IMG/VR virus record: IMGVR_UViG_3300013132_000021 | DNA: 64,000 nucleotides | Reading direction: 5' to 3' (one strand) | Source of the DNA: a virus | In this document: one piece after another, positions 1-64,000 of the stretch | How positions within the stretch are numbered: position 1 is the first letter of the stretch | How the letters are laid out: each line of letters begins with the position of its first letter | Notes under the pieces: generated by a model | The model's input: only the letters and a program-made list of their open reading frames with translations | What the model was told of the DNA's origin: nothing | Databases searched by the model: none | Made by a program: the position numbers and the translations under genes

Positions 1-4
1 TGCT

Positions 5-208
5 GTGGGTAATGCTGTTATGGGATTTAGCGCAAATTGGACTGAGAAGACTAGCAAGCAGAACACGCAGAGGCGCAGTGTGTGCTGGATGGTGGGGGAC
101 AGCGAACGTGCGGCTAAACGCATTAAGGCTGCTTTTGCTGCTGCGGGCTATGCTAACAGGGTGAACGCACGTGGTATATATGTGCGTGTAATAGCTGACT
201 TAGCGTAA
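5..208 (+). CDS. hypothetical early protein (probably 5'-truncated by the window edge)
   Basis: Open frame at the window start, same strand as the following early cluster. Confidence 0.5.
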   Translation: MGNAVMGFSANWTEKTSKQNTQRRSVCWMVGDSERAAKRIKAAFAAAGYANRVNARGIYVRVIADLA

Positions 209-227
209 GGGTCTTTAGCACAGCAGG

Positions 228-256
228 TTGACATTTTGGCTAGGCTGTGCTATAAT
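228..256 (+). promoter_or_regulatory. sigma70-type early promoter (perfect consensus)
   Basis: TTGACA (228-233), 17-nt spacer, TGcTATAAT (-10 at 251-256); AAGGAG RBS before the ATG at 289. Confidence 0.9.
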
Positions 257-288
257 ACACACATACACTGCAAAACAAGGAGCGTGAC

Positions 289-555
289 ATGAACATCTCA
301 ACCCTGGAAGCACTGGTAGAAGATTTGAATCGTTGGGGAGCAGTATTTGGCTCTAGGCCCTTGAGCCTGCTCAACCCCCGGGATCGCCAGAAGATCGCTG
401 AACACATCGACCAGAGGCTGTCACCCGAGAACCTCAGCTGTGACGGGGAACTGAGCAGAACAGAAGCGAACCGCCGCTACCGTGAGTTGAACCGTGCGGC
501 CCGTGAACTGATCAGCATCGATCCCTCAGTTAAGTTCTACGAATACTCAGAGTAA
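289..555 (+). CDS. hypothetical early phage protein
   Basis: 88 aa, strong promoter and RBS; LSPENLSCDGE motif. Confidence 0.8.
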   Translation: MNISTLEALVEDLNRWGAVFGSRPLSLLNPRDRQKIAEHIDQRLSPENLSCDGELSRTEANRRYRELNRAARELISIDPSVKFYEYSE

Positions 556-563
556 ATACTATC

Positions 564-947
564 ATGATCATAGAATTCCTCGTAGCATTCGCCCTGGGCT
601 GTTGGGTCGGTTCCGCAGTGAGCCGAGCCTGGATGAGCCTATCATTCCGCGAGATACTCAGAGACCTAGGCGTCACTGAGCAGCAACTGAGAGGCCTCGC
701 CCAAAAGAATGGTATTGGAGTGCCTGTGGAAAACCCCCGGGACTCGATCACGGGCGAAGTCACCCTAACACCCATGGAGATCCGCATCGAAGAACACAAC
801 GGTTGTCTCTACGCTTACAGGCTCAAGGATCATTACTTCCTAGGCCAGGGTGAAGATCGCGAGCAACTGATAGAGCGGCTCAAAGAAAACCTAACCAATG
901 TGCGCCTGATCATCTCAGAGGATAACGGCGCTAAACTGATCAAATGA
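564..947 (+). CDS. hypothetical protein with N-terminal membrane anchor
   Basis: 127 aa, hydrophobic N-terminus; TAAATA box 5 nt upstream of the ATG. Confidence 0.75.
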   Translation: MIIEFLVAFALGCWVGSAVSRAWMSLSFREILRDLGVTEQQLRGLAQKNGIGVPVENPRDSITGEVTLTPMEIRIEEHNGCLYAYRLKDHYFLGQGEDREQLIERLKENLTNVRLIISEDNGAKLIK

Positions 948-1024
948 TCCTGCTAGGTCGCTGGTTAGCACTGATCTGCACCCTGGGATTCTGGGCAGCA
1001 TTCTACTGGCTCGTCGTGGCATAA
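944..1024 (+). CDS. 26-aa single-pass membrane micropeptide (not in ORF track)
   Basis: ATGA overlap with the previous stop; MILLGRWLALICTLGFWAAFYWLVVA*. Confidence 0.5.
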   Translation: MILLGRWLALICTLGFWAAFYWLVVA

Positions 1025-1041
1025 ACGCAACACCATTTTGG

Positions 1042-1070
1042 TTGACAATTTGGTTCATCGGTGCTATACT
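1042..1070 (+). promoter_or_regulatory. sigma70-type promoter, leaderless
   Basis: TTGACA-17-TATACT, then 6 nt to the ATG at 1077. Confidence 0.8.
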
Positions 1071-1076
1071 GTTGTT

Positions 1077-1304
1077 ATGATGATAGAAACAAACTCGTTG
1101 AAATGGCTGGGCACTGCGTTTACCATCGTGGGCGCACTCTTAACCAGCCTGGGCCATTGGGATCCCCTGAACGTGATCGCATTCAACCTGGGAGCGGCGT
1201 TTTGGCTTTGGGCCGCAGTTCGCATGCGGGAACTATCGTTGATCACAGTCAACGCCGTGCTGTTGACAATCTATGCGTTTGGTAGTATACTAAGACTAAG
1301 TTAA
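1077..1304 (+). CDS. small 3-TM membrane protein
   Basis: Three hydrophobic segments (LKWLGTAFTIVGALL..., AFNLGAAFWLWAA..., LITVNAVLLTIYAFG); start reassigned to the ATG after the promoter. Confidence 0.75.
   Translation: MMIETNSLKWLGTAFTIVGALLTSLGHWDPLNVIAFNLGAAFWLWAAVRMRELSLITVNAVLLTIYAFGSILRLS
1263..1291 (+). promoter_or_regulatory. sigma70-type promoter embedded in the 3' end of the upstream CDS
   Basis: TTGACA-17-TATACT; AAGGAG RBS before the ATG at 1322. Confidence 0.8.
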
Positions 1305-1321
1305 CAAAGGAGCGAACTAAA

Positions 1322-1489
1322 ATGGACCAAGAATTTGAGCAGCAACTAGAGCAAGAAGGCTACCGGGTCTGGGCAGTGGACGGCCGGTTCCTGCTCATAG
1401 ATGTGTTGGGTGAGTTCATAGACTCTGAGCACGACTCCCTGGAGTCTGTGCGAGAGTACTGTGCTAAGAACGTGTTTACTTTTTACTAA
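1322..1489 (+). CDS. 55-aa hypothetical protein (not in ORF track)
   Basis: MDQEFEQQLEQEGYRVWAVDGRFLLIDVLGEFIDSEHDSLESVREYCAKNVFTFY*, with its own promoter and RBS. Confidence 0.75.
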   Translation: MDQEFEQQLEQEGYRVWAVDGRFLLIDVLGEFIDSEHDSLESVREYCAKNVFTFY

Positions 1490-1499
1490 GGAGACTGGG

Positions 1500-1691
1500 A
1501 TGAAGACTTCCTCAGCAGCGGTGATGGGCTTCCTGGGATTGCTCATGGTGTTTGGCGCGGTGGGCGGCATGGAAGATCCCACCAAGATGGACTATTTCGT
1601 GGAGCAACTGGCCGTGGCCCTAACAGGACTTGGTCTGATGTTCTGCTCAACACTGGGCCTACAGAATTCCCCGTACTGGGACGAAAGGTAA
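1500..1691 (+). CDS. small 2-TM membrane protein
   Basis: AAGGAG RBS, then ATG at 1500; two hydrophobic helices. Confidence 0.7.
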   Translation: MKTSSAAVMGFLGLLMVFGAVGGMEDPTKMDYFVEQLAVALTGLGLMFCSTLGLQNSPYWDER

Positions 1692-1695
1692 TAGG

Positions 1696-1932
1696 ATGAT
1701 CACCATCGCGGGACTCACCCCGAGGCAGCAGCAGCTCTGTGAGTTGATGTGGTCATGCAGGGATCTTGAACAGGTCAGGGCTCTGATCCGTGCCCTACCC
1801 ACTAGGGAAGATCAGCAGCAGGCAGAGACTCTGATGCAGGTTATCATACAGGAAACACTGGAAGACGAAGGAGCTCTAGATGACTACAGCCAAGACTGTG
1901 CTGATGTTATTGATCGTGTTCGCAGCGGTTAG
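1696..1932 (+). CDS. hypothetical protein
   Basis: 78 aa, tightly packed in the early operon. Confidence 0.7.
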   Translation: MITIAGLTPRQQQLCELMWSCRDLEQVRALIRALPTREDQQQAETLMQVIIQETLEDEGALDDYSQDCADVIDRVRSG

Positions 1933-2089
1933 CACACAGGGCTGCGCTACCCGTGATCCCAGAGATGCGCCTTGGGATCCCAAACCTGGTGTCAACCTAT
2001 TCGATCAGATCCCCAATGAGATCTCAGCCCACCGTCGCTGCTGCGGACATCTTCGAAGCTGTGCTCCAGGACAGACTCCGAGGTGTTGA
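1880..2089 (+). CDS. putative small lipoprotein
   Basis: AAGGAG RBS; hydrophobic signal ending in TQG-C (lipobox-like); Cys-rich C-terminus. Confidence 0.55.
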   Translation: MTTAKTVLMLLIVFAAVSTQGCATRDPRDAPWDPKPGVNLFDQIPNEISAHRRCCGHLRSCAPGQTPRC

Positions 2090-2254
2090 GGCCATGGTGG
2101 GGGGCAGGGGCCGACCGGTATAGCACTGTATGTGCGTACTGTAGTTTACAGTTGGTATGGTCTAAAATCACCACCCAAGAAACATAAGTACTCCACCCAA
2201 TTTTTTTGCGCAGCGATTTTTATCTGCTAGGACCCCTTTGGCATAATTACATAT

Positions 2255-2437
2255 GTGTTACAATACTACATTCTAAATCTAGATCCCCACTTACCTGCCG
2301 TCATAGACTTCATACAACAGCACAGTTTACCACATGAAATCCACCTAAATCGCACACGCTTTTGGGTTCCACCTGGGCCCATATACACAGAGTTTGCTCT
2401 GCGCTGGAGTGGAATTTGTCCACCGGTCGATGACTAA
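2255..2437 (+). CDS. hypothetical protein, paralogue of 2506-2703
   Basis: GTG start 5 nt after TAATTA; shares E[IM]HLNR[TA]R.xVP...I[YH]TEF.LR with the next ORF. Confidence 0.75.
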   Translation: MLQYYILNLDPHLPAVIDFIQQHSLPHEIHLNRTRFWVPPGPIYTEFALRWSGICPPVDD

Positions 2438-2505
2438 GTACTCCTAGGATTTTTTTTGCGCGGCCAAATTTTACCCCTCTAAAACCTTTTTCTAGTATAT
2501 ACACT

Positions 2506-2703
2506 ATGCTTAGACAGTATGCAGTATACACTCAAGATCCCCAGTTCTTAGAGTTTATTAGCCAGTTTATTCGACAATATAATCTACGCTGCGAAATGCA
2601 CCTAAATCGTGCTCGTGTACTAGTTCCCAGTCAATCTACTATACACACAGAGTTCTTACTACGCTTCCCTCAAGCTGAAGATCTAGGCACCTGGCGAGAG
2701 TAA
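2506..2703 (+). CDS. hypothetical protein, paralogue of 2255-2437
   Basis: EMHLNRARVLVPSQSTIHTEFLLRF aligns with EIHLNRTRFWVPPGPIYTEFALRW. Confidence 0.75.
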   Translation: MLRQYAVYTQDPQFLEFISQFIRQYNLRCEMHLNRARVLVPSQSTIHTEFLLRFPQAEDLGTWRE

Positions 2704-2791
2704 AATCCCATTTTTAAATTTTTTGCGCGGCCAATTTTTTTGATCTGTAGACCCTTTTCAGCTATATATTTTTTTAAGAAAGGATCCTATC

Positions 2792-3001
2792 ATGGATGCA
2801 CAGCACTACCTAGTCTGCGCAGTTCGCACAAATGAAGCGGGTCAAGAGGAAGCCAGTTTGGACGGTTTCATCCAAAACTGCGATCTCCGCGCCGCACAGC
2901 AGTATTTCGCCCAGAAAAAGCTGAAAACCAGCAAGTTCGAAAGATCACACAGCCACACAGCACCTATACGTCTGTTTCAATTAGTAGAAGTTAAATCGTA
3001 G
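2792..3001 (+). CDS. hypothetical protein
   Basis: AAGGA RBS, 69 aa. Confidence 0.65.
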   Translation: MDAQHYLVCAVRTNEAGQEEASLDGFIQNCDLRAAQQYFAQKKLKTSKFERSHSHTAPIRLFQLVEVKS

Positions 3002-3003
3002 AT

Positions 3004-3045
3004 GATAAAACCCAAGTGCGATCTTGATTGTATTTGGGTTTTATC
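3004..3045 (+). promoter_or_regulatory. long intergenic RNA hairpin
   Basis: GATAAAACCCAAGTGCGAT/ATTGTATTTGGGTTTTATC forms a 19-bp stem with three G-U pairs and a CTTG loop. Confidence 0.7.
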
Positions 3046-3059
3046 TTTAGGATACACTT

Positions 3060-3248
3060 ATGAATGAACGAGAACAACGGTTATTCGATCTGGGACAGAA
3101 TTTTCCAGGTCTGCTCACGGATGAGGAACTCACAGAGTGGGCTAGATTGCGTGATCGTAGGGAAACTGAGCCTTCACAAGCAGAGCAGGCGCAGTGGTCC
3201 GAGATCATGATCATCATGGCAGCACTCTTGGCCCTTATCGCTCTGTGA
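3060..3248 (+). CDS. hypothetical protein with C-terminal TM helix
   Basis: 62 aa ending IMIIMAALLALIAL. Confidence 0.65.
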   Translation: MNEREQRLFDLGQNFPGLLTDEELTEWARLRDRRETEPSQAEQAQWSEIMIIMAALLALIAL

Positions 3249-3251
3249 TCT

Positions 3252-3455
3252 ATGCGACTGTTATATCAGACACTGACTCTAGCACCTGCGCCCATATTCC
3301 TACTAGGGTTCGTTTACAGCCTACTCAACATCACACACACGCCCATGTGCGGCTCGCACAGTTGGGAAATGCCCGTGATGTGGTTCACCATGTTTCTAGC
3401 GCACTCGGTCAGTTGGGTCATGTGGCTGCAACAGCGAAACTTTACCCGGAATTGA
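3252..3455 (+). CDS. small 2-TM membrane protein
   Basis: 67 aa, two hydrophobic segments flanking MCG; starts 3 nt after the previous stop. Confidence 0.65.
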   Translation: MRLLYQTLTLAPAPIFLLGFVYSLLNITHTPMCGSHSWEMPVMWFTMFLAHSVSWVMWLQQRNFTRN

Positions 3456-3632
3456 AAAACAGCAGTGATATACGCCCTGCAGCACTGCCCATGATTCCCA
3501 GTAGTAGCATTCCACTAGATCCTGTCTGTCCGTGGGCAACCACACTAGATCGCAGATCTTGATCACACCACGAGGACCCTGTATGGTCACTGTGGTGTTG
3601 TATTCTCCGGTGGTGGTCAACACGGTCAGCAT
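3396..3632 (-). CDS. hypothetical protein
   Basis: TAAGTA box 5 nt upstream of the ATG on the minus strand; fills an otherwise empty gap. Confidence 0.45.
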   Translation of the reverse strand: MLTVLTTTGEYNTTVTIQGPRGVIKICDLVWLPTDRQDLVECYYWESWAVLQGVYHCCFSIPGKVSLLQPHDPTDRVR

Positions 3633-3644
3633 GTAAATACTTAT

Positions 3645-3905
3645 GTGCTGATAGTGTATCTAGAACTATTCCACACACCGCAGGCGGAGTTATTGATCAC
3701 TTGGCGGGGCTCTGTGCGTTATTGGCCCAGATCATATGCCTACACTGATCGCCACAATGCAGGCATCCCCACAGATTGGTGGCTGCTGTTTTCCAATCAC
3801 TGGTACGCAGATATATGGCTCTTGAAGTATCCTGAACAATCGCGTATCATAAGAACACTGTTTGACGAAGACATTTCTTCCTCTACTATTCAGCACCGTA
3901 GTTGA
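3645..3905 (+). CDS. hypothetical protein
   Basis: GTG start 5 nt after TAAATA; Trp-rich, 86 aa. Confidence 0.6.
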   Translation: MLIVYLELFHTPQAELLITWRGSVRYWPRSYAYTDRHNAGIPTDWWLLFSNHWYADIWLLKYPEQSRIIRTLFDEDISSSTIQHRS

Positions 3906-3924
3906 AAACTTCCGGGGCCACAGA

Positions 3925-4020
3925 AAATCGCTACCGTTTTTGCGCTCTGCGCTGCTGCGCAGCTTACTTCGTAATTTTTGCGCTTACGCTTCGCTAAAAA
4001 AATTTCGCGCTCCGCTGCTA
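3925..4020. repeat. low-complexity CGCT/T-tract repeat region
   Basis: TTTTTGCGCT twice (3937, 3975), GCTGCGCAGC palindrome, CGCTTACGCTTCGCT, AAAAAAATTTCGCGC. Confidence 0.6.
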
Positions 4021-4067
4021 GTATTTCAAGATCTCTCGATCTTCAAACATGGGATCATAAATATCTC

Positions 4068-4331
4068 ATGCTTAAAAAGATCATAGATTTCATATTTCCT
4101 CCTCCCCGCAGTGACTTCAGCCATTTGATTGAAGGTGTCTATGCTGATCAATACACTGACGACCGTGTGCGCACAGAGATCGCACGGGCCTATCAGCAGC
4201 GTTGGGATCCAGAATCACAACCTCAAACTCCAGCCACCCATCCCCAGCTGTTTGACCCACTGGCACCACCTCCAGGCTGGCGCTATGATGCCTACTATGA
4301 ATGCTGGTTAAAATTTGGAGACGCAGAATGA
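4068..4331 (+). CDS. hypothetical protein
   Basis: TAAATA-TCTC-ATG; ends FDPLAPPPGWRYDAYYECW. Confidence 0.7.
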   Translation: MLKKIIDFIFPPPRSDFSHLIEGVYADQYTDDRVRTEIARAYQQRWDPESQPQTPATHPQLFDPLAPPPGWRYDAYYECWLKFGDAE

Positions 4332-4681
4332 ATATAGAACAGATCATATGGGCCAACATAGCCTTTGTCATATTGATCGGCATAGTCTACACACACTCAA
4401 GTTGGCGGAAAATCCGTGACTGCTATGGTATGTGGTTTACTCGTGCGTATTGGACAGACTATAATACTGTGGAATTTCTAAGTTGGGCTGCTAAAGCAGT
4501 GATCATCGTGCCTGGCTTGATCTTTGGCATACAGCTATGGTGGTTGTTTTTCCTAACTCTAGGAACCAGTCTTGCACTTATCTGGGCATCAAACAAAAAA
4601 CTCTTGCCCACACTGGTGGGATTTAACACTATCTGGGTTTGGATCAGCTGCATGGTATTATCGCAGCATTTGGGTAAATAA
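4328..4681 (+). CDS. multi-pass membrane protein
   Basis: ATGA-coupled to the previous gene; about four hydrophobic segments. Confidence 0.75.
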   Translation: MNIEQIIWANIAFVILIGIVYTHSSWRKIRDCYGMWFTRAYWTDYNTVEFLSWAAKAVIIVPGLIFGIQLWWLFFLTLGTSLALIWASNKKLLPTLVGFNTIWVWISCMVLSQHLGK

Positions 4682-4685
4682 TATC

Positions 4686-4892
4686 ATGCAACAGTATATT
4701 CTACCCATGGCCCGTAATCTACGCACAGGGCAAACAGTGAAGACACAGGATCTCAGCGGTCTGAGATACACGCTGCAACAACGTGTGTTGGCAGAGTCCG
4801 CAGCCGATCAATGCGCAGCCAAAATGACAGCTCGCACAGGTGACACTTGGCAGGGCTTTGTGCGAGAATACACTCCCCGCGAACGCACCTAA
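4686..4892 (+). CDS. hypothetical protein
   Basis: TAAATA-ATATC-ATG; 68 aa. Confidence 0.7.
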   Translation: MQQYILPMARNLRTGQTVKTQDLSGLRYTLQQRVLAESAADQCAAKMTARTGDTWQGFVREYTPRERT

Positions 4893-5327
4893 TTATCTGT
4901 ACAGATAGTTCACTGTGTCAGGGTTTTCTTGGAAAACTTCTGCACCGTTCTTAAGGTGGAATCTGCGAGCCATTTCCGTTTTCGGGCTCAGTGTCACGTA
5001 GGTAGTGACGTCAGGCTGATCCTGTCGTATTCGGGCCTGTGCTTCTTTAATCAAACGTCGGCCCGCACCTTCAGCATATGACCATATGGTGTAGAATACC
5101 GCGGTATTGGTGTTCACAGCCGCTTCGGCTAGATCGTCCACGGTCTGGGGTATGTCGCTGAGGAATTTCACGCAGGTCACAGCCAGGGGCTGATCTAGAT
5201 CGTCTTTGAGCACGTAGATCTGACTGTTTTCATTTACCCGAAATTCCAAGGGCAGTTCCGGACGCACTGGATCGTCTTTGATCAGTGTTAATAGGTTGTC
5301 TTGTAGATCTCGTATGATGTGTAACAT
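4893..5327 (-). CDS. GNAT-like acetyltransferase
   Basis: AVFYTIWSYAEGAGRRLI (acetyl-CoA motif A-like) and TLSPKTEMARRFHLKNGA (motif B-like). Confidence 0.6.
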   Translation of the reverse strand: MLHIIRDLQDNLLTLIKDDPVRPELPLEFRVNENSQIYVLKDDLDQPLAVTCVKFLSDIPQTVDDLAEAAVNTNTAVFYTIWSYAEGAGRRLIKEAQARIRQDQPDVTTYVTLSPKTEMARRFHLKNGAEVFQENPDTVNYLYR

Positions 5328-5401
5328 GATTCGTGCCCAATGGTATTAAGTGCGTATTTATCGATCAGCCAAAAAAACCGTGATTTTGACATCTACGACC
5401 A

Positions 5402-5430
5402 TTGACTGAGTAAATATTATACTGTATAAT
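5402..5430 (+). promoter_or_regulatory. sigma70 promoter with a nested late TAAATA box
   Basis: TTGACT-17-TATAAT with TAAATA inside the spacer; AAGGAG RBS. Confidence 0.75.
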
Positions 5431-5464
5431 ATATACATCGTCAACTAAGAAGGAGTCCAAATAT

Positions 5465-6139
5465 ATGTTTGCAACAGATACTATTCGTTCTGCCGCAGAA
5501 ATCAATTCAGCAATGGGACGGGTCTATGGTCACATGATGCTAGCGGTGTTGATCAGCATGGTCGCTTCAATGGCCGTGGCCTCTAGCGGAGCACTGATGG
5601 CAGTGTTGTTCGGAACTGCGCTGAAATGGGTCATAATCTTCGCACCTTTGGTCGCTATTTTAGGCATGAGCTTGGCCTACGAACGCATGACCAAAACTAC
5701 CTTACAGCTATTGCTGTACGGGTTTGCGGTGTTAATGGGTCTGAGTTTTGCCACTATATTCGTGGTATACAGTCTAGGGTCTATCGGGTCAGCGTTCATG
5801 GGTGCTGCCATACTGTTCGGAACATTGAGCTTTTATGGTTATTTCACTAAAAAGGATCTGAGCTCATGGGGTGGGTTCTTGCTGGTGGGTCTAATCGCAG
5901 TGATATTGGCCAGTATCGTTAATATCTTTATTGGTAGCTCTGCACTGGCCATGACAGTGTCAGCGATCGCTATACTGGTGTTCTTAGGGCTTACTGCCTA
6001 CGATACCCAACGTATCCGTGAACTGGTTACCTATGAAAATGATGGTAAGATGGAAGTCATGGGCGCACTGAGTCTGTATCTAAACTTCATCAACATTTTC
6101 CTCAGCTTGCTACAGTTGTTTGGAAATAGAAACGACTAA
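5465..6139 (+). CDS. Bax inhibitor-1/YccA family membrane protein
   Basis: 7 TM helices; YGYFTKKDLS, GLTAYDTQRI and ALSLYLNFINIFLSLLQLFG signatures. Confidence 0.9.
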   Translation: MFATDTIRSAAEINSAMGRVYGHMMLAVLISMVASMAVASSGALMAVLFGTALKWVIIFAPLVAILGMSLAYERMTKTTLQLLLYGFAVLMGLSFATIFVVYSLGSIGSAFMGAAILFGTLSFYGYFTKKDLSSWGGFLLVGLIAVILASIVNIFIGSSALAMTVSAIAILVFLGLTAYDTQRIRELVTYENDGKMEVMGALSLYLNFINIFLSLLQLFGNRND

Positions 6140-6852
6140 TCTAAAACATTAGTCTGCTGTTCTAGAGAGAGCTCGGCGTCTTCCAGCTCTCTTATTTTTT
6201 CTGTGATTTGGTCAATTAACCCTAGATTGCGCAGGATTTTGAACACTAGATTTTCCACTGACCACTCCCCGGCACGAGCCAGTCCGGCCTTGCGCATTTC
6301 TGTGATACGTTCTTTGACTCGACGCATGCGTTCAAGATCTCGGCTGAGCAGAGCAGTTTCTATGTCGTGGATCATACTATCCTTTTTCCGTTCTACAGCA
6401 CTGTCATCTACTTCTGGTTTGATTTTCTTAGGTTCAACCAGCCATCGATCTTTAGCTATGCTAAACACACCAGTGCTGTGGTGTTCTTCTTCCTCTCCCT
6501 GTACATAACATTCTACAGGTAATCCCTTGACTGTGATGGTGTGCTGTTCTGCCCACAGTGCCTTTTTGGCGTTGTAGAGTTCACGCTCTGCGTCAGTGAC
6601 CGTGCCTTTGACGATTAGATGAAGATCTAGATCTGAGTGCTCAGTCCAGGTATAATTGGCATTCGATCCAGTTATGGTATAGTCCGTGACCGGCAGATCT
6701 ATGCCTATGAATTTTTCAAAGGCTTCTGCTATGTCTTGTAGTTTTGCACTGACTTCTAGATCCAGCTTACCGTCGTGCCACAGTTTAGGGTTTAGACGGC
6801 GATTTACAGTGACCAGCTGTGATGATGATTCTTCAAGTTCTCTTAGACGCAT
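6136..6852 (-). CDS. Pol-beta superfamily nucleotidyltransferase
   Basis: hGS...DxD motif (ITGSNANYTWTEHSDLDLHL) plus third acidic residue in PVECYVQ; helical C-terminus. Confidence 0.7.
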   Translation of the reverse strand: MRLRELEESSSQLVTVNRRLNPKLWHDGKLDLEVSAKLQDIAEAFEKFIGIDLPVTDYTITGSNANYTWTEHSDLDLHLIVKGTVTDAERELYNAKKALWAEQHTITVKGLPVECYVQGEEEEHHSTGVFSIAKDRWLVEPKKIKPEVDDSAVERKKDSMIHDIETALLSRDLERMRRVKERITEMRKAGLARAGEWSVENLVFKILRNLGLIDQITEKIRELEDAELSLEQQTNVLD

Positions 6853-6855
6853 CCA

Positions 6856-7092
6856 TTATTTAGCCCACATCAAGTGGTAAGCAGCCATCAACTTGGTGTC
6901 ATAGAATTCTGCTACTAACTGGCAATACATGTCCGTGCGTTCTAAGATCAGTTGACACTGTGAGCGGTCTTGTTGCAAGAGCCAATTGGTATGATCTACA
7001 CCTATGGTTTTATGCACCTTGGGCCAATCAATTTCAATGTTTTCGCCCTCAGCGGGCAGCCACTTTAACAGCTCAATCTTAGATGTCTTCAT
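6856..7092 (-). CDS. hypothetical protein
   Basis: 78 aa, overlaps the helicase stop. Confidence 0.65.
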   Translation of the reverse strand: MKTSKIELLKWLPAEGENIEIDWPKVHKTIGVDHTNWLLQQDRSQCQLILERTDMYCQLVAEFYDTKLMAAYHLMWAK

Positions 7093-8515
7093 CTGTGTTC
7101 ATGCTGTTTAAGATCTCACGCAGTTTGGTACCTTCGACATTGGCTCGCACTTTGGCCACAGGAGCTCCCTGAGCTGGATCGATTTCTCCTGTGACGGGAT
7201 CTGTTCTCTGAAGATCAGTCTTGCGTTTGATCTGTTGGATGATACTGGTACTGCCTCGACTGGCGTTGTTCTGTGTGTCTTGCTCATCTTCTGGTAGATC
7301 TGATATCCTTAGGCTGTCGAGATTGAACTCTAGATCAATCTTTTGGCCCACACCCGAACTGGATCTGGTCTTCATCAATTGCAGCTGATAGCGGCCACGC
7401 TCACGCATGGCTCTGGATGTAAAGATACCAAACACGTTGTCTGCGGTCTGGATCTTGCTCAATCCTCCCGAGATATGGCTGTGATCAAACTCTACTTCTT
7501 CTACGGCACCTCGATTCAACTGTGCTGCGGTCACACACAGCACCTGTTTTTCCATGGCCAAGTTGCGTATTTCTTCAGATACATATTTGTCTTTGACGAA
7601 GAGATTCTCCGCGGAGATCTTCTTACCAATGGGCATCAACAAGTCCATATAGTCTATCAACAGCACGTCGATGGGCTTGCCACATTTGATTTCGTATTCT
7701 TTGACATAGGCTCGTATGTCGTTGACTGTTTTGCCCGAAGGCATGTATTTGATCTGTAACTGTCCCGCTTTCTTACCGATCATCTTGACTTTCATTTCCA
7801 CATCATCAAGATCACGGAAGATTTCTCTGGTAGGCACTCCAGTGATCATGGAATCGATCCGCATACTTACCAGTGCTTCTGAAAGCTCCAGTGTTAGATA
7901 AACCACATTAAGTCCCTGCAGAGCCCAATTTACTCCGAGATTAGCCAAGAACAGACTTTTACCCGCACCTGACCCGCCCGCGAATATGTTAAGCTCTCCG
8001 CGATTCATACCACCAAATAGTTTACGATCCATGCAGGGCCAACCCGTAGAGATCTGCCCGTTCTTGTCTTTGAGCCCCATTAGCCTACCTCGAGGATCTT
8101 CAAAATAGTCTGTGCCCATGTCTCTAGCCAGTCCTATCTGTACCGCGGCTTTGATCAGTGTTTCCACCTCACCGTAGTTGTGTTTTTCTAATAGATCCGC
8201 TGACGCAATGATAGCACGTTCGATGGCTTTGTGACGTGTGAATGATTCAAACTCATCCATGAGCCATTCTAGATGACCATCTTTGACTATGTCTGGTCGT
8301 TTGAGATCTAGTCTACACGATGCATTCACCATGTCATATTCTGGCAGCACTGTGTACTGTTTAGCATATTCATTGATGAACTCTGCAGCATCCTGCAGTT
8401 TGCGATCAAATAGGGTATGGTCAAATATACCTTGACAGCGCACGAACACTTCTGCGTCTGACAGCATTAATTCAAGATATAATTTTTGTACTTCGTATCC
8501 GTAGTCTTTTATCAT
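7079..8515 (-). CDS. gp41: replicative DNA helicase, T4 gp41/DnaB-like
   Basis: Walker A GGSGAGKS, TLELSE, Walker B LLIDYMDL, AAQLNR, LMKTR. Confidence 0.93.
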   Translation of the reverse strand: MIKDYGYEVQKLYLELMLSDAEVFVRCQGIFDHTLFDRKLQDAAEFINEYAKQYTVLPEYDMVNASCRLDLKRPDIVKDGHLEWLMDEFESFTRHKAIERAIIASADLLEKHNYGEVETLIKAAVQIGLARDMGTDYFEDPRGRLMGLKDKNGQISTGWPCMDRKLFGGMNRGELNIFAGGSGAGKSLFLANLGVNWALQGLNVVYLTLELSEALVSMRIDSMITGVPTREIFRDLDDVEMKVKMIGKKAGQLQIKYMPSGKTVNDIRAYVKEYEIKCGKPIDVLLIDYMDLLMPIGKKISAENLFVKDKYVSEEIRNLAMEKQVLCVTAAQLNRGAVEEVEFDHSHISGGLSKIQTADNVFGIFTSRAMRERGRYQLQLMKTRSSSGVGQKIDLEFNLDSLRISDLPEDEQDTQNNASRGSTSIIQQIKRKTDLQRTDPVTGEIDPAQGAPVAKVRANVEGTKLREILNSMNTDEDI

Positions 8516-8521
8516 AGTTTA

Positions 8522-9469
8522 TTATACACTGATCTCTAGGTGTGTTACAACACCAAAATTATAATCCCATACACGCTGTTTTGTATGATACAATACTGCA
8601 CCTACACTGCTGCTGGGATCTCCAGGGTTAGATAATGTCCATCGATACTTGAACATAGGTTCAACTATTTTTTTATTAGCTAAACTATTCATGGCACACC
8701 CGCCCATATATACCAGTGTATCTGTGCCCACAGCAGATCTAGCCATAGTCATTATCAATGAGATCTGTTCTTCGAATACACGCTGCACCGCAGCAGCGAT
8801 ATCCCATCGGTCTTGGTCGCTAGAAATTGGTTCACTCCAATTTGTTACCCCTCGATGAAAGTTATAGGTCACTACTAACACACCATCGAAATAAGATCTA
8901 ATTTTATTATAGTATCTGTTGGAATCACCTAGCACACTAGCCTGTTGCAGTTTATATTCTTCTAGTATAGGTTGGTAACCAATTAATTTTGTAAATGCAG
9001 AATAAAACAATCCAAGACTATGAGGATAATCTCGTCCCCAGATTTTTTTTAATTCTCCGTGCCGGCCTTCCCAGATGCTTGCGCATTCAAATTCTCCTAT
9101 GGCATCTAGCACCACGATTGCACAATGATCAAACGGACTGGTATAATACCCTGCGGCTGCATGACTAGCATGATGCGGAGTATATCTTAGATCGGCGTAC
9201 TGCGTTTTGATTTCTTTGATATAAGTTGACGGTATGTCACTAAAATCAAAAACTCTGTCCCATTGTCCTGCAGACAATTGTCTTAGTTTTTTTAACCAAG
9301 GACGTTCATACCAAAATATTGTGCTAGGTCCTCCGTAGTTAAATGCACTATGAATGATCTTTGTATCTAATTGATCACTAACTGAATGTTCAAGCATCGA
9401 TAATCTGCCATCAGAAAAAACAGCCAGACTACTGCCATGATTAAGAGCGTTAATTCCCCAAGTAATCAT
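8522..9469 (-). CDS. carbamoyltransferase (NodU/CmcH), N-terminal Kae1-like domain only
   Basis: HHASHAAAGYYTSPF, VLDAIGE, SLGLFYSAFT, MGGCAMNS, NPGDPSSSVGA; ends at 315 aa. Confidence 0.85.
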   Translation of the reverse strand: MITWGINALNHGSSLAVFSDGRLSMLEHSVSDQLDTKIIHSAFNYGGPSTIFWYERPWLKKLRQLSAGQWDRVFDFSDIPSTYIKEIKTQYADLRYTPHHASHAAAGYYTSPFDHCAIVVLDAIGEFECASIWEGRHGELKKIWGRDYPHSLGLFYSAFTKLIGYQPILEEYKLQQASVLGDSNRYYNKIRSYFDGVLVVTYNFHRGVTNWSEPISSDQDRWDIAAAVQRVFEEQISLIMTMARSAVGTDTLVYMGGCAMNSLANKKIVEPMFKYRWTLSNPGDPSSSVGAVLYHTKQRVWDYNFGVVTHLEISV

Positions 9470-9582
9470 TTGTAGATAAACGGATCACGTTTTCTCAGCT
9501 CAGCAAGTCTTTTCTTAAATCGCCTGTTTTCTTGAAACTTGGTCCAAGGCCACAGCAGTGTTTCAACTATTTTCTTTATCAT
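9466..9582 (-). CDS. 38-aa basic peptide (not in ORF track)
   Basis: MIKKIVETLLWPWTKFQENRRFKKRLAELRKRDPFIYK*; overlaps the primase end and is ATGA-coupled to the carbamoyltransferase. Confidence 0.65.
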   Translation of the reverse strand: MIKKIVETLLWPWTKFQENRRFKKRLAELRKRDPFIYK

Positions 9583-10594
9583 ATTCTAACCTCTGTAATT
9601 TATGTTCTTGTTGTTGTTTAGCCATTTTAATTTTTATCTGGCCTCGCTGTGCAGTTTTAATAGCATCTACTATCACAAATAATTGACCGTAACGCTGTAC
9701 AGCATCTGCTACATCTTTGACGTCCGGACCCCAATTAGGCATTGCTATGCTCCAATCTAGTTCAGCTGCACGATCAAACAACATAAGTCCAGCTGTGTCT
9801 TGATCCGGTATCACAATAACTTCTGCTTCTAGACTATCAATTATCCTTGCCTGCTGTTCAGCAATTTCATTAGTTAGTAGAGCAACACCCCCAACCGCTA
9901 GAGCGTCAAACGGACCTTCGCAGACAAGTATATACTTCTGTTCTTCCAGCTGACGATCAAAGTTGAATACAAAATGCGGATGTTGATCTGATAGATACTT
10001 TGGTTTTCCGTTAACGATTTTACGAGCGGTATTGCCAACTATACGTCCCTGCCACCTAAAAGGCAAAATAACACGATTTTCATATCCCGGGCTAGGACTC
10101 CAGTAAAAATCGCCATTGTAGGGGTCGTAGCCGCGGTTTACAACATAAGAAATCACTGGTTCGAGTAAAATAGACACGTCTTTGAAATATTCGCTGTTTA
10201 CCCAGTCTAACAAGGGCATTGCACCCTCCGGCAGTTCTTTATCTGTAAATGCGACCTGAATTGCAGATGGGGCCGGCCGGTATTCATCACCTTCTGTTTT
10301 TATCGCTTCAAATATTAATTCTTTCACAGTATCTTCACTAGCACCCATCCAGCGACTCAGTGTTTTCATCTTTTCGCCAAACGGGGATCCTGGTTGCCAA
10401 CCAGTTGTGAATTTACAGTTGAAACAGTTATAGACTATACCGTTGCTGTCAAAACGAATACCGCCTCGTTTGCGTGTGTCCGATTTGTGTCCTCGATGGT
10501 GGCAGCAGGGTGCATTAAACGATGTCCAACCGGAAGGACTGTGTTTGGCACGAGGCGGTAATAGAGCACGGAACTTGTCCACAACGAGAGTCAT
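9563..10594 (-). CDS. gp61: DNA primase, T4 gp61-like
   Basis: Zn-binding PCC...YNCFNC; TOPRIM motifs CEGPFDAL and PDQD. Confidence 0.88.
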   Translation of the reverse strand: MTLVVDKFRALLPPRAKHSPSGWTSFNAPCCHHRGHKSDTRKRGGIRFDSNGIVYNCFNCKFTTGWQPGSPFGEKMKTLSRWMGASEDTVKELIFEAIKTEGDEYRPAPSAIQVAFTDKELPEGAMPLLDWVNSEYFKDVSILLEPVISYVVNRGYDPYNGDFYWSPSPGYENRVILPFRWQGRIVGNTARKIVNGKPKYLSDQHPHFVFNFDRQLEEQKYILVCEGPFDALAVGGVALLTNEIAEQQARIIDSLEAEVIVIPDQDTAGLMLFDRAAELDWSIAMPNWGPDVKDVADAVQRYGQLFVIVDAIKTAQRGQIKIKMAKQQQEHKLQRLEYDKENS

Positions 10595-10600
10595 ACATAC

Positions 10601-10629
10601 AGTATACTATCTGTAAAGTATCTTGTCAA
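10601..10629 (-). promoter_or_regulatory. sigma70 promoter for primase, leaderless
   Basis: TTGACA-17-TATACT, 6 nt before the ATG. Confidence 0.8.
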
Positions 10630-11431
10630 CGGTTCCTGTGTTTGCGGTGGTTGGAACGTGCTTAATCCTAAACCAATTGTACTTGCCCACGACATTTTTG
10701 TATTTGGCAGTGGTTAAATCTACAGTGGCTACAGTGGCCCATTTAGATTCTCTTGGGGTAGCACCTTGTGTGTCTAGACTGCCTTCGATGGTCACTGTAC
10801 CTTGGTAGGTTGTGGTGTAAAATTGGAATGTGTGTGTGGAATTAGCAGTGTTCAGCGTAGGCCTTGCATCTATGATTTGGCTGACAAAAAACTTGGGTGT
10901 GTCATCTCCCTGGGTGAATGGGTTGGTATAATTAAACGTATCTACCAGCACACTGGGTTCTACATCACCATACACATCACCACTGATCTCTAGTGTACCT
11001 ACTGTATCATACTGTGCATCTACGTACATAGGAGTCTTGGATGTGACCTTGTAGTCTGTGGAATCTACAGTAGCACGGATTTCTTTGATAATGCTGTAGT
11101 TATAGAACCCATTGTCGAGGTCCATGAGTTCGGTTTCATTTAATGTCACTGTGACCTTGCCTGTGGCAAGATCCATGGCTGTGAAATCTTTCTGCAAAAC
11201 TAAATCTTTGGTGTCTCGGCTAACGAGGTTAAATACCAAAGTACTACCAACGATGTTACTGGCCTTTTGATCTGCGTTGCGAACCTGGATGTCTATGCGA
11301 TTATCAACACCACGAAATATTTTTAGATTGCGATTATACACTTTACGATACCTCTCTGTTGACCAAGTGTCCATAGAACTGGTGAAAACATCTAACTTAT
11401 TTGAGTATAAATAAACTGGATTAAATTGCAT
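10607..11431 (-). CDS. beta-rich hypothetical protein, possibly virion-associated
   Basis: 274 aa, Thr/Val-rich beta pattern, late TAAATA box upstream. Confidence 0.6.
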   Translation of the reverse strand: MQFNPVYLYSNKLDVFTSSMDTWSTERYRKVYNRNLKIFRGVDNRIDIQVRNADQKASNIVGSTLVFNLVSRDTKDLVLQKDFTAMDLATGKVTVTLNETELMDLDNGFYNYSIIKEIRATVDSTDYKVTSKTPMYVDAQYDTVGTLEISGDVYGDVEPSVLVDTFNYTNPFTQGDDTPKFFVSQIIDARPTLNTANSTHTFQFYTTTYQGTVTIEGSLDTQGATPRESKWATVATVDLTTAKYKNVVGKYNWFRIKHVPTTANTGTVDKILYR

Positions 11432-11462
11432 ACATTAACGGACCTTTAGCATTATTTATCGA

Positions 11463-11837
11463 ATGAGAATATCAACTAACCTACAAGAAAATTTTCCGTT
11501 CATCAGCGTTATCAACCACGTAAATCACGAATATGTTGGTATAATTATCAACCAAGATGCTCAGGTTACCAGTATCTACGATTACAGCAGTATTCGTACA
11601 GATCTCGAAAAACAACAGTTTATAGAACTAGGCGAAACATGGTGGTGGGAATCAAATAGACAGATTCCTATCAATATCTTTCTAGCAAAAGAACTGGCTA
11701 TTTTCCGGTATGTGGTCAAGACCTTTTCTACCAAAGATGTCAAGGTACTATTTGGCCCCTGTACCAGTCTCAATGATATCATAGTCAAACGTGTGAAACG
11801 CAAATCGATCACACTGGTTAGAAAAATATCTACGTGA
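11463..11837 (+). CDS. hypothetical protein
   Basis: 124 aa with WWWESNRQIPINIF; full TATAAATA box at 11406-11413. Confidence 0.75.
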   Translation: MRISTNLQENFPFISVINHVNHEYVGIIINQDAQVTSIYDYSSIRTDLEKQQFIELGETWWWESNRQIPINIFLAKELAIFRYVVKTFSTKDVKVLFGPCTSLNDIIVKRVKRKSITLVRKIST

Positions 11838-12408
11838 ATCCGTAGCTGATACTTTCACATATTAAGTTCATCTGCACCACGATAGCCACAGCATAGGCCG
11901 TAGCGTGGCTTTTCTTAAAGTAGTATTCGTCAGTCTCTGGTTTGATCCAAACTTCTTTCATTATCTCCGTCCAAGACTTCCCAATCAAATGCCTCTTGGC
12001 TGGCCGTATCATGGCAAGGACCGCAGCTAATTGTTCCACGGAAGTAGGGCAACACTGTTTCAGAATTGCACCATGGCCATTCAAATGAAATAACAGATCG
12101 ACGAACTCTTGTTGTTGAAGTAGATCCCATAGAGGCTCCTGATTCATTAATTCCACTTGATGCGCTTCATCGCGAACACCTTTGTAGATACCAACATTTA
12201 AAAAATCTATCTTGAAATATCCTTGCGTTTCTGCTTGATCATAGGGCACAGCACAGACATTGGCCTCAGCATTTACTGGAACTGCGTGAAAATAAACACC
12301 GGTATTGTGTTTGACCAATTGACCGCTATCTACACGACTGGCCTTGATGTGCTTAAACAGATCAAGTGCAGAATCTCTATCAACGAAGTCTATGTCGATG
12401 TCAGGCAT
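11830..12408 (-). CDS. miniaturised DNA polymerase III alpha (DnaE/family C) catalytic core
   Basis: PDIDIDF, KHNTGVY, GYFKIDFLNV, LAMIRP and YYFKKSHATAYA in DnaE order within 192 aa. Confidence 0.8.
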   Translation of the reverse strand: MPDIDIDFVDRDSALDLFKHIKASRVDSGQLVKHNTGVYFHAVPVNAEANVCAVPYDQAETQGYFKIDFLNVGIYKGVRDEAHQVELMNQEPLWDLLQQQEFVDLLFHLNGHGAILKQCCPTSVEQLAAVLAMIRPAKRHLIGKSWTEIMKEVWIKPETDEYYFKKSHATAYAVAIVVQMNLICESISYGFT

Positions 12409-12409
12409 T

Positions 12410-12610
12410 TTAGTTCCAAATAAATTCTAGATCACCCTGTGCGATCTTACGCCATTGACTAGAACCTGGAGTTGTGTGCGGTGTATATACCTCGCCGGTC
12501 TCTTGATCAATCAGCATGTATTTTTGTGGGCACTTGGTTTTAATGGTGAGTATCACTGGAATTTCCAGCTCTTCGACAGATTCTCCGTTTTTTAAAGTTC
12601 TAGTCATCAA
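12410..12610 (-). CDS. hypothetical protein
   Basis: 66 aa, translationally coupled in the operon. Confidence 0.65.
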   Translation of the reverse strand: MMTRTLKNGESVEELEIPVILTIKTKCPQKYMLIDQETGEVYTPHTTPGSSQWRKIAQGDLEFIWN

Positions 12611-12837
12611 TGTATCCTTGTGGTTTCAAACAACAGTAATGGCAATGTTTCTGCAAGAAATTCTGCGTAAGCTTCTGCATCTTCTACATCTGCAAAGTTA
12701 GTAAACTTCACGTAAACAGCAGGCTCTTCATCACTAGTATACATCACTTCTATCTCGATGTCTTCGTCTGAAATAAAAGTTTCATTTTCTGCCAACTCTT
12801 CTACCACTTCTTCCACCTTGGGTTTTTTCGGCATCAC
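12607..12837 (-). CDS. acidic hypothetical protein
   Basis: 76 aa, Glu-rich, ATGA overlaps on both sides. Confidence 0.65.
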   Translation of the reverse strand: MMPKKPKVEEVVEELAENETFISDEDIEIEVMYTSDEEPAVYVKFTNFADVEDAEAYAEFLAETLPLLLFETTRIH

Positions 12838-13517
12838 AGTATCTTAGCTTCCTTGATGACATCTCGTACCAGTTCTAGATCTTCAGGCAATTCTTTAAAT
12901 CTACGCAGCCAAAACTGCGGATCGATCACTGGACCAACTATGGCCAGCTGTTCATCATTCATCTTCTGCAGCATGGCCTTGCCTTCTCGAGTATTTAACA
13001 GGATCCAAGGAGAGATCAATCCTTCTTTGATATCATGTGTGGCACGATTGAGATTCACATAGGCAAAATAGTGTTCCCAAGCACTGTGATTCTTTTCACT
13101 CCAGGCCATCATGTTCTGTATGGTTCTTTGTATGGCTCCGTCTGCGGGTTCTAACTTGATCAATTCACTGATGTATGAATCATATAACTCATCGCGACAC
13201 CAGTGATCTAACTTGACTCCGCTCTTGATCACAAAGTCAATGAATCGTTCAGGATAGATAGGGGCAGTATTGATCATGAAACTGCCAAACTTCACAAATG
13301 CAGTATAGTACGGACTGGCATCAAATTCGTCAAAGGTTTTAACTGATTTGGATTTTTGTGTGAGATCGTAAAATCGTTGGAAGGTGATCAGTCCCATCTG
13401 TACATGTCGTTCATCTCGACTGAGATAACGACGTTTTTGTTCACAGACATGCACAAACAGAGTCTTTTCCTTAGCAAATGCTTTACCGCAGTATTCGCAC
13501 TTAAAGTTTAAGTCCAT
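12834..13517 (-). CDS. C2HC/C2H2 Zn-finger-containing protein
   Basis: FKCEYCGKAFAKEKTLFVHVC at the N-terminus; start reassigned to MDLNF. Confidence 0.75.
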   Translation of the reverse strand: MDLNFKCEYCGKAFAKEKTLFVHVCEQKRRYLSRDERHVQMGLITFQRFYDLTQKSKSVKTFDEFDASPYYTAFVKFGSFMINTAPIYPERFIDFVIKSGVKLDHWCRDELYDSYISELIKLEPADGAIQRTIQNMMAWSEKNHSAWEHYFAYVNLNRATHDIKEGLISPWILLNTREGKAMLQKMNDEQLAIVGPVIDPQFWLRRFKELPEDLELVRDVIKEAKIL

Positions 13518-13980
13518 GGATCTGCTTTTTGTCCCAACCAAGGTTCTCACAGTACTGTTTGATTTCTTGATCTGTGGTGAGTTCTGCCAGTGTTTCAATG
13601 TCTGCTCGCTTCATGTTAGGAAACTGTTCTGCGATGAATTCTTCTTTTTTGTTCTTGCGTGTTTTCAGAGGAATCCATTCGTGGAAGTGTGTTTTTTTCG
13701 ATTCGTGGCTGCAGAGGCATAGAGTCTGCCATACCAATTGCGGATGCTGTTGTATATCAGCCCAATGCTTGTTGTAGTATTCATTGACGGTGAGTACATA
13801 GTGTTCCTGCAGTTCTGAATTGGAGGATTTAACTGAACTGATATAGCGATTGAGATTCCAAAAATCACCTTTGATTTCTTGGCGACCTTCTTCGGTGGCA
13901 GCGTCCCAAAGTTCTTTGATCCCCATGTCTACTGCAGGAATCATATCTTTGAATAGATCTACGTGTTTATTTTTTCCCAT
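13501..13980 (-). CDS. clamp-loader small subunit-like (T4 gp62-like)
   Basis: Size (159 aa) and FWNLNRYISS...LTVNEY...QLVWQTL...HEWI pattern resemble the gp62 family; replication context. Confidence 0.5.
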   Translation of the reverse strand: MGKNKHVDLFKDMIPAVDMGIKELWDAATEEGRQEIKGDFWNLNRYISSVKSSNSELQEHYVLTVNEYYNKHWADIQQHPQLVWQTLCLCSHESKKTHFHEWIPLKTRKNKKEEFIAEQFPNMKRADIETLAELTTDQEIKQYCENLGWDKKQIHGLKL

Positions 13981-14230
13981 CGCCTCTGCTCAGTTCGTAT
14001 AGTATTTTAACACGATCTAGAGCATCTTGCAAGACCTGATTTGATCGAGCTGCTCGACGAATTTCTCCCCAAAGTTTATTTTCTTTGATTAAATCAATTC
14101 GATCTTTAGCTTTGGTGCTCTGTCCAACCATCCATCTTTCAGATTCTCCGGCATATCGGGCATAAACCGTGTCGCCGTTGTCGGGACTTTCGTAGATTAT
14201 TTTGGCATCGGGTTTGAGAGTACCCATCAT
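13967..14230 (-). CDS. hypothetical protein
   Basis: 87 aa, IYESPDNGDTVYAR motif. Confidence 0.7.
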   Translation of the reverse strand: MMGTLKPDAKIIYESPDNGDTVYARYAGESERWMVGQSTKAKDRIDLIKENKLWGEIRRAARSNQVLQDALDRVKILYELSRGDGKK

Positions 14231-15054
14231 TTTACCTTTAGTAAATCTTCCATAGAATATAGTTTCTGCATGAATTTCGACGGATTGTCTAACACACTTC
14301 TTTCTAGATCACCGTCTCTGCGAGGACAGATCCTAACTTCGAAATCGCAATTATTAACGGCTTTATAAAGAGATATCATCTGTTTCACTGTGGTTCCAAT
14401 CCCATGTCCGAGGTTTTCTATTTGATTGGTACTTTCTTCTAAGGCTGAAACCAGAGCAGTGCATATTTCGTTGACATGTGTATAGTCCCTTACCGCAGAC
14501 CCATCCTCAGTATCGTAGTCGTCACCGAACAAATTAAACCCCCCAGTCTTTTCTGCGTTGATTAGATTCCACATCAGACCATCTGGATTCGTAGGCTCAT
14601 ACCCGCCCGTGCCCGTAACATTGTAAAATCTAAATGTTGTATATGGGATATTATTAACAGTGCAAAATTGTCTTACTACATCTTCGGCACCTCTTTTGCT
14701 GATACCATACGGATTATTCATAGGACCGGCAGAACCTGTACTCCCATGGACAAATCGTTTGGTAGATATGTTTCTTAAAACATTTAGTGTGCCTTGTGTG
14801 TTAGTGGTATAATATAGTATTGGATTTTTAACACTCCTACCTACAGCGACTTCGGCAGCCAGATGTATAACACAATCATACGAATCAGACATCTGCCATT
14901 CTTGATCCCTGATATCTTGATAGTAATGTTTACTTAGAGGCACTTGAGGTTTTTTCTTGTCTAACCCGTGTACATCATATTTGCCTATTTTGCCAAGCAT
15001 GGCAGAAAGATGAGATCCTATGTAACCTGAATTACCTGTGATTAAGATTTTCAT
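14227..15054 (-). CDS. galE: NAD-dependent epimerase, UDP-glucose 4-epimerase-like
   Basis: TGNSGYIG, HLAA, YGISK (YxxxK), RFYNV, DGSAVRDYTHV. Confidence 0.85.
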   Translation of the reverse strand: MKILITGNSGYIGSHLSAMLGKIGKYDVHGLDKKKPQVPLSKHYYQDIRDQEWQMSDSYDCVIHLAAEVAVGRSVKNPILYYTTNTQGTLNVLRNISTKRFVHGSTGSAGPMNNPYGISKRGAEDVVRQFCTVNNIPYTTFRFYNVTGTGGYEPTNPDGLMWNLINAEKTGGFNLFGDDYDTEDGSAVRDYTHVNEICTALVSALEESTNQIENLGHGIGTTVKQMISLYKAVNNCDFEVRICPRRDGDLERSVLDNPSKFMQKLYSMEDLLKVK

Positions 15055-15701
15055 GATTTCTCCAAAGGATACAGATGTCTTAGCTTCGTTTTATAATGAA
15101 CAATCTTTACGTTCGCCGGATTGACCCCGTTGATTATTTTACCTTGTTTATAAAAATTATTATAAACTTCACATCTGTAAACTTTAATCTTGGTACCGTT
15201 TCGGTTAACCGTGGTGTCTCTATCTTTGCTGCTGACAGCACACAGCTTGTTTAAAGGAGGCTGATCACTTACGCCTTGTTCTGATAGAGTCATCCAATCA
15301 TTTACAAATTTAATCGCAGATTTTGTCTTTCTAACGAAAACTATTCCTGCATTGATAGGTAAAGAATGTTCCACTGCTTTTGGCGCCCTAACCGTCACTG
15401 CGATATCATAATCTTCCTTGATTTCATCTATTCGTTGTTGGATGAGAGCATCGGCATCAAGCCAAACTACATAGTCCCCGTCGTTTACTTTTTTCAATGC
15501 CTCGAGAATGATTCTAGGTTTACAGGGTATCTTAGCATTTGGTTCATCACTGACCTTCCCAACGAAGGGGGTTCCAAATCCTAACCCTCCCAAATCATAT
15601 GCATCAACAGGATAACCTAACGATTCAGTCTTGCGTTTTCCCTGTTCAACATATGATTTAAAATTTTTGTCACCGGCTAATATTACAACAATATTACTCA
15701 T
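15051..15701 (-). CDS. GT-A glycosyltransferase (nucleotide-diphospho-sugar transferase)
   Basis: CKPRII, WLDADA (DxD), INAGIVF, SDQPPLN, IVHYK. Confidence 0.8.
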   Translation of the reverse strand: MSNIVVILAGDKNFKSYVEQGKRKTESLGYPVDAYDLGGLGFGTPFVGKVSDEPNAKIPCKPRIILEALKKVNDGDYVVWLDADALIQQRIDEIKEDYDIAVTVRAPKAVEHSLPINAGIVFVRKTKSAIKFVNDWMTLSEQGVSDQPPLNKLCAVSSKDRDTTVNRNGTKIKVYRCEVYNNFYKQGKIINGVNPANVKIVHYKTKLRHLYPLEKS

Positions 15702-17032
15702 ACAGTTCTCACCTTGTTACCTTTATCTATAACATGAAATCCTCGTTTTTCAGCAGGCTGATAGGGGAAGTTATTAATTTTTAAATATTCGTCTAAACAA
15801 CTCTTGTACTTACTATTTTTCAAGTCTGCAGTTAACCAAAGAAATTCTTGAACAAGATTTTTATCTAGAAACGGATATCTTGTTTCGATTCCAAAATGTC
15901 CTGCTATATATTCTTCTTTATTAAGATATTGTATTTGAGTACCATCCCAAAAGCTGTGCCAGGGAAAGAATCCTGTTAAGTCTTGAGGAAACTTGCCACC
16001 AAAAGAACTATGTTTGTAAATTTTAGTTCCACCAAATCCATAGTCGCTAATTATTTCGTCGGCACCTTGACCACTGAAATATATTCTTCTTTTTTCTTTT
16101 CTTGCTCTACTACAAATTGCAGCCAATCCCATCGATGCCTGATCCTTCTTAATATCATAGCTCATTAAGTGATCGTTGTAGCTAAAATTTTCGCAGTTGG
16201 TTCTCAGTTCGGTCTTCCAAATTTGAAATTCTTCCCCGCTTAATTCAAAAGCTTCTGTATTTGAAATTTTCTTAAGTCTAGCATTCAGAACATCGATATT
16301 CTCATTGTTACGGATAGTGTATGCTTTGAATTTCGCTCGTTGTTTTTCAAGTTCGCAGGCAATCGCACCGCTGTCGTATCCGGAACTCATTCCGCAGAAC
16401 ATTCCGTATTCTGTGTTGGCGATCCTTTTTGAAATACTCTGTTGGAACGCATGAATCCAATCGTCGAAAGTAGTTTTATGTTGCCGAAGATCAAAAATAA
16501 CATTTTCATGCTCGGCTAACAAATTAAGAGATATTTTTCGTAAATTATAAACTCTTGTGGTGTTGGATTTTTGTTTTATTCCATCTATGAAACCTAGCCC
16601 ATACAATTGACTGTTATACGATGCTACACAAAATTTTCTATCTTTAATTTCATACCAAAGAGGTTTGCAAGAAAATGCATCAGTTACAGTTATTAATTTT
16701 TGTTGAACAAAATCTACAATACAAATTGCGAATTCACCGTCGAGTTTTTCAGCAAATTTATCACCGTAATTTTTATAAACATCGATGATACATTCGCCGT
16801 CGCTTCGATAAGTACCAAATTCTTTGTAGTTATAAATTTCACCGTTGAATACACAAACGATGTCATCTTTAACAAACGGTTGCTTTAATATTGATCCTGT
16901 TATATGCAGATGATTGTGCAGAAATTCAACACCATTGATTTCTTGTCTATCCGTAGAATCTGGACCTCTTTTAGAACAAAATTGATTTGAACCCAGAAGG
17001 TTTCCTACATTTGATACAGCGAATCCACACAT
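15698..17032 (-). CDS. asnB: asparagine synthetase B-like amidotransferase
   Basis: N-terminal Cys (MCGF), RGPD, FNGEIYNY, PP-loop SSGYDS, SGQGADE, ETRYPFLD. Confidence 0.88.
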   Translation of the reverse strand: MCGFAVSNVGNLLGSNQFCSKRGPDSTDRQEINGVEFLHNHLHITGSILKQPFVKDDIVCVFNGEIYNYKEFGTYRSDGECIIDVYKNYGDKFAEKLDGEFAICIVDFVQQKLITVTDAFSCKPLWYEIKDRKFCVASYNSQLYGLGFIDGIKQKSNTTRVYNLRKISLNLLAEHENVIFDLRQHKTTFDDWIHAFQQSISKRIANTEYGMFCGMSSGYDSGAIACELEKQRAKFKAYTIRNNENIDVLNARLKKISNTEAFELSGEEFQIWKTELRTNCENFSYNDHLMSYDIKKDQASMGLAAICSRARKEKRRIYFSGQGADEIISDYGFGGTKIYKHSSFGGKFPQDLTGFFPWHSFWDGTQIQYLNKEEYIAGHFGIETRYPFLDKNLVQEFLWLTADLKNSKYKSCLDEYLKINNFPYQPAEKRGFHVIDKGNKVRTV

Positions 17033-17033
17033 T

Positions 17034-17606
17034 TTATACCTTTACGAAAAGCATGCCGGTGTCGTTAATATGGGTGGCACCATCTTCGTTAGCCAACCGT
17101 TTTATCTCCATAGAGTCGTCCTCTAATAATTTAAAACCTCTAGCCTGTAAATGATTTATCCAATAACTGGTGGGTTGATTGTTTACGTGGTGGTGGCCTC
17201 GCTGTTTTGGTCTACCATGCGTCATAAAAATGTATTTTCCGCAACATAAAGCTGTGAGTAGATTATCTAAATATTTTTCTTCTACATGTTCTACTACTTC
17301 TACACAATTAACCATATCTACGTCTGCAGTGAAAGTTTTTTCCGTTAAATCTACACATTCTGTAGGATGCACAGCGAGCCTGCAGTTTTCTTGCATACCT
17401 TCAATGGCCAAAGATATTAAACCTTGATCATTAAACCATTTAGCAGCGTGTCCTCGACCTGACCCGATATCTAAAACAGACTTTATTCCATATTTGCTGA
17501 TAACATAGCTCCACGCTCTAGGGCTGTGAGTGTGCTCGTTCATATCTATATAGTTTCCACCTAGATGTGGATTATTTGGATCGTGAGCTTCGACGTGTTT
17601 TCCCAT
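17034..17606 (-). CDS. class I SAM-dependent methyltransferase
   Basis: VLDIGSGRG, EVVEHV, GHHHVN. Confidence 0.85.
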   Translation of the reverse strand: MGKHVEAHDPNNPHLGGNYIDMNEHTHSPRAWSYVISKYGIKSVLDIGSGRGHAAKWFNDQGLISLAIEGMQENCRLAVHPTECVDLTEKTFTADVDMVNCVEVVEHVEEKYLDNLLTALCCGKYIFMTHGRPKQRGHHHVNNQPTSYWINHLQARGFKLLEDDSMEIKRLANEDGATHINDTGMLFVKV

Positions 17607-17615
17607 TTTATTTCC

Positions 17616-18194
17616 TTATATATAAGCTGCTAAAATATTTTTTGATACTGCTGCATCTAAAAATTCAAACTTGTATTCTAAATTTATAGACTTTATATAT
17701 TCTTTAACTTGATCTATAGTTATATAGTCATGCGCTTCCTTGCCAAAACAATTTAAATCATCTATCAATATTGTATGATTTTTTATACGACTGTTTTTTA
17801 TAAATTCTAATTCCTCTATCACAGGACAATTTTTTGCAAGTTTTTCTCCATAGTTAGAACTTATATGGGCATCTAACCAAAACGTAGCCGGGGCTGTTAA
17901 CGATTCAATTATTGGACGTAAAATAATTCCTGAATCACCGTGATACAATTTTACTCGTTGTCGTTTAATTTCTTTACCAAATCTATCTTTGGCCTTAAGA
18001 TATAAATGTTCATGTATTTCAACACTGTAACATTCTTGAAAGCCTGCTTGCAAGGCACAATTTAAACCGTTGCCTAAAAAAGTGCCCGATTCTATGAAAA
18101 TATTATTCTTAAAACGTGAAAAATGTTTTAGTAAATTTTCATAATAAACTTTCACCTTACCTTCAAAATTTTCTGTTTTTTCCCACGGGTTCAT
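17616..18194 (-). CDS. SAM-dependent methyltransferase-like
   Basis: FIESGTFLG, SVEI, HGDS, FWLDAH, ILIDD. Confidence 0.75.
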   Translation of the reverse strand: MNPWEKTENFEGKVKVYYENLLKHFSRFKNNIFIESGTFLGNGLNCALQAGFQECYSVEIHEHLYLKAKDRFGKEIKRQRVKLYHGDSGIILRPIIESLTAPATFWLDAHISSNYGEKLAKNCPVIEELEFIKNSRIKNHTILIDDLNCFGKEAHDYITIDQVKEYIKSINLEYKFEFLDAAVSKNILAAYI

Positions 18195-18197
18195 AAA

Positions 18198-18869
18198 TTA
18201 TTTCTCGTCGTATCTTTTACTTTTTGGTTTACTTCTTTGAATAGGATAGACAAAGTCCTGATCTATTTTTTTAATGGCAGCGGATAATATGTAAGACTTA
18301 TGTGGTCGGCTTTTGGGACCAAACTCCGGTATAATATCTCCCCATTCATTTATAATATTTTGTGATAAAATATCAAAACCGTTGTATTTAAAACCATCTT
18401 CGTGAAACAAAGGGTTGACATTAAAATATCCATGATTAAAATCATAAACAGGGGCTACCGTTGTAACTATTCCTCCTACTTTCACTAGATCACATAAGTT
18501 ATTAAATGCCTGTGCAATGTTAAAACAATGTTCAAGACAACTGCTATCTATTACAAAATCAAATTTGTTTTTATATTCTGCCGGCAACGGTTTATTTAAA
18601 TCTAAATAAACTTCTAATCCTCTATGCTGGGTTACATCAAAAATAGTAGATTGACAGTTAAATTTAATTTTTAATAATTCAATTAGTTGTATTACATCAT
18701 TTAATTTTGATCGTTTAATAATTGTGCGACCAAACAATTCCTCAAGCAAAGGCATATTTTGATACAGATCTGGAAAACCAATCACTGCCACATTTTTTTC
18801 TTTGTCTCGCTGGAAATGAGAATCTAGTAACTGATTAATTTTAACAATGTGTAAGTTAATTATTCCCAT
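18198..18869 (-). CDS. methyltransferase-fold protein
   Basis: LDLN, FDFVIDSSCLEHCFN, VKVGG, HGYF; very AT-rich. Confidence 0.7.
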   Translation of the reverse strand: MGIINLHIVKINQLLDSHFQRDKEKNVAVIGFPDLYQNMPLLEELFGRTIIKRSKLNDVIQLIELLKIKFNCQSTIFDVTQHRGLEVYLDLNKPLPAEYKNKFDFVIDSSCLEHCFNIAQAFNNLCDLVKVGGIVTTVAPVYDFNHGYFNVNPLFHEDGFKYNGFDILSQNIINEWGDIIPEFGPKSRPHKSYILSAAIKKIDQDFVYPIQRSKPKSKRYDEK

Positions 18870-18870
18870 A

Positions 18871-19584
18871 TCAGCCTAGAGATTGTTTTTCTTGTTTCCA
18901 TTGTCTACGTTGTTGTTTGTAAACAGCTTTTTTAGCACGTTCAACCCATCTCCAATTGAACAATTTATCAGGATCGTTCAAAATAGTTTGATCTAAATTT
19001 AATTTATGAACTAAATCATTTCTAACAAAAAATAAATTAAAACTATGACAAACCAACGTATAACCTTTGATTATTCCTACTTCCACAGTACTTGTAAAAC
19101 TGTTTAACCAATTTTCTGTAGAGTGTCGCTGTTTTATTCCAGGGGGAATTTCATTGTTAATTTCTATCACTACGATTTTAGGCTGATATTCTTGTAATGA
19201 TTCCCAAACATCTAAATCGTGTGAATCTATATCAATGCTTAAAATATCAAAATCTTTAGGTATAGATGTGTTTGATAAAATTTTATCTAAAGAATTTTTA
19301 GCATTAGGTGTATGATCTACATAAAAATTTAAAGCTATGATTTGATCAGGATATTTTGATTGAGTCCATAACAATTTAGGAAATTTAGATGAATCTCCTT
19401 CTATCATTACAACCTTTGCTTTTGTTGTGCGTATTAAATGAAATGTATTGCTAAGATACATCCCATCCCATGCTCCAAACTCGCAGCACCATAGATTTTG
19501 CAAATTTAGTCTTTTAATAAGTTCCTCAATAATACCGTCTTCGCCATTTTGAGAAACTATTTTTTTTTCAAACTGATTAAGCAT
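18871..19584 (-). CDS. FkbM-like methyltransferase
   Basis: SQNGEDGII, EFGAWDG..LSNT, LSIDID, PKIVVIEIN. Confidence 0.8.
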   Translation of the reverse strand: MLNQFEKKIVSQNGEDGIIEELIKRLNLQNLWCCEFGAWDGMYLSNTFHLIRTTKAKVVMIEGDSSKFPKLLWTQSKYPDQIIALNFYVDHTPNAKNSLDKILSNTSIPKDFDILSIDIDSHDLDVWESLQEYQPKIVVIEINNEIPPGIKQRHSTENWLNSFTSTVEVGIIKGYTLVCHSFNLFFVRNDLVHKLNLDQTILNDPDKLFNWRWVERAKKAVYKQQRRQWKQEKQSLG

Positions 19585-20344
19585 TTTTCTTTATTAATTT
19601 CTCGTTGTATTTTAAGAGCGACCTAGTTGCTTCTGGATCAATTCCAACACTCTCAGCCCAGGCACACCAGGCATATACATCTTTAGGAATACACTTGCTG
19701 TTGGCTCCTCTACTTTTAGGATAAACAAATGTCCACCACAGATTCATTCTTGGATCGTCTCCATAGACCGCATCTCTAATAGTATAATAATCTATCCCAG
19801 CCGCTTCACAAGCATCATATAATTCTTGACATTGCATAACTTTATAAAAGATCGCTCGATTTTCGCTGAACTTAATTACTTCTGCTTCTAGTCTAGATAC
19901 TTGTCTTATTGACACATTGGCATTGTAGGCCTGCTGATAACATTCAATGACCTTTCTGCGATCTTCTGGATCGCCTCCGATCACTATAAATTTTCTAGAT
20001 TCCATCTGCAAGAATGGATGGTTAGGAGTTTCTCCTAGATATTCAGGTTGTACCACTATTCTTTTATTTGGAAACCTTTTTGTCATGCGATCTGCAAATC
20101 CTGGCTGTGTTGCTGATCTAATCACTATAAAATTACACCCACAATTTTCTATAGCATCCTCAACGGCAGAACAATCTAATTCCGGACCTCCTGTCCAGGG
20201 CGTTGGTACTGCTAGAAACGCGATATCACAATCATCTAATGGTTTAGAAAAATTTGTTTGATATTTGTCATATATTTGTGCTTGAGGAAATAACTTATGA
20301 GTTGCTTTTCCAATCCAGCCGTAACCAACTATTCCTACTTTCAT
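19577..20344 (-). CDS. UDP-glucose/GDP-mannose dehydrogenase family, lacking the C-terminal domain
   Basis: GYGWIG, AVPTP, QPEYL, AEVIKFSEN (catalytic K), KCIPKD (catalytic C); 255 aa. Confidence 0.85.
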   Translation of the reverse strand: MKVGIVGYGWIGKATHKLFPQAQIYDKYQTNFSKPLDDCDIAFLAVPTPWTGGPELDCSAVEDAIENCGCNFIVIRSATQPGFADRMTKRFPNKRIVVQPEYLGETPNHPFLQMESRKFIVIGGDPEDRRKVIECYQQAYNANVSIRQVSRLEAEVIKFSENRAIFYKVMQCQELYDACEAAGIDYYTIRDAVYGDDPRMNLWWTFVYPKSRGANSKCIPKDVYAWCAWAESVGIDPEATRSLLKYNEKLIKKNA

Positions 20345-21312
20345 TTAGTGTCTTCTATTCCGTTATCTATTTGATGTTTGATCCAAGCATAAGTCTGATC
20401 GATTCCGTATTCTAGATCTTCACCGGGTCGCCACCCGATACTGTCCATGATTAGTTTATTGTGGCTGTTCCGCCCCATTACTCCAAGAGGACCTGGAATA
20501 TTTTTAATGGTAATTTTTTTGCCTGCTCTATCGGCAATTAACAAAGCCAGATCGTTAATTGCTATCATTCTTTCACTGCCGAGATTAATCGGAAAATTAC
20601 AATCACTTTCCATTATTTTATGGATACCTTCAATACATTCTTTAATGAAAAGAAAGCTTCTTGTCTGCGTCCCAGGCCCCCATACTTCAACTTCACCGGT
20701 ACTCATTGCTACTTTTCGACATAGAGCGGCAGGAGATTTTTCCTTTCCGTTATTCCATGCACCCAACGGCCCAAAAATATTATGGAAACGAGCGATTCTT
20801 GTTCTAATATCATAGTTTTTAGCGAATGCGATAAACACACGTTCACTGAATAATTTTTCCCAACCATATTCACTGTCCGGTGCCGCAGGATATGCGCTTT
20901 CTTCACTCAGCAACGGGTTGCTAGGATCTTTTTGATTGTAAGCCGGATACATGCAGGCGCTTGAACTGTAAAAAATTCTCTTTAAATCTTTTTTAACCAT
21001 TTCATGAGCAATGTTGAGATTGATCATGGCTGAATTGTGCATGATGTCAGCATCATTCTCACCGGTAAAGATATAGCCAGCGCCGCCCATATCGGCGGCC
21101 AGCTGATAAATCTCATAAAGATCGTTTGTTATGAGTTTTTCAATATTCGCCTGAGATCTCAAATCACAAATATGGAATTCGTCTGCATCGGTCATACTAT
21201 ATTCCGGGTACTTTAGGTCTGCTCCGATTACATAAAAACCTTTTTCTTTTAGACTTGTAACTAAATGCGTTCCTATAAAGCCACCGGCACCGCAGACAAG
21301 TATTTTTTTCAT
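20341..21312 (-). CDS. GDP-mannose 3,5-epimerase-like NAD-dependent epimerase
   Basis: GAGGFIG, QLAADMGGAGYI, SSSACMYP, YGWEK, RFHNIFGP, KEKSPAALCRK, GVMGRNS. Confidence 0.88.
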   Translation of the reverse strand: MKKILVCGAGGFIGTHLVTSLKEKGFYVIGADLKYPEYSMTDADEFHICDLRSQANIEKLITNDLYEIYQLAADMGGAGYIFTGENDADIMHNSAMINLNIAHEMVKKDLKRIFYSSSACMYPAYNQKDPSNPLLSEESAYPAAPDSEYGWEKLFSERVFIAFAKNYDIRTRIARFHNIFGPLGAWNNGKEKSPAALCRKVAMSTGEVEVWGPGTQTRSFLFIKECIEGIHKIMESDCNFPINLGSERMIAINDLALLIADRAGKKITIKNIPGPLGVMGRNSHNKLIMDSIGWRPGEDLEYGIDQTYAWIKHQIDNGIEDTK

Positions 21313-21340
21313 AATAAATCCTTTATTAAGTATATATTTA

Positions 21341-22186
21341 TTATGAAAATTCGTTGAGATCGGCTATCTGCCCATAGATCTTAGCCCATCCTAAGAAAGA
21401 GCTTTTATTTCTAACCACAATATTTGTTCTTGATAAAATCAAAAGGTCAGCCAGTGCTTGTATTACCGATTGCGCTGATCGATTAACATTATAGGGAAAT
21501 ATTCTACCCTCAGTATCGGAAATTTTAGTAGTCCAATCTCCGTCAGTTAATTTTTCAACATAGTTTGTCTTAGGAAATACAATGACGTTTTTTAATCTAC
21601 TAAATTCTTTTTCTGTTGCTTCGTCATCTGAACAAACAAAATATTTTGATTTTAGATCGTTTTCAATTTGATAAAAAATTACGTTGCTGTCTAATTGTTT
21701 ACCGTGATCTGTTTTCCTTAAATGAACACCTTTGATATTCTTATCTATACCTTTTGATTTACAAAAGTTTTGAACTACAGATAAAATGTTTTTTTGAATT
21801 TTAAATTTTTTAAGATTAGAAATTATCTGTTTTGATGTAAAATAACTTGGTAATTTGTTATTATAATAAACTATATCTTCATCTACATCTGCCATTGACA
21901 GCAATTTTTTTAAAGAATGTTCGCTTACTTTTTTTAAAGTTTTATTTGTTTGATTTTGATGGATGATGTAATGTCGATCATCTTCTAAAAATACAGAGTG
22001 TATATCATCATCCATCGTTAATATTTGACTTTCATATAGATCTTGAAAAGTACACCTACACCAATTATTAATAGGCCAACATATTATTGGAATTGATTGT
22101 GTAACTTCTGCTGCTACCAATCCGCCAATTAAACTATTCAACCTATTACCTAATCCCCCATCGGAGAAGATAATCATTTGTTTCAT
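21341..22186 (-). CDS. fucosyltransferase-superfamily glycosyltransferase (NodZ/GT11/GT23-like)
   Basis: GGLGNRL, GVHLRKTD, VCSDD, DLLILS, SSF motifs. Confidence 0.75.
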   Translation of the reverse strand: MKQMIIFSDGGLGNRLNSLIGGLVAAEVTQSIPIICWPINNWCRCTFQDLYESQILTMDDDIHSVFLEDDRHYIIHQNQTNKTLKKVSEHSLKKLLSMADVDEDIVYYNNKLPSYFTSKQIISNLKKFKIQKNILSVVQNFCKSKGIDKNIKGVHLRKTDHGKQLDSNVIFYQIENDLKSKYFVCSDDEATEKEFSRLKNVIVFPKTNYVEKLTDGDWTTKISDTEGRIFPYNVNRSAQSVIQALADLLILSRTNIVVRNKSSFLGWAKIYGQIADLNEFS

Positions 22187-22527
22187 TTTGAAAACCCTAC
22201 ACTCTCTCGTTCTATATCGTCGTGATCAAACTCTGCCCAGTAAAGTTCAAACGCTACGGTATCTTCTACAGCTTCGAATTGATGATATTCTCCAGGAGCG
22301 ACCTTTGTATATTGACCTGCTGTTAACACAGTTTCGTCTACTAGGTCATAATTGTTTTTCCATACACGGATAACAAGTTTACCCGATTCGACGAAAAAGC
22401 CGTTCCACTTAAATTGATGCTTGTGCTTGGAACACACACCACCTGCTGTGGCTTCAATACGGTGAAACTCTAATACACCGTTGGCTTCGAGGAGTTCTGT
22501 TTGACCCCATACTTTACCTGCTTTCAT
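22183..22527 (-). CDS. cupin (sugar isomerase-like)
   Basis: KVWG, CSKHKH, PGEYHQF, FELY. Confidence 0.8.
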   Translation of the reverse strand: MKAGKVWGQTELLEANGVLEFHRIEATAGGVCSKHKHQFKWNGFFVESGKLVIRVWKNNYDLVDETVLTAGQYTKVAPGEYHQFEAVEDTVAFELYWAEFDHDDIERESVGFSK

Positions 22528-22563
22528 ATTGCACCTTTTTAATTAATTAACTGAGTATTTATT

Positions 22564-23070
22564 TCAAACTAATTTGTGTAGCTGCACAACTTCACTTTGC
22601 CTGCTGACTTCCTTGACAAAAAACACACAGGGGGGATTTGGGTCGTCATGCAACGGCACAGTTAGTAATTGTCCATTTTTCATCTTGGGAAAATACCATC
22701 TGACATCCTGGAAGATATTGACGATTTCTATAGGCATAAATTCGGCTTTGAAGCCTTTGATAGGATTAAACACCAGCGCATCGAATCCTCGTTCATTGAT
22801 GCTGGTTAAAGGAAGAACTTCGGGATCTAGCCCGCATTCTTTGTCGCCTACCACCATACACCAATCTAATGGCATCTGTATCTCGTGCCCGCCGACTTTC
22901 AGCAATATCGCAGGACTGTTAAACGATTCGAGAAAAATTAACGGCATGAAAAAGAAATCTGGCTCTTGAGGATTGCTGTTATCAAGAACTGAAAATCTAG
23001 TATCCTCATCTACTTCGTCGGGTAGTTCGTTAAGATCAAATGCCGTGTTGTTAAGTGTTAAAATTCTCAT
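22564..23070 (-). CDS. hypothetical protein coupled to uvsW (possible degenerate Hint fold)
   Basis: 168 aa, beta-rich, ATGA overlap with the uvsW stop. Confidence 0.7.
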   Translation of the reverse strand: MRILTLNNTAFDLNELPDEVDEDTRFSVLDNSNPQEPDFFFMPLIFLESFNSPAILLKVGGHEIQMPLDWCMVVGDKECGLDPEVLPLTSINERGFDALVFNPIKGFKAEFMPIEIVNIFQDVRWYFPKMKNGQLLTVPLHDDPNPPCVFFVKEVSRQSEVVQLHKLV

Positions 23071-24521
23071 ATGATTACCTTGGTTATCGTAAAAGGATAT
23101 CGGGCATCCTTATAATATTTCTTTCGTTCTGTAAGATGCCTTTTAGCATACTTGCAGGTACTGGTTATGTCCCAAATTTCTACGTGATCTTTGTCTTCTG
23201 CTTTTCTAATGCCTCGCCCAATGCTTTGTATAACGCGGACAAAGCTCTTTCCGGGCTCAATAAGAACCAGATTAAAAATCCTTGGAATATTAATACCCAC
23301 AGCGGCCACACCGTAAGTCGCCACAATAATCTTGTTGTCACTTGTTTTAATTTCATCATACTCTTCCTTGCGGTCATCAAGTTTCATACCGCCACTGACA
23401 AACACAGCGTCCGGAATCAAGGCGATTAATTTATTTCCCGTGTCAATTCTATTGATCAACACTAGAGTGTTGCCGGCATCAGATATGCTGATAATCTTAT
23501 CAGCGATCCACTCTAACCTTCTATCATCTGTGACCAAGAACGTGTATTCATCTTGAAAGGATGTAAACACTTCGACATCTGTGGTCTGTAACACATTAAT
23601 GTTCAATTGCGCCAGCACTCCTTTGTTCTGTAAGTCATGCGCACTCACTTGGTTGATTACTGGACCGATACTGGCCAGTATGCCCTGATACTCCCAGGCT
23701 TCCTTAGGAACGGTGCCAGTAAGTCCCCAACGTATGGCACAGTTTTTAAAATTCTGTGTCAGCAGTTTGGTCAGCACTTCTGCCTTGGCCTGATGCACTT
23801 CGTCTACGATCACTGCTACTACATCTTCGCAGAATTCCGCCAGTGTTAGTGTGGCTTCATCGTGGCTCTTTTTGTCTAAGATATTGAGACTCTGCCAGGT
23901 ACAGATAGTGTGGGTACGTCCTAGTTCTTTTCTATCACCAAAATAAACTCCAACGTCTAATCCGAGATTTCGATAATCTTCCTCAGTCTGCACTACTAGG
24001 CTCTTGTTGGGCACGATGATCATAGTACGACCATAGGGTTCACATAAATGACTCAGTGTGGCTGTGGTTATAGTCTTGCCTGCTCCTGTGGCCACTTCCT
24101 GTAAGGCCTGCGGATTTTCCAAAAACTTATTGATCACATCATATTGATAATCACGCAGCACAATAGGTGTGCCTGCTTCGATGTGTCCTTGGGGCCAAGT
24201 CTTGCCCTGATCTGCCCAATAGGTTTCTGATACAGGTAGGAATGAAAATTTATGTGGCGATCTTAGATCTTCGATATCTAACTCGTAGCCTGAATCTTCG
24301 ATGATAGGCAAGATCACATCTAGATGTGCGAGATATCCTGTGCCGCCAATGCCAAAATAGGTCTTGGTTCCATCCCAGCGGCCTAGCTTATATGCAGGCA
24401 TATGTCTTGCATAGGGCAGATCGTATTTTAATTTATTCACTATCTTGCGACGAGTCTCCACGCTGAGGCCTTCAAATTTTACGTTGACTTCGTCTCGGAT
24501 GATCAGTTTACAGCTCGACAA
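23067..24521 (-). CDS. uvsW: UvsW-like superfamily 2 DNA helicase
   Basis: LRDYQ, ATGAGKT, DEVH, GLTGT, GINIP, QSIGRGIR; likely TTG start after an AAGGA RBS. Confidence 0.92.
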   Translation of the reverse strand: MSSCKLIIRDEVNVKFEGLSVETRRKIVNKLKYDLPYARHMPAYKLGRWDGTKTYFGIGGTGYLAHLDVILPIIEDSGYELDIEDLRSPHKFSFLPVSETYWADQGKTWPQGHIEAGTPIVLRDYQYDVINKFLENPQALQEVATGAGKTITTATLSHLCEPYGRTMIIVPNKSLVVQTEEDYRNLGLDVGVYFGDRKELGRTHTICTWQSLNILDKKSHDEATLTLAEFCEDVVAVIVDEVHQAKAEVLTKLLTQNFKNCAIRWGLTGTVPKEAWEYQGILASIGPVINQVSAHDLQNKGVLAQLNINVLQTTDVEVFTSFQDEYTFLVTDDRRLEWIADKIISISDAGNTLVLINRIDTGNKLIALIPDAVFVSGGMKLDDRKEEYDEIKTSDNKIIVATYGVAAVGINIPRIFNLVLIEPGKSFVRVIQSIGRGIRKAEDKDHVEIWDITSTCKYAKRHLTERKKYYKDARYPFTITKVII

Positions 24522-25698
24522 TTTTTTGTCCTTTGGTCTCTGATGGTTTGATATCTCCAAGATATATCACACAAGGATGGCTGTTGAACCAATCTCTAGT
24601 TATGACATTCGTAGGAGGAAATACATTGTTCGTTACTAACAGTGTAACATCACTTGTATCTTTAAACAACCATTTAGCCGGCCTCGATTCAAATATCAAT
24701 AATCTGCCGGACTCTACTTTACCGCCAACGCCCGCCAACCTAATCCACTCATTGATACCTGTGTCTTGATCCCTGCTGTCTCTAAAACACACCTTGATTT
24801 CATTCCTATTGACACCCTGTGCATCAGCATCTGCCACAAACTTCTGCAGCCAAGACAGTGTGTCTCCGGTGCGATCTAACATCACCGCGGCTTTACCGGT
24901 GATATTTTTATATAGGTCAAAAAACGTCTCGTTGGATTTGATCCAAAAGCTGTTTTCTGTGTGAGCAGCTATTTTTTCATTGTTATTTTTAGGTTGTCCG
25001 CGGTATGAGTATCCCATGTGCTTGGCAGTAAGCAGATCTTTATCAGTTTCGCCCACAAAGTGGAGATCGAACCATTGTTCAGCGTCGGCAGTGGCATTGA
25101 ACAGGTGAACTCTATCATCGACGATATCCGACACAGGTGAAATTTCTTCCTGATTTTGCCAGATTTCTTCCACATCTGCCAACACATTTGTAAAACTATC
25201 GTCTATTTCAAAATTATTTCGATTGGCGAATTCGTACAGTGCAATGAGATTGAAATCATAAAGGTTTAGCCTTCGCAGTTTTTGATTTGCGTCCCAGTTA
25301 TTGAATCTGGTGCTTGAGAGTTGATACGAATTTATCTGGTCATCGAACTCTTTTTTCAGCTGATAAGGAAATTTCACACATACCTCTAAATTCCCCTGAC
25401 CTGTGCGTTCCACATAGATCCGTTTAGTAAGGTCTAATACGCGGAACGGCTGCTTCCATGCGAGATTTCTCAACGGATCTACATAGTCGAATCCTGCCAT
25501 CAGAGCTAGGTGTCGGTATTTTTCAAGAATTTTCACCACAAAATCAGCCTGACTTTTGGTCAACGCATCTCCGTTGATGATTCGCAAGTAAAAACTTGAA
25601 ATGGGACTTAGGTCCGTGTGTTGTACCTTGATTTTATCAGATTCAACTAGGTCATGGAATTCAAGAAATATGTCTTCGGCAAAATGTGATGATAGCAT
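24508..25698 (-). CDS. hypothetical protein upstream of uvsW
   Basis: 396-aa ORF with its own sigma70 promoter. Confidence 0.75.
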   Translation of the reverse strand: MLSSHFAEDIFLEFHDLVESDKIKVQHTDLSPISSFYLRIINGDALTKSQADFVVKILEKYRHLALMAGFDYVDPLRNLAWKQPFRVLDLTKRIYVERTGQGNLEVCVKFPYQLKKEFDDQINSYQLSSTRFNNWDANQKLRRLNLYDFNLIALYEFANRNNFEIDDSFTNVLADVEEIWQNQEEISPVSDIVDDRVHLFNATADAEQWFDLHFVGETDKDLLTAKHMGYSYRGQPKNNNEKIAAHTENSFWIKSNETFFDLYKNITGKAAVMLDRTGDTLSWLQKFVADADAQGVNRNEIKVCFRDSRDQDTGINEWIRLAGVGGKVESGRLLIFESRPAKWLFKDTSDVTLLVTNNVFPPTNVITRDWFNSHPCVIYLGDIKPSETKGQKIVEL

Positions 25699-25704
25699 TA
25701 ATAC

Positions 25705-25733
25705 ATTATAAGTGTTTAAGATCTGAAAGTCAA
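25705..25733 (-). promoter_or_regulatory. sigma70 promoter, leaderless
   Basis: TTGACT-17-TATAAT, 6 nt before the ATG at 25698. Confidence 0.8.
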
Positions 25734-26563
25734 CTGATTTTTGGCATTAATCTTGCTAATGGAATGCCTTGGCTGATTTCCTCCACGGTCCATTCGGTGT
25801 GACACAGTCGCAAGAACCATTCCTGTCTGTCTGGCATCATGGGAGTTTCTATTTGATCCCAAGTGATAGACAGATCCGAGGCCAAACTGGTGGAATCACA
25901 CAACACAGGTACTCCTTGTATGACGGCTTGCACAGCAGGACCGCTGTTGTGATTGATAACACAGTGATAATTGTAGAAAATATCAAAATCGTCATAGCTG
26001 CCTGATATCAATCGAGGACGTTCTAGGGTCACATCTGGTATATCTAGACCAAACAATGATCTAGGATGTGGTCTCACTATGATTTTTCGTTGAGATTTAG
26101 CTCGTATCTGTTTCACAGTGTTTTCAACCCAGGTTTTCATCGACGGCATACCTTCCCATTGAAGACTGTGACTGTGTTGACACGCTATAAGTATGTCTGG
26201 TCGTTGGTCGGATCTCCTATCTCTCAGATCCGCACCTAATTTTTTTGGTCGAGCTGAGTCGAGATCTCTGTCGTTGGCAAATTCTCCAAGATTATTGATA
26301 TGATTCAGCGAAATTCGCCACGTGTGATTTCTACGTAGATTTCCTACTTCGATGATGATCACTGGTTTGTTGATATTTCTACACTGATAGTAGACTTCAC
26401 GATTACGACTCATCCTGCCAGACCATAGCACTGACCAAATCACTGCAACATCTTCATGATCATCGACTATGCTGTGGCCAAGAGACTGTGCTCCCTGTGC
26501 AAACGCATCAAAGATTGGTTGGCTGTTTAGTGCACCGTATTGCCGATATAATTTGAAGCGCAT
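25730..26563 (-). CDS. GT-B-like capsule-synthesis (KpsS/KpsC-like) protein, paralogue 1
   Basis: IVRPHPR, VINHNSGPAVQAVIQGVPV, RQEWFLRLCHTEW. Confidence 0.7.
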   Translation of the reverse strand: MRFKLYRQYGALNSQPIFDAFAQGAQSLGHSIVDDHEDVAVIWSVLWSGRMSRNREVYYQCRNINKPVIIIEVGNLRRNHTWRISLNHINNLGEFANDRDLDSARPKKLGADLRDRRSDQRPDILIACQHSHSLQWEGMPSMKTWVENTVKQIRAKSQRKIIVRPHPRSLFGLDIPDVTLERPRLISGSYDDFDIFYNYHCVINHNSGPAVQAVIQGVPVLCDSTSLASDLSITWDQIETPMMPDRQEWFLRLCHTEWTVEEISQGIPLARLMPKIS

Positions 26564-26598
26564 GTTGAGTAATAAATAACTGTGTATTTAATGATATT

Positions 26599-26997
26599 AT
26601 GGCCAAGTTCGCAAAAAGATTAAGAAAATTATCTGGTTACACAGAAAACGCCTTGGTTGTAGGCAAGGCATTTGGTTATCTTGACCAATTGTTGGAGATC
26701 TACACCAATGTTTTTGTTGTGGATGCCGATCTACCGTCAGCTAAGGCAAGAAACCTCATCTACAAAGAAAATTTCGATGATCTAAATGTGTTGACACAGG
26801 TCGGTGCTATATTTATCGACCTAGATAAGATTGATAAATTAGATATCCTGGAAGATTTTTGGCAAAGGCACAAGTCAACTATATTTGTCGAAGGCAACGA
26901 TTGCATACTTAGACATCTATCTAAGCCATTGTTTAAAACAGGATGGCAGTGCACCAGTTTACAGGGAATTTATCACGTATGGGAAAAGATAAAATGA
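26599..26997 (+). CDS. hypothetical protein
   Basis: 132 aa, divergent TAAATA boxes upstream, coupled to the next gene. Confidence 0.7.
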   Translation: MAKFAKRLRKLSGYTENALVVGKAFGYLDQLLEIYTNVFVVDADLPSAKARNLIYKENFDDLNVLTQVGAIFIDLDKIDKLDILEDFWQRHKSTIFVEGNDCILRHLSKPLFKTGWQCTSLQGIYHVWEKIK

Positions 26998-27827
26998 AAA
27001 TAGCAGTGGTAACAACCTTCCACGAGGAGGGTCTTAAAAAATATGGTCAAAGAATGATCAACACATTCTGCCAAAACTGGCCTGCCGAGGTCAAATTACA
27101 CATCTATCCCGAATCGTGCAATCCTGCTATCAGTGATCACGATCACGTTACGCTGAAAAGATTAGAAGAAATTTCAGAACTAATGGCATTCAAAGAACGT
27201 TGGCGGAATGTTCCCAAGGCCAACGGTGATGTTTCGGCAGACCCTGTAAGATCTCGAAGAAAAGACTCAGGCAAGGGATTTAAATGGCATGCTGTGAGAT
27301 TTGCACACAAGGTCTATGCGATATTCCACTGTGCTCGAGAAACTGATGCAGATATATTGATATGGATGGATGCCGATACCATATGTCATAGTCCTATCAC
27401 CACGCAGGACCTGCACAGGATGATTCCCGCAGACTCTGAACTGTGTTATCTAGGTAGAAAAGGCAAATATTCAGAATGTGGGTTATATGCCATGAATCTT
27501 AGATCGCCGAACATACAAAATTTTCTAAAAGAATTCCAACGCATGTACGATGATGCAGAACGTGGAATTTTTCTTCTAGAAGAATGGCATGACAGTTTTG
27601 TATTTGATGCTGTACGTGTAAAATTCCCGCAGATGCGACAGTTAGACTGGGCAAAACACCTACACGATCTGCGACCAGCTCCTGGTATGAGCTCCGGGGA
27701 AGGACATCCGCTGATTAACAGTGAGTGGGGTGCATGGTTGGATCATCTAAAAGGTTCAAGAAAGAATCTTGGTCGCAGTAAACTAGAAGATTTAAAGATC
27801 CAAAGGACAGAGACGTATTGGCGATAA
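26994..27827 (+). CDS. GT-A glycosyltransferase
   Basis: RFAHKVYA, WMDADT (DxD), YSECG, EWHDSFVFD, DHLKG. Confidence 0.8.
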   Translation: MKIAVVTTFHEEGLKKYGQRMINTFCQNWPAEVKLHIYPESCNPAISDHDHVTLKRLEEISELMAFKERWRNVPKANGDVSADPVRSRRKDSGKGFKWHAVRFAHKVYAIFHCARETDADILIWMDADTICHSPITTQDLHRMIPADSELCYLGRKGKYSECGLYAMNLRSPNIQNFLKEFQRMYDDAERGIFLLEEWHDSFVFDAVRVKFPQMRQLDWAKHLHDLRPAPGMSSGEGHPLINSEWGAWLDHLKGSRKNLGRSKLEDLKIQRTETYWR

Positions 27828-27831
27828 TTTC

Positions 27832-28623
27832 ATGCATAATTTTTTTTGTGTTGGTGGTGCAAAATACGGGTGTGAACTATTCTCAAACGGCAGTAATGGA
27901 AAAATTGTTACGGTTGATGAAGCATTATCTGATTTATCGTTACTGCTCTGCTGGGCAGGATCGCACAAAGAAGTATTATATCAGCACTGTATAGAGAATA
28001 ATAGAAAATTTTATAATTTAGATACCGGATATTTTGATAATATCAAAAGAAAAGAAATAATTAGGATATCTATAAACAATTTTCAAGACCAGAGTCCGAT
28101 AATTGATAGACCCGACGATAGACTGAAATCATTATCTCTCGAAATTCAAGATTTCGTTAGGGGAGCAACGATAGTAATAGTACCACCCGATGAAAAAATT
28201 TTAAAAAGTTTTAAATTACCAGATAATTGGGTTGAAAAGACTCAAGAAGAAATAAAAAAATATTCCGATCGTCCTATCAAGATAAGAAACAGACCAGACT
28301 CGAGAAATACCAGATTATTGTCTGATACTTTTACCGATTTTATTAGAAATGACACACATGTGGTTGTTGGCTACTCATCGAACGCACTAGTTGAAGCAGT
28401 TTTATCCGGAATTCCAGTTATTGCATTGGGCCATTCTGCCACAACAAGTTTAATGAATTACGAAATTTCAGATTTAGAAAATATTCCCAATATAGATCAA
28501 GGAAAAAGATACTCTTGGTTAAAGCATCTTTCTTATAGACAATTTTCTCATAGCGAATTAGAGAACGGAATCGCTTGGGAATTTTTAACCACCGAACCTA
28601 GCAGCATACGGGCCGGAACCTAA
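27832..28623 (+). CDS. capsule-synthesis-like GT, paralogue 2
   Basis: NLDTGYF, IRNRP, SSNALVEAVLSGIPV, WLKHLSYRQF. Confidence 0.7.
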   Translation: MHNFFCVGGAKYGCELFSNGSNGKIVTVDEALSDLSLLLCWAGSHKEVLYQHCIENNRKFYNLDTGYFDNIKRKEIIRISINNFQDQSPIIDRPDDRLKSLSLEIQDFVRGATIVIVPPDEKILKSFKLPDNWVEKTQEEIKKYSDRPIKIRNRPDSRNTRLLSDTFTDFIRNDTHVVVGYSSNALVEAVLSGIPVIALGHSATTSLMNYEISDLENIPNIDQGKRYSWLKHLSYRQFSHSELENGIAWEFLTTEPSSIRAGT

Positions 28624-29295
28624 GTATCGACCAAATTGAGAGTTATCAGCCGGAGCATTGTGTCCAACTGTTGGTGCCCAAAGGAAAACTCTCTTACTTT
28701 TAGTATAAATGGTTTCATATTTTAATGATTCCATAAATTTGCAACAGGTATCAATATCTTGATTAACTTCAAAAATCACCCAAGGCCGCTGTGAACGAAT
28801 AAGATGTTCTGCACCTTTTAGAACTTCTAACTCCCAACCTTGCACATCTATTTTGATAAGATCAACGTCTAGTAAATTTTCATTATCTAACTTAACAACC
28901 GGAACAGTATATGATGCCCCGACTCCCTCCCGACACAATTTTCCGTCGCCACAATTTTTTCCCGCTTGATGAAAATCAGCAGTACCTTCGAAGTCGGCTA
29001 CCGCGTTAGTCCTTATTTCAATCGCTGTGCCGACATTTGCCTGAAGACATTCTATATTTTGTTTAGATGGTTCGTATCCAACAATTTTTTTAAATTTTCC
29101 AATTAAAGGAAAACTCCAAATACCAACATTTGCTCCAACATCGATGAATGTTCTTTTATTAGGAAGATGCTCTAAAATTTGATTTCGAAATTTTCCTTCG
29201 TATGACGGATTACTCTTGTCAACATCGTTCTCTAAAACGAAACTTATTTTTTTGTCATCATCTGGCACGTACCAACCATTATGCATTAATCTCAT
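28585..29295 (-). CDS. FkbM family methyltransferase
   Basis: IDVGANVG, YEP, LIKIDVQGWELEVLKGA. Confidence 0.9.
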   Translation of the reverse strand: MRLMHNGWYVPDDDKKISFVLENDVDKSNPSYEGKFRNQILEHLPNKRTFIDVGANVGIWSFPLIGKFKKIVGYEPSKQNIECLQANVGTAIEIRTNAVADFEGTADFHQAGKNCGDGKLCREGVGASYTVPVVKLDNENLLDVDLIKIDVQGWELEVLKGAEHLIRSQRPWVIFEVNQDIDTCCKFMESLKYETIYTKSKRVFLWAPTVGHNAPADNSQFGRYLGSGPYAARFGG

Positions 29296-30218
29296 ATATA
29301 CCTCTTAAAAAAATTCCAGGCCTCACCCGAACGCAACTCTTGAAAATTCCAATGGCACATAGATATTTTCTCAATCCATGCTTGTCTATCCGGCACTTCG
29401 AGATTTTCTAATCGACTTAGATCTGTGTTTGCGATACCAAACGACTGACTGTGTTGCGGTACAGGATCTGTAACAAATGCCGGAACTCCTTCTATGATAC
29501 TAGCTACACTAGGACTGCTGTTATATACAACAGTGGCCCATGCATTTCTTAAATCATCAACTAATCTTTCATTAGTGCTGAGATGCACACCCTTGCCGTA
29601 AATTTTTAAAATTGATTTGATTTTTTTATCCCCAGGATGTGTACGAACAACAATCTGTCGTTTTCTACTGTGTTGCCTAATTTGCGCTATGGTCTGATCT
29701 AACCATGTCTGCACACCGAGTCCCCCCATGCTCCACCCTCCGTGTCTTTGCAGACAGATCAATATATGATCGCCTTCTGTTCTCCAAGGTTTCAAATTGA
29801 TATTGAGATCCTGGCTTATTTTCCGCCAGCGAGTAGGATCAATATCACGGTCAAAATAAAATCCTGTAGTTGGAAAAATTCCGTCGAAACTGTATCTTAG
29901 ATAAGTTTTGGTATTATTTGGATCTGCATATAGAAAAAGATTGCTGTCTACAATAAGGCTTCGCCGATTGTTTTTCTTTTGTAAATTTACAGCATCTTGT
30001 CTCAATTGTAGGTGAGGTGCAGATTTGCCATGTTCATGCACAAATCCCTGTATCAATGCAACATCACAAGATATAGCATTCATTCCTTGATGCTGTATGG
30101 CAATATCACCGACCGCACGAACTCCTTGACAGAAATTATCTAAAATCTGAGGCTTCTCTGGGTTCCGGTTATTGGGCGGAATTCCGGCATAGTAGGCTAC
30201 AGCAGTGAGATTAGACAC
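29292..30218 (-). CDS. capsule-synthesis-like GT, paralogue 3
   Basis: VVRTHPGD, VVYNSSPSVASIIEGVPAF, RQAWIEKISMCHW. Confidence 0.7.
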   Translation of the reverse strand: MSNLTAVAYYAGIPPNNRNPEKPQILDNFCQGVRAVGDIAIQHQGMNAISCDVALIQGFVHEHGKSAPHLQLRQDAVNLQKKNNRRSLIVDSNLFLYADPNNTKTYLRYSFDGIFPTTGFYFDRDIDPTRWRKISQDLNINLKPWRTEGDHILICLQRHGGWSMGGLGVQTWLDQTIAQIRQHSRKRQIVVRTHPGDKKIKSILKIYGKGVHLSTNERLVDDLRNAWATVVYNSSPSVASIIEGVPAFVTDPVPQHSQSFGIANTDLSRLENLEVPDRQAWIEKISMCHWNFQELRSGEAWNFFKRYI

Positions 30219-31305
30219 CGTGATAACGCCTTACAATATCTAGGGCAGTACCATCCATTAATTCATCAAAGGTAAATTGACAATAGCTGAGCCAGGCCAA
30301 CCAATCTCCCAGCGGTCCATAATATAGATCATTGATCTCACTTAGATTGCCCTTTGTCACAGGGTTACTAACATGCTTATTCAAAGTAATAGCAGGCACG
30401 CCTGCCCAGATAGATTCTATGGCACTGTTGGAATTGATACTGATAGTACAATAGTAATCGCCGTTCAATAGTTGTTGATACAGGCTGGTTCTGGTTTTTT
30501 TATTTGTTTTCGATCTAAATTCAATAGGACGATCTGTGTATTTTTTTAATTCATCAGCAACTTGCCTACTCCAAGACTTGGCCTCCACATGCATTATACC
30601 GGCAGCAAATTCTCCAGGTTCAATAATTAAAATTTTAGTTCCGTCACGTCGCCACGGTCCAGGAAAACTAGAAAAAATACCTAATCGATCAACCGGTGCT
30701 ACGAAATTTCGATTGAAATGTAAATGATTCCTAACTAGTCTGTGCCATTTTTTGTTAGGTTCTATAAAATTCGTGTATCCACTGTCAATGAACCAAAAAG
30801 GCAGATTGCGATCTATTTTATCAACCAGTATCTGTTCGTTGCCTACGGTGTTACGTAAAAGACAATCCTCTTCCACAGCATCAAAATGTCTACGTCTCAT
30901 CATTTCTGCGTCTGGGTCAATTTGAAGCCCTACAGTTTTAATAAAGTTTTGTTTGGGATGAGATCTATAGAGTTCTAGTATCTGTTCTTCTTCTAGTCTA
31001 TCTATGAGAACATCGATGTGGCGATGTATGTTTTTGTAATAGTGTTCTTTGTGATTGCTGATCTGTTGATTTACCAAATCCATCCATGCTTTGAGGTCTT
31101 TGCGAACTCCCTGCGTGATCTTCTGTTTTAATTTTTCTCTGTGTTTGTTTATATCAAACTTAGGTTTATTTTTAGTTTCAATTACATATTCTATTGCTCC
31201 GGCAGTGTGTCGCTCGTCTAATTCAATATGTTTGCAGGCATCCGAGACGTTGACCAATTCAATCAAAAATCTAGCAATCTCTTTATCATTAAGCAGAAGT
31301 TTCAT
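30211..31305 (-). CDS. capsule-synthesis-like GT, paralogue 4 (helical N-terminal extension)
   Basis: FIDSGY, KWHRLVRN, NSNSAIESIWAGVP, WLAWLSYCQF. Confidence 0.7.
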   Translation of the reverse strand: MKLLLNDKEIARFLIELVNVSDACKHIELDERHTAGAIEYVIETKNKPKFDINKHREKLKQKITQGVRKDLKAWMDLVNQQISNHKEHYYKNIHRHIDVLIDRLEEEQILELYRSHPKQNFIKTVGLQIDPDAEMMRRRHFDAVEEDCLLRNTVGNEQILVDKIDRNLPFWFIDSGYTNFIEPNKKWHRLVRNHLHFNRNFVAPVDRLGIFSSFPGPWRRDGTKILIIEPGEFAAGIMHVEAKSWSRQVADELKKYTDRPIEFRSKTNKKTRTSLYQQLLNGDYYCTISINSNSAIESIWAGVPAITLNKHVSNPVTKGNLSEINDLYYGPLGDWLAWLSYCQFTFDELMDGTALDIVRRYHGV

Positions 31306-32044
31306 TTAATATTTTCCATGCTGTGCCATTGGCGATTTCTTCGTGAGTGAATTGACCATAGGCCAATGAGTGGCAATGTTGTGCAACTAATTTAGGATCT
31401 GGATACCAAGGAGTTGCAATTTTTGAAAGGTCTGTAAGAGCTAGTGGTGATGCCGCACAAGGTACTGTAACAAATGCCGGTACACCATAAGCAATAGATT
31501 CCATTGCGGCAATACTGTTGAATGCAACTGTAGCAAAAATTTTCTTATCTAAAGCGTCATAGATACTGTCACTGTTTCTGTTAGATCTCGATCCTTTGTG
31601 TCTTATTATGATCTGCATATCTGTGTATTTTTTTATAGTAGCGACAGTTTCATCTAGCCATAGAGGCATCTCATATCCAAAATAATGACAGGACTTGGGA
31701 TTAGATACAATCAATAAAATTTTATCGCCGTCTTTTTTCCATCCCGGCCACTGCAATCTTCTGTCACCGTTTACTAACGCCTTCCATCTATCTGCAGGTT
31801 TGTTTTCTATTACAGATTTTTGTAATTCATTTTTGACTATTCTATGATATATTTTTTTTCCGCTGGGATTACCTGAACTGGTAAAATTTCCAAAATATCC
31901 GGTATCCATATAATAAAAATCTTCACCTCGATTTAGACAATTATGTATGTGTTTTCTTTTTATTATTCCTCGAAATATAGCAGGTGATAATCCTGTTATA
32001 GATTTTCTAAAGATTCCTTCCCATGATGCATCATCAATTTCCAT
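31289..32044 (-). CDS. capsule-synthesis-like GT, paralogue 5
   Basis: YMDTGYFGN, YHRIVKN, FNSIAAMESIAYGVP, SLAYGQF. Confidence 0.7.
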   Translation of the reverse strand: MEIDDASWEGIFRKSITGLSPAIFRGIIKRKHIHNCLNRGEDFYYMDTGYFGNFTSSGNPSGKKIYHRIVKNELQKSVIENKPADRWKALVNGDRRLQWPGWKKDGDKILLIVSNPKSCHYFGYEMPLWLDETVATIKKYTDMQIIIRHKGSRSNRNSDSIYDALDKKIFATVAFNSIAAMESIAYGVPAFVTVPCAASPLALTDLSKIATPWYPDPKLVAQHCHSLAYGQFTHEEIANGTAWKILNETSA

Positions 32045-32831
32045 TTAACAACTTCTCCATTGCTTTGCCGTTGCGCAATTCGCTGTTGTGGAATTGACCG
32101 TAGGCCAAATGGCAGGCCCATTGATAAATTTCATCACTGTCCGGATAACGAGGAGTTTCTATCAGTGAAAGGTCCTGCAGTCCCATTGGTTCAGCTGCAT
32201 TAGTCGGTGCTAGTGTAAACACAGGAATGCCGTGGAACACAGATTCCACAGCGGCCACACTGTTAAAAGTCACGAGTGCGAACACATCGTCATCTAATGC
32301 TTCTTGCAGTGTATTGTGCTGTATTCTATCTATGCGTTTAGCAGCACGATCTCTTATCTCTATAGGCCTATCGGTGTGCTTGCGGATGGCATCAACGGTA
32401 TTCTGCAGCCATAGATCCATGTCATAATCATAGAATCTCATCGGTTTGTCGTCTGGCTTTGCGATTAATATTTTAGATCCTGTCTTTTTCCAAAGAGAAA
32501 TCTTTTTTTTGAAAATTTTAAATCTATCATCAGATCTTGGCACGACATATTTGTGTTGTAGATCATTCTTTACAATCCTATGCCAATACTTCCAACCATT
32601 GGGATTACTAGCAGTTATCTCATTGCCAAAGTATCCTGTGTCTACGTAGTAAAATGTTCTACCATCGGCTAAACAACGATGTATGATTTTTTTCTTGAGA
32701 ATGCCTCTAAGCACAATAGGTTCGGAACTAGCGTCATAGTCAAAGTCGTTGGTATCAGTGACTTTTTTGCCACAGCCCTGTGCCAGCATGTTGATATATG
32801 GGTCTTGACCGTCTTTGCTGAGGAAGATCAT
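32034..32831 (-). CDS. capsule-synthesis-like GT, paralogue 6
   Basis: YVDTGYFGN, WHRIVKN, FNSVAAVESVFHGIPV, HLAYGQF. Confidence 0.7.
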   Translation of the reverse strand: MIFLSKDGQDPYINMLAQGCGKKVTDTNDFDYDASSEPIVLRGILKKKIIHRCLADGRTFYYVDTGYFGNEITASNPNGWKYWHRIVKNDLQHKYVVPRSDDRFKIFKKKISLWKKTGSKILIAKPDDKPMRFYDYDMDLWLQNTVDAIRKHTDRPIEIRDRAAKRIDRIQHNTLQEALDDDVFALVTFNSVAAVESVFHGIPVFTLAPTNAAEPMGLQDLSLIETPRYPDSDEIYQWACHLAYGQFHNSELRNGKAMEKLLNGN

Positions 32832-33466
32832 TTTTTAATTCTAATTGAACATTGCATGTGTCTACTTCGCAGCAAGGGTACGAATTCTCGATCGTATTCA
32901 ATTACCCATTCTTTTAATGCTTTAAATTCACCGAGTTGCCATTCTAGATACAGTTCGTGGCCGCCCCAAGGATATAATTCGTCGAAAAGTATAATTGTGC
33001 CTGGTACGATAATCGGATTTAACAGAGTTAAAATATCTCTAGCACTTGAATAAAGATCGCTGTCGATATGAATGAATTTTATTTCAGATTGATTATTCTG
33101 TATCCATTGAGGCAATGTATCTTTAAAAAATCCTTTTACTAATTTAACATTCTTAGCAAATTTAGGCAGCTCGTCAATACGGAAATGGCCTTTTGGATGG
33201 GATGGTTCTGTTTTAGAAATCGTAAACCAATCTTCAGGTAATCCCTCGAAGCTATCAAATCCCCACACAACTTCAGAAGGAAAATGATTCGATATTATTC
33301 TAAGGCTTCTTCCTTTCCATACACCAAATTCTAAAATTGATCCATTTATCATTGGCAGATCTAAAACTTGATATAGGTGATTTTGTCGTTCCGCTCCCAG
33401 AGGATGTACCGCAATTTCAAACTTATCTAGAAAATTTTCTGAAAAATTAAATTTATTTGTAATCAT
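32828..33466 (-). CDS. TylF/MycF-like sugar O-methyltransferase
   Basis: LEFGVWKG, GFDSFEGLPEDW, KGFFKDTL, HIDSDLYSS, FDE. Confidence 0.85.
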   Translation of the reverse strand: MITNKFNFSENFLDKFEIAVHPLGAERQNHLYQVLDLPMINGSILEFGVWKGRSLRIISNHFPSEVVWGFDSFEGLPEDWFTISKTEPSHPKGHFRIDELPKFAKNVKLVKGFFKDTLPQWIQNNQSEIKFIHIDSDLYSSARDILTLLNPIIVPGTIILFDELYPWGGHELYLEWQLGEFKALKEWVIEYDREFVPLLRSRHMQCSIRIKK

Positions 33467-34140
33467 AGTCCGTGCTGTAAACAGTAGTCAGTGTAGATGC
33501 GTTCTCGGTGCCATTCGTCGCCCATCGGAGTAGTAGCAAAATCATGGAAGCTAGGAGTTCCTAGAGTGTAATGTAGTAATTTTGCTCCAGGGTTGGCACC
33601 GTACTCGTCGGGTAGCCAATTCCATTCGATGGGTAATTGCCCCACTAGATTAGCATCCAACCACGTGAATCTGTGCAAGATAGCACCGGTAGCAGACTGT
33701 ATAAAATCGGTAGTTACAGATCGGTTAGCAGGATGTCCGCAATTCCAAAGTATCACACTACTCCAATTTTTACAAGGATAATTTTCATTTTTAGAACCGA
33801 GATATTTTTCAGTCATTTTAGTTTTATAATCATGTTTGACAACCATAACTGCTTTTGACTCGTCTCGTAGTGCCCATAGTTTTTCAATGTCATCACGCAA
33901 CAGCATGTCTCCATCCATAAATATTGCCCAGCCCTTGTATTCCATGAGATGAGGAACAAGGAAACGACTATAGATAAAATGATTGCTGCCATCTGTGTGC
34001 TGTTCTTTATAATCTTTTAATATGTTTAGAGCTAATGGTGATATCGATACAGGCTGACTTGAATGTCTAATGATACTATTCGTGCATACATGGTATGCTA
34101 TGGCTTCCCGAGGATCGTATCCGATAAAAATTGGTATCAT
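33463..34140 (-). CDS. GT-A glycosyltransferase (GT8-like)
   Basis: IFIGYDPRE, FIYSRFLVP, FMDGDM, KNWSSV, EWNWL, LHYTLGTP. Confidence 0.85.
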   Translation of the reverse strand: MIPIFIGYDPREAIAYHVCTNSIIRHSSQPVSISPLALNILKDYKEQHTDGSNHFIYSRFLVPHLMEYKGWAIFMDGDMLLRDDIEKLWALRDESKAVMVVKHDYKTKMTEKYLGSKNENYPCKNWSSVILWNCGHPANRSVTTDFIQSATGAILHRFTWLDANLVGQLPIEWNWLPDEYGANPGAKLLHYTLGTPSFHDFATTPMGDEWHRERIYTDYCLQHGL

Positions 34141-34901
34141 TTTCTTTCTATATCCTCTTCGATGCATCTATCACCGTATTGTATTTCTATAACTTTCAGA
34201 GGCTGGTCGGTTTCATTGCATAACTTATGCCATTGATGTTGGTTAATATGTATGTGTTGGAATCGAGTAAACTCGCCTAGCAGGTCCATATCTGTAGATT
34301 TGTCGACGGTATAGACAGTAGCCGTGCCTTCAGATACAAACCAATGTTCTGCTCGATCTTGATGGCGTTGCATACTGAGACAGGTCTTAGGTAGTACTGT
34401 AAGTTCTTTGACCTTAACTTCTTGATCTTGTTCATGCAATACTCGATAGTAGCCCCAACCTCTGCCGGTCTTAGGAGCCTTCCATTCTTCTAATATCCAC
34501 GAACTAGAATTGGCCTTGTTAAATCCGCCAACACCAAATGCAAATTCAAGATGGTTATCTTCAAATTCCATCTCTGGTATATTAGCATCTGTGCGATCGC
34601 CGCCGTTGGCAAATATAATTTTATAATCCGGCCATGTCTGCCTGGCTAACTTTATAGCCTGTTTGGCGCTGCCATCATCGTCATTAAATTCTAAAACAAA
34701 ATCTACATCTTTGATATTTTTGACGATATTCATGCGTTCATCCCAGGGCATAAATGCTCGGCCTTTTTTACGAACCAACCACGCATCAGAATTAACACCA
34801 ACAACCAGAGTGTCTCCTAATTGCTTTGCTGCACGAAAGTAGGCGATGTGCCCAGAGTGTAGAGGATCGAATCCTCCTGTGACAAGTACTAAGTTTTTCA
34901 T
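34137..34901 (-). CDS. cytidylyltransferase (HxGH) fused to a mannose-6-P-isomerase-type cupin
   Basis: TGGFDPLHSGH, GVNSD, FANGGDR, SSS; C-terminal RGWGYY...SMQRHQDRAEHW...IEIQYG..EEDIER. Confidence 0.88.
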   Translation of the reverse strand: MKNLVLVTGGFDPLHSGHIAYFRAAKQLGDTLVVGVNSDAWLVRKKGRAFMPWDERMNIVKNIKDVDFVLEFNDDDGSAKQAIKLARQTWPDYKIIFANGGDRTDANIPEMEFEDNHLEFAFGVGGFNKANSSSWILEEWKAPKTGRGWGYYRVLHEQDQEVKVKELTVLPKTCLSMQRHQDRAEHWFVSEGTATVYTVDKSTDMDLLGEFTRFQHIHINQHQWHKLCNETDQPLKVIEIQYGDRCIEEDIERK

Positions 34902-34933
34902 GCAGATATTTATCTGCACATATTATCTCAGAT

Positions 34934-35389
34934 TTAAAGAGTGGCGTCTTCTAGTCCTGCAGTTCTAAGTTTGACGATATTACTCAACTGCCATTGCTTG
35001 ATATCTAAGGCTTTGATAATGCCTAGCCATTTGTTGCGTAGCAGAGCAAAGTCATTGATGATCTTTTCAAAATCTACAACATCAGCTTCACCTTCCACAA
35101 ACTTTTCACAGTCTCTGGAACTGAGCTGACGTTGATAGTTTTCGAGATATTTACGAAAGTGTTGACTACGCAGTCTTCGAAGTTCGATATTGAGATATTC
35201 TAGGATACCTTCAATCTCTTGGAGTTGATTGAACCGAGTTTCTACGATGCCAGGCATCTGCGCAGAGGCTTTCTCGATGTTTCCCGTTACACGGACATCT
35301 TGTTTTGCCGAAATTAATTCAGCTTCATAATAGGCCACAGCATCGGGGATATTTGATATATCTTTGGAAACTCGATCATACCAATTCAT
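34934..35389 (-). CDS. uvsY: UvsY recombination mediator
   Basis: 151-aa helical protein, KQWQLSNIVKLRTAG C-terminus, next to uvsX. Confidence 0.75.
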   Translation of the reverse strand: MNWYDRVSKDISNIPDAVAYYEAELISAKQDVRVTGNIEKASAQMPGIVETRFNQLQEIEGILEYLNIELRRLRSQHFRKYLENYQRQLSSRDCEKFVEGEADVVDFEKIINDFALLRNKWLGIIKALDIKQWQLSNIVKLRTAGLEDATL

Positions 35390-35617
35390 TTATTCCTCGT
35401 CGTCTTCGTATTCTTCTTCGATTTCCTCACCATCGATAGCATACTCGATGGCATCGTCTAGATAGGGATCTACTCCTTGCAGTGACTCTAACACAGAGTC
35501 TTTGATACCGTGGTCTAATAGTGTGTTAACAAAATCAGCGGCAACATCAGCTCGTTGTTTTTCTGGAATATGACCAATCACTACATTCCATATATCGGCG
35601 ATTAAATCTTCTTTCAT
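35390..35617 (-). CDS. small acidic hypothetical protein
   Basis: 75 aa, coupled between uvsX and uvsY. Confidence 0.7.
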   Translation of the reverse strand: MKEDLIADIWNVVIGHIPEKQRADVAADFVNTLLDHGIKDSVLESLQGVDPYLDDAIEYAIDGEEIEEEYEDDEE

Positions 35618-36693
35618 TCGGCTTCCTCCAAGTCTGGTTCAACTGTAGTAGTTATCTCAGAAATGGATTTTTCACCGTGTTTTGATACATCTGCCATGGC
35701 CTTGTCAAGACCGAGATTGTCATTGCGTTCCCAAGCCTTGCGGAATTGTTTAATGATCTCGCCATCGGCAGTGACGTAGACTAGGCTGTTTCCTTCTTTC
35801 TTGAGCATGCCTTTGGCTTCGAACAGGTCGACCAGTCCACTATATGGATTCATACCTGTTTCATAAGGAATCTTCACCTGCACTGATTCAAAAGGTTTGG
35901 CATATCGTGTTTTCATAACCTTGCAGGCAGCACGGATACCTTTGACCTCTGAAATCTTGTTACCGTCTTCGTCTTCTTTGAGTTTCAGCTTACGCATGGC
36001 CACTACGATTGAACTGGCGTAGATAAAACCCTGACCACCGCTGATCTTGTCATCTGGATCAAACATGTCTTGGCTGGCGTAGGTGTGATTGGTACACACC
36101 AACCCAATATTAAGACTACCAAACATGTTCACACAGTTGCGAACCAATGCTGTAAGTGCTTTGGGCTTACGGCCCATGTCGCCTTTGAGATCCCCGGCTT
36201 CGAACTGGTTGACGTCCGTGGGAGTCAGTAACATTCCAAGACTATCTATCACGAACAAGATCTTAGGACGTGTGGCTTCGTCCATGGATTTGTATTCTGC
36301 TACAAACTCCACGATGGTCTTGGCCACATCATCGATCATGGCCATGTTCAACTTCATTAATTTATCTTCTGAAGTGTCTACGCCCAGGGCTTCCAACCAA
36401 TCTTTATCCAAGGCGTTTTCTGTGTCAATCAATATAGGAAATATGCCCGATGCCTGTGCGTTCTTGACCAAGTTACCGGCACAGATAAAACTCTTGCCTG
36501 CACCAGACTCACCAGCAAACACAGTGACCTTGCCTAGGGGAATACCTTTGTAAAAATCTCCACTGATCAAATAGTTCAGTGCAAAATTGTTGGTTGAGAT
36601 CCAATCTACTGGATCATTGAAGCCAATGCTAAGACCTTCGATGCTCTTAGTAATTGACTTTCTAAATTTAGAAATATCAAATGCTTTTGCCAT
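35614..36693 (-). CDS. uvsX: UvsX/RecA-like recombinase
   Basis: AGESGAGKS, IDTENA, VIDSLG, NHTY, SGGQG. Confidence 0.92.
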   Translation of the reverse strand: MAKAFDISKFRKSITKSIEGLSIGFNDPVDWISTNNFALNYLISGDFYKGIPLGKVTVFAGESGAGKSFICAGNLVKNAQASGIFPILIDTENALDKDWLEALGVDTSEDKLMKLNMAMIDDVAKTIVEFVAEYKSMDEATRPKILFVIDSLGMLLTPTDVNQFEAGDLKGDMGRKPKALTALVRNCVNMFGSLNIGLVCTNHTYASQDMFDPDDKISGGQGFIYASSIVVAMRKLKLKEDEDGNKISEVKGIRAACKVMKTRYAKPFESVQVKIPYETGMNPYSGLVDLFEAKGMLKKEGNSLVYVTADGEIIKQFRKAWERNDNLGLDKAMADVSKHGEKSISEITTTVEPDLEEAE

Positions 36694-36710
36694 ATTATTA
36701 TCCTGTGATG

Positions 36711-36751
36711 AGAAGAACTCGGGCGTAAGAACTACGTCTTAGAGGCCCGAG
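36711..36751 (-). terminator. hairpin between gp32 and uvsX (weak terminator/attenuator)
   Basis: CTCGGGC..TAAGA-loop-TCTTA.GCCCGAG followed by TTCTTCT on the minus strand. Confidence 0.55.
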
Positions 36752-36760
36752 CCGTGTTAA

Positions 36761-37744
36761 TTACTGCTTTTGACGATTGCGAATCATTGCAAGGATATCT
36801 TGCGCACGACTAGCACCCTCAGCGGCTGCTGCCGGGGCCTGTGCCGCTGGAGCACTCACCGGAGCTGCCACGGCCACAGGAGCGTCATCTGCATCCTCAT
36901 CAACTGGGGCTGCACGAGCAGCGACCTTGTTAGGATCACCGGTGGCCTGGCCCATACCTGCTGGTTTGAAATACTGTCCCCAGCGATCCATGTCATATGC
37001 TTCGCCATCCACTGACGCTTCAAACATTTCTTTCATCACTTTAAGTTCAACATCTGTGGGCTTCTTAGGAAGGAAGCCACTGAGATCAAACAATCCGTGG
37101 GTGTCAATGGCTGCTTTTTCAACATCGCTCAAAGCACGTTCTCGTCTGCTCCACTTAGATGTAGAGTAGTCAGCGAATCCGCCTTTGCTTGTTTTAGCGA
37201 TACGGAAGTCTAGACCTTTCAAGAAGTCTGTTGGCAGTTCATCTAGTTCTGGATCCATCAATGCCGAACGGATGATGTTATAGATCTGAGGACCAATGAT
37301 AAATCTACGGATAGGATTTTCTGGAATCTTATCTTCCTTGATAGGGTCTTCAACTACGAAGCCTTGGAAAATATATGAACGCTTCTTCCAATACTTGCGA
37401 CCCATTTCTTCAAGGTTCTTGTCTTTGAACCATCCCCGTACTTCTGCGAGGATCGGGCAAGCTGTGCCATCATTGTACATTTCCACACAGGGAACCTGTA
37501 CCTGCACTGGACGCGAATCAGTTTCGCCTTTGATACCAGCAAACGGTAGTTTGATCATCGCACGTTCTACCCAAAAGAATGTGTTATTTGCGTTGCCATC
37601 AGGAAGTAAACGGATAACCGCTTCTTTGCCTTCTTGCATGTTCCAGTGGGGGTAAATCGCGTTGTCTCCACCGCCGGTGGATTGTCCTGTGGACTTGGAT
37701 TGTGCTTCTTGAAGTTTCGCACGGATTTCTGCTAGTGTTGCCAT
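36761..37744 (-). CDS. gp32: single-stranded DNA-binding protein, T4 gp32-like
   Basis: AVIRLLP, C...CPI, YWKKRSY, GLDFRI..GGFADYSTSKW, low-complexity tail. Confidence 0.88.
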   Translation of the reverse strand: MATLAEIRAKLQEAQSKSTGQSTGGGDNAIYPHWNMQEGKEAVIRLLPDGNANNTFFWVERAMIKLPFAGIKGETDSRPVQVQVPCVEMYNDGTACPILAEVRGWFKDKNLEEMGRKYWKKRSYIFQGFVVEDPIKEDKIPENPIRRFIIGPQIYNIIRSALMDPELDELPTDFLKGLDFRIAKTSKGGFADYSTSKWSRRERALSDVEKAAIDTHGLFDLSGFLPKKPTDVELKVMKEMFEASVDGEAYDMDRWGQYFKPAGMGQATGDPNKVAARAAPVDEDADDAPVAVAAPVSAPAAQAPAAAAEGASRAQDILAMIRNRQKQ

Positions 37745-37801
37745 TTTAAATGCCTCCTTGTGTTATGCCTAAAATGTTTATATGCCTTATGCACATGTTT
37801 T

Positions 37802-37830
37802 ATTATGCGCTTTTTATTTATCAAGGTCAA
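37802..37830 (-). promoter_or_regulatory. dual sigma70/late promoter for gp32
   Basis: TTGACC-17-CATAAT with TAAATA in the spacer; AAGGAGG RBS. Confidence 0.7.
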
Positions 37831-37867
37831 TAATTATCTGATAGTTTTTTGATTTTGTTTTGCCAAA

Positions 37868-37894
37868 AGAAAAGTGGGCTAACCCCACTTTTCT
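37868..37894. terminator. rho-independent terminator
   Basis: AGAAAAGTGGG-ctaac-CCCACTTTTCT. Confidence 0.8.
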
Positions 37895-38074
37895 CTTGCT
37901 GCCATTAATGCCAACTGCCTTGATAAAAACAATCTCCATTTGATGTGTTCTGGAAGATCGTCTCCGTCATTTAATAGTTCTAATCTTGGTCTACTGTAAC
38001 CTCTATGTACTGCATCTTCAAACACATACTCGATTTCACAATCATCAACAATTAGAACAACTGAGCGAGTTGTA

Positions 38075-38245
38075 TTACTTCTTAGCAGGTTCTGCTTTTT
38101 TGTCGCTTTTGGCAGGCTCAGCCTTTTTGTCAGCAGGCTTGGCTGCTGCTGGCTTGGCTTCTTCCTTCTTGGCTGGTGCTGCTGGTGCTTGTGCAAAAGC
38201 GGATACTGCAAATAGTGATGCTACTAGAGCGATTACTGATTTCAT
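38075..38245 (-). CDS. 56-aa secreted Lys/Ala/Pro-rich peptide (not in ORF track)
   Basis: AAGGAG RBS; MKSVIALVASLFAVSAFA (signal peptide, AFA cleavage) + QAPAAPAKKEEAKPAAAKPADKKAEPAKSDKKAEPAKK*. Confidence 0.8.
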   Translation of the reverse strand: MKSVIALVASLFAVSAFAQAPAAPAKKEEAKPAAAKPADKKAEPAKSDKKAEPAKK

Positions 38246-38334
38246 ATGAAATCTCCTTTTTGATTAACGACAGCGATATTGCTGTGCGTATATATATAAC
38301 GCTTGTAAGATCGATTAGTTGACATCGTGGGCAA

Positions 38335-38361
38335 GAAAAAAGGCAATAAAGTGCCTTTTTC
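38335..38361. terminator. rho-independent terminator
   Basis: AAAAAAGGCA-ataaag-TGCCTTTTT. Confidence 0.75.
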
Positions 38362-38378
38362 CGTTGATTTTGGTAAGA

Positions 38379-40247
38379 TTAGTATCTAACCAGTTCTTTG
38401 ATTCTGTCTAGTTCTGTGCTTTGCTCAGTGGTCTGTTGAGGAGCCATGCGCTCTACAAACTTTCGAGCAACCTGTTCAGCCTGTTCTCCAAACTTCTTGC
38501 CTACCATAATCACTACGCCTTCTGGGCCTTTGGGGAATGTATTTGAATCTCTGTCATAGAATGATTGAATAAATTCTGCCAGTTCTTCTACTTTGATGCC
38601 TGCACGTTCTTTACGATCACGTTCTGATTTTTCATCTTTGTCTTTGACGTCTCTCATTGTCAATGGTGTTTGACCGGATTTCTTTCTATCAATCGCAGGT
38701 CTCTCGTAATCTCTGGGATTGTCAGGATCGATAGCTTCCTGCGGAACTGGTTGTTGAACAGGAACTTCGGCTGCGGCTGGATCAACTGCCACTGGTTCTT
38801 CTTCCGGGGCAGTTTGGTCACCTCCTTGGGCTGCTTCCGGCTCATCGACCATATCACCAAAATCTAATTGCTCTAGAGTTTCAGGAGCATTTAATTCTAA
38901 CCATGCTTTGACCAATGGTCTTACGCATGAGTCTGCGTCTTCGGCGGCCTGTGCTTTGATGCGTTTGTATAGTTCTGGATCTTCTATGATGCCTTTGAGG
39001 CTTTCTATGGCATTCGTGCCATCTACGCCTGCGGGGAAATGCTGTCCTACTAGTTCTTGTAGGCTCTGGACGGCAGTGGCCTGTGCTTCTGGATCTTCTG
39101 AGGTGATAGCGGATTCTTCACCCAGTGCCATCACCCATGATTCAAATTGATCAAATGGATCATAGGTGTCTTCACTGACTTCTAGATCTTCGTTGGCTAT
39201 TTCTTCTTGTGTCAATGCGACTATGTCGTCGTAGCCTATGGTGTTTCCTTCTTTCATCAGTCTGTACAACACAGGAAACACTGATGCGATATCTTCTTTG
39301 AATGATTTTACAGTGAATTTTTCTTTGAAGTCTTCTACCACGTCCTGTGGAATTTCTTCTTTGCTATAGGCCTGGAAGTTTTCTTTATATGCTTCATAAT
39401 GACTCTGCTTGCTCAGTGCCTTGATCTGCTCACGCAGTTGGTTTAGATATGTGGTTGATCTTTCAACGACTGAATTAGTGTCCGAGTTCATTAGATCGTT
39501 GCGTACCACATAGTTGCCGAAACTCTTTAACTGTGCGATTTCTTCGCTCATGCCTATGATGCTTTTGCCTAGATCATCATAGGGAACGCCACCGTTGGCC
39601 ACATGTCTCTGCATGGCTCTAGCACCTGCTAGATGGATGAAAGGATATTTGAATCTTTCACCGTCTTGGTTTTCCACGAACAAAGCACCTATGTGGCGTG
39701 TTCTTGCACCTGGCTGATTCTCATCCATGACCGCTTGGTTGTGTTTGATAATCAATCTAGTGTCCATTAGTTTTTGGTAGCTCATGGTTCTGCTGCCATA
39801 CATGTTGCTTTCTGCCATCATACTTTCTCCGACTGGTTTTTGTATAGTGTCCTGCTTGGTCTGCTTGGGCTGTGAGTTCTGCACCAGGAATTCGTAGTCC
39901 CTGCGATCCAGATTATCTTTGGCGATGTCTCTGGTATCGAAACTCAGCAGTCTACGTTTAGCGAACTGGCGCAGCTCTTTGAGAAAGCCGTACCAATTGA
40001 CCTTTTGTTTTTCATCCATGCCTTCAGAAATACCGTGGCTGAAATACACCTTCATCGAGTTGGGCTCTGCAAGACTGATACTGACATGTCCTATGGGGGT
40101 CTTTCCTTCCATGTAGTCAAAATCAAAAAATCGAGCTTCTTCAGGATTAATGGTAATTTCCCCGGTTTCCGCGCCTAGTTTAAGGCCAGAAAAGCGGCTG
40201 CGTACCTTGTAGAATAAATCTGTTGCTATGTTGTTGCTTGCGTCCAT
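38379..40247 (-). CDS. large acidic late protein downstream of terminase (possible head/core protein)
   Basis: 622 aa from MDASN, TAAATA box 5 nt upstream, acidic linkers, C-terminal ELDRIKEL. Confidence 0.7.
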   Translation of the reverse strand: MDASNNIATDLFYKVRSRFSGLKLGAETGEITINPEEARFFDFDYMEGKTPIGHVSISLAEPNSMKVYFSHGISEGMDEKQKVNWYGFLKELRQFAKRRLLSFDTRDIAKDNLDRRDYEFLVQNSQPKQTKQDTIQKPVGESMMAESNMYGSRTMSYQKLMDTRLIIKHNQAVMDENQPGARTRHIGALFVENQDGERFKYPFIHLAGARAMQRHVANGGVPYDDLGKSIIGMSEEIAQLKSFGNYVVRNDLMNSDTNSVVERSTTYLNQLREQIKALSKQSHYEAYKENFQAYSKEEIPQDVVEDFKEKFTVKSFKEDIASVFPVLYRLMKEGNTIGYDDIVALTQEEIANEDLEVSEDTYDPFDQFESWVMALGEESAITSEDPEAQATAVQSLQELVGQHFPAGVDGTNAIESLKGIIEDPELYKRIKAQAAEDADSCVRPLVKAWLELNAPETLEQLDFGDMVDEPEAAQGGDQTAPEEEPVAVDPAAAEVPVQQPVPQEAIDPDNPRDYERPAIDRKKSGQTPLTMRDVKDKDEKSERDRKERAGIKVEELAEFIQSFYDRDSNTFPKGPEGVVIMVGKKFGEQAEQVARKFVERMAPQQTTEQSTELDRIKELVRY

Positions 40248-40258
40248 AAATATATTTA

Positions 40259-41845
40259 TCAAAGGCCCATGCTAACAAAGATTGGCATAGGCATGCTTTC
40301 TTCGGAGACTTTTTCAGTCATTTTATCGTAGATCTGTGGATCCCAATCAGCTAACACATCGGCCATGCGTATGATTAACAGTGTGCTGGATACGAGATCG
40401 TCGTGTTCACCGCTTTTGGCCTTAAAACCCAACCCTGTGGCCACAAAGTTCTTGAGTTCTGAAATCAAGGGCTTTGATTTCAAACTCATTTTATTAGTTT
40501 CGATGAGATTTTTTAATTGACTGCAGGCAGTGATCTTTGAACGGTGCGTGGTGTTGAATCCTTTACGGAACTTGCGTATGTGTCCTTTGCGTATGGGTTC
40601 ACTGAGAAACAGTCCGTGGAAGTTTTCTTCGCCTATGTCGTTGATCACTATCAACGCAGCTTCACCGAGGCTGTTGTTTTCCACTGAATAATAGATCTGT
40701 GGTATACCGCCCTGTTCCTCTCCACGGTCGTGTATGTATCTCAGTATTTCTCGCATGTGTTTGACCTGCTGTTGGACTGGGGTTTGATTGTGATGCCATT
40801 CTGCTACTTGGGTCATTGTAGGCATTTCATAGACCTGTATAGCAGCATAATCTCCACCAGTGCCTAGGCTGGGATCTAGAGCCACTAGATAAGTGGCCTT
40901 GTAGTCTACGTCCTTGTACCAGCGTGTCTGTCCCATGGTCATCACAGGATCTGAGCCGGCGAGCTCAACCAGTTTCACAGAGTTGATTAGGGTTTCATCA
41001 AAGATCAAGAATTCGCATTCAAACTCACGGCGGAAACGTTCTTCACCAATTTTAGATCTTTCTTGGTTGGCCCAGGCATCATCTCGATCTGGATGCTCCG
41101 ACCAATGAGCTGTATATGAAGCAAATCCGTTTTGTCCCACATCAGCTTCGTTACCAAACTCATCAAAACGTTTGTTGGCCTCGGCCCATATAATCGCAAA
41201 CTGATCTTCGTCTGAGTTTGGAGTTGATGTGATTATACACTTACCGCCAGTGGCCAATGTGGGACTCAACGCAGTCCAGAACTCTTTGGCCTTTTCAGGT
41301 GGCTGCACAAATGCAAACTCATCACAGTATATTAGAGAAAGAGATTTCCCACGACCTGTGTTTTCAGTAGTCGTAGTGGCCTGTATCCTTGCACCGTTGT
41401 CATACTCGATGGTGTTTCTATTGTAGGAATAAACGCCTGCACGTACGAAGTCTGGTAGATTTTCGTAGCCAAATCGATATCTATCCATGATGTCTTTGGC
41501 ACCTTCATATTTGTGTGCAGCTATCAATACCTGACAGTCTGGTATGAACATTGTGTACCATAATAGATAACCAGTGGCACAGGTGGTCTTGCCCATCTGG
41601 CGAGGCAGCATGGCTACACACTGTCTATTGGTGTGTATGCTTTTTATCAATCTTTCTTGATATTCGTAGGGTTCGAAATTAATAGCGCCACGAGTTGGAT
41701 GCTGTATCTTTAAAAAATTGGTGCAGAAATACAAAGGTCCTGTAACAGGATCCAAGCAGGCTTCAAGATGCTTGACCTCATCCATTGTGTATTTGGTCTG
41801 AGCGTGAGCCTTTTTAATCAGTACGCCGTCGAGTGATTTTCCCAT
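40259..41845 (-). CDS. gp17: terminase large subunit, T4 gp17-like
   Basis: PYEYQ, PRQMGKTT, YCDEFAF, ITSTPN, RNase H LDPSLG.GGDY, HDDLV. Confidence 0.95.
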   Translation of the reverse strand: MGKSLDGVLIKKAHAQTKYTMDEVKHLEACLDPVTGPLYFCTNFLKIQHPTRGAINFEPYEYQERLIKSIHTNRQCVAMLPRQMGKTTCATGYLLWYTMFIPDCQVLIAAHKYEGAKDIMDRYRFGYENLPDFVRAGVYSYNRNTIEYDNGARIQATTTTENTGRGKSLSLIYCDEFAFVQPPEKAKEFWTALSPTLATGGKCIITSTPNSDEDQFAIIWAEANKRFDEFGNEADVGQNGFASYTAHWSEHPDRDDAWANQERSKIGEERFRREFECEFLIFDETLINSVKLVELAGSDPVMTMGQTRWYKDVDYKATYLVALDPSLGTGGDYAAIQVYEMPTMTQVAEWHHNQTPVQQQVKHMREILRYIHDRGEEQGGIPQIYYSVENNSLGEAALIVINDIGEENFHGLFLSEPIRKGHIRKFRKGFNTTHRSKITACSQLKNLIETNKMSLKSKPLISELKNFVATGLGFKAKSGEHDDLVSSTLLIIRMADVLADWDPQIYDKMTEKVSEESMPMPIFVSMGL

Positions 41846-41859
41846 ATGTTTATTTACTG

Positions 41860-41887
41860 AAAAAAATAGGCTCCTAAGAGCCTATTT
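41860..41887 (-). terminator. rho-independent terminator directly followed by the terminase late promoter
   Basis: AAATAGGCTC-ctaa-GAGCCTATTT; U-tract on the minus strand; TAAATA at 41851-41856. Confidence 0.85.
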
Positions 41888-41903
41888 GATTGTGTTGAAT
41901 TTA

Positions 41904-42548
41904 TTAACTGTCTATGGTTTCTGCTGCATCAACTAGTGTTACAGCTACATCATCATAAATATCTGCAATGGAGTCTGGTAAAGTTACAGTTAATGATTCT
42001 TGGATCTCAGCACCCTGTGTACCATCAAACACCCGCATGCTCTTAACGTGGTTGGTTCTGCCAATCGCCTGACCAATTTGATAGCGTAGTGCTTTGGCAG
42101 TGGTATCTACAGTTACAGCACCACCTGTGGTAGGAGTGAATTGATATGGAGATCCAATCTCTGATCGTGTGCCACCTAACACACCTTCTGTGGTTGAAGC
42201 TGCTGCGGCACCTGCTCGATCATATCTCACTGTGAATGTCACGGTTTGCGGTTGATTATCCGCCACAGTAGCACCCGCACTAGTGAACTGCACATCTTGT
42301 ATCTGTGCATCTGCATATTTTTGTAAATTTTCGATGATGGCTAAAAATCTTTGTTGTCCTCTAGCCACACGACGACCAATTGCTAGCGTAGTTGGTTTGG
42401 TTGCAAATGCACTATGATCTTGTGGATAAACTGCACCGTTGGTGTTGCCGTCGGCTGTAGGATACGTTCCTGTGCCCCCACTTAATGTCAATACAACCTG
42501 ATAAAACTCTGGACGTAATGACTCAGTTGAAATTTTAAATCCTGACAT
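41904..42548 (-). CDS. hypothetical protein, probably virion-associated
   Basis: 214 aa, Ala/Thr/Gly-rich, in the late operon. Confidence 0.7.
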   Translation of the reverse strand: MSGFKISTESLRPEFYQVVLTLSGGTGTYPTADGNTNGAVYPQDHSAFATKPTTLAIGRRVARGQQRFLAIIENLQKYADAQIQDVQFTSAGATVADNQPQTVTFTVRYDRAGAAAASTTEGVLGGTRSEIGSPYQFTPTTGGAVTVDTTAKALRYQIGQAIGRTNHVKSMRVFDGTQGAEIQESLTVTLPDSIADIYDDVAVTLVDAAETIDS

Positions 42549-43294
42549 TATTTCGCTCCTTTAGCTTCTGCCAAACGTTGCATGAGTTCTGCACGTATAC
42601 CGGCTCGTAGTTGTTCTTTGCTTTCATATGCTCCGGCTGCCATAGGATTGTCGCCGCGATATGGTTTGCCGCTGAAGCTTTTCTTTGGTCTGTTTAGATC
42701 GTCGCCCTTGTTCATGATGTCATCGATGGTTTTATAGGTCGGCTCAGAATCTGCCACGCTGTTACCAAATGCTTCTTCTTTATCGCCTTTTTTGATATCT
42801 CCGGTACCTTTGCCGTTGATTTTAATTTCTTCGCCAGGAGGAGTATTTTGTACAGCCATGCCGTATGCATTGCCTTCTTCTTTATCTTTCTTTTCCATGT
42901 CATGATCATCCATGTCATGATCACCATCTTTATCTTGATCAAGACCTTTGATCTCTGGACCTTCTTCGCTGTCGAGATCTGATAACATTTTTAATGTGGG
43001 CATGCTAGGCTTGATGCTCATGATGCTGGGTTCGGCGCCCATGCTGGGCAATGGTGGAAGATTAGGTTTGTCCATGTCAGGATTAACCTTAGTTACCAGC
43101 TTCATCAATGATTCGATGTTGTCCATGCCCTGGGCATTTAGATTGATGCTCATTGAAGGTGGTGGTGTGTCTGGTTTGGGCATGCTCATCGGCGAAGACA
43201 TTGGCGGTGCCATTGGCGCATCCATGCCGCAACCTCCTTCATTTGTAGGTTGATCTAGTTCACGCATGCGTGCCATTAATTGATTGAAATCCAT
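42548..43294 (-). CDS. low-complexity acidic protein (prohead core/scaffold-like)
   Basis: Met/Pro/Asp/Lys-rich, DQDKDGDHD motif, multiple Glu-ended segments. Confidence 0.55.
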   Translation of the reverse strand: MDFNQLMARMRELDQPTNEGGCGMDAPMAPPMSSPMSMPKPDTPPPSMSINLNAQGMDNIESLMKLVTKVNPDMDKPNLPPLPSMGAEPSIMSIKPSMPTLKMLSDLDSEEGPEIKGLDQDKDGDHDMDDHDMEKKDKEEGNAYGMAVQNTPPGEEIKINGKGTGDIKKGDKEEAFGNSVADSEPTYKTIDDIMNKGDDLNRPKKSFSGKPYRGDNPMAAGAYESKEQLRAGIRAELMQRLAEAKGAK

Positions 43295-43297
43295 GTA

Positions 43298-43864
43298 TTA
43301 ACTCCCTAAGGCGCTTCGAGCACCTGCTTTGTCTTGTTTGCCCTTGGGCAGTTTGTATTCTACGTTGATACCATCCTTCTTGCGATCTTTGGCAGCTTTG
43401 TTCAAATCTTTTAAGAAACTCTTGTTGAAATCATCACCAAAATAGTCTTTGTGTTTGATTTTTCCTGTGCCCTTTTCCATGTCCTGTTCATCTAACAGTG
43501 CATCTCCTGTAGGCTCATTGTCCATTAGCAGCTGATCCATTTCTGTTGGCTCGCTGCTGCCACGCACACGGAAACAGTCTTCGGTGATGCCGGAATTCTT
43601 GATCATCTCTGCGATTTCTGGAGGTGTTATGGGATATTCGGTGACCACTTCAAACACTGTAACTTCCATGTTGCTTTTGTTTGGGAAATCCAACGGAAGT
43701 TTTTGTATAGGCGTTGTGCTCATCTTTTCAAAGGTTATGACCTTGCAGCGTTCTAGCTTGGTTTTGAGACTTTCCTGGAAATTTTCAGGAACCTCACCAG
43801 CAACTTTTACCTTGAAGCTGTAGGCTTTTTTGTTTTCAGTGAGATATTCTTTAAAAGTTTTCAT
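43298..43864 (-). CDS. putative internal head protein with a capsid-targeting-like N-terminus
   Basis: Starts MKTFKEYLTE, matching the T4 internal-protein CTS MKTYQEFIAE. Confidence 0.65.
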   Translation of the reverse strand: MKTFKEYLTENKKAYSFKVKVAGEVPENFQESLKTKLERCKVITFEKMSTTPIQKLPLDFPNKSNMEVTVFEVVTEYPITPPEIAEMIKNSGITEDCFRVRGSSEPTEMDQLLMDNEPTGDALLDEQDMEKGTGKIKHKDYFGDDFNKSFLKDLNKAAKDRKKDGINVEYKLPKGKQDKAGARSALGS

Positions 43865-43872
43865 ATGAGTAT

Positions 43873-44349
43873 TTATGCTTTTCCGCTTAATTTTTTCAGC
43901 AGCTCATTGCGGTCTGTGATCACATATGCTGCACCGTTGATCACTCCGTCCTGTTCATTGCCTGCGTCATTGTCTATTTTCAGCTTCTTCAGTTGTAGAT
44001 CTACGCTTTTGAGTTTTTTATCTATTTTGTTGGTTTTAGCAGTAATCGCATTGCCCATCATGCTTGCAGCTACTTCGAAGATACGACCAGCATAACGAAC
44101 TTCTACGTTCATGCCCAGATCCATGAGATCATCATAGGCAGCTTCTGCTTTTTTGGCCAACTCGTCCAGTTCTCGATCATCTAACTCATCTAATTCTTTG
44201 ATCTGTGGCAGTCCTCTAGTGATTTCTGCTACTCTACGATAACTATCATCTAGGCTCTGCACCTGTTCGTGTGTGGGCGGTTCTACTGGCGCTTCTGCTA
44301 GAGATTCGGTGGTTTCGAGATTCAATAATTCTTCAAGTCTTTTGGTCAT
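43873..44349 (-). CDS. gp16: terminase small subunit, gp16-like
   Basis: Helical, RIFEVA, C-terminal ITDRNELLK; near gp17 and gp4. Confidence 0.65.
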   Translation of the reverse strand: MTKRLEELLNLETTESLAEAPVEPPTHEQVQSLDDSYRRVAEITRGLPQIKELDELDDRELDELAKKAEAAYDDLMDLGMNVEVRYAGRIFEVAASMMGNAITAKTNKIDKKLKSVDLQLKKLKIDNDAGNEQDGVINGAAYVITDRNELLKKLSGKA

Positions 44350-44356
44350 ATCGTAC

Positions 44357-44797
44357 TTATCTTCGTTTTGTGCCCTGATGGAAAATGTCTGTTTCGTTAA
44401 TCACACGGAACTTGATGTTCTGTTGCTTGCACCAAGCATTAGCAGCTTCCCATTTGGCCATGTTTTTCACATACTGCTGTTGATTGTATTGACTCTTACC
44501 CACAGCTTCTCTAAAGGCGTGATTAGAAGGTTTTACCTCCACGACTTCTGCATGCTTTGCTCCTTTTTTATCTTGATATACGATAAAAAAATCTGGCACA
44601 TATATGGTGCTGCGACCAGTTAGGGGATCTCTATAGGGTATCTTGATGCTTTCTGATGCCCAATTCTGTACACCTGGATGTTCATCCAACATCCGCATGA
44701 ACACAAACTCCCACGAGCTGCGAGCCAATGGAGTTTTTAACCCCACGTACTTGGCAGGATTTTTCATTTCAAATCTACCCTGTGCAAATTTGCCCAT
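44357..44797 (-). CDS. gp4: head completion nuclease, gp4-like (TnsA-type)
   Basis: NPAKYVG, RSSWE, WASE, IPY, YVPDF, EVKP, KWEAA, INE. Confidence 0.88.
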   Translation of the reverse strand: MGKFAQGRFEMKNPAKYVGLKTPLARSSWEFVFMRMLDEHPGVQNWASESIKIPYRDPLTGRSTIYVPDFFIVYQDKKGAKHAEVVEVKPSNHAFREAVGKSQYNQQQYVKNMAKWEAANAWCKQQNIKFRVINETDIFHQGTKRR

Positions 44798-45162
44798 TAT
44801 GCAGCTATGTTTCTAGTCTGATTAGGTTTAATATCTGACGTTCTAAAACCTAAAAGGCTGGTAGGTACTCGATTGTTGTTTAGTATCTCTCCAACTAATT
44901 GGCTGAGGTTGTTTTTGTTCATTCCTGTAAGTGTGTCTAAGATCTGTGAGATAGGAGTAGCATCGATTTTGGCCTGTCGTAACAGAGTCATAGCCACGGT
45001 ACCTGCTGCGTCCGAATCAAAGCCTGCACCGGTAAAAAAACTCACAGCAGCAGTAACGTCGTTGGCTGCGAACTCCAGTGCAGCTTCACCGTAGGTATCA
45101 AAATACAGCTTGGTGCCTGCGGCACTGTCTTGGATTTCAAATGCGGGTAAATTAGTGGCCAT
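44797..45162 (-). CDS. hypothetical protein
   Basis: 121 aa, coupled in the late operon. Confidence 0.7.
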   Translation of the reverse strand: MATNLPAFEIQDSAAGTKLYFDTYGEAALEFAANDVTAAVSFFTGAGFDSDAAGTVAMTLLRQAKIDATPISQILDTLTGMNKNNLSQLVGEILNNNRVPTSLLGFRTSDIKPNQTRNIAA

Positions 45163-45163
45163 G

Positions 45164-46267
45164 TTATGCTTGATTTCCTGGACCTGAAGGGAAGTCTCCT
45201 ACCAAGGGTCTTTGGGTTGCTGAGGTAGAAGGTGAACGATTAGCACTTTTAGGAAACACAGCGCCTACTACTCCACCTACGGTGCTGATAGCTGAGGAAA
45301 TATTACCCGGATTGCTGAGTATATTAATAGCTTCAGATTTTAATTGTGCCGATGACAATGACTTGATATTTTTATAGGTGTTGATTGACGCTATTGCTGT
45401 GCTGAGAAATCCGCCCGGACTGTTGAAGGCTGCACCTGATCCTAGATTACCAAATATCTGTTCAAGGCCATCTAATACCCCACCTTCTCCGGTAAGTGTA
45501 GCAACGCCGCCGCCTGCTACTGATATAGGACTTGGTACTGAATCATAGTGCAGTGTTGCAAATCCTTTAGGACTATTATAGGCTACCTGACCTGCTGAAT
45601 ATTTCACTGATTCATACTCTAAAGTCATTGTGCTTTCTGCGAATTCGCTAGCAGAGTAATCCATGTTGCCATGGCTCCAAGTTTTAATTTTTGGATTAAT
45701 CAATGTATAGCCCAGAAATCTTCTACGAGCCATAGTATAGATACTAACAGATTTAAAAAAACCAGCGGTAACGTTGTTGTCCATACCATATCGAAAATTA
45801 TCTTTTGGTGTATCAGCTGCACGATATTTGGTTTCAGAGTAAGCTGATTCTGGAAGTTGTCTATCGGCAATATAATATCCATAGTACACAGCCCACATGG
45901 CACTGATAACTCCGGTAGCATCATCATGCATGGTGATGTTTACTGGTTCGTAATTGAAATTTTTATAGATTATTTTTTTTCTATTGTACTGGTTTTTTAC
46001 CACACTATCAAAATTATATTTGGGCAGTTCTGCAGTTTTTACAAGTAATCCAACTTCATCGTGATGTTTATTAGAAAATGCTGGAACTCGCATCACACTT
46101 TTATCAATCTCAAATCTCACATAGTAGTTGAACTTGGTGCGAGGAGCCAGCCGCATGTTGCCATCTATGAACAGCTTGGTAGCGTGACGCCAGTTTGCGC
46201 TCTGTCCTTTGGGAGTCAATAAGCCTTCGCCGACACCAGTGAGAAATCGTGTGAAATAGTTTGCCAT
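45164..46267 (-). CDS. tail tube-fold baseplate junction protein (gp48/gp54-like)
   Basis: LVKTAELP..NQYNRK..YEPVNITMHDD..MTLEYE tube fold plus Gly/Ser-rich tail. Confidence 0.65.
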   Translation of the reverse strand: MANYFTRFLTGVGEGLLTPKGQSANWRHATKLFIDGNMRLAPRTKFNYYVRFEIDKSVMRVPAFSNKHHDEVGLLVKTAELPKYNFDSVVKNQYNRKKIIYKNFNYEPVNITMHDDATGVISAMWAVYYGYYIADRQLPESAYSETKYRAADTPKDNFRYGMDNNVTAGFFKSVSIYTMARRRFLGYTLINPKIKTWSHGNMDYSASEFAESTMTLEYESVKYSAGQVAYNSPKGFATLHYDSVPSPISVAGGGVATLTGEGGVLDGLEQIFGNLGSGAAFNSPGGFLSTAIASINTYKNIKSLSSAQLKSEAINILSNPGNISSAISTVGGVVGAVFPKSANRSPSTSATQRPLVGDFPSGPGNQA

Positions 46268-46284
46268 ACAAATATTTATGTCAC

Positions 46285-46315
46285 AAAAAAAGCTCGAAAT
46301 AATCGAGCTTTTTTT
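46285..46315. terminator. rho-independent terminator after tail tube
   Basis: AAAAAAAGCTCGA-aataa-TCGAGCTTTTTTT. Confidence 0.9.
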
Positions 46316-46328
46316 GATACAGGGTTAA

Positions 46329-46979
46329 TTATCCCTGTGCGGTTGAAGCGCCTGTTACGGCTGCACCTAAAGTACGTCCTACTGCTGCACCGATACCACC
46401 AATTGCACTTGTAGCTGCTGCACCTGCTGCAAACTGTGATAGATTGTCGTAGGCGATAATCAGTGCCACTGTCATGTGTTCATTGGTTGAATAGTTGGCT
46501 TCGCCGTAGTCTGCGTTCTGCACAAAACATCCATAGAGTTCAAATGTTTCTAGAGTTTCTGGAACTAGTGTGCCGTTACCACCGTCTAAGACTTCTATGC
46601 GTGTGGTAAATTTGTAGTCGATACCTGAACGAGCGGACGCCTGTTCCATGAAATCGTATTGTTTCTGGATCTGTTGTCCCACAAGTTTTTGTACTTGACC
46701 ACTGGCGTCATCACGCAAGGTCAATGTGATGTTTTCTAGTGTGTATCTGCCAGCCAACTTGACCTTGGAGTTATAGACATCCAGCGTCATTTCTTCAAAT
46801 GACACTTTGGGTCTGGTCACGTCCTGTACCTGCTTGGTAAGTTCTGTGGCAGCGGCAACTCCAAAACCCAACAGTGTTACTCTAAAGCGATATTTTAATT
46901 TAGGCATCAACAACACCTGGGTGCTGCCAGCTGCGTTTGTGGTTGGGATACCTAAATTATTCAGTGATGTAATTGCCAT
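46329..46979 (-). CDS. gp19: tail tube protein, gp19-like
   Basis: PKLKYRFRV, VTRPK, ITLTLRDD, FELYGCF, IAYDN; directly downstream of the sheath. Confidence 0.85.
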   Translation of the reverse strand: MAITSLNNLGIPTTNAAGSTQVLLMPKLKYRFRVTLLGFGVAAATELTKQVQDVTRPKVSFEEMTLDVYNSKVKLAGRYTLENITLTLRDDASGQVQKLVGQQIQKQYDFMEQASARSGIDYKFTTRIEVLDGGNGTLVPETLETFELYGCFVQNADYGEANYSTNEHMTVALIIAYDNLSQFAAGAAATSAIGGIGAAVGRTLGAAVTGASTAQG

Positions 46980-46981
46980 TT

Positions 46982-49900
46982 TTAAATTTCTCCTGTGTTC
47001 TTGACACGTAACGGAATGTAAATGAACTCTATAGCCTTCACAGGTTCAATTGCGATATCAACATACAGTTCGTTGCGATCTATCCTTGACGGTGTGTTGT
47101 TACTTTCGTCACAGACAACCGCAAAGTCGTAGAGTGCTCTTAGTCCTACTAGTTCTAACAACAGACTTTCTACAGCTTGTTTGATTTCATCACGTGTGAT
47201 TTTGTCATTGGGTTCAAAGATATACGGACGAGCCAACTTGTTCAATTGACTACGTAGGTATACCACTAGACGTGCTACGTTGATGCGATCCAACGCTGAA
47301 GCATTTCTTGCGCGAGTCTTTTGACCATGTGCTACCAGTCCTATTCCGTTGAAGAATGGAATAGGATTAACTTTTAGATCGTACAGTGTATCACGCTGTC
47401 CTTCATTTAGCGCAACTGTTTGAAACTCGCCTGTGGCAGCGTCAATATAACCAACTGCTGTGGCATTAGTGATTCCACCTCGACGTGTTCCTGCCGGAGC
47501 AAACCATGGGAAGCTGACATTGTCGCTGAGTGTGATAGTCTTCAACATCATATGGCTGGCTGGAACTACTGCAGGTGCCCCAGCGAGGTCAGTGGTAAAT
47601 CCGTTTGGATAATAAACTGCCAAATACTCATCATAGGTAACAATACCGTCATCACCGTTGTCTGTGACTAGATTAGCATTGGTACCCCATGTGGTCAATG
47701 ATGTAGCATCTGAAGCCAAACGCAACGGAGTGTCGCCTACCACAAACGCAGTAACACCGCGATCTATATTTAGGTTCACTAGATTGCTCAACAGTTCTGG
47801 ATAACCAGGAGCAGCTATAATATTGAAGTTACGACGTTCTTCGTCACGTATCTCTTGGCTGGTGTCAACCACACTCTTCAAGGCCTGTGTTACTACCTTG
47901 CGCTGTGCTTTGCGACCAAACGAGCCTGAACCATCTTCATTGTTACCTGAAGCTGTGGTCCAACGGTCTGTAGCATAAGTTTCCATGCTTTGTCCGCTGC
48001 CGCTGACGAATGCTGAACCCGACAGCGTAGCTGCGCTGGTTCTTGGATTGTCAGCAGTGGTATCAATGTAGTTGTTTTGATACTGTTTGACATTGCCTCC
48101 ACTGCGTCGTAGATTCCATAACAATATGCCTTTGGGATATAGTGCAGGATCCGGAGCATCTGGATCTAAGAAGTTGTTGGTAATTAGATCTTCTATGGTG
48201 CTGGCCTCTGTTGAAGTACCTGCGGTATTCCAACGTGCATCTGCAAACAACACACCTTCTTCTGTGGTCTGATCTGCTTTGTCTACCAGTTCCCAACGCT
48301 GTGAAAGATCAGCTATGTCACTTAGATTAGTGTTGTATCTGTAAATGGTTGGATAATTTTCAAGGTCTGCTGTGCTGATCCATATATCACCATTGGCTGT
48401 GACGCCGCTCTTGTACGGATTTGAAGCTGCGACTATAGGCAGGTATCCTGCTCTTAGTGTTGCTGTAGCTGCCTCATAGTAAGGTGCTGTGGAATGACGA
48501 TATCCTACCCAGGTGTTGCCGTTGTGTACCATTAGATCTACTTCTGAGAAATTAGGATTGTACCATAACTGTCCGTCTTGTGGTTCGTTTAATGGTTCAT
48601 CACCAGAAGCAGCGAATCTCGGATCTGTGGCTGCCAGTGGTTTCCAACCAGATGCTAAGTATCCGCCTACTGCAGATTGTGCTTCGTAGAAGTTTTCTGT
48701 ACCTGCCAAGGTATCTATGTTGTAGGCAGTGAACATACTAGCAACTGCTGTGCCAGAACTATCTGCTAGCCTAAAATCACCACCCAGTGTATGACTGATA
48801 ACAACTCTATTTGACGTGGCACTAACTTCTGTTACTGAAGCCACAATGTTTGTGAATCCTGCTGCGTTGATAGCTGCCGCTATAAGATCTGCATCTGCGC
48901 TGGTACCTACAGCGGTAAATGAAATGTTTTTAGCTGTGTCTAGTGCCAACGTGGTCTTTAATGATTCGCTGATAGTAAATGTTTTAGCACCTGCTGAAAT
49001 CGTGCCGGCTTTGATAATGTTACTAGTGATGCTGGTAGCTGCACCAACACCAATGTTTCTACGCCACAGTCTAAATGTCACTGTGGTAGGAGTCGTATCA
49101 AATCCTGATGTTTCTTTGGCATTGGCCTGTGTGAACAATGAATTTTCTGCAATGCCTGCGCCACCGCCGCTGCGATCTAGATAAAATAAGGCTGCTGCGG
49201 TGTCGTCATATATTGGTGCTTCGTAGCTGACCCACGATAGTGTAGCTGAACTCCAACGCTTGGCTCTCCAACGAGCACCATTGTTAGGTTCTGTGGTTTT
49301 GATCCATACACTGCCTGTTGCTGCGCCGCCAACTGTATCTGTGTTTTCACTACGTTTGTAGCTAGGTATAGATGTATGAGGCTGCTGTGCTAGCCGTGGG
49401 CTTAGATATACGCCTGCTGTGATACCTAGTGCGCTGAGAGCCGTGGTTCCGTCCTCAAGTAGAACACGACCGTCTGGGCCTGATGAATCACCAGGGGTGC
49501 CATCAGCTGCTGAACGACCATCGGAATAGATATACAATCTGCCACTAATAGCCTGTGCATTTACACCTTGGATATTCGCTGCATTAATAGCTGTGGCTAT
49601 AGCTGCAGTAGTTCCTGAACCGCTGATTAGACTGTTGTTGACATAAAAATTGTAAGTGACTGACCCACTGACTGCTGTACCGTTAACCACTGGCCAGCTG
49701 GCCGACCATTCGTTAGAACCTACTAGTACCCATTCGCCTGCATCGACACCAGTTCCGCCGCCACCAATTCCACCGTTACCTGCTGATTTATAATAGATCC
49801 TTGCATATTCTTCTTCTGCACCAAATGAAGTGTCACCTTCTACTGTGCGGAAAACCACAGCATAGTCACCTATCTGACCTACCGCTGCTTTCGGCGCATT

Positions 49901-50443
49901 GCCATCGATCTTCGATGGAAAATCTGCGTCTGTTAATACTAGTGGAACTTTGTATGTGAATTTTTGTCCGCCTGCTACTGTAGCAGCAGCACCGTTCCAT
50001 TCTTGAATACCCCAGGTTGTGGCCTGTGTATCAATCCACCACTGGCCGTTCGTGGGATTCGCTCCCGGGGCGTCAGTCTGTGCTTCTAGTTCATCTAGAT
50101 CAATATCTGCTCTTACAATAAAAGCAGCGTTGCTTACACCTAATAAACTGTAGGCTGTAAGCAGTCCGTATTCGTTGCGCTCTGAACCATGTACAGGAGT
50201 AGCACTGGCTGTTTTCTCAAAGAATGGAACACCAAATGTTTCTGTTAGTTCTCGCTGGCTGGTTATCTTAAAGGCCTTGCCAGCATTGGCCGCTGTGGTA
50301 CCTAATGCAGTGCCTGTGCCTGCACCATTGGTTTTATCTTGCGCTGTTGCTACTACGATAAGAGGTGTGGTACCAGGTTCTGCTGGTGTATAAAAACTCT
50401 CGTCGATTACCGTAACTTCTACGCCTGGTGATTGTAGTGCCAT
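46982..50443 (-). CDS. gp18: tail sheath protein, gp18-like
   Basis: MALQSPGVEVTVIDES, WFAPAGTRRG, LDRINVARL, FEPND, PVKAIEFIYI; AGGAG RBS. Confidence 0.95.
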   Translation of the reverse strand: MALQSPGVEVTVIDESFYTPAEPGTTPLIVVATAQDKTNGAGTGTALGTTAANAGKAFKITSQRELTETFGVPFFEKTASATPVHGSERNEYGLLTAYSLLGVSNAAFIVRADIDLDELEAQTDAPGANPTNGQWWIDTQATTWGIQEWNGAAATVAGGQKFTYKVPLVLTDADFPSKIDGNAPKAAVGQIGDYAVVFRTVEGDTSFGAEEEYARIYYKSAGNGGIGGGGTGVDAGEWVLVGSNEWSASWPVVNGTAVSGSVTYNFYVNNSLISGSGTTAAIATAINAANIQGVNAQAISGRLYIYSDGRSAADGTPGDSSGPDGRVLLEDGTTALSALGITAGVYLSPRLAQQPHTSIPSYKRSENTDTVGGAATGSVWIKTTEPNNGARWRAKRWSSATLSWVSYEAPIYDDTAAALFYLDRSGGGAGIAENSLFTQANAKETSGFDTTPTTVTFRLWRRNIGVGAATSITSNIIKAGTISAGAKTFTISESLKTTLALDTAKNISFTAVGTSADADLIAAAINAAGFTNIVASVTEVSATSNRVVISHTLGGDFRLADSSGTAVASMFTAYNIDTLAGTENFYEAQSAVGGYLASGWKPLAATDPRFAASGDEPLNEPQDGQLWYNPNFSEVDLMVHNGNTWVGYRHSTAPYYEAATATLRAGYLPIVAASNPYKSGVTANGDIWISTADLENYPTIYRYNTNLSDIADLSQRWELVDKADQTTEEGVLFADARWNTAGTSTEASTIEDLITNNFLDPDAPDPALYPKGILLWNLRRSGGNVKQYQNNYIDTTADNPRTSAATLSGSAFVSGSGQSMETYATDRWTTASGNNEDGSGSFGRKAQRKVVTQALKSVVDTSQEIRDEERRNFNIIAAPGYPELLSNLVNLNIDRGVTAFVVGDTPLRLASDATSLTTWGTNANLVTDNGDDGIVTYDEYLAVYYPNGFTTDLAGAPAVVPASHMMLKTITLSDNVSFPWFAPAGTRRGGITNATAVGYIDAATGEFQTVALNEGQRDTLYDLKVNPIPFFNGIGLVAHGQKTRARNASALDRINVARLVVYLRSQLNKLARPYIFEPNDKITRDEIKQAVESLLLELVGLRALYDFAVVCDESNNTPSRIDRNELYVDIAIEPVKAIEFIYIPLRVKNTGEI

Positions 50444-50556
50444 CCCATTTTCTCCTGGTAATAGTTGCTCATAATATTTAGCCGCCAAGTGTAAAAATGG
50501 ATGGTTAATATCAGGATAAAAGGGGTGGAAAAGGTATAGATACGTTAAATATCTTT

Positions 50557-50892
50557 ATGAGACCAATGTGTAAGTGTGGTGTAAGGCCATGTGCTGTGAA
50601 CTACAAGAAAAATTCCAAGACCTACTACAGAAGTCTTTGTGAAATATGCATGGCACACGGTGTATACACAGGAGTACCTAGATGGTTACGCAGCGGCTAC
50701 AAGATGAAATCGCAGTGTGAGAAATGCGGCTTTAGGTCACCGCACGTAGAAGTATTCAGAGTATTTCACATAGACAGTAATCTAGACAACTGCCGTCCTG
50801 CGAATCTCAAAACCATATGCCTAAACTGTGCTGGCGTTCTGAGCAAAGAGGGAATTGCTTGGAGACAGGGAGATCTCGTTGCTGATTATTGA
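50557..50892 (+). CDS. Zn-finger/HNH-like protein
   Basis: CKC..C, CEIC, CEKC, VFHIDSNLDN...NLKTICLNC. Confidence 0.7.
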   Translation: MRPMCKCGVRPCAVNYKKNSKTYYRSLCEICMAHGVYTGVPRWLRSGYKMKSQCEKCGFRSPHVEVFRVFHIDSNLDNCRPANLKTICLNCAGVLSKEGIAWRQGDLVADY

Positions 50893-51492
50893 TCTCACCG
50901 TGTCGTAGAGCTCGTCTATGCTGTGATCGTTAATCAAAACATGATCAAATTCTGTGCCTACCCAAGCAGTTTCCGAAGCATGTATCTTACGCATTTTGAG
51001 ATCCTGATGTGCCCAATTGTAGCCTTGATTAGCTGCCACAGCGGTATCATACCACTCAGGTAACTTACCACGTTTTACCCAGATGATTCTGCCACCTGCA
51101 TTGCGTATGCTGGCAATTTCATTAGGGAAACGACAGTCACTGATTACCACATGATCCTGTGAATTGCGCAGTTTGTTTTCCAAGCTGGCGATCCATATGT
51201 CGTCATGAAATGCTTTGCGACAGACTTCTGTACCCCAGTATTGCAGCACCCACCGCGGAGTCAGTGTAGGCATGTCTAGTCTTTCTGCCCACCATGGATC
51301 TACCTGTTCGCGCCATTCACGTGCCTGTGCTGTGCGACCTTCTAACAGTGTCCGGTCCCATCCAAACACTGCGCTGACAGCATCTTTTAGAGTGCTGGCG
51401 AAAGACTCGCGTCTAAATTCGTGGAAGTTAACTAGATAGTCAGCGACTGTGTCTTTGCCGCTGCCAATGAATCCGCAAATACCTATAATCAT
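50821..51492 (-). CDS. gp1: deoxynucleoside monophosphate kinase, gp1-like
   Basis: GFIGSGKDT, SFASTLKD, PRWVLQYWGTE, ISDCRFPNE, HASE. Confidence 0.92.
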   Translation of the reverse strand: MIIGICGFIGSGKDTVADYLVNFHEFRRESFASTLKDAVSAVFGWDRTLLEGRTAQAREWREQVDPWWAERLDMPTLTPRWVLQYWGTEVCRKAFHDDIWIASLENKLRNSQDHVVISDCRFPNEIASIRNAGGRIIWVKRGKLPEWYDTAVAANQGYNWAHQDLKMRKIHASETAWVGTEFDHVLINDHSIDELYDTVRSIISNEISLSPSNSLFAQNASTV

Positions 51493-51542
51493 AATATCCT
51501 CCGATTAAGGATATTATAGCATAAGAGATTTTATAAGGTCAA
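51491..51542 (-). promoter_or_regulatory. sigma70 promoter overlapping an RBS-sequestering hairpin
   Basis: TTGACC-18-TATAAT; ATAATATCCT/AGGATATTAT 10-bp stem covers GGAGG and the start codon. Confidence 0.7.
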
Positions 51543-52297
51543 CCGGTGATCCAGGTATAGCCAGAACCGCCCGGAACCAATTTCATCAAATCGTCTGTGA
51601 GTTTTTCCATTTCGGCCTGAGCTTCAGTTTTCATAGCAGCACCGTTAAGACTGGATCCGCCCTGGGGTCCTGCGATCTGCGCGAATTTTTCACGAGCTTG
51701 TCCTAGCATCATTTTACAATTAGCTAGACTGTAATCTTTAATCCACTGCCCAGAATAAACATCATCGACGATCGCGAAATCGGGTTTGGTATTGTATACC
51801 TGTAACATCACCGACTCTTCACCTCTAGGACGTTGATGAATGACTAACTTATGAGATTGAGGATGATAAGTGAAATTAATAAAACTACCAAACATTTTAC
51901 CCACTAGTTCTTGATACTGCGCAAAAAGTTCATAGGTCAATAAACCGCCCATGTTAGTCGAGCTTAACAGATAGGTATTGGAATAGGCTAAATTGAATGG
52001 TTCAAACACCGTTCCACCTGTGCCATTGCCCGTTCTAGATCCCACTGAACGACGGAATATCTGTCTGACCTGTTGTATTTCTTTGGGTAGGATGTATTCG
52101 TTGTTGCTTTCAGTTAGTGTGAGAAAACAATAACTTTCCTCTACAGCGTTATCACTGCGCTGCCTAAACACAGCGAGGCTGCGATTCAGTGCAGTTTCGT
52201 AATGTATAGGATCTAGTTCTATGTCGATCATGCCGTCGCCCAGCATGGCCTTGCAGTAGTCAAAAACCTGTTGTTTTGCTTGATCAGTTGTGCTCAT
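51539..52297 (-). CDS. gp13: neck protein, gp13-like
   Basis: LGDGMIDIEL, WIKDYSLA..K.MLG..REKF..I.GP.GG..LNG; start MSTTD after TAAATA. Confidence 0.85.
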   Translation of the reverse strand: MSTTDQAKQQVFDYCKAMLGDGMIDIELDPIHYETALNRSLAVFRQRSDNAVEESYCFLTLTESNNEYILPKEIQQVRQIFRRSVGSRTGNGTGGTVFEPFNLAYSNTYLLSSTNMGGLLTYELFAQYQELVGKMFGSFINFTYHPQSHKLVIHQRPRGEESVMLQVYNTKPDFAIVDDVYSGQWIKDYSLANCKMMLGQAREKFAQIAGPQGGSSLNGAAMKTEAQAEMEKLTDDLMKLVPGGSGYTWITG

Positions 52298-52331
52298 GAT
52301 AGTATTTATCGGTAGCGGTAAATATATGACC

Positions 52332-53723
52332 ATGCCAAGACTAAGTTTATACAGGCCCCAAAAGGGCAATGATTACCGATTTATAGATAAAACCATCTGG
52401 GAAATGTTCCAGGTTGGCGGCACGGATGTGCTGGTGCACAAATATCTTGGGCCCGATACCGCTGTGCAGGGCAATACTCCCTCGACGCCCACATACAACA
52501 CAGACGACCCTTTCAACATACAGGATCTATTGTTCTTAGAAAATCGTGATCGCAAATATGATCCAGACATTTACCTGCTCAGGGGTGTATATAATCTTTC
52601 AGACATAGATTTTAATCTCAGCCAATTTGGACTGTTTCTACAGAATGACACTATTTTCATCACCTTCCATATCACAGACACTGTGGAAAAAATTGGTCGT
52701 AAAATCATAGCAGGGGATGTGATAGAACTGCCGCATCTCACTGACGAGTATGCTCTGAATGATCTGCAGTATGCATTGAAAAGATTCTATGTCATTGAAG
52801 AAGTTTCTAGAGCTGCCGAAGGATTTTCTGTCACCTGGTATCCACATCTGTATCGAGCCAAATGCAAACCATTGGTAGACAGCCAAGAATACAAACAGAT
52901 CTTAGATGGTATCGCCAACACAGATGCAGACAAGGGAACCTATAATGCAAATATCACATACTATCCCGGTGATATTGTTACTGGTGCCGATGGTAAGAAG
53001 TATGAAGTCGTTCAAGAAGTCACCGGAACTGCACCACCTAATGTAACCTACTATGCAATAGCAGACACGCTGAAAGATATCATCTCGACCTACAACAAAG
53101 AAATGCAGATCACTTCGGCTGTGTTAAATCAAGCAGAAGCAGACGCTCCTAAGAGTGGTTATGATACCAGCAAGTTCTATACCTTACAGAGAACAGACGA
53201 CGGTACTGCCGAAATAGCATCAACAGATGCCTCTGCTGTGACCGTAGATGCTGAGACACAGGCCACTGACATAGATGGCACACCGTTGTTTGATGCAGAC
53301 GGCAATCCTGTTTACGTAGGACAAACTGCTAGTTCTGTATTGATGCCCGCAGACGGCGACGGATATAATGGATACCTCACTCGTGATGGTGTGCCTCCCA
53401 ACGGTGCTCCGTTTACCGCAGGCATTGCATTTCCTATTAACCCCACTGTGGGACAGTTTGCACTCAGAACAGATTACTTGCCTAATAGACTATTCAGATT
53501 CGACGGATCTAGATGGCGCAAATTTGAGGACAATGTACGTATGACTATGAACAATCTCGGTGCTAGTGATGTGGGTGCAGGTGACACTTATGCTGGCAAA
53601 GATATTCGCCAGACACAAAAGGCCACATTCGTAAACAACACCACAGTAACTACCATAGATGGTCATGTGACTGAAGAAAAACAAAGCCTTACCAAGGCAC
53701 TTAGACCACAGGCGGACGAATAA
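52332..53723 (+). CDS. gp14: neck protein gp14-like, with insertions
   Basis: DLLFLENRDRKYD, LSQFGLFL, GDVIELPH; divergent from gp13, upstream of gp15. Confidence 0.75.
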   Translation: MPRLSLYRPQKGNDYRFIDKTIWEMFQVGGTDVLVHKYLGPDTAVQGNTPSTPTYNTDDPFNIQDLLFLENRDRKYDPDIYLLRGVYNLSDIDFNLSQFGLFLQNDTIFITFHITDTVEKIGRKIIAGDVIELPHLTDEYALNDLQYALKRFYVIEEVSRAAEGFSVTWYPHLYRAKCKPLVDSQEYKQILDGIANTDADKGTYNANITYYPGDIVTGADGKKYEVVQEVTGTAPPNVTYYAIADTLKDIISTYNKEMQITSAVLNQAEADAPKSGYDTSKFYTLQRTDDGTAEIASTDASAVTVDAETQATDIDGTPLFDADGNPVYVGQTASSVLMPADGDGYNGYLTRDGVPPNGAPFTAGIAFPINPTVGQFALRTDYLPNRLFRFDGSRWRKFEDNVRMTMNNLGASDVGAGDTYAGKDIRQTQKATFVNNTTVTTIDGHVTEEKQSLTKALRPQADE

Positions 53724-55276
53724 TGGATTTTTTCTATGATGGGCAAATAAGGCGCTATGTCACGCAGTTCATGCGTGTGTTCATAGGTTTCAAATACAAA
53801 GCAGGCAATGGTGATGAGATCAGTGTGCCTGTGAGCTATGGTGACATGACTCGCCAGGTAGCTGCTATCATAAAAGAAAATTCAGAAAATAAAATGCCGT
53901 CTGTGCCCAAGATCAGCTGTTATATCAGTGCCTTGGAAATGGATACTTCTAGGCTCAGTGATCCTACGTTTGTTTCTAAGGTGCATGTGAGAGAACGCAG
54001 ATTCACAGATGCCGGCGGAACCAGAGAGTATCAGAATGTGCAGGGCGGCAATTACACAGTAGAAAGACTTGCGCCAACACCTTTCAAGATGACCATGAAA
54101 GCGGACATATGGACTTCAAATACCGATCAAAAACTGCAACTGCTGGAACAGATCTTGGTGCTGTTTAACCCCAGTTTGGAACTGCAGACCACGGACAATT
54201 ATCTAGATTGGACCAGTCTCAGTTCACTGTATCTTACCAGCACTAATTTTACCTCAAGAACTATTCCAGCTGGCGCAGAAAGTGAAATAGATATCTGTAC
54301 CTTAGACTTTGAAATTCCAATATACATCACTGCTCCTGCAAAAGTTAAAAAATTAGGTATTGTTCAAAGTGTAATTTCAAATGTGTTTATGGAAAGCGGT
54401 GACATAGTAGATCTAGAGAGTTTGGTATACAATCGTGCCAGAGGTGCATTTACTACAACCACTAATAGATACCGTGTGCTGCTGTTCAAATCCAACACAG
54501 GTAATCTCACAGATAATCAATATGACCTAACTCTAGTAAATCCTGACTCGGCGGTGCTGTCATTGGGACTTGATCAACAGGAATATAAAAATGGCGAGCC
54601 CTTAGAATGGGATCGAATCCTAGAAGTGCAGGGCGGATACGTTCCGGGTAGCGATGTGTTTTTCCTCAAAGAGGATGACAGTGAAATCGTTGGCACGTTT
54701 GTGATCAATCCTCTAGACAGAACTGTGTTGGCTGTGACTCTAGATCCGGATACATATCCTGCTAACACAGACATAGCAAGTGCTATAGAAACTAGAGGCA
54801 CAGTAGATGCTATCATCGATCCCTACAAGTACAATCCTCTAGAAGTTTATGGTAATCATGCTGGTATTCCTGTAGGTTTGAGATTTCTAATGTTAGATGA
54901 TGTTAACAACAGTGCGAATCGTGGGGGATTCATCGAATACCCTAGTAATCCTGCAGATAGTACCAATGTGCCTTATCGCGGACCGCAGGCTTGGAGAGAC
55001 CCTAGCAACGACGATTCGTCATGGGATAACCAGGACGGCACAGATCCTATTATAAAAGCAAATTCGATTATTGAATGGACTGGAGCTACCTGGTCTACAA
55101 TATGGGATCCCGATGATAATACTTTACAAGATGCTGCTGTTGCCGGCCAAGATTTCACAGCGACCTATATCCAAAACATCCGCACAGGTATCAAATACAA
55201 ATGGGACGGCTCGCAATGGCTCAAGGCCTTTGAAGGCGAGTATGCGCCAGGACGTTGGAACTTCAGGATGGTCTGA
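53723..55276 (+). CDS. gp15: tail sheath terminator gp15-like, with C-terminal extension
   Basis: FFYDGQIRRY..QF, VPVSYG, PTPF, QLLEQILVLFNP. Confidence 0.8.
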   Translation: MDFFYDGQIRRYVTQFMRVFIGFKYKAGNGDEISVPVSYGDMTRQVAAIIKENSENKMPSVPKISCYISALEMDTSRLSDPTFVSKVHVRERRFTDAGGTREYQNVQGGNYTVERLAPTPFKMTMKADIWTSNTDQKLQLLEQILVLFNPSLELQTTDNYLDWTSLSSLYLTSTNFTSRTIPAGAESEIDICTLDFEIPIYITAPAKVKKLGIVQSVISNVFMESGDIVDLESLVYNRARGAFTTTTNRYRVLLFKSNTGNLTDNQYDLTLVNPDSAVLSLGLDQQEYKNGEPLEWDRILEVQGGYVPGSDVFFLKEDDSEIVGTFVINPLDRTVLAVTLDPDTYPANTDIASAIETRGTVDAIIDPYKYNPLEVYGNHAGIPVGLRFLMLDDVNNSANRGGFIEYPSNPADSTNVPYRGPQAWRDPSNDDSSWDNQDGTDPIIKANSIIEWTGATWSTIWDPDDNTLQDAAVAGQDFTATYIQNIRTGIKYKWDGSQWLKAFEGEYAPGRWNFRMV

Positions 55277-55289
55277 CGCTAAGTATCAC

Positions 55290-55685
55290 ATGCAACAGCG
55301 TGCCGGACTGCTATTTTTAGCCAAAACCACAGGTAGAATACTGTTGATCCTTGAGGATCAACGATGGACCGTGCCCACTTTCGTGAGGTCGGGACCATTG
55401 TTGGAAGACAGTGCTCCTCTGCTCAAAGATTATGCCTCAGGTAGGATACTGCCTATTGAACTGTACCTGTCAGAGGATCGAGGATTTGAATACGGCACCT
55501 ATGTGTGTGTGGTGGATCAAGAGTTTTTGAACTCTGCTGCGCGAACTGTGTGCTGGGCCGATCTAGATGATCTTCCTAAACAACTACACCTGGGTTTGAA
55601 AACCACGCTGAACAATCAAGTTATAAGAATCAAAATTGAAACTATTATGGAGTTAGAAAATGTCAAGCCTACTACAGAAATCTAG
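55290..55685 (+). CDS. Nudix-fold protein lacking the Nudix box
   Basis: AGLLFLA..TGRILLI..W..P, FEYGTYVCVV..EF, W..LDDLP..LH.GL; no GX5EX7REUXEEXG. Confidence 0.55.
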   Translation: MQQRAGLLFLAKTTGRILLILEDQRWTVPTFVRSGPLLEDSAPLLKDYASGRILPIELYLSEDRGFEYGTYVCVVDQEFLNSAARTVCWADLDDLPKQLHLGLKTTLNNQVIRIKIETIMELENVKPTTEI

Positions 55686-55923
55686 TAGATTTCAACAAGA
55701 TCACGAACGGTATCTGGCCAAGATCGAACAGATTCCAGAAGGTGAGTTCAAACGAGAAGTCAAAGAGCTGCTGAACAAATTGGTCGCTGAGGTTAGAAAA
55801 CTAGATACCATGCACATGGAAATGATCTACACCAAACAGATGCCGTCGATGGGCGCGGACATGAAGCAGGACATCTTGACTCTTAGAAAAAAACTAGACA
55901 GCAAGCTGAAAAGCATAGAGTAG
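55660..55923 (+). CDS. helical hypothetical protein
   Basis: 87 aa, coiled-coil-like. Confidence 0.65.
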   Translation: MSSLLQKSSRFQQDHERYLAKIEQIPEGEFKREVKELLNKLVAEVRKLDTMHMEMIYTKQMPSMGADMKQDILTLRKKLDSKLKSIE

Positions 55924-55931
55924 TTCTCTGA

Positions 55932-57968
55932 TTAGATGCTGCCAAAGTTTTTGATAGTTATCGTTCCCACCATAGCAACATGTGCAGAACATTGATATCT
56001 GTAATTACCTGATATAGAATCAGGAATCTTCCAATACAATGTGCCTGAGGTCTTGCCCTGTGCAGAAGCTCCCGTGGTCACTGTTCCGCCAGTGGTCACA
56101 TGCACTAGACCCGTGTTATAATTATTTCCCGTGTTGTCCTGGATCAAGAAAGGATGACCTCCGACATTGAGATTGAAAGCGATGGTAGCACCGTTAAGAG
56201 CATATATGGTAGGATCGTCTGTGGTACCATACTGATCGAATCTATAGGCCGAGGCTCCGTTATTTGTCACGTTCAACATCGTGATAGCGGGCAGATAAAA
56301 TTGATCTACGGTTAAACCAGCGGCATCACTGAGCCCCGTGAACGCGGTAGCACCTGCAGCGACCGTATTGGTAATTGTAACCGTGTCTGTACCGGCATCC
56401 GTAGTTATAGAAATACCCGAACCTGCTGCCAGTGTCAGGGTGTCCGTAGCGGAATCTGCTACGACGTTGCTCTGACCGGTCACGGCTATGGTAGTGAAAC
56501 TATCAGACGCACTGCCGCTGTTGGTGATAGTTATCGTATCCGTGCCCGCATTGGTGGTGATGGTAATACCTGTGCCTGCTACCAAGGTCAATGTATCTGT
56601 GCTGGAATCTGCCACCACGCTTGATTGGCCGGCTACAGCAATAGTACTAAAACTATCAGAGGCTCCACCGCCTCCTGCGACCACCGCCCAGGTATTGTCG
56701 CCTCTTAAGAATGTGGTAGCATCTCTAGTGCCAGACGCCCCTAGTCTAAGCACAGGTACTGTGCCGCTGGTAAGTTCAGTGGCGTTCAATGCAGTGAGAT
56801 TCGCACCGCTGGCGGCTGGCAGCGTTGCAGGTAATGCTGTGAGATTCGCTCCGCTTACTGCAGGTAGTGTGGCTGGGAAACGTGCATCAGGTATGGTGCC
56901 TGAAGTTAATTGGGTGGCATTTAAGGCAGTGAGTGCTGCACCTCCACCGCTAAAATTAGTAGCTGTCAATAATCCAGCGTCTGATATAGTGGCAGAACTA
57001 TTTTGAATGATGGTGCCTGTAGTGCCATCGTAGCGTACGATAGCGTTATCAACGTATCCGCCGCCCGAACTAACTACATCTCCGGTACCTGCTCCTGTGG
57101 CGCCTGCAGGACCCTGAGGTCCTTGTGGTCCGGGAACTCCTACGGCTGTGGTCGATTGCCTTGTACCGTCTGCGAACACAATTTCATTACCTACCACAAC
57201 ATCTGAATCAAAAGCCACTGTAGGTGTAAATGTAATAGTGGAACTGTCTGCGGAATCTATTGTGGTTCCTACAAACGTGATGCTACCTGTGCTGGTTGTT
57301 GAATTAATAGTTATGGTATCTGTGCCAGCATTGGTGGTAATAGTAATATTAGAGCCGGCGGCTAGTGTTAGTGTATCTGTAGTTGAATCAGCTATCACAG
57401 AGCTCTGTCCTGCAACAACCACAGTGCTAAATGAATTAGGCAAACTAGATTCGCTGGCCACAGGTACCCAAGCACCTGCATGAGCATAATACAATTTTCC
57501 CGTATCGTGTACATGTGCTACCATGCCGTGATAATCTACAGGCGAAACTTCGTCGTTGAGATCTGCTAGCGTATCCCAGTGGAATCTTATACGATTTTTT
57601 TGGCCTGTGATATCTATCACACCCGATAACACCAAAGTATTTGTGCTGTCATCTAGCCATGTCAAAGCAGTTAAGTCGTTGACCTGCGAACCATTTGAAG
57701 GATAGTAGGCTATTTTGCCAGCCACTCCTGTTTGAACTCCGCCGCTGAATCCTGCTGAATTAGCTTTGGCAAGAAATGCAGCGTTAGAAACATTGGTGAG
57801 ATCGCCTTTTGCCAGCGAAATGCCACCTTGGGATTGTCCATTGTATAAGCGGAGAGTATTAGTATCTTTATCATAGAATATTTCTCCTCTAGCTCCAACC
57901 TTTCTATTAAGAAATTCGGATTCTTTAGGAATTATTCTAATGTTATCGAGAACAGGTATTTTAGCCAT
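55932..57968 (-). CDS. virion fibre protein with repeats, collagen-like segment and C-terminal cupredoxin-like domain
   Basis: 3x F.T..VAGQS.V.ADS.TDTLTL.AG..I.ITT.AGTDT.TI, SGANLTAL repeats, GPQGPQGPA, GHPF...YQCSAHVAM. Confidence 0.8.
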   Translation of the reverse strand: MAKIPVLDNIRIIPKESEFLNRKVGARGEIFYDKDTNTLRLYNGQSQGGISLAKGDLTNVSNAAFLAKANSAGFSGGVQTGVAGKIAYYPSNGSQVNDLTALTWLDDSTNTLVLSGVIDITGQKNRIRFHWDTLADLNDEVSPVDYHGMVAHVHDTGKLYYAHAGAWVPVASESSLPNSFSTVVVAGQSSVIADSTTDTLTLAAGSNITITTNAGTDTITINSTTSTGSITFVGTTIDSADSSTITFTPTVAFDSDVVVGNEIVFADGTRQSTTAVGVPGPQGPQGPAGATGAGTGDVVSSGGGYVDNAIVRYDGTTGTIIQNSSATISDAGLLTATNFSGGGAALTALNATQLTSGTIPDARFPATLPAVSGANLTALPATLPAASGANLTALNATELTSGTVPVLRLGASGTRDATTFLRGDNTWAVVAGGGGASDSFSTIAVAGQSSVVADSSTDTLTLVAGTGITITTNAGTDTITITNSGSASDSFTTIAVTGQSNVVADSATDTLTLAAGSGISITTDAGTDTVTITNTVAAGATAFTGLSDAAGLTVDQFYLPAITMLNVTNNGASAYRFDQYGTTDDPTIYALNGATIAFNLNVGGHPFLIQDNTGNNYNTGLVHVTTGGTVTTGASAQGKTSGTLYWKIPDSISGNYRYQCSAHVAMVGTITIKNFGSI

Positions 57969-58046
57969 TGTGATTCCAAGTTTGTTAAACGTTATTTATC
58001 CAAATATTATTTGCATAAATTTAGTAAGTTTTAACCGTGGTGTAGA

Positions 58047-58664
58047 TTATTTTTGAATACTTCCAAAGGTAAAGTGCTGAGTATGTGTAAAGTTCACAAA
58101 ATTTGCAGATAAAATTATTCTATCTTCAGTACTGGTACTTTTTTCGGATTTATGCATCAACCATCCCGGAAAAAACAAAACATCTCCTTGTTGTGCCGGA
58201 ACTGAATAGTATTCTTGGAGATTAGAAACTTCATGTAAATTTTTAAAATTATAGTGGGGGTCTTGAAATTGTGTAAAGCCTGATGCATGCGGCAGTGAAA
58301 TATAAGCTACACAACTTAACACACTGAATCCGTGATTATGTGGTATTGTTTCTCCAGTTTTACCGTGACGATTAATCCAACTATTGCCAACATAAAACTG
58401 ATTGTTAGTGTCGTGTTTCCATTCGCAAATTATAAGTTTGCTTTTTTCTTCTAACCATAAAAAAAAATCTAAAAAATCCTTATGTTTATGTGGAGCGTTA
58501 TTTTGATTTGATACTGTGCTTTGAGCATCACCTATCTCTAAGTTAGTGACAGAGTTGTTGGCAGTCTGCAGAATTTCGTAAGCGGCTGCAAGATGCCTGT
58601 CTGTAAAATCAAAATGATCTCGAAAAATTACTGGCGGAAAGGAAGATATTGATTTAAGACTCAT
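58047..58664 (-). CDS. putative 2OG-Fe(II) oxygenase (TIGR02466-like)
   Basis: SWIN, PHNH, LSCVAY, FQDP, FFPGWLMH, RIILSAN. Confidence 0.8.
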   Translation of the reverse strand: MSLKSISSFPPVIFRDHFDFTDRHLAAAYEILQTANNSVTNLEIGDAQSTVSNQNNAPHKHKDFLDFFLWLEEKSKLIICEWKHDTNNQFYVGNSWINRHGKTGETIPHNHGFSVLSCVAYISLPHASGFTQFQDPHYNFKNLHEVSNLQEYYSVPAQQGDVLFFPGWLMHKSEKSTSTEDRIILSANFVNFTHTQHFTFGSIQK

Positions 58665-59251
58665 ATGTGTAATTGTGTCAATGGCAGACTGTTAATTTTT
58701 CCTTTAACGAAAGTATTGAAGCTTAGAGTAATTCTAGGTTCACTTCCGTAATAGGGTTCTACTAAATGTTCTATATTAGAAGGAAAAATTATAATGTTGC
58801 CAGCAGTTGATTGAAAAGTCCAACTTTTTGCATTATATATTGATGCATCAATTACCTGAAATTCTAAAGTATCATACTGGCTGGTTATTAACTTTAAATG
58901 TCCTGAACTGGCATCACCGGATAATGTTACTACTCCTGATAATATTGAATTTGGGTGCCAGTGCCTATGATGGCTTTGACCTGTTTCAGTTTTGTTTAGC
59001 CATGATTCTGTAATGTAAATTTCAGTGTCTGTAGATACTTGCATAACACCGTAAAAATAATCAGCAATTTTATTTCTTATCTCGTCTAGCATATTGTTGA
59101 AAGGCGCTGTGCTCAAAATATTTTGGCTTTCACTAATCCAGTTTTGATAGTTTCTTGCCCACTTTACATATGACAAGTCGACGTCTACACTTGTTATTTT
59201 AGATGTCAATATAGGTTTTGAAAAGAGTGGTATTAGTTCGTCATGATTCAT
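58661..59251 (-). CDS. putative 2OG-Fe(II) oxygenase (TIGR02466-like)
   Basis: ESWLN, HWHPNSILSGV, IFPSNIEHLV, RITLSFN. Confidence 0.82.
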   Translation of the reverse strand: MNHDELIPLFSKPILTSKITSVDVDLSYVKWARNYQNWISESQNILSTAPFNNMLDEIRNKIADYFYGVMQVSTDTEIYITESWLNKTETGQSHHRHWHPNSILSGVVTLSGDASSGHLKLITSQYDTLEFQVIDASIYNAKSWTFQSTAGNIIIFPSNIEHLVEPYYGSEPRITLSFNTFVKGKINSLPLTQLHI

Positions 59252-59307
59252 TTTAAGGCACCAAGTAATATGATATATAGTATTATCGAACAACGTAAGT
59301 GGAATTT

Positions 59308-59877
59308 ATGAAAATACAAAAAGACATTGCAACTTGGGATAATTTAGTAGATGCAGCCACCTGTAATGACATTATAGCAAGATATCATGCTTTAGAAACA
59401 TTGCAATTATCGTTTCCTCGATTCGAATCGCCTGGACACATTAAACAAGATAGAGCTGTATTTGTACTATCAGACGATTCCATGCGCTTGACTCCGGACC
59501 TTACAGTATTACATCCGTTTTTAAAAAAGTTTTGGGTCTGTTGGGAGTCATATCTTAGACATTATAGTGTATTAGCCGAAACTGGAAAACATCATGTGCG
59601 TTCTATGAAAATACAAAAAACATTGCCCGGCGAAGGATATCACATCTGGCATTTCGAATCGGATGGCTTAGAAAGATGTTCTCGAGTGGCGGCCTGGTCT
59701 TTGTACCTAAACGCAGTAGACGAGGGAGGAGAAACTGAATTCTTGTATCAAAGCATACGGATTCCTGCTACGATTGGTACATTAGCCATATGGCCGGCCA
59801 CCTACACTCATGTTCATAGGGGAAATCCTCCACTGTCAGGCGAAAAATATCTATTAACAGGATGGATTGAATGGTAA
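59308..59877 (+). CDS. prolyl-4-hydroxylase-like 2OG-Fe(II) oxygenase
   Basis: YHIWHFE, LYLN...EGGETEF, WPA.YTHVHRGNPP, KY..TGW. Confidence 0.85.
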   Translation: MKIQKDIATWDNLVDAATCNDIIARYHALETLQLSFPRFESPGHIKQDRAVFVLSDDSMRLTPDLTVLHPFLKKFWVCWESYLRHYSVLAETGKHHVRSMKIQKTLPGEGYHIWHFESDGLERCSRVAAWSLYLNAVDEGGETEFLYQSIRIPATIGTLAIWPATYTHVHRGNPPLSGEKYLLTGWIEW

Positions 59878-60480
59878 ATGGAAGTCATTAAACTATTTCC
59901 CGTTGAATTTTTTAGGTTTACCACGCAGCAATTTCAACATTCAGAAATTGTTGACCACATTCAGTCGTTAAACATTTCTCCAAAGGTCAGCAGCAATCTC
60001 AGTTTTCAAATTTCATTGCATCGAGATGAAAAACTTTCAGAACTATTCAATTGGTTTCATGTATGCTTGGAACAACTAAGAGTTTCACAAAAATACGATT
60101 GCGATAGATTTACTATCAGCTCCAGTTGGTATAATCAAAGTTTGAAAAATCAAGGCATGCATCAAACATATCATAAACACACCAACAGTTTTTTCAGTGG
60201 AATCTATTACATGTCTGCAGGGGCTCCTACCATATTCGAAGATCCTGTAATACCAAGAAGTATGACACAGCTAGAAGTTTTAAGAAAAGATTATTTACCT
60301 GTCGAAAAAACCATGGCAGTTCCAGGCAGTTTAATTATTTTTCCCAGTTATGTATTTCATTATTCTCCGCCCCATGTGGACGATTTTGATAGGCATGTTA
60401 TTAGTTTTAATGTGTTGCCTACAGGTAAAATCAATACCGGTGCAGGCTCAGACGCAGCTATAATTTTAGGACTAACATGA
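59878..60480 (+). CDS. putative 2OG-Fe(II) oxygenase (TIGR02466-like)
   Basis: SWYN, HKHTNSFFSGIYY, FEDP, IFPSYVFH, RHVISFN. Confidence 0.82.
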   Translation: MEVIKLFPVEFFRFTTQQFQHSEIVDHIQSLNISPKVSSNLSFQISLHRDEKLSELFNWFHVCLEQLRVSQKYDCDRFTISSSWYNQSLKNQGMHQTYHKHTNSFFSGIYYMSAGAPTIFEDPVIPRSMTQLEVLRKDYLPVEKTMAVPGSLIIFPSYVFHYSPPHVDDFDRHVISFNVLPTGKINTGAGSDAAIILGLT

Positions 60481-61943
60481 TACGATCGCTTGGAATATTG
60501 GGAGCAGGAAATGCAGGACTAATATCAGCGTTAATGCTTAGAGCATGTTTCACTGAATTACCAATTACTGTGATTAAATCTAATAAGATTGGTGCAATTG
60601 GTGTGGGCGAAGGGTCAAACGAACACTGGGACGATTTGTCAAAAATCACAAACATATCAGTTAATGATATAATTGTGAATGCAGGAGCAACATTCAAGCA
60701 CGGTATAAAGTTTGTGAATTGGAAAAATGGTAATGATATATTTTATCATAGCCTTCCTGAACATTTTGTTTCTCAAGATTCTTATACTGGCTTACCGTTC
60801 ACATTAATGAATTTTGTAGCAAATAATGTAGACCCAGAAAAAATTGTTTTTGATCTTGCTATCCAAGGTAAGATCGCCGGGCCGTTGGGAGCAGGGGTAG
60901 GCCAATTTCATTTTGATACGTTTAAGCTAAATTCTTTTTTAGAAAAATTATGTATAGACCGCAACATAAAAATTGTATTAGATACAGTTGTTGAAGTTAA
61001 ATTATCTGAGCAAGGGTTTGTTCAAACATTGATAGGTGAAAATCAGAATCATCAATTTGAATTTTATATTGACACAACAGGATTTGAAAGAGTCATTCAT
61101 AAATCTTTAGGAAGCAAGTGGGAATCTTATCAAAAATATCTTCCTACAAATTCAGCAATAGCATTTCCTTCTCCTCTAGATAACAAAATAAGCACATTTA
61201 CAACTGCTACCGCTAGGCAGCACGGGTGGAGTTGGCAGGCACCGGTACAGGGAAGATACGGAAACGGCTATGTGTTTAATAAAAATTTTGCTGATATTAA
61301 CATGGTTATTGCTGAGCTTCAAGTCGAATACAAAGATGAAATTAAAATAGCGAAGGTGATCGATTTCACTCCTGGAAAAATAGATAAATTTTGGATAAAA
61401 AATTGTGTAGCAGTCGGGCTGTCTGGAAGTTTTATCGAACCGCTAGAAGCCAGCAGTATAGGTGCTACTATAGAACAAATAAAATGTCTAGCTAGTTCAC
61501 TTATTTGTTGGTCTGATCAAGATAACTTTATAGAAAAAAAATATAATAAAACTTTTGATCGTGTTTATCAAAATATCCTAGACTTTGTGCAGCTACATTA
61601 TCTTGGGCAACGAACAGACACAGAATTTTGGCGTTGGTGCAAAAACCACATGATCCTTACAGACTTTAACAGAGAGACCGTTGATTATTTCAAGGATAAC
61701 TTTGTAAGCTGGAATTTTTTTCATGAAAATAATTACGAATTGTTCGATGAGTTAGACTGGATACAGGTCATGCACGGGTTAGGATTATTTAATATTACAA
61801 AGATTAAAGAAAAATACTTGTCCGATTTTCGAGTCTGGCAAGCAGTCACTGAAAACGAACTAAGTAGAGTACCATCAGAGAAAAATTGGGAATTTCTCTC
61901 TCATGAAAAAACTATAGAACTTATCAAAGAACAATATAAATGA
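60477..61943 (+). CDS. flavin-dependent (tryptophan-halogenase family) halogenase 1
   Basis: GAGNAG, IGVGEG, ATFKHGIKF (catalytic K), GWSWQAP, FIEPLEASSI. Confidence 0.88.
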   Translation: MIRSLGILGAGNAGLISALMLRACFTELPITVIKSNKIGAIGVGEGSNEHWDDLSKITNISVNDIIVNAGATFKHGIKFVNWKNGNDIFYHSLPEHFVSQDSYTGLPFTLMNFVANNVDPEKIVFDLAIQGKIAGPLGAGVGQFHFDTFKLNSFLEKLCIDRNIKIVLDTVVEVKLSEQGFVQTLIGENQNHQFEFYIDTTGFERVIHKSLGSKWESYQKYLPTNSAIAFPSPLDNKISTFTTATARQHGWSWQAPVQGRYGNGYVFNKNFADINMVIAELQVEYKDEIKIAKVIDFTPGKIDKFWIKNCVAVGLSGSFIEPLEASSIGATIEQIKCLASSLICWSDQDNFIEKKYNKTFDRVYQNILDFVQLHYLGQRTDTEFWRWCKNHMILTDFNRETVDYFKDNFVSWNFFHENNYELFDELDWIQVMHGLGLFNITKIKEKYLSDFRVWQAVTENELSRVPSEKNWEFLSHEKTIELIKEQYK

Positions 61944-63436
61944 TTAACTCATTGGGCATTTTAGGAGGCGGAACTAGCGGATTAATTGCAGCTTTGATGT
62001 TTCGTGCAGCATATCCTAAATTAAAAATTACATTGATCGAATCCTCGCAGATTGGAATTATCGGTGTTGGCGAAGGCACTACAGAACATTGGAGGTTTTT
62101 TGTAGAATATTGTGATATTCCTCTTCATGAATTGTTTGAACACACAGGTGCTACATTTAAAATTGGAATAAAATTTACTAATTGGCACGGCGATGACACA
62201 CATTATTTTCACAGTCTTTTACAAGACTTTGGTGGTATAGATCCGAAAAATGACATTCCGTACACATGGTTCAGGATGATAGGAGAAAACTGGGATCCTT
62301 TACATACACTAGGGGATGGCAGTCAAAAATCAAGACACTATGAGCCGTTACATGATAATATTAATCAGTTTCATTTTGATACTATGAAATTGAATAATTT
62401 TCTGCATCGCAAGTGTATTGAGAGAAATATCACAATAGTTGATAATATAATCAAGGAAGTAAAAGTAGATCAACAAGGTTATGTAAGCGAGATTATCGAC
62501 GAAAATAATCAAAGCTACGTTTATGATTTTTACATCGATTGCTCTGGTTTTAAAAGAGTCATAGGTCATCACTTAGGAATGAAATGGGTTGATAAAAGCG
62601 AATTTCTTCCTATGAATAGTGCCATAGCATTTCAAACTGCATACCAAGAAAATATTCCGTCGTATACAGAAGCAACAGCATTGAGTAGCGGTTGGAGTTG
62701 GAGAATACCTACACAGGATCGTTTCGGTAATGGATATGTTTATTGTGACGGTTTCATCAAAGACGACGAAGCTGTGTCAGAAATTAAAGCACATTACAAA
62801 ACACAGTTATCAATCGACGATATCACGGTAGGAAAAAAATTTAAATTTGCAGCAGGTCATGTTGATAAATTCTGGACTAAAAATTGCGCAGTCATTGGTT
62901 TGAGTAGTATATTTGTTGAACCATTAGAGGCTAGCAGTATTGGTACCACTATACAACAATGTGCGAATCTTGTATCTGCAATGACACACTTTGCAAAGGG
63001 CGAAGAAAGCACCGCTAGACAATATAATAAACTTATAACAAAAGTTGCAGAAAATATTGTCGACTTTATACAATTACATTATTTTACTCAACGATCCGAT
63101 ACTGATTTTTGGAGTTGGTGCAAAAATTCACTTAAGATCACTGATTTCAATCAAGAAAATTTAGAATACTTTAAAAAAAATAATGTTGATAATAATTTTT
63201 TTAGAGAACCTCTGTTATTGTTTAAGACCTTAAACTTCATGCAGGTAATGCATGGTCTTAGGCTAATTGATCAAAAACATTCTTTAAAAGTCTACAACGA
63301 TCACCTAAGAGAAAATTATGATGAAAAAATTGAAAAGATGCTGATTCTTAATGCAGATTTAACAGAATCTATTCCGCATCGTCAGTGTCTTGAAATACTT
63401 AAAAACAGAGTTCCTTTGATTAAATATAAATTTTAA
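61940..63436 (+). CDS. flavin-dependent halogenase 2
   Basis: GGGTSG, IGVGEG, ATFKIGIKF, GWSWRIP, FVEPLEASSI. Confidence 0.9.
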   Translation: MINSLGILGGGTSGLIAALMFRAAYPKLKITLIESSQIGIIGVGEGTTEHWRFFVEYCDIPLHELFEHTGATFKIGIKFTNWHGDDTHYFHSLLQDFGGIDPKNDIPYTWFRMIGENWDPLHTLGDGSQKSRHYEPLHDNINQFHFDTMKLNNFLHRKCIERNITIVDNIIKEVKVDQQGYVSEIIDENNQSYVYDFYIDCSGFKRVIGHHLGMKWVDKSEFLPMNSAIAFQTAYQENIPSYTEATALSSGWSWRIPTQDRFGNGYVYCDGFIKDDEAVSEIKAHYKTQLSIDDITVGKKFKFAAGHVDKFWTKNCAVIGLSSIFVEPLEASSIGTTIQQCANLVSAMTHFAKGEESTARQYNKLITKVAENIVDFIQLHYFTQRSDTDFWSWCKNSLKITDFNQENLEYFKKNNVDNNFFREPLLLFKTLNFMQVMHGLRLIDQKHSLKVYNDHLRENYDEKIEKMLILNADLTESIPHRQCLEILKNRVPLIKYKF

Positions 63437-63445
63437 TAAACAAAT

Positions 63446-64000
63446 ATGAAAAAAATAGTCATATTAGGCGGCGGAACGGCCGGCTGGGTCACAGCACTAT
63501 ATATTAAAAGATACTGGCCTGATCTCGCTATAACTGTAATCGAGGATCCCAATCGTCCACCAATTATAGCAGGAGAAAGTGGGAATACATTGTTCACTGA
63601 TTTTTTAAATAGAATAAATGTAAACAAAGATGATTTTATCAAAGCAACTAATGCAACTCCCAAGCTCGGTGGAAGATTTGTAGATTGGAACGGGGTCGGT
63701 ACAGAATTCCTTCACGTTATGCAGACAGATCACTCACCATGGCTAGACAACTGGGATAGATTTTTAGATAACGCTCCAACTCTCGACATCGCATTAAATA
63801 GAGTTTTTTCTGAAAAAATTCGCAGTATATATCTAAAGACAGTATTAGCAAACGATGTTCCATTGCATCACATGTTTCATTCTGGAGAACTTATAAGACA
63901 AAACAAAGTTCCGGTTGGACGGTATAGTCCTTTGCCTTGTAATCCTATGTGGCATTTCGATAGTCGAGCTGCGGCATTATGGTTCAAGGATCTCGGTCTA
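63446..64000 (+). CDS. flavin-dependent halogenase 3 (runs off the window; not in ORF track)
   Basis: MKKIVILGGGTAGWVTAL...IIAGES...ATPKLGGRFVDW. Confidence 0.85.
   Translation, partial: MKKIVILGGGTAGWVTALYIKRYWPDLAITVIEDPNRPPIIAGESGNTLFTDFLNRINVNKDDFIKATNATPKLGGRFVDWNGVGTEFLHVMQTDHSPWLDNWDRFLDNAPTLDIALNRVFSEKIRSIYLKTVLANDVPLHHMFHSGELIRQNKVPVGRYSPLPCNPMWHFDSRAAALWFKDLGL

Follow-up and report, generated by a model that had tools for sequence, protein, structure and literature searches.

The window, the 64,000-nucleotide stretch of DNA analysed here, lies within a 129,780-base IMG/VR contig that is estimated to be 36% complete. On its minus strand, ORF calling and translation place at positions 11830-12408 an ORF encoding a 192-aa protein (P0001, hereafter also the C unit) that begins with M-PDIDIDF. 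KHNTGVY is found at residues 33-39, GYFKIDFL at residues 63-70, PTSVEQLAAVLAMIRP at residues 121-136 and YYFKKSHATAYA at residues 162-173, and the motifs all run in DnaE order; the first-pass annotation, which had the ORF opening at PDIDIDF and listed these DnaE motifs after it, described the protein correctly in this respect. The PDIDIDF strand (residues 2-8; 12385..12405, minus strand) corresponds by motif to the DxD of DnaE PDFDVDF and holds the first two metal-binding aspartates, D5 and D7, while GYFKIDFL (12199..12222, minus strand), with K66 and the third catalytic aspartate, D68, is profile-aligned to GLVKFDFL of E. coli, within residues 538-641. Two finger motifs follow: R135-P136 in AMIRP (12001..12006, minus strand), aligned to ALFRPG of E. 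coli alpha, and K165-K-S-H168 in FKKSHA.AYA (11905..11916, minus strand), aligned to FNKSHSAAYA in E. coli alpha 741-768. D5, D7 and D68 span 64 residues, in agreement with the earlier statement that the Asp triad falls within ~70 aa.

A single base separates the ATG of the C-unit gene from the stop codon of the 66-aa ORF directly upstream (12410-12610, minus strand), and 4-nt overlaps occur between ORFs further upstream. The 66-aa product matches the last 55 of the 559 positions of phrog_4098 (E 1.6e-12) and, from this match, may be a free-standing version of the C-terminal domain found in a larger phage protein. Also on the minus strand are a Zn-finger protein (12834-13517; phrog_11058), with a CxxC...H...C finger whose zf-C2H2 match is below the cut-off, and a 159-aa protein (13501-13980) whose only match is phrog_11758 (E 1e-11). 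The latter had been called gp62-like, a label that the searches do not support: Pfam and NCBIfam returned nothing for it, and phrog_11758 has no annotated function. A convergent 124-aa protein is encoded on the plus strand (11463-11837; phrog_11637). Downstream of the C unit lie a gp61-type primase (9563-10594; phrog_47, E 1e-31) and a DnaB/gp41-type helicase (7079-8515), so that the coupled operon adjoining primase and helicase, as originally described, is recovered. Between these two genes there is a carbamoyltransferase-like or Kae1-like gene of 315 aa (8522-9469, minus strand), for which tblastn gave no counterpart in the loci around the C unit of Atu_ph07, Phosso and RaK2, though primase and helicase are found there. 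Promoter and terminator scans around the operon did not rise above the shuffle level.

P0001 matches phrog_11778 ('DNA polymerase', ~197 aa) over residues 3-186 (E 5e-66), and the full-length DnaE profile phrog_405 matches it in three collinear stretches, at profile positions 441-453, 577-678 and 774-809; the DnaE motif set in P0001 is therefore not due to chance. When a family profile of 91 representatives was searched against the PDB sequences, only Pol III alpha chains were retrieved, the best being E. coli 2hnh (E 6.8e-6), with family positions 54-140 on 2hnh 538-641 and positions 153-179 on 741-768. Pol III alpha was reached by the family profile only, a phmmer search of the PDB sequences with the single protein P0001 giving no match. 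The Pfam search of P0001 likewise gave no family, PF07733 included, and its score against NF004226 (PRK05673) was 14.7 bits, the cut-off being 1002, so the full-length cellular DnaE architecture is not present. The 6 kb around the C-unit gene gave no megablast match in the isolate phages; 96 jumbo-phage records match the C unit at 80% coverage or more.

The AlphaFold2 model of P0001, built with the family alignment, has a pLDDT of 96.7 and a pTM of 0.88. Its first 17 Foldseek matches in the PDB are all family-C polymerases, and VIA-align scored 14 family-C chains at Z 6.1-9.6, the next match reaching only 3.6. In these superpositions residues 1-192 lie on E. coli Pol III alpha 400-784 (Z 8.7, 184 aligned, rmsd 4.0), and the model also lies on Taq 461-841 (Z 9.4) and on PolC 971-1358 (Z 9.6). 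The superposition on DnaE that had been proposed as a check thus gives Z 8.7-9.6 over 184-190 residues, and phrog_11778, the PDB profile search, Foldseek and VIA-align all agree with the family first assigned. Together, the profile and model comparisons indicate that the C unit is a family-C (DnaE) polymerase homologue that has kept its catalytic aspartates. Large internal deletions had also been claimed, and they are evident: 192 residues cover E. coli 400-784, that is, ~385 residues, which fits the loss of much of the fingers and of the thumb-sized insert that in DnaE separates the DxD strand from the third Asp. The PHP, clamp-binding, HhH and OB parts, stated from the start to be absent, are indeed not in a C unit of this length and span.

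A DnaE profile search of complete relatives found a second small ORF, hereafter the N unit, in Phosso (177 aa, phrog_405 positions 362-436), RaK2 (172 aa, positions 357-429) and Atu_ph07 (177 aa, positions 389-437). These matches, within phrog_405 357-437, finish right before position 441, where the C-unit match starts, and all three proteins close with GVGRGSS.SY.L..IG.H.V.S..Y.LD..EFL, then N/K/E, then the stop; the complete relatives taken together, G002 (below) among them, also show R after EFL. N units have a total length of 156-177 aa, depending on the clade, and score above the Pfam cut-off for PF07733 (Pol III alpha NTPase domain; model positions 12-95, E 1e-11 to 1e-13). The AlphaFold model of one N unit, modelled alone and not as the fused form, is confident over residues 50-150 and superposes on E. 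coli Pol III alpha 273/275-397 with Z 9.2-10.5. The 45-85 residues that precede the PF07733 match in N units are predicted with low confidence; in the N unit of the IMG/VR genome G006 (L106:1360-1830), residues 1-48 have a pLDDT below 50.

Because the N unit aligns structurally to E. coli 273-397 and the C unit to 400-784, the two units abut. The cut between them runs through the Pol-beta-type palm, after the GRGS-loop helix and before the DxD strand, which leaves the C unit with the metal ligands but without the GRGS triphosphate-binding motif and the preceding palm helices. The first-pass annotation had stated that the gene is 'not one piece of a split gene'; this does not hold, since complete relatives encode the N-terminal palm half as a separate, distant protein and rare fusions join both.

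In complete relatives the two units are 34-224 kb apart. The IMG/VR genomes G002 (100% complete), G003, G004 and G006 carry the N unit, with 160-185 kb between it and the C unit in those genomes for which the positions of both were read. Both units are present in four of the four complete genomes tested (Atu_ph07, Phosso, RaK2 and G002) and in the fragments G003, G004 and G006. In the isolate-phage collection, where the N-unit tblastn also picks up full-length phage DnaEs, the counts of C and N units by host genus are 34 and 34 for Escherichia, 11 and 11 for Pseudomonas, 11 and 10 for Klebsiella, 8 and 8 for Salmonella, 8 and 8 for Erwinia, and 4 and 4 for Xanthomonas. The protein collection holds at least 8000 N-unit homologues.

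Immediately after the N-unit gene, Phosso (L008:1761-2222, plus strand), Atu_ph07 (L010:1081-1491, minus strand) and G002 (L099:1231-1470, minus strand) carry a small gene. The three products share a motif like VAV.G....(R)[MV]NARGD.L...G.I, a likeness that suggests a partner gene conserved beside the N unit.

Natural fusions of the N and C units were found in three clusters (P0222, P0272 and P0273; 375-376 aa, 78-100% mutual identity), from independent metagenome samples. They join the N unit to the C unit by a short linker (...EFIKDNKEGIYNIADFDIDT...) and pass the PF07733 threshold. The gene for P0222 (L105:1066-2193) stands in a locus like that of the C unit, preceded by small ORFs and followed by a convergent one.

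Co-folding was performed with P0001 and the N unit of a relative, G006; the C unit of G006 and P0001 share 74% identity. Three runs gave ipSAE values of 0.91, 0.92 and 0.91, while the best of three controls reached 0.01; the runs have at least 94% of their contacts in common, and the partner pLDDT is at least 78. The pair thus passes a mark that is reached by 58 of 80 solved complexes and by 2 of 110 mismatched pairs, although this pass may reflect likeness to known structures, since solved Pol III alpha has both parts in one chain. In the predicted contact, residues 2-9 of P0001 (the DxDxD strand) lie against W116-G117 of the N-unit WGVGRGSS. The co-fold model supports binding of the N and C units.

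The window's own contig was searched for the genes that accompany the C unit in relatives. No N unit was detected in its 129,780 bases, either by tblastn with three N units or by HMM against all ORFs of at least 70 aa (noise, E >0.09), and PF07733 had no match anywhere in it. As to a family B or A polymerase in the genome, which had been suggested as a point to check, PF00136 gave no match in this 36%-complete contig, while in relatives a family-B polymerase (PolB, ~890-900 aa) is present in G001, whose C unit is 96% identical to P0001, in G002 and in G004. The gene order in G002 and G004 is C unit, ~155-160 kb, PolB, ~25 kb, N unit; in G001 (280 kb), 162 kb separate the C unit from PolB, and the N unit is expected ~6 kb beyond the contig end. 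The C unit lies at 117.4 kb of the window's contig in the opposite orientation, so that PolB and the N unit are expected ~45-70 kb before base 1. Synteny with G001, G002 and G004 therefore suggests that this phage has both genes, beyond the contig end.

We conclude, with a probability of about 0.88, that the product of 11830..12408 (minus strand) is the C-terminal unit of the split, minimal form of DNA polymerase III alpha known from group 2.2 jumbo phages, with predicted Mg2+-binding and template-binding functions; the assignment draws on the ORF, phrog_11778, the AlphaFold2 model and VIA-align. The C unit would consist of the DxD strand, the third-Asp strand and a much reduced finger region with the IRP and KSH motifs, and alone it would be only half of a Pol-beta-type nucleotidyltransferase palm. 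The palm helices and the GRGS triphosphate-binding loop would be supplied by the N unit, the two units assembling into one palm of ~300-360 aa in total. In this assembly, GRGS of the N unit and R135, K165 and H168 of the C-unit fingers would hold the incoming nucleotide, D5, D7 and D68 would bind two metals, and the reduced fingers would contact the template; the palm would then carry out two-metal nucleotidyl transfer beside the family-B replicase. From the data above we infer N-C binding, a DNA-polymerase product and a role in the replisome. The first-pass annotation had considered the protein as a possible catalytic subunit of a multi-subunit enzyme; it was right in spirit as to the enzyme being multi-part, but the evidence favours the distant N unit over the 12834-13517 and 11463-11837 products that it had named as partners.

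The place of the gene next to primase and helicase is conserved and for this reason suggests a priming-linked or repair role for the split enzyme. Templated DNA synthesis is not assured, however, because the thumb and any known processivity or DNA-holding module are absent. It is conceivable, though doubtful, that the two-piece enzyme is a nucleotidyltransferase without templated synthesis, which could work as a terminal transferase, serve in primer extension or hand-off, or make a nucleotide product. The missing thumb-sized insert, clamp-binding, HhH and OB parts would fit such an enzyme, as would the full family-B replicase of the relatives, and the Pol-beta fold superfamily includes many non-polymerase transferases. 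Against it, the DnaE finger motifs IRP and KSH are nearly invariant and the gene lies within a primase-helicase module.

Returning to the split polymerase, we can offer only a speculative view of its wider function: the split mini-Pol III might not serve as a back-up replicase but be a dedicated partner of primase and helicase, beside whose genes the C unit is always found, for instance extending primers before hand-off to the family-B polymerase, or else a non-templated nucleotidyltransferase, and its encoding by two distant genes could gate assembly in time. Bacillus DnaE, for comparison, extends primers before hand-off to PolC.

The second alternative is that the C unit is completed by its neighbours, the products of 12834-13517, 13501-13980 and 11463-11837, instead of or besides the N unit. 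In Atu_ph07 and Phosso the C unit is accompanied by all three, by a virion-annotated protein and by primase and helicase; RaK2 has most of this set, including two of the three. The arrangement persists despite a C-unit identity of 39-54%, and the genes are moreover translationally coupled. From their conserved place, the three small neighbours may be accessory factors of the replication module. However, Pfam, NCBIfam and PHROG searches matched them to no DnaE part and to no annotated family, conserved order within a replication module is no proof of binding, and the missing palm half is already accounted for by the N unit. We regard completion by the neighbours as unlikely, an accessory role being compatible with all of these observations.

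Far less probable is the proposal with which the analysis began, that of a stand-alone, repurposed 192-aa mini-polymerase whose core is self-sufficient after internal deletions. All three aspartates and the finger motifs do sit in one small, confidently folded protein, and the contig holds no partner gene. Yet this protein starts at the DxD strand and is without the GRGS loop and the palm helices that precede it, and every complete relative tested has those parts on a separate, abutting protein (E. coli 273-397, as against 400-784 for the C unit). The natural fusions and the co-fold (0.91, best control 0.01) likewise speak for two halves of one enzyme. We therefore set the stand-alone proposal aside in favour of the split polymerase, of which the missing GRGS half would be the N unit.

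Conservation was assessed over 91 full-length representatives with less than 50% mutual identity. K66, D68 and P136 are present in all 91, R135 in 90, D3 and D5 in 89, H34, G37 and H168 in 88, and D7 in 87; K165 is found in 83 representatives, and a further 6 have R at this position. A library at 50% identity holds 424 cluster representatives with E of 1e-3 or less for the C unit, and the 90%-identity collection at least 8000 C-unit homologues; among the matches listed nearly all are exactly 192 aa, and most of the environmental ones are ~75-85% identical. Nei-Gojobori dN/dS of P0001, calculated against two unsaturated orthologues, is 0.14 against L017 (dN 0.026, dS 0.19) and 0.12 against L018. 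These comparisons indicate that the C-unit gene is under selection. The homologues, whose conservation had been proposed as a check, thus show neither the Asp loss nor the neutral decay that was named at the outset as speaking against a catalytic role: the triad is kept in 87-91 of the 91, and dN/dS is ~0.12-0.14. A decaying or catalytically dead DnaE remnant with a structural role, to which the drastic size loss relative to cellular DnaE might point, is hardly credible with the catalytic residues retained to this extent in such divergent representatives, with dN/dS at these values, with a length of 192 aa fixed across thousands of homologues and with a confident fold.

The right annotation for 11830-12408 would consequently be the C-terminal unit of a split mini-DnaE and not a self-sufficient polymerase. 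If the two-chain enzyme is true, its ~300-360 residues would make it the smallest family-C polymerase module known, and both halves, with at least 8000 homologues each, are very abundant in environmental giant phages. The fusions P0222, P0272 and P0273 offer handy single-chain constructs for biochemistry.

Iyer et al. 2021 (Viruses 13:63, PMC7824862) recognised, on the basis of sequence, a split minimal Pol III alpha among group 2.2 jumbo phages. It accompanies a family-B polymerase, with a possible one-strand or repair role, and has been proposed as a model for the catalytic core of an ancestral Pol III (PMC7824862). Our literature search returned no bench work on the split enzyme, only this description and genome papers that annotate 'DNA polymerase III DnaE'.

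With bacterial DnaE (E. coli 2HNH, Taq 2HPI/3E0D, M. tuberculosis 5LEW) and PolC (3F2B), the enzyme described here shares the Pol-beta-type palm with its DxD and D ligands, and FRPG/IRP and NKSH/KKSH occur in the same order in the fingers, with Z 8.7-9.6 over 184-190 residues. Unlike them, it has its palm in two polypeptides, with the break between the equivalents of E. coli 397 and 400, and is without PHP, clamp-binding, HhH, OB and tau-binding regions. Cellular DnaE (PRK05673; PF02811 + PF07733 + PF17657 + PF14579) is multidomain, an architecture that P0001 does not have. The full-length DnaEs encoded by group 3.2 jumbo phages and by Bacillus phages (for example phage G and PBC2) have a homologous palm, and the N unit matches them by tblastn; these, however, are host-like single-chain proteins with a PHP domain that act as the main phage replicase, whereas the split enzyme is minimal and stands beside a family-B polymerase.

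In size, in its start at the DxD strand and in its motifs, P0001 equals the group 2.2 C unit (phrog_11778). It also shares the primase/helicase neighbourhood of the group 2.2 phages RaK2, Atu_ph07, Phosso and PA5oct, to whose C units it is 39-54% identical, and its relatives have a separate, distant N unit and a family-B polymerase. We found no difference of substance from the group 2.2 C unit; the C unit of the window is a further member of the family described in 2021 (PMC7824862) and not a newly found type, and it belongs to a clade that is very abundant in the environment.
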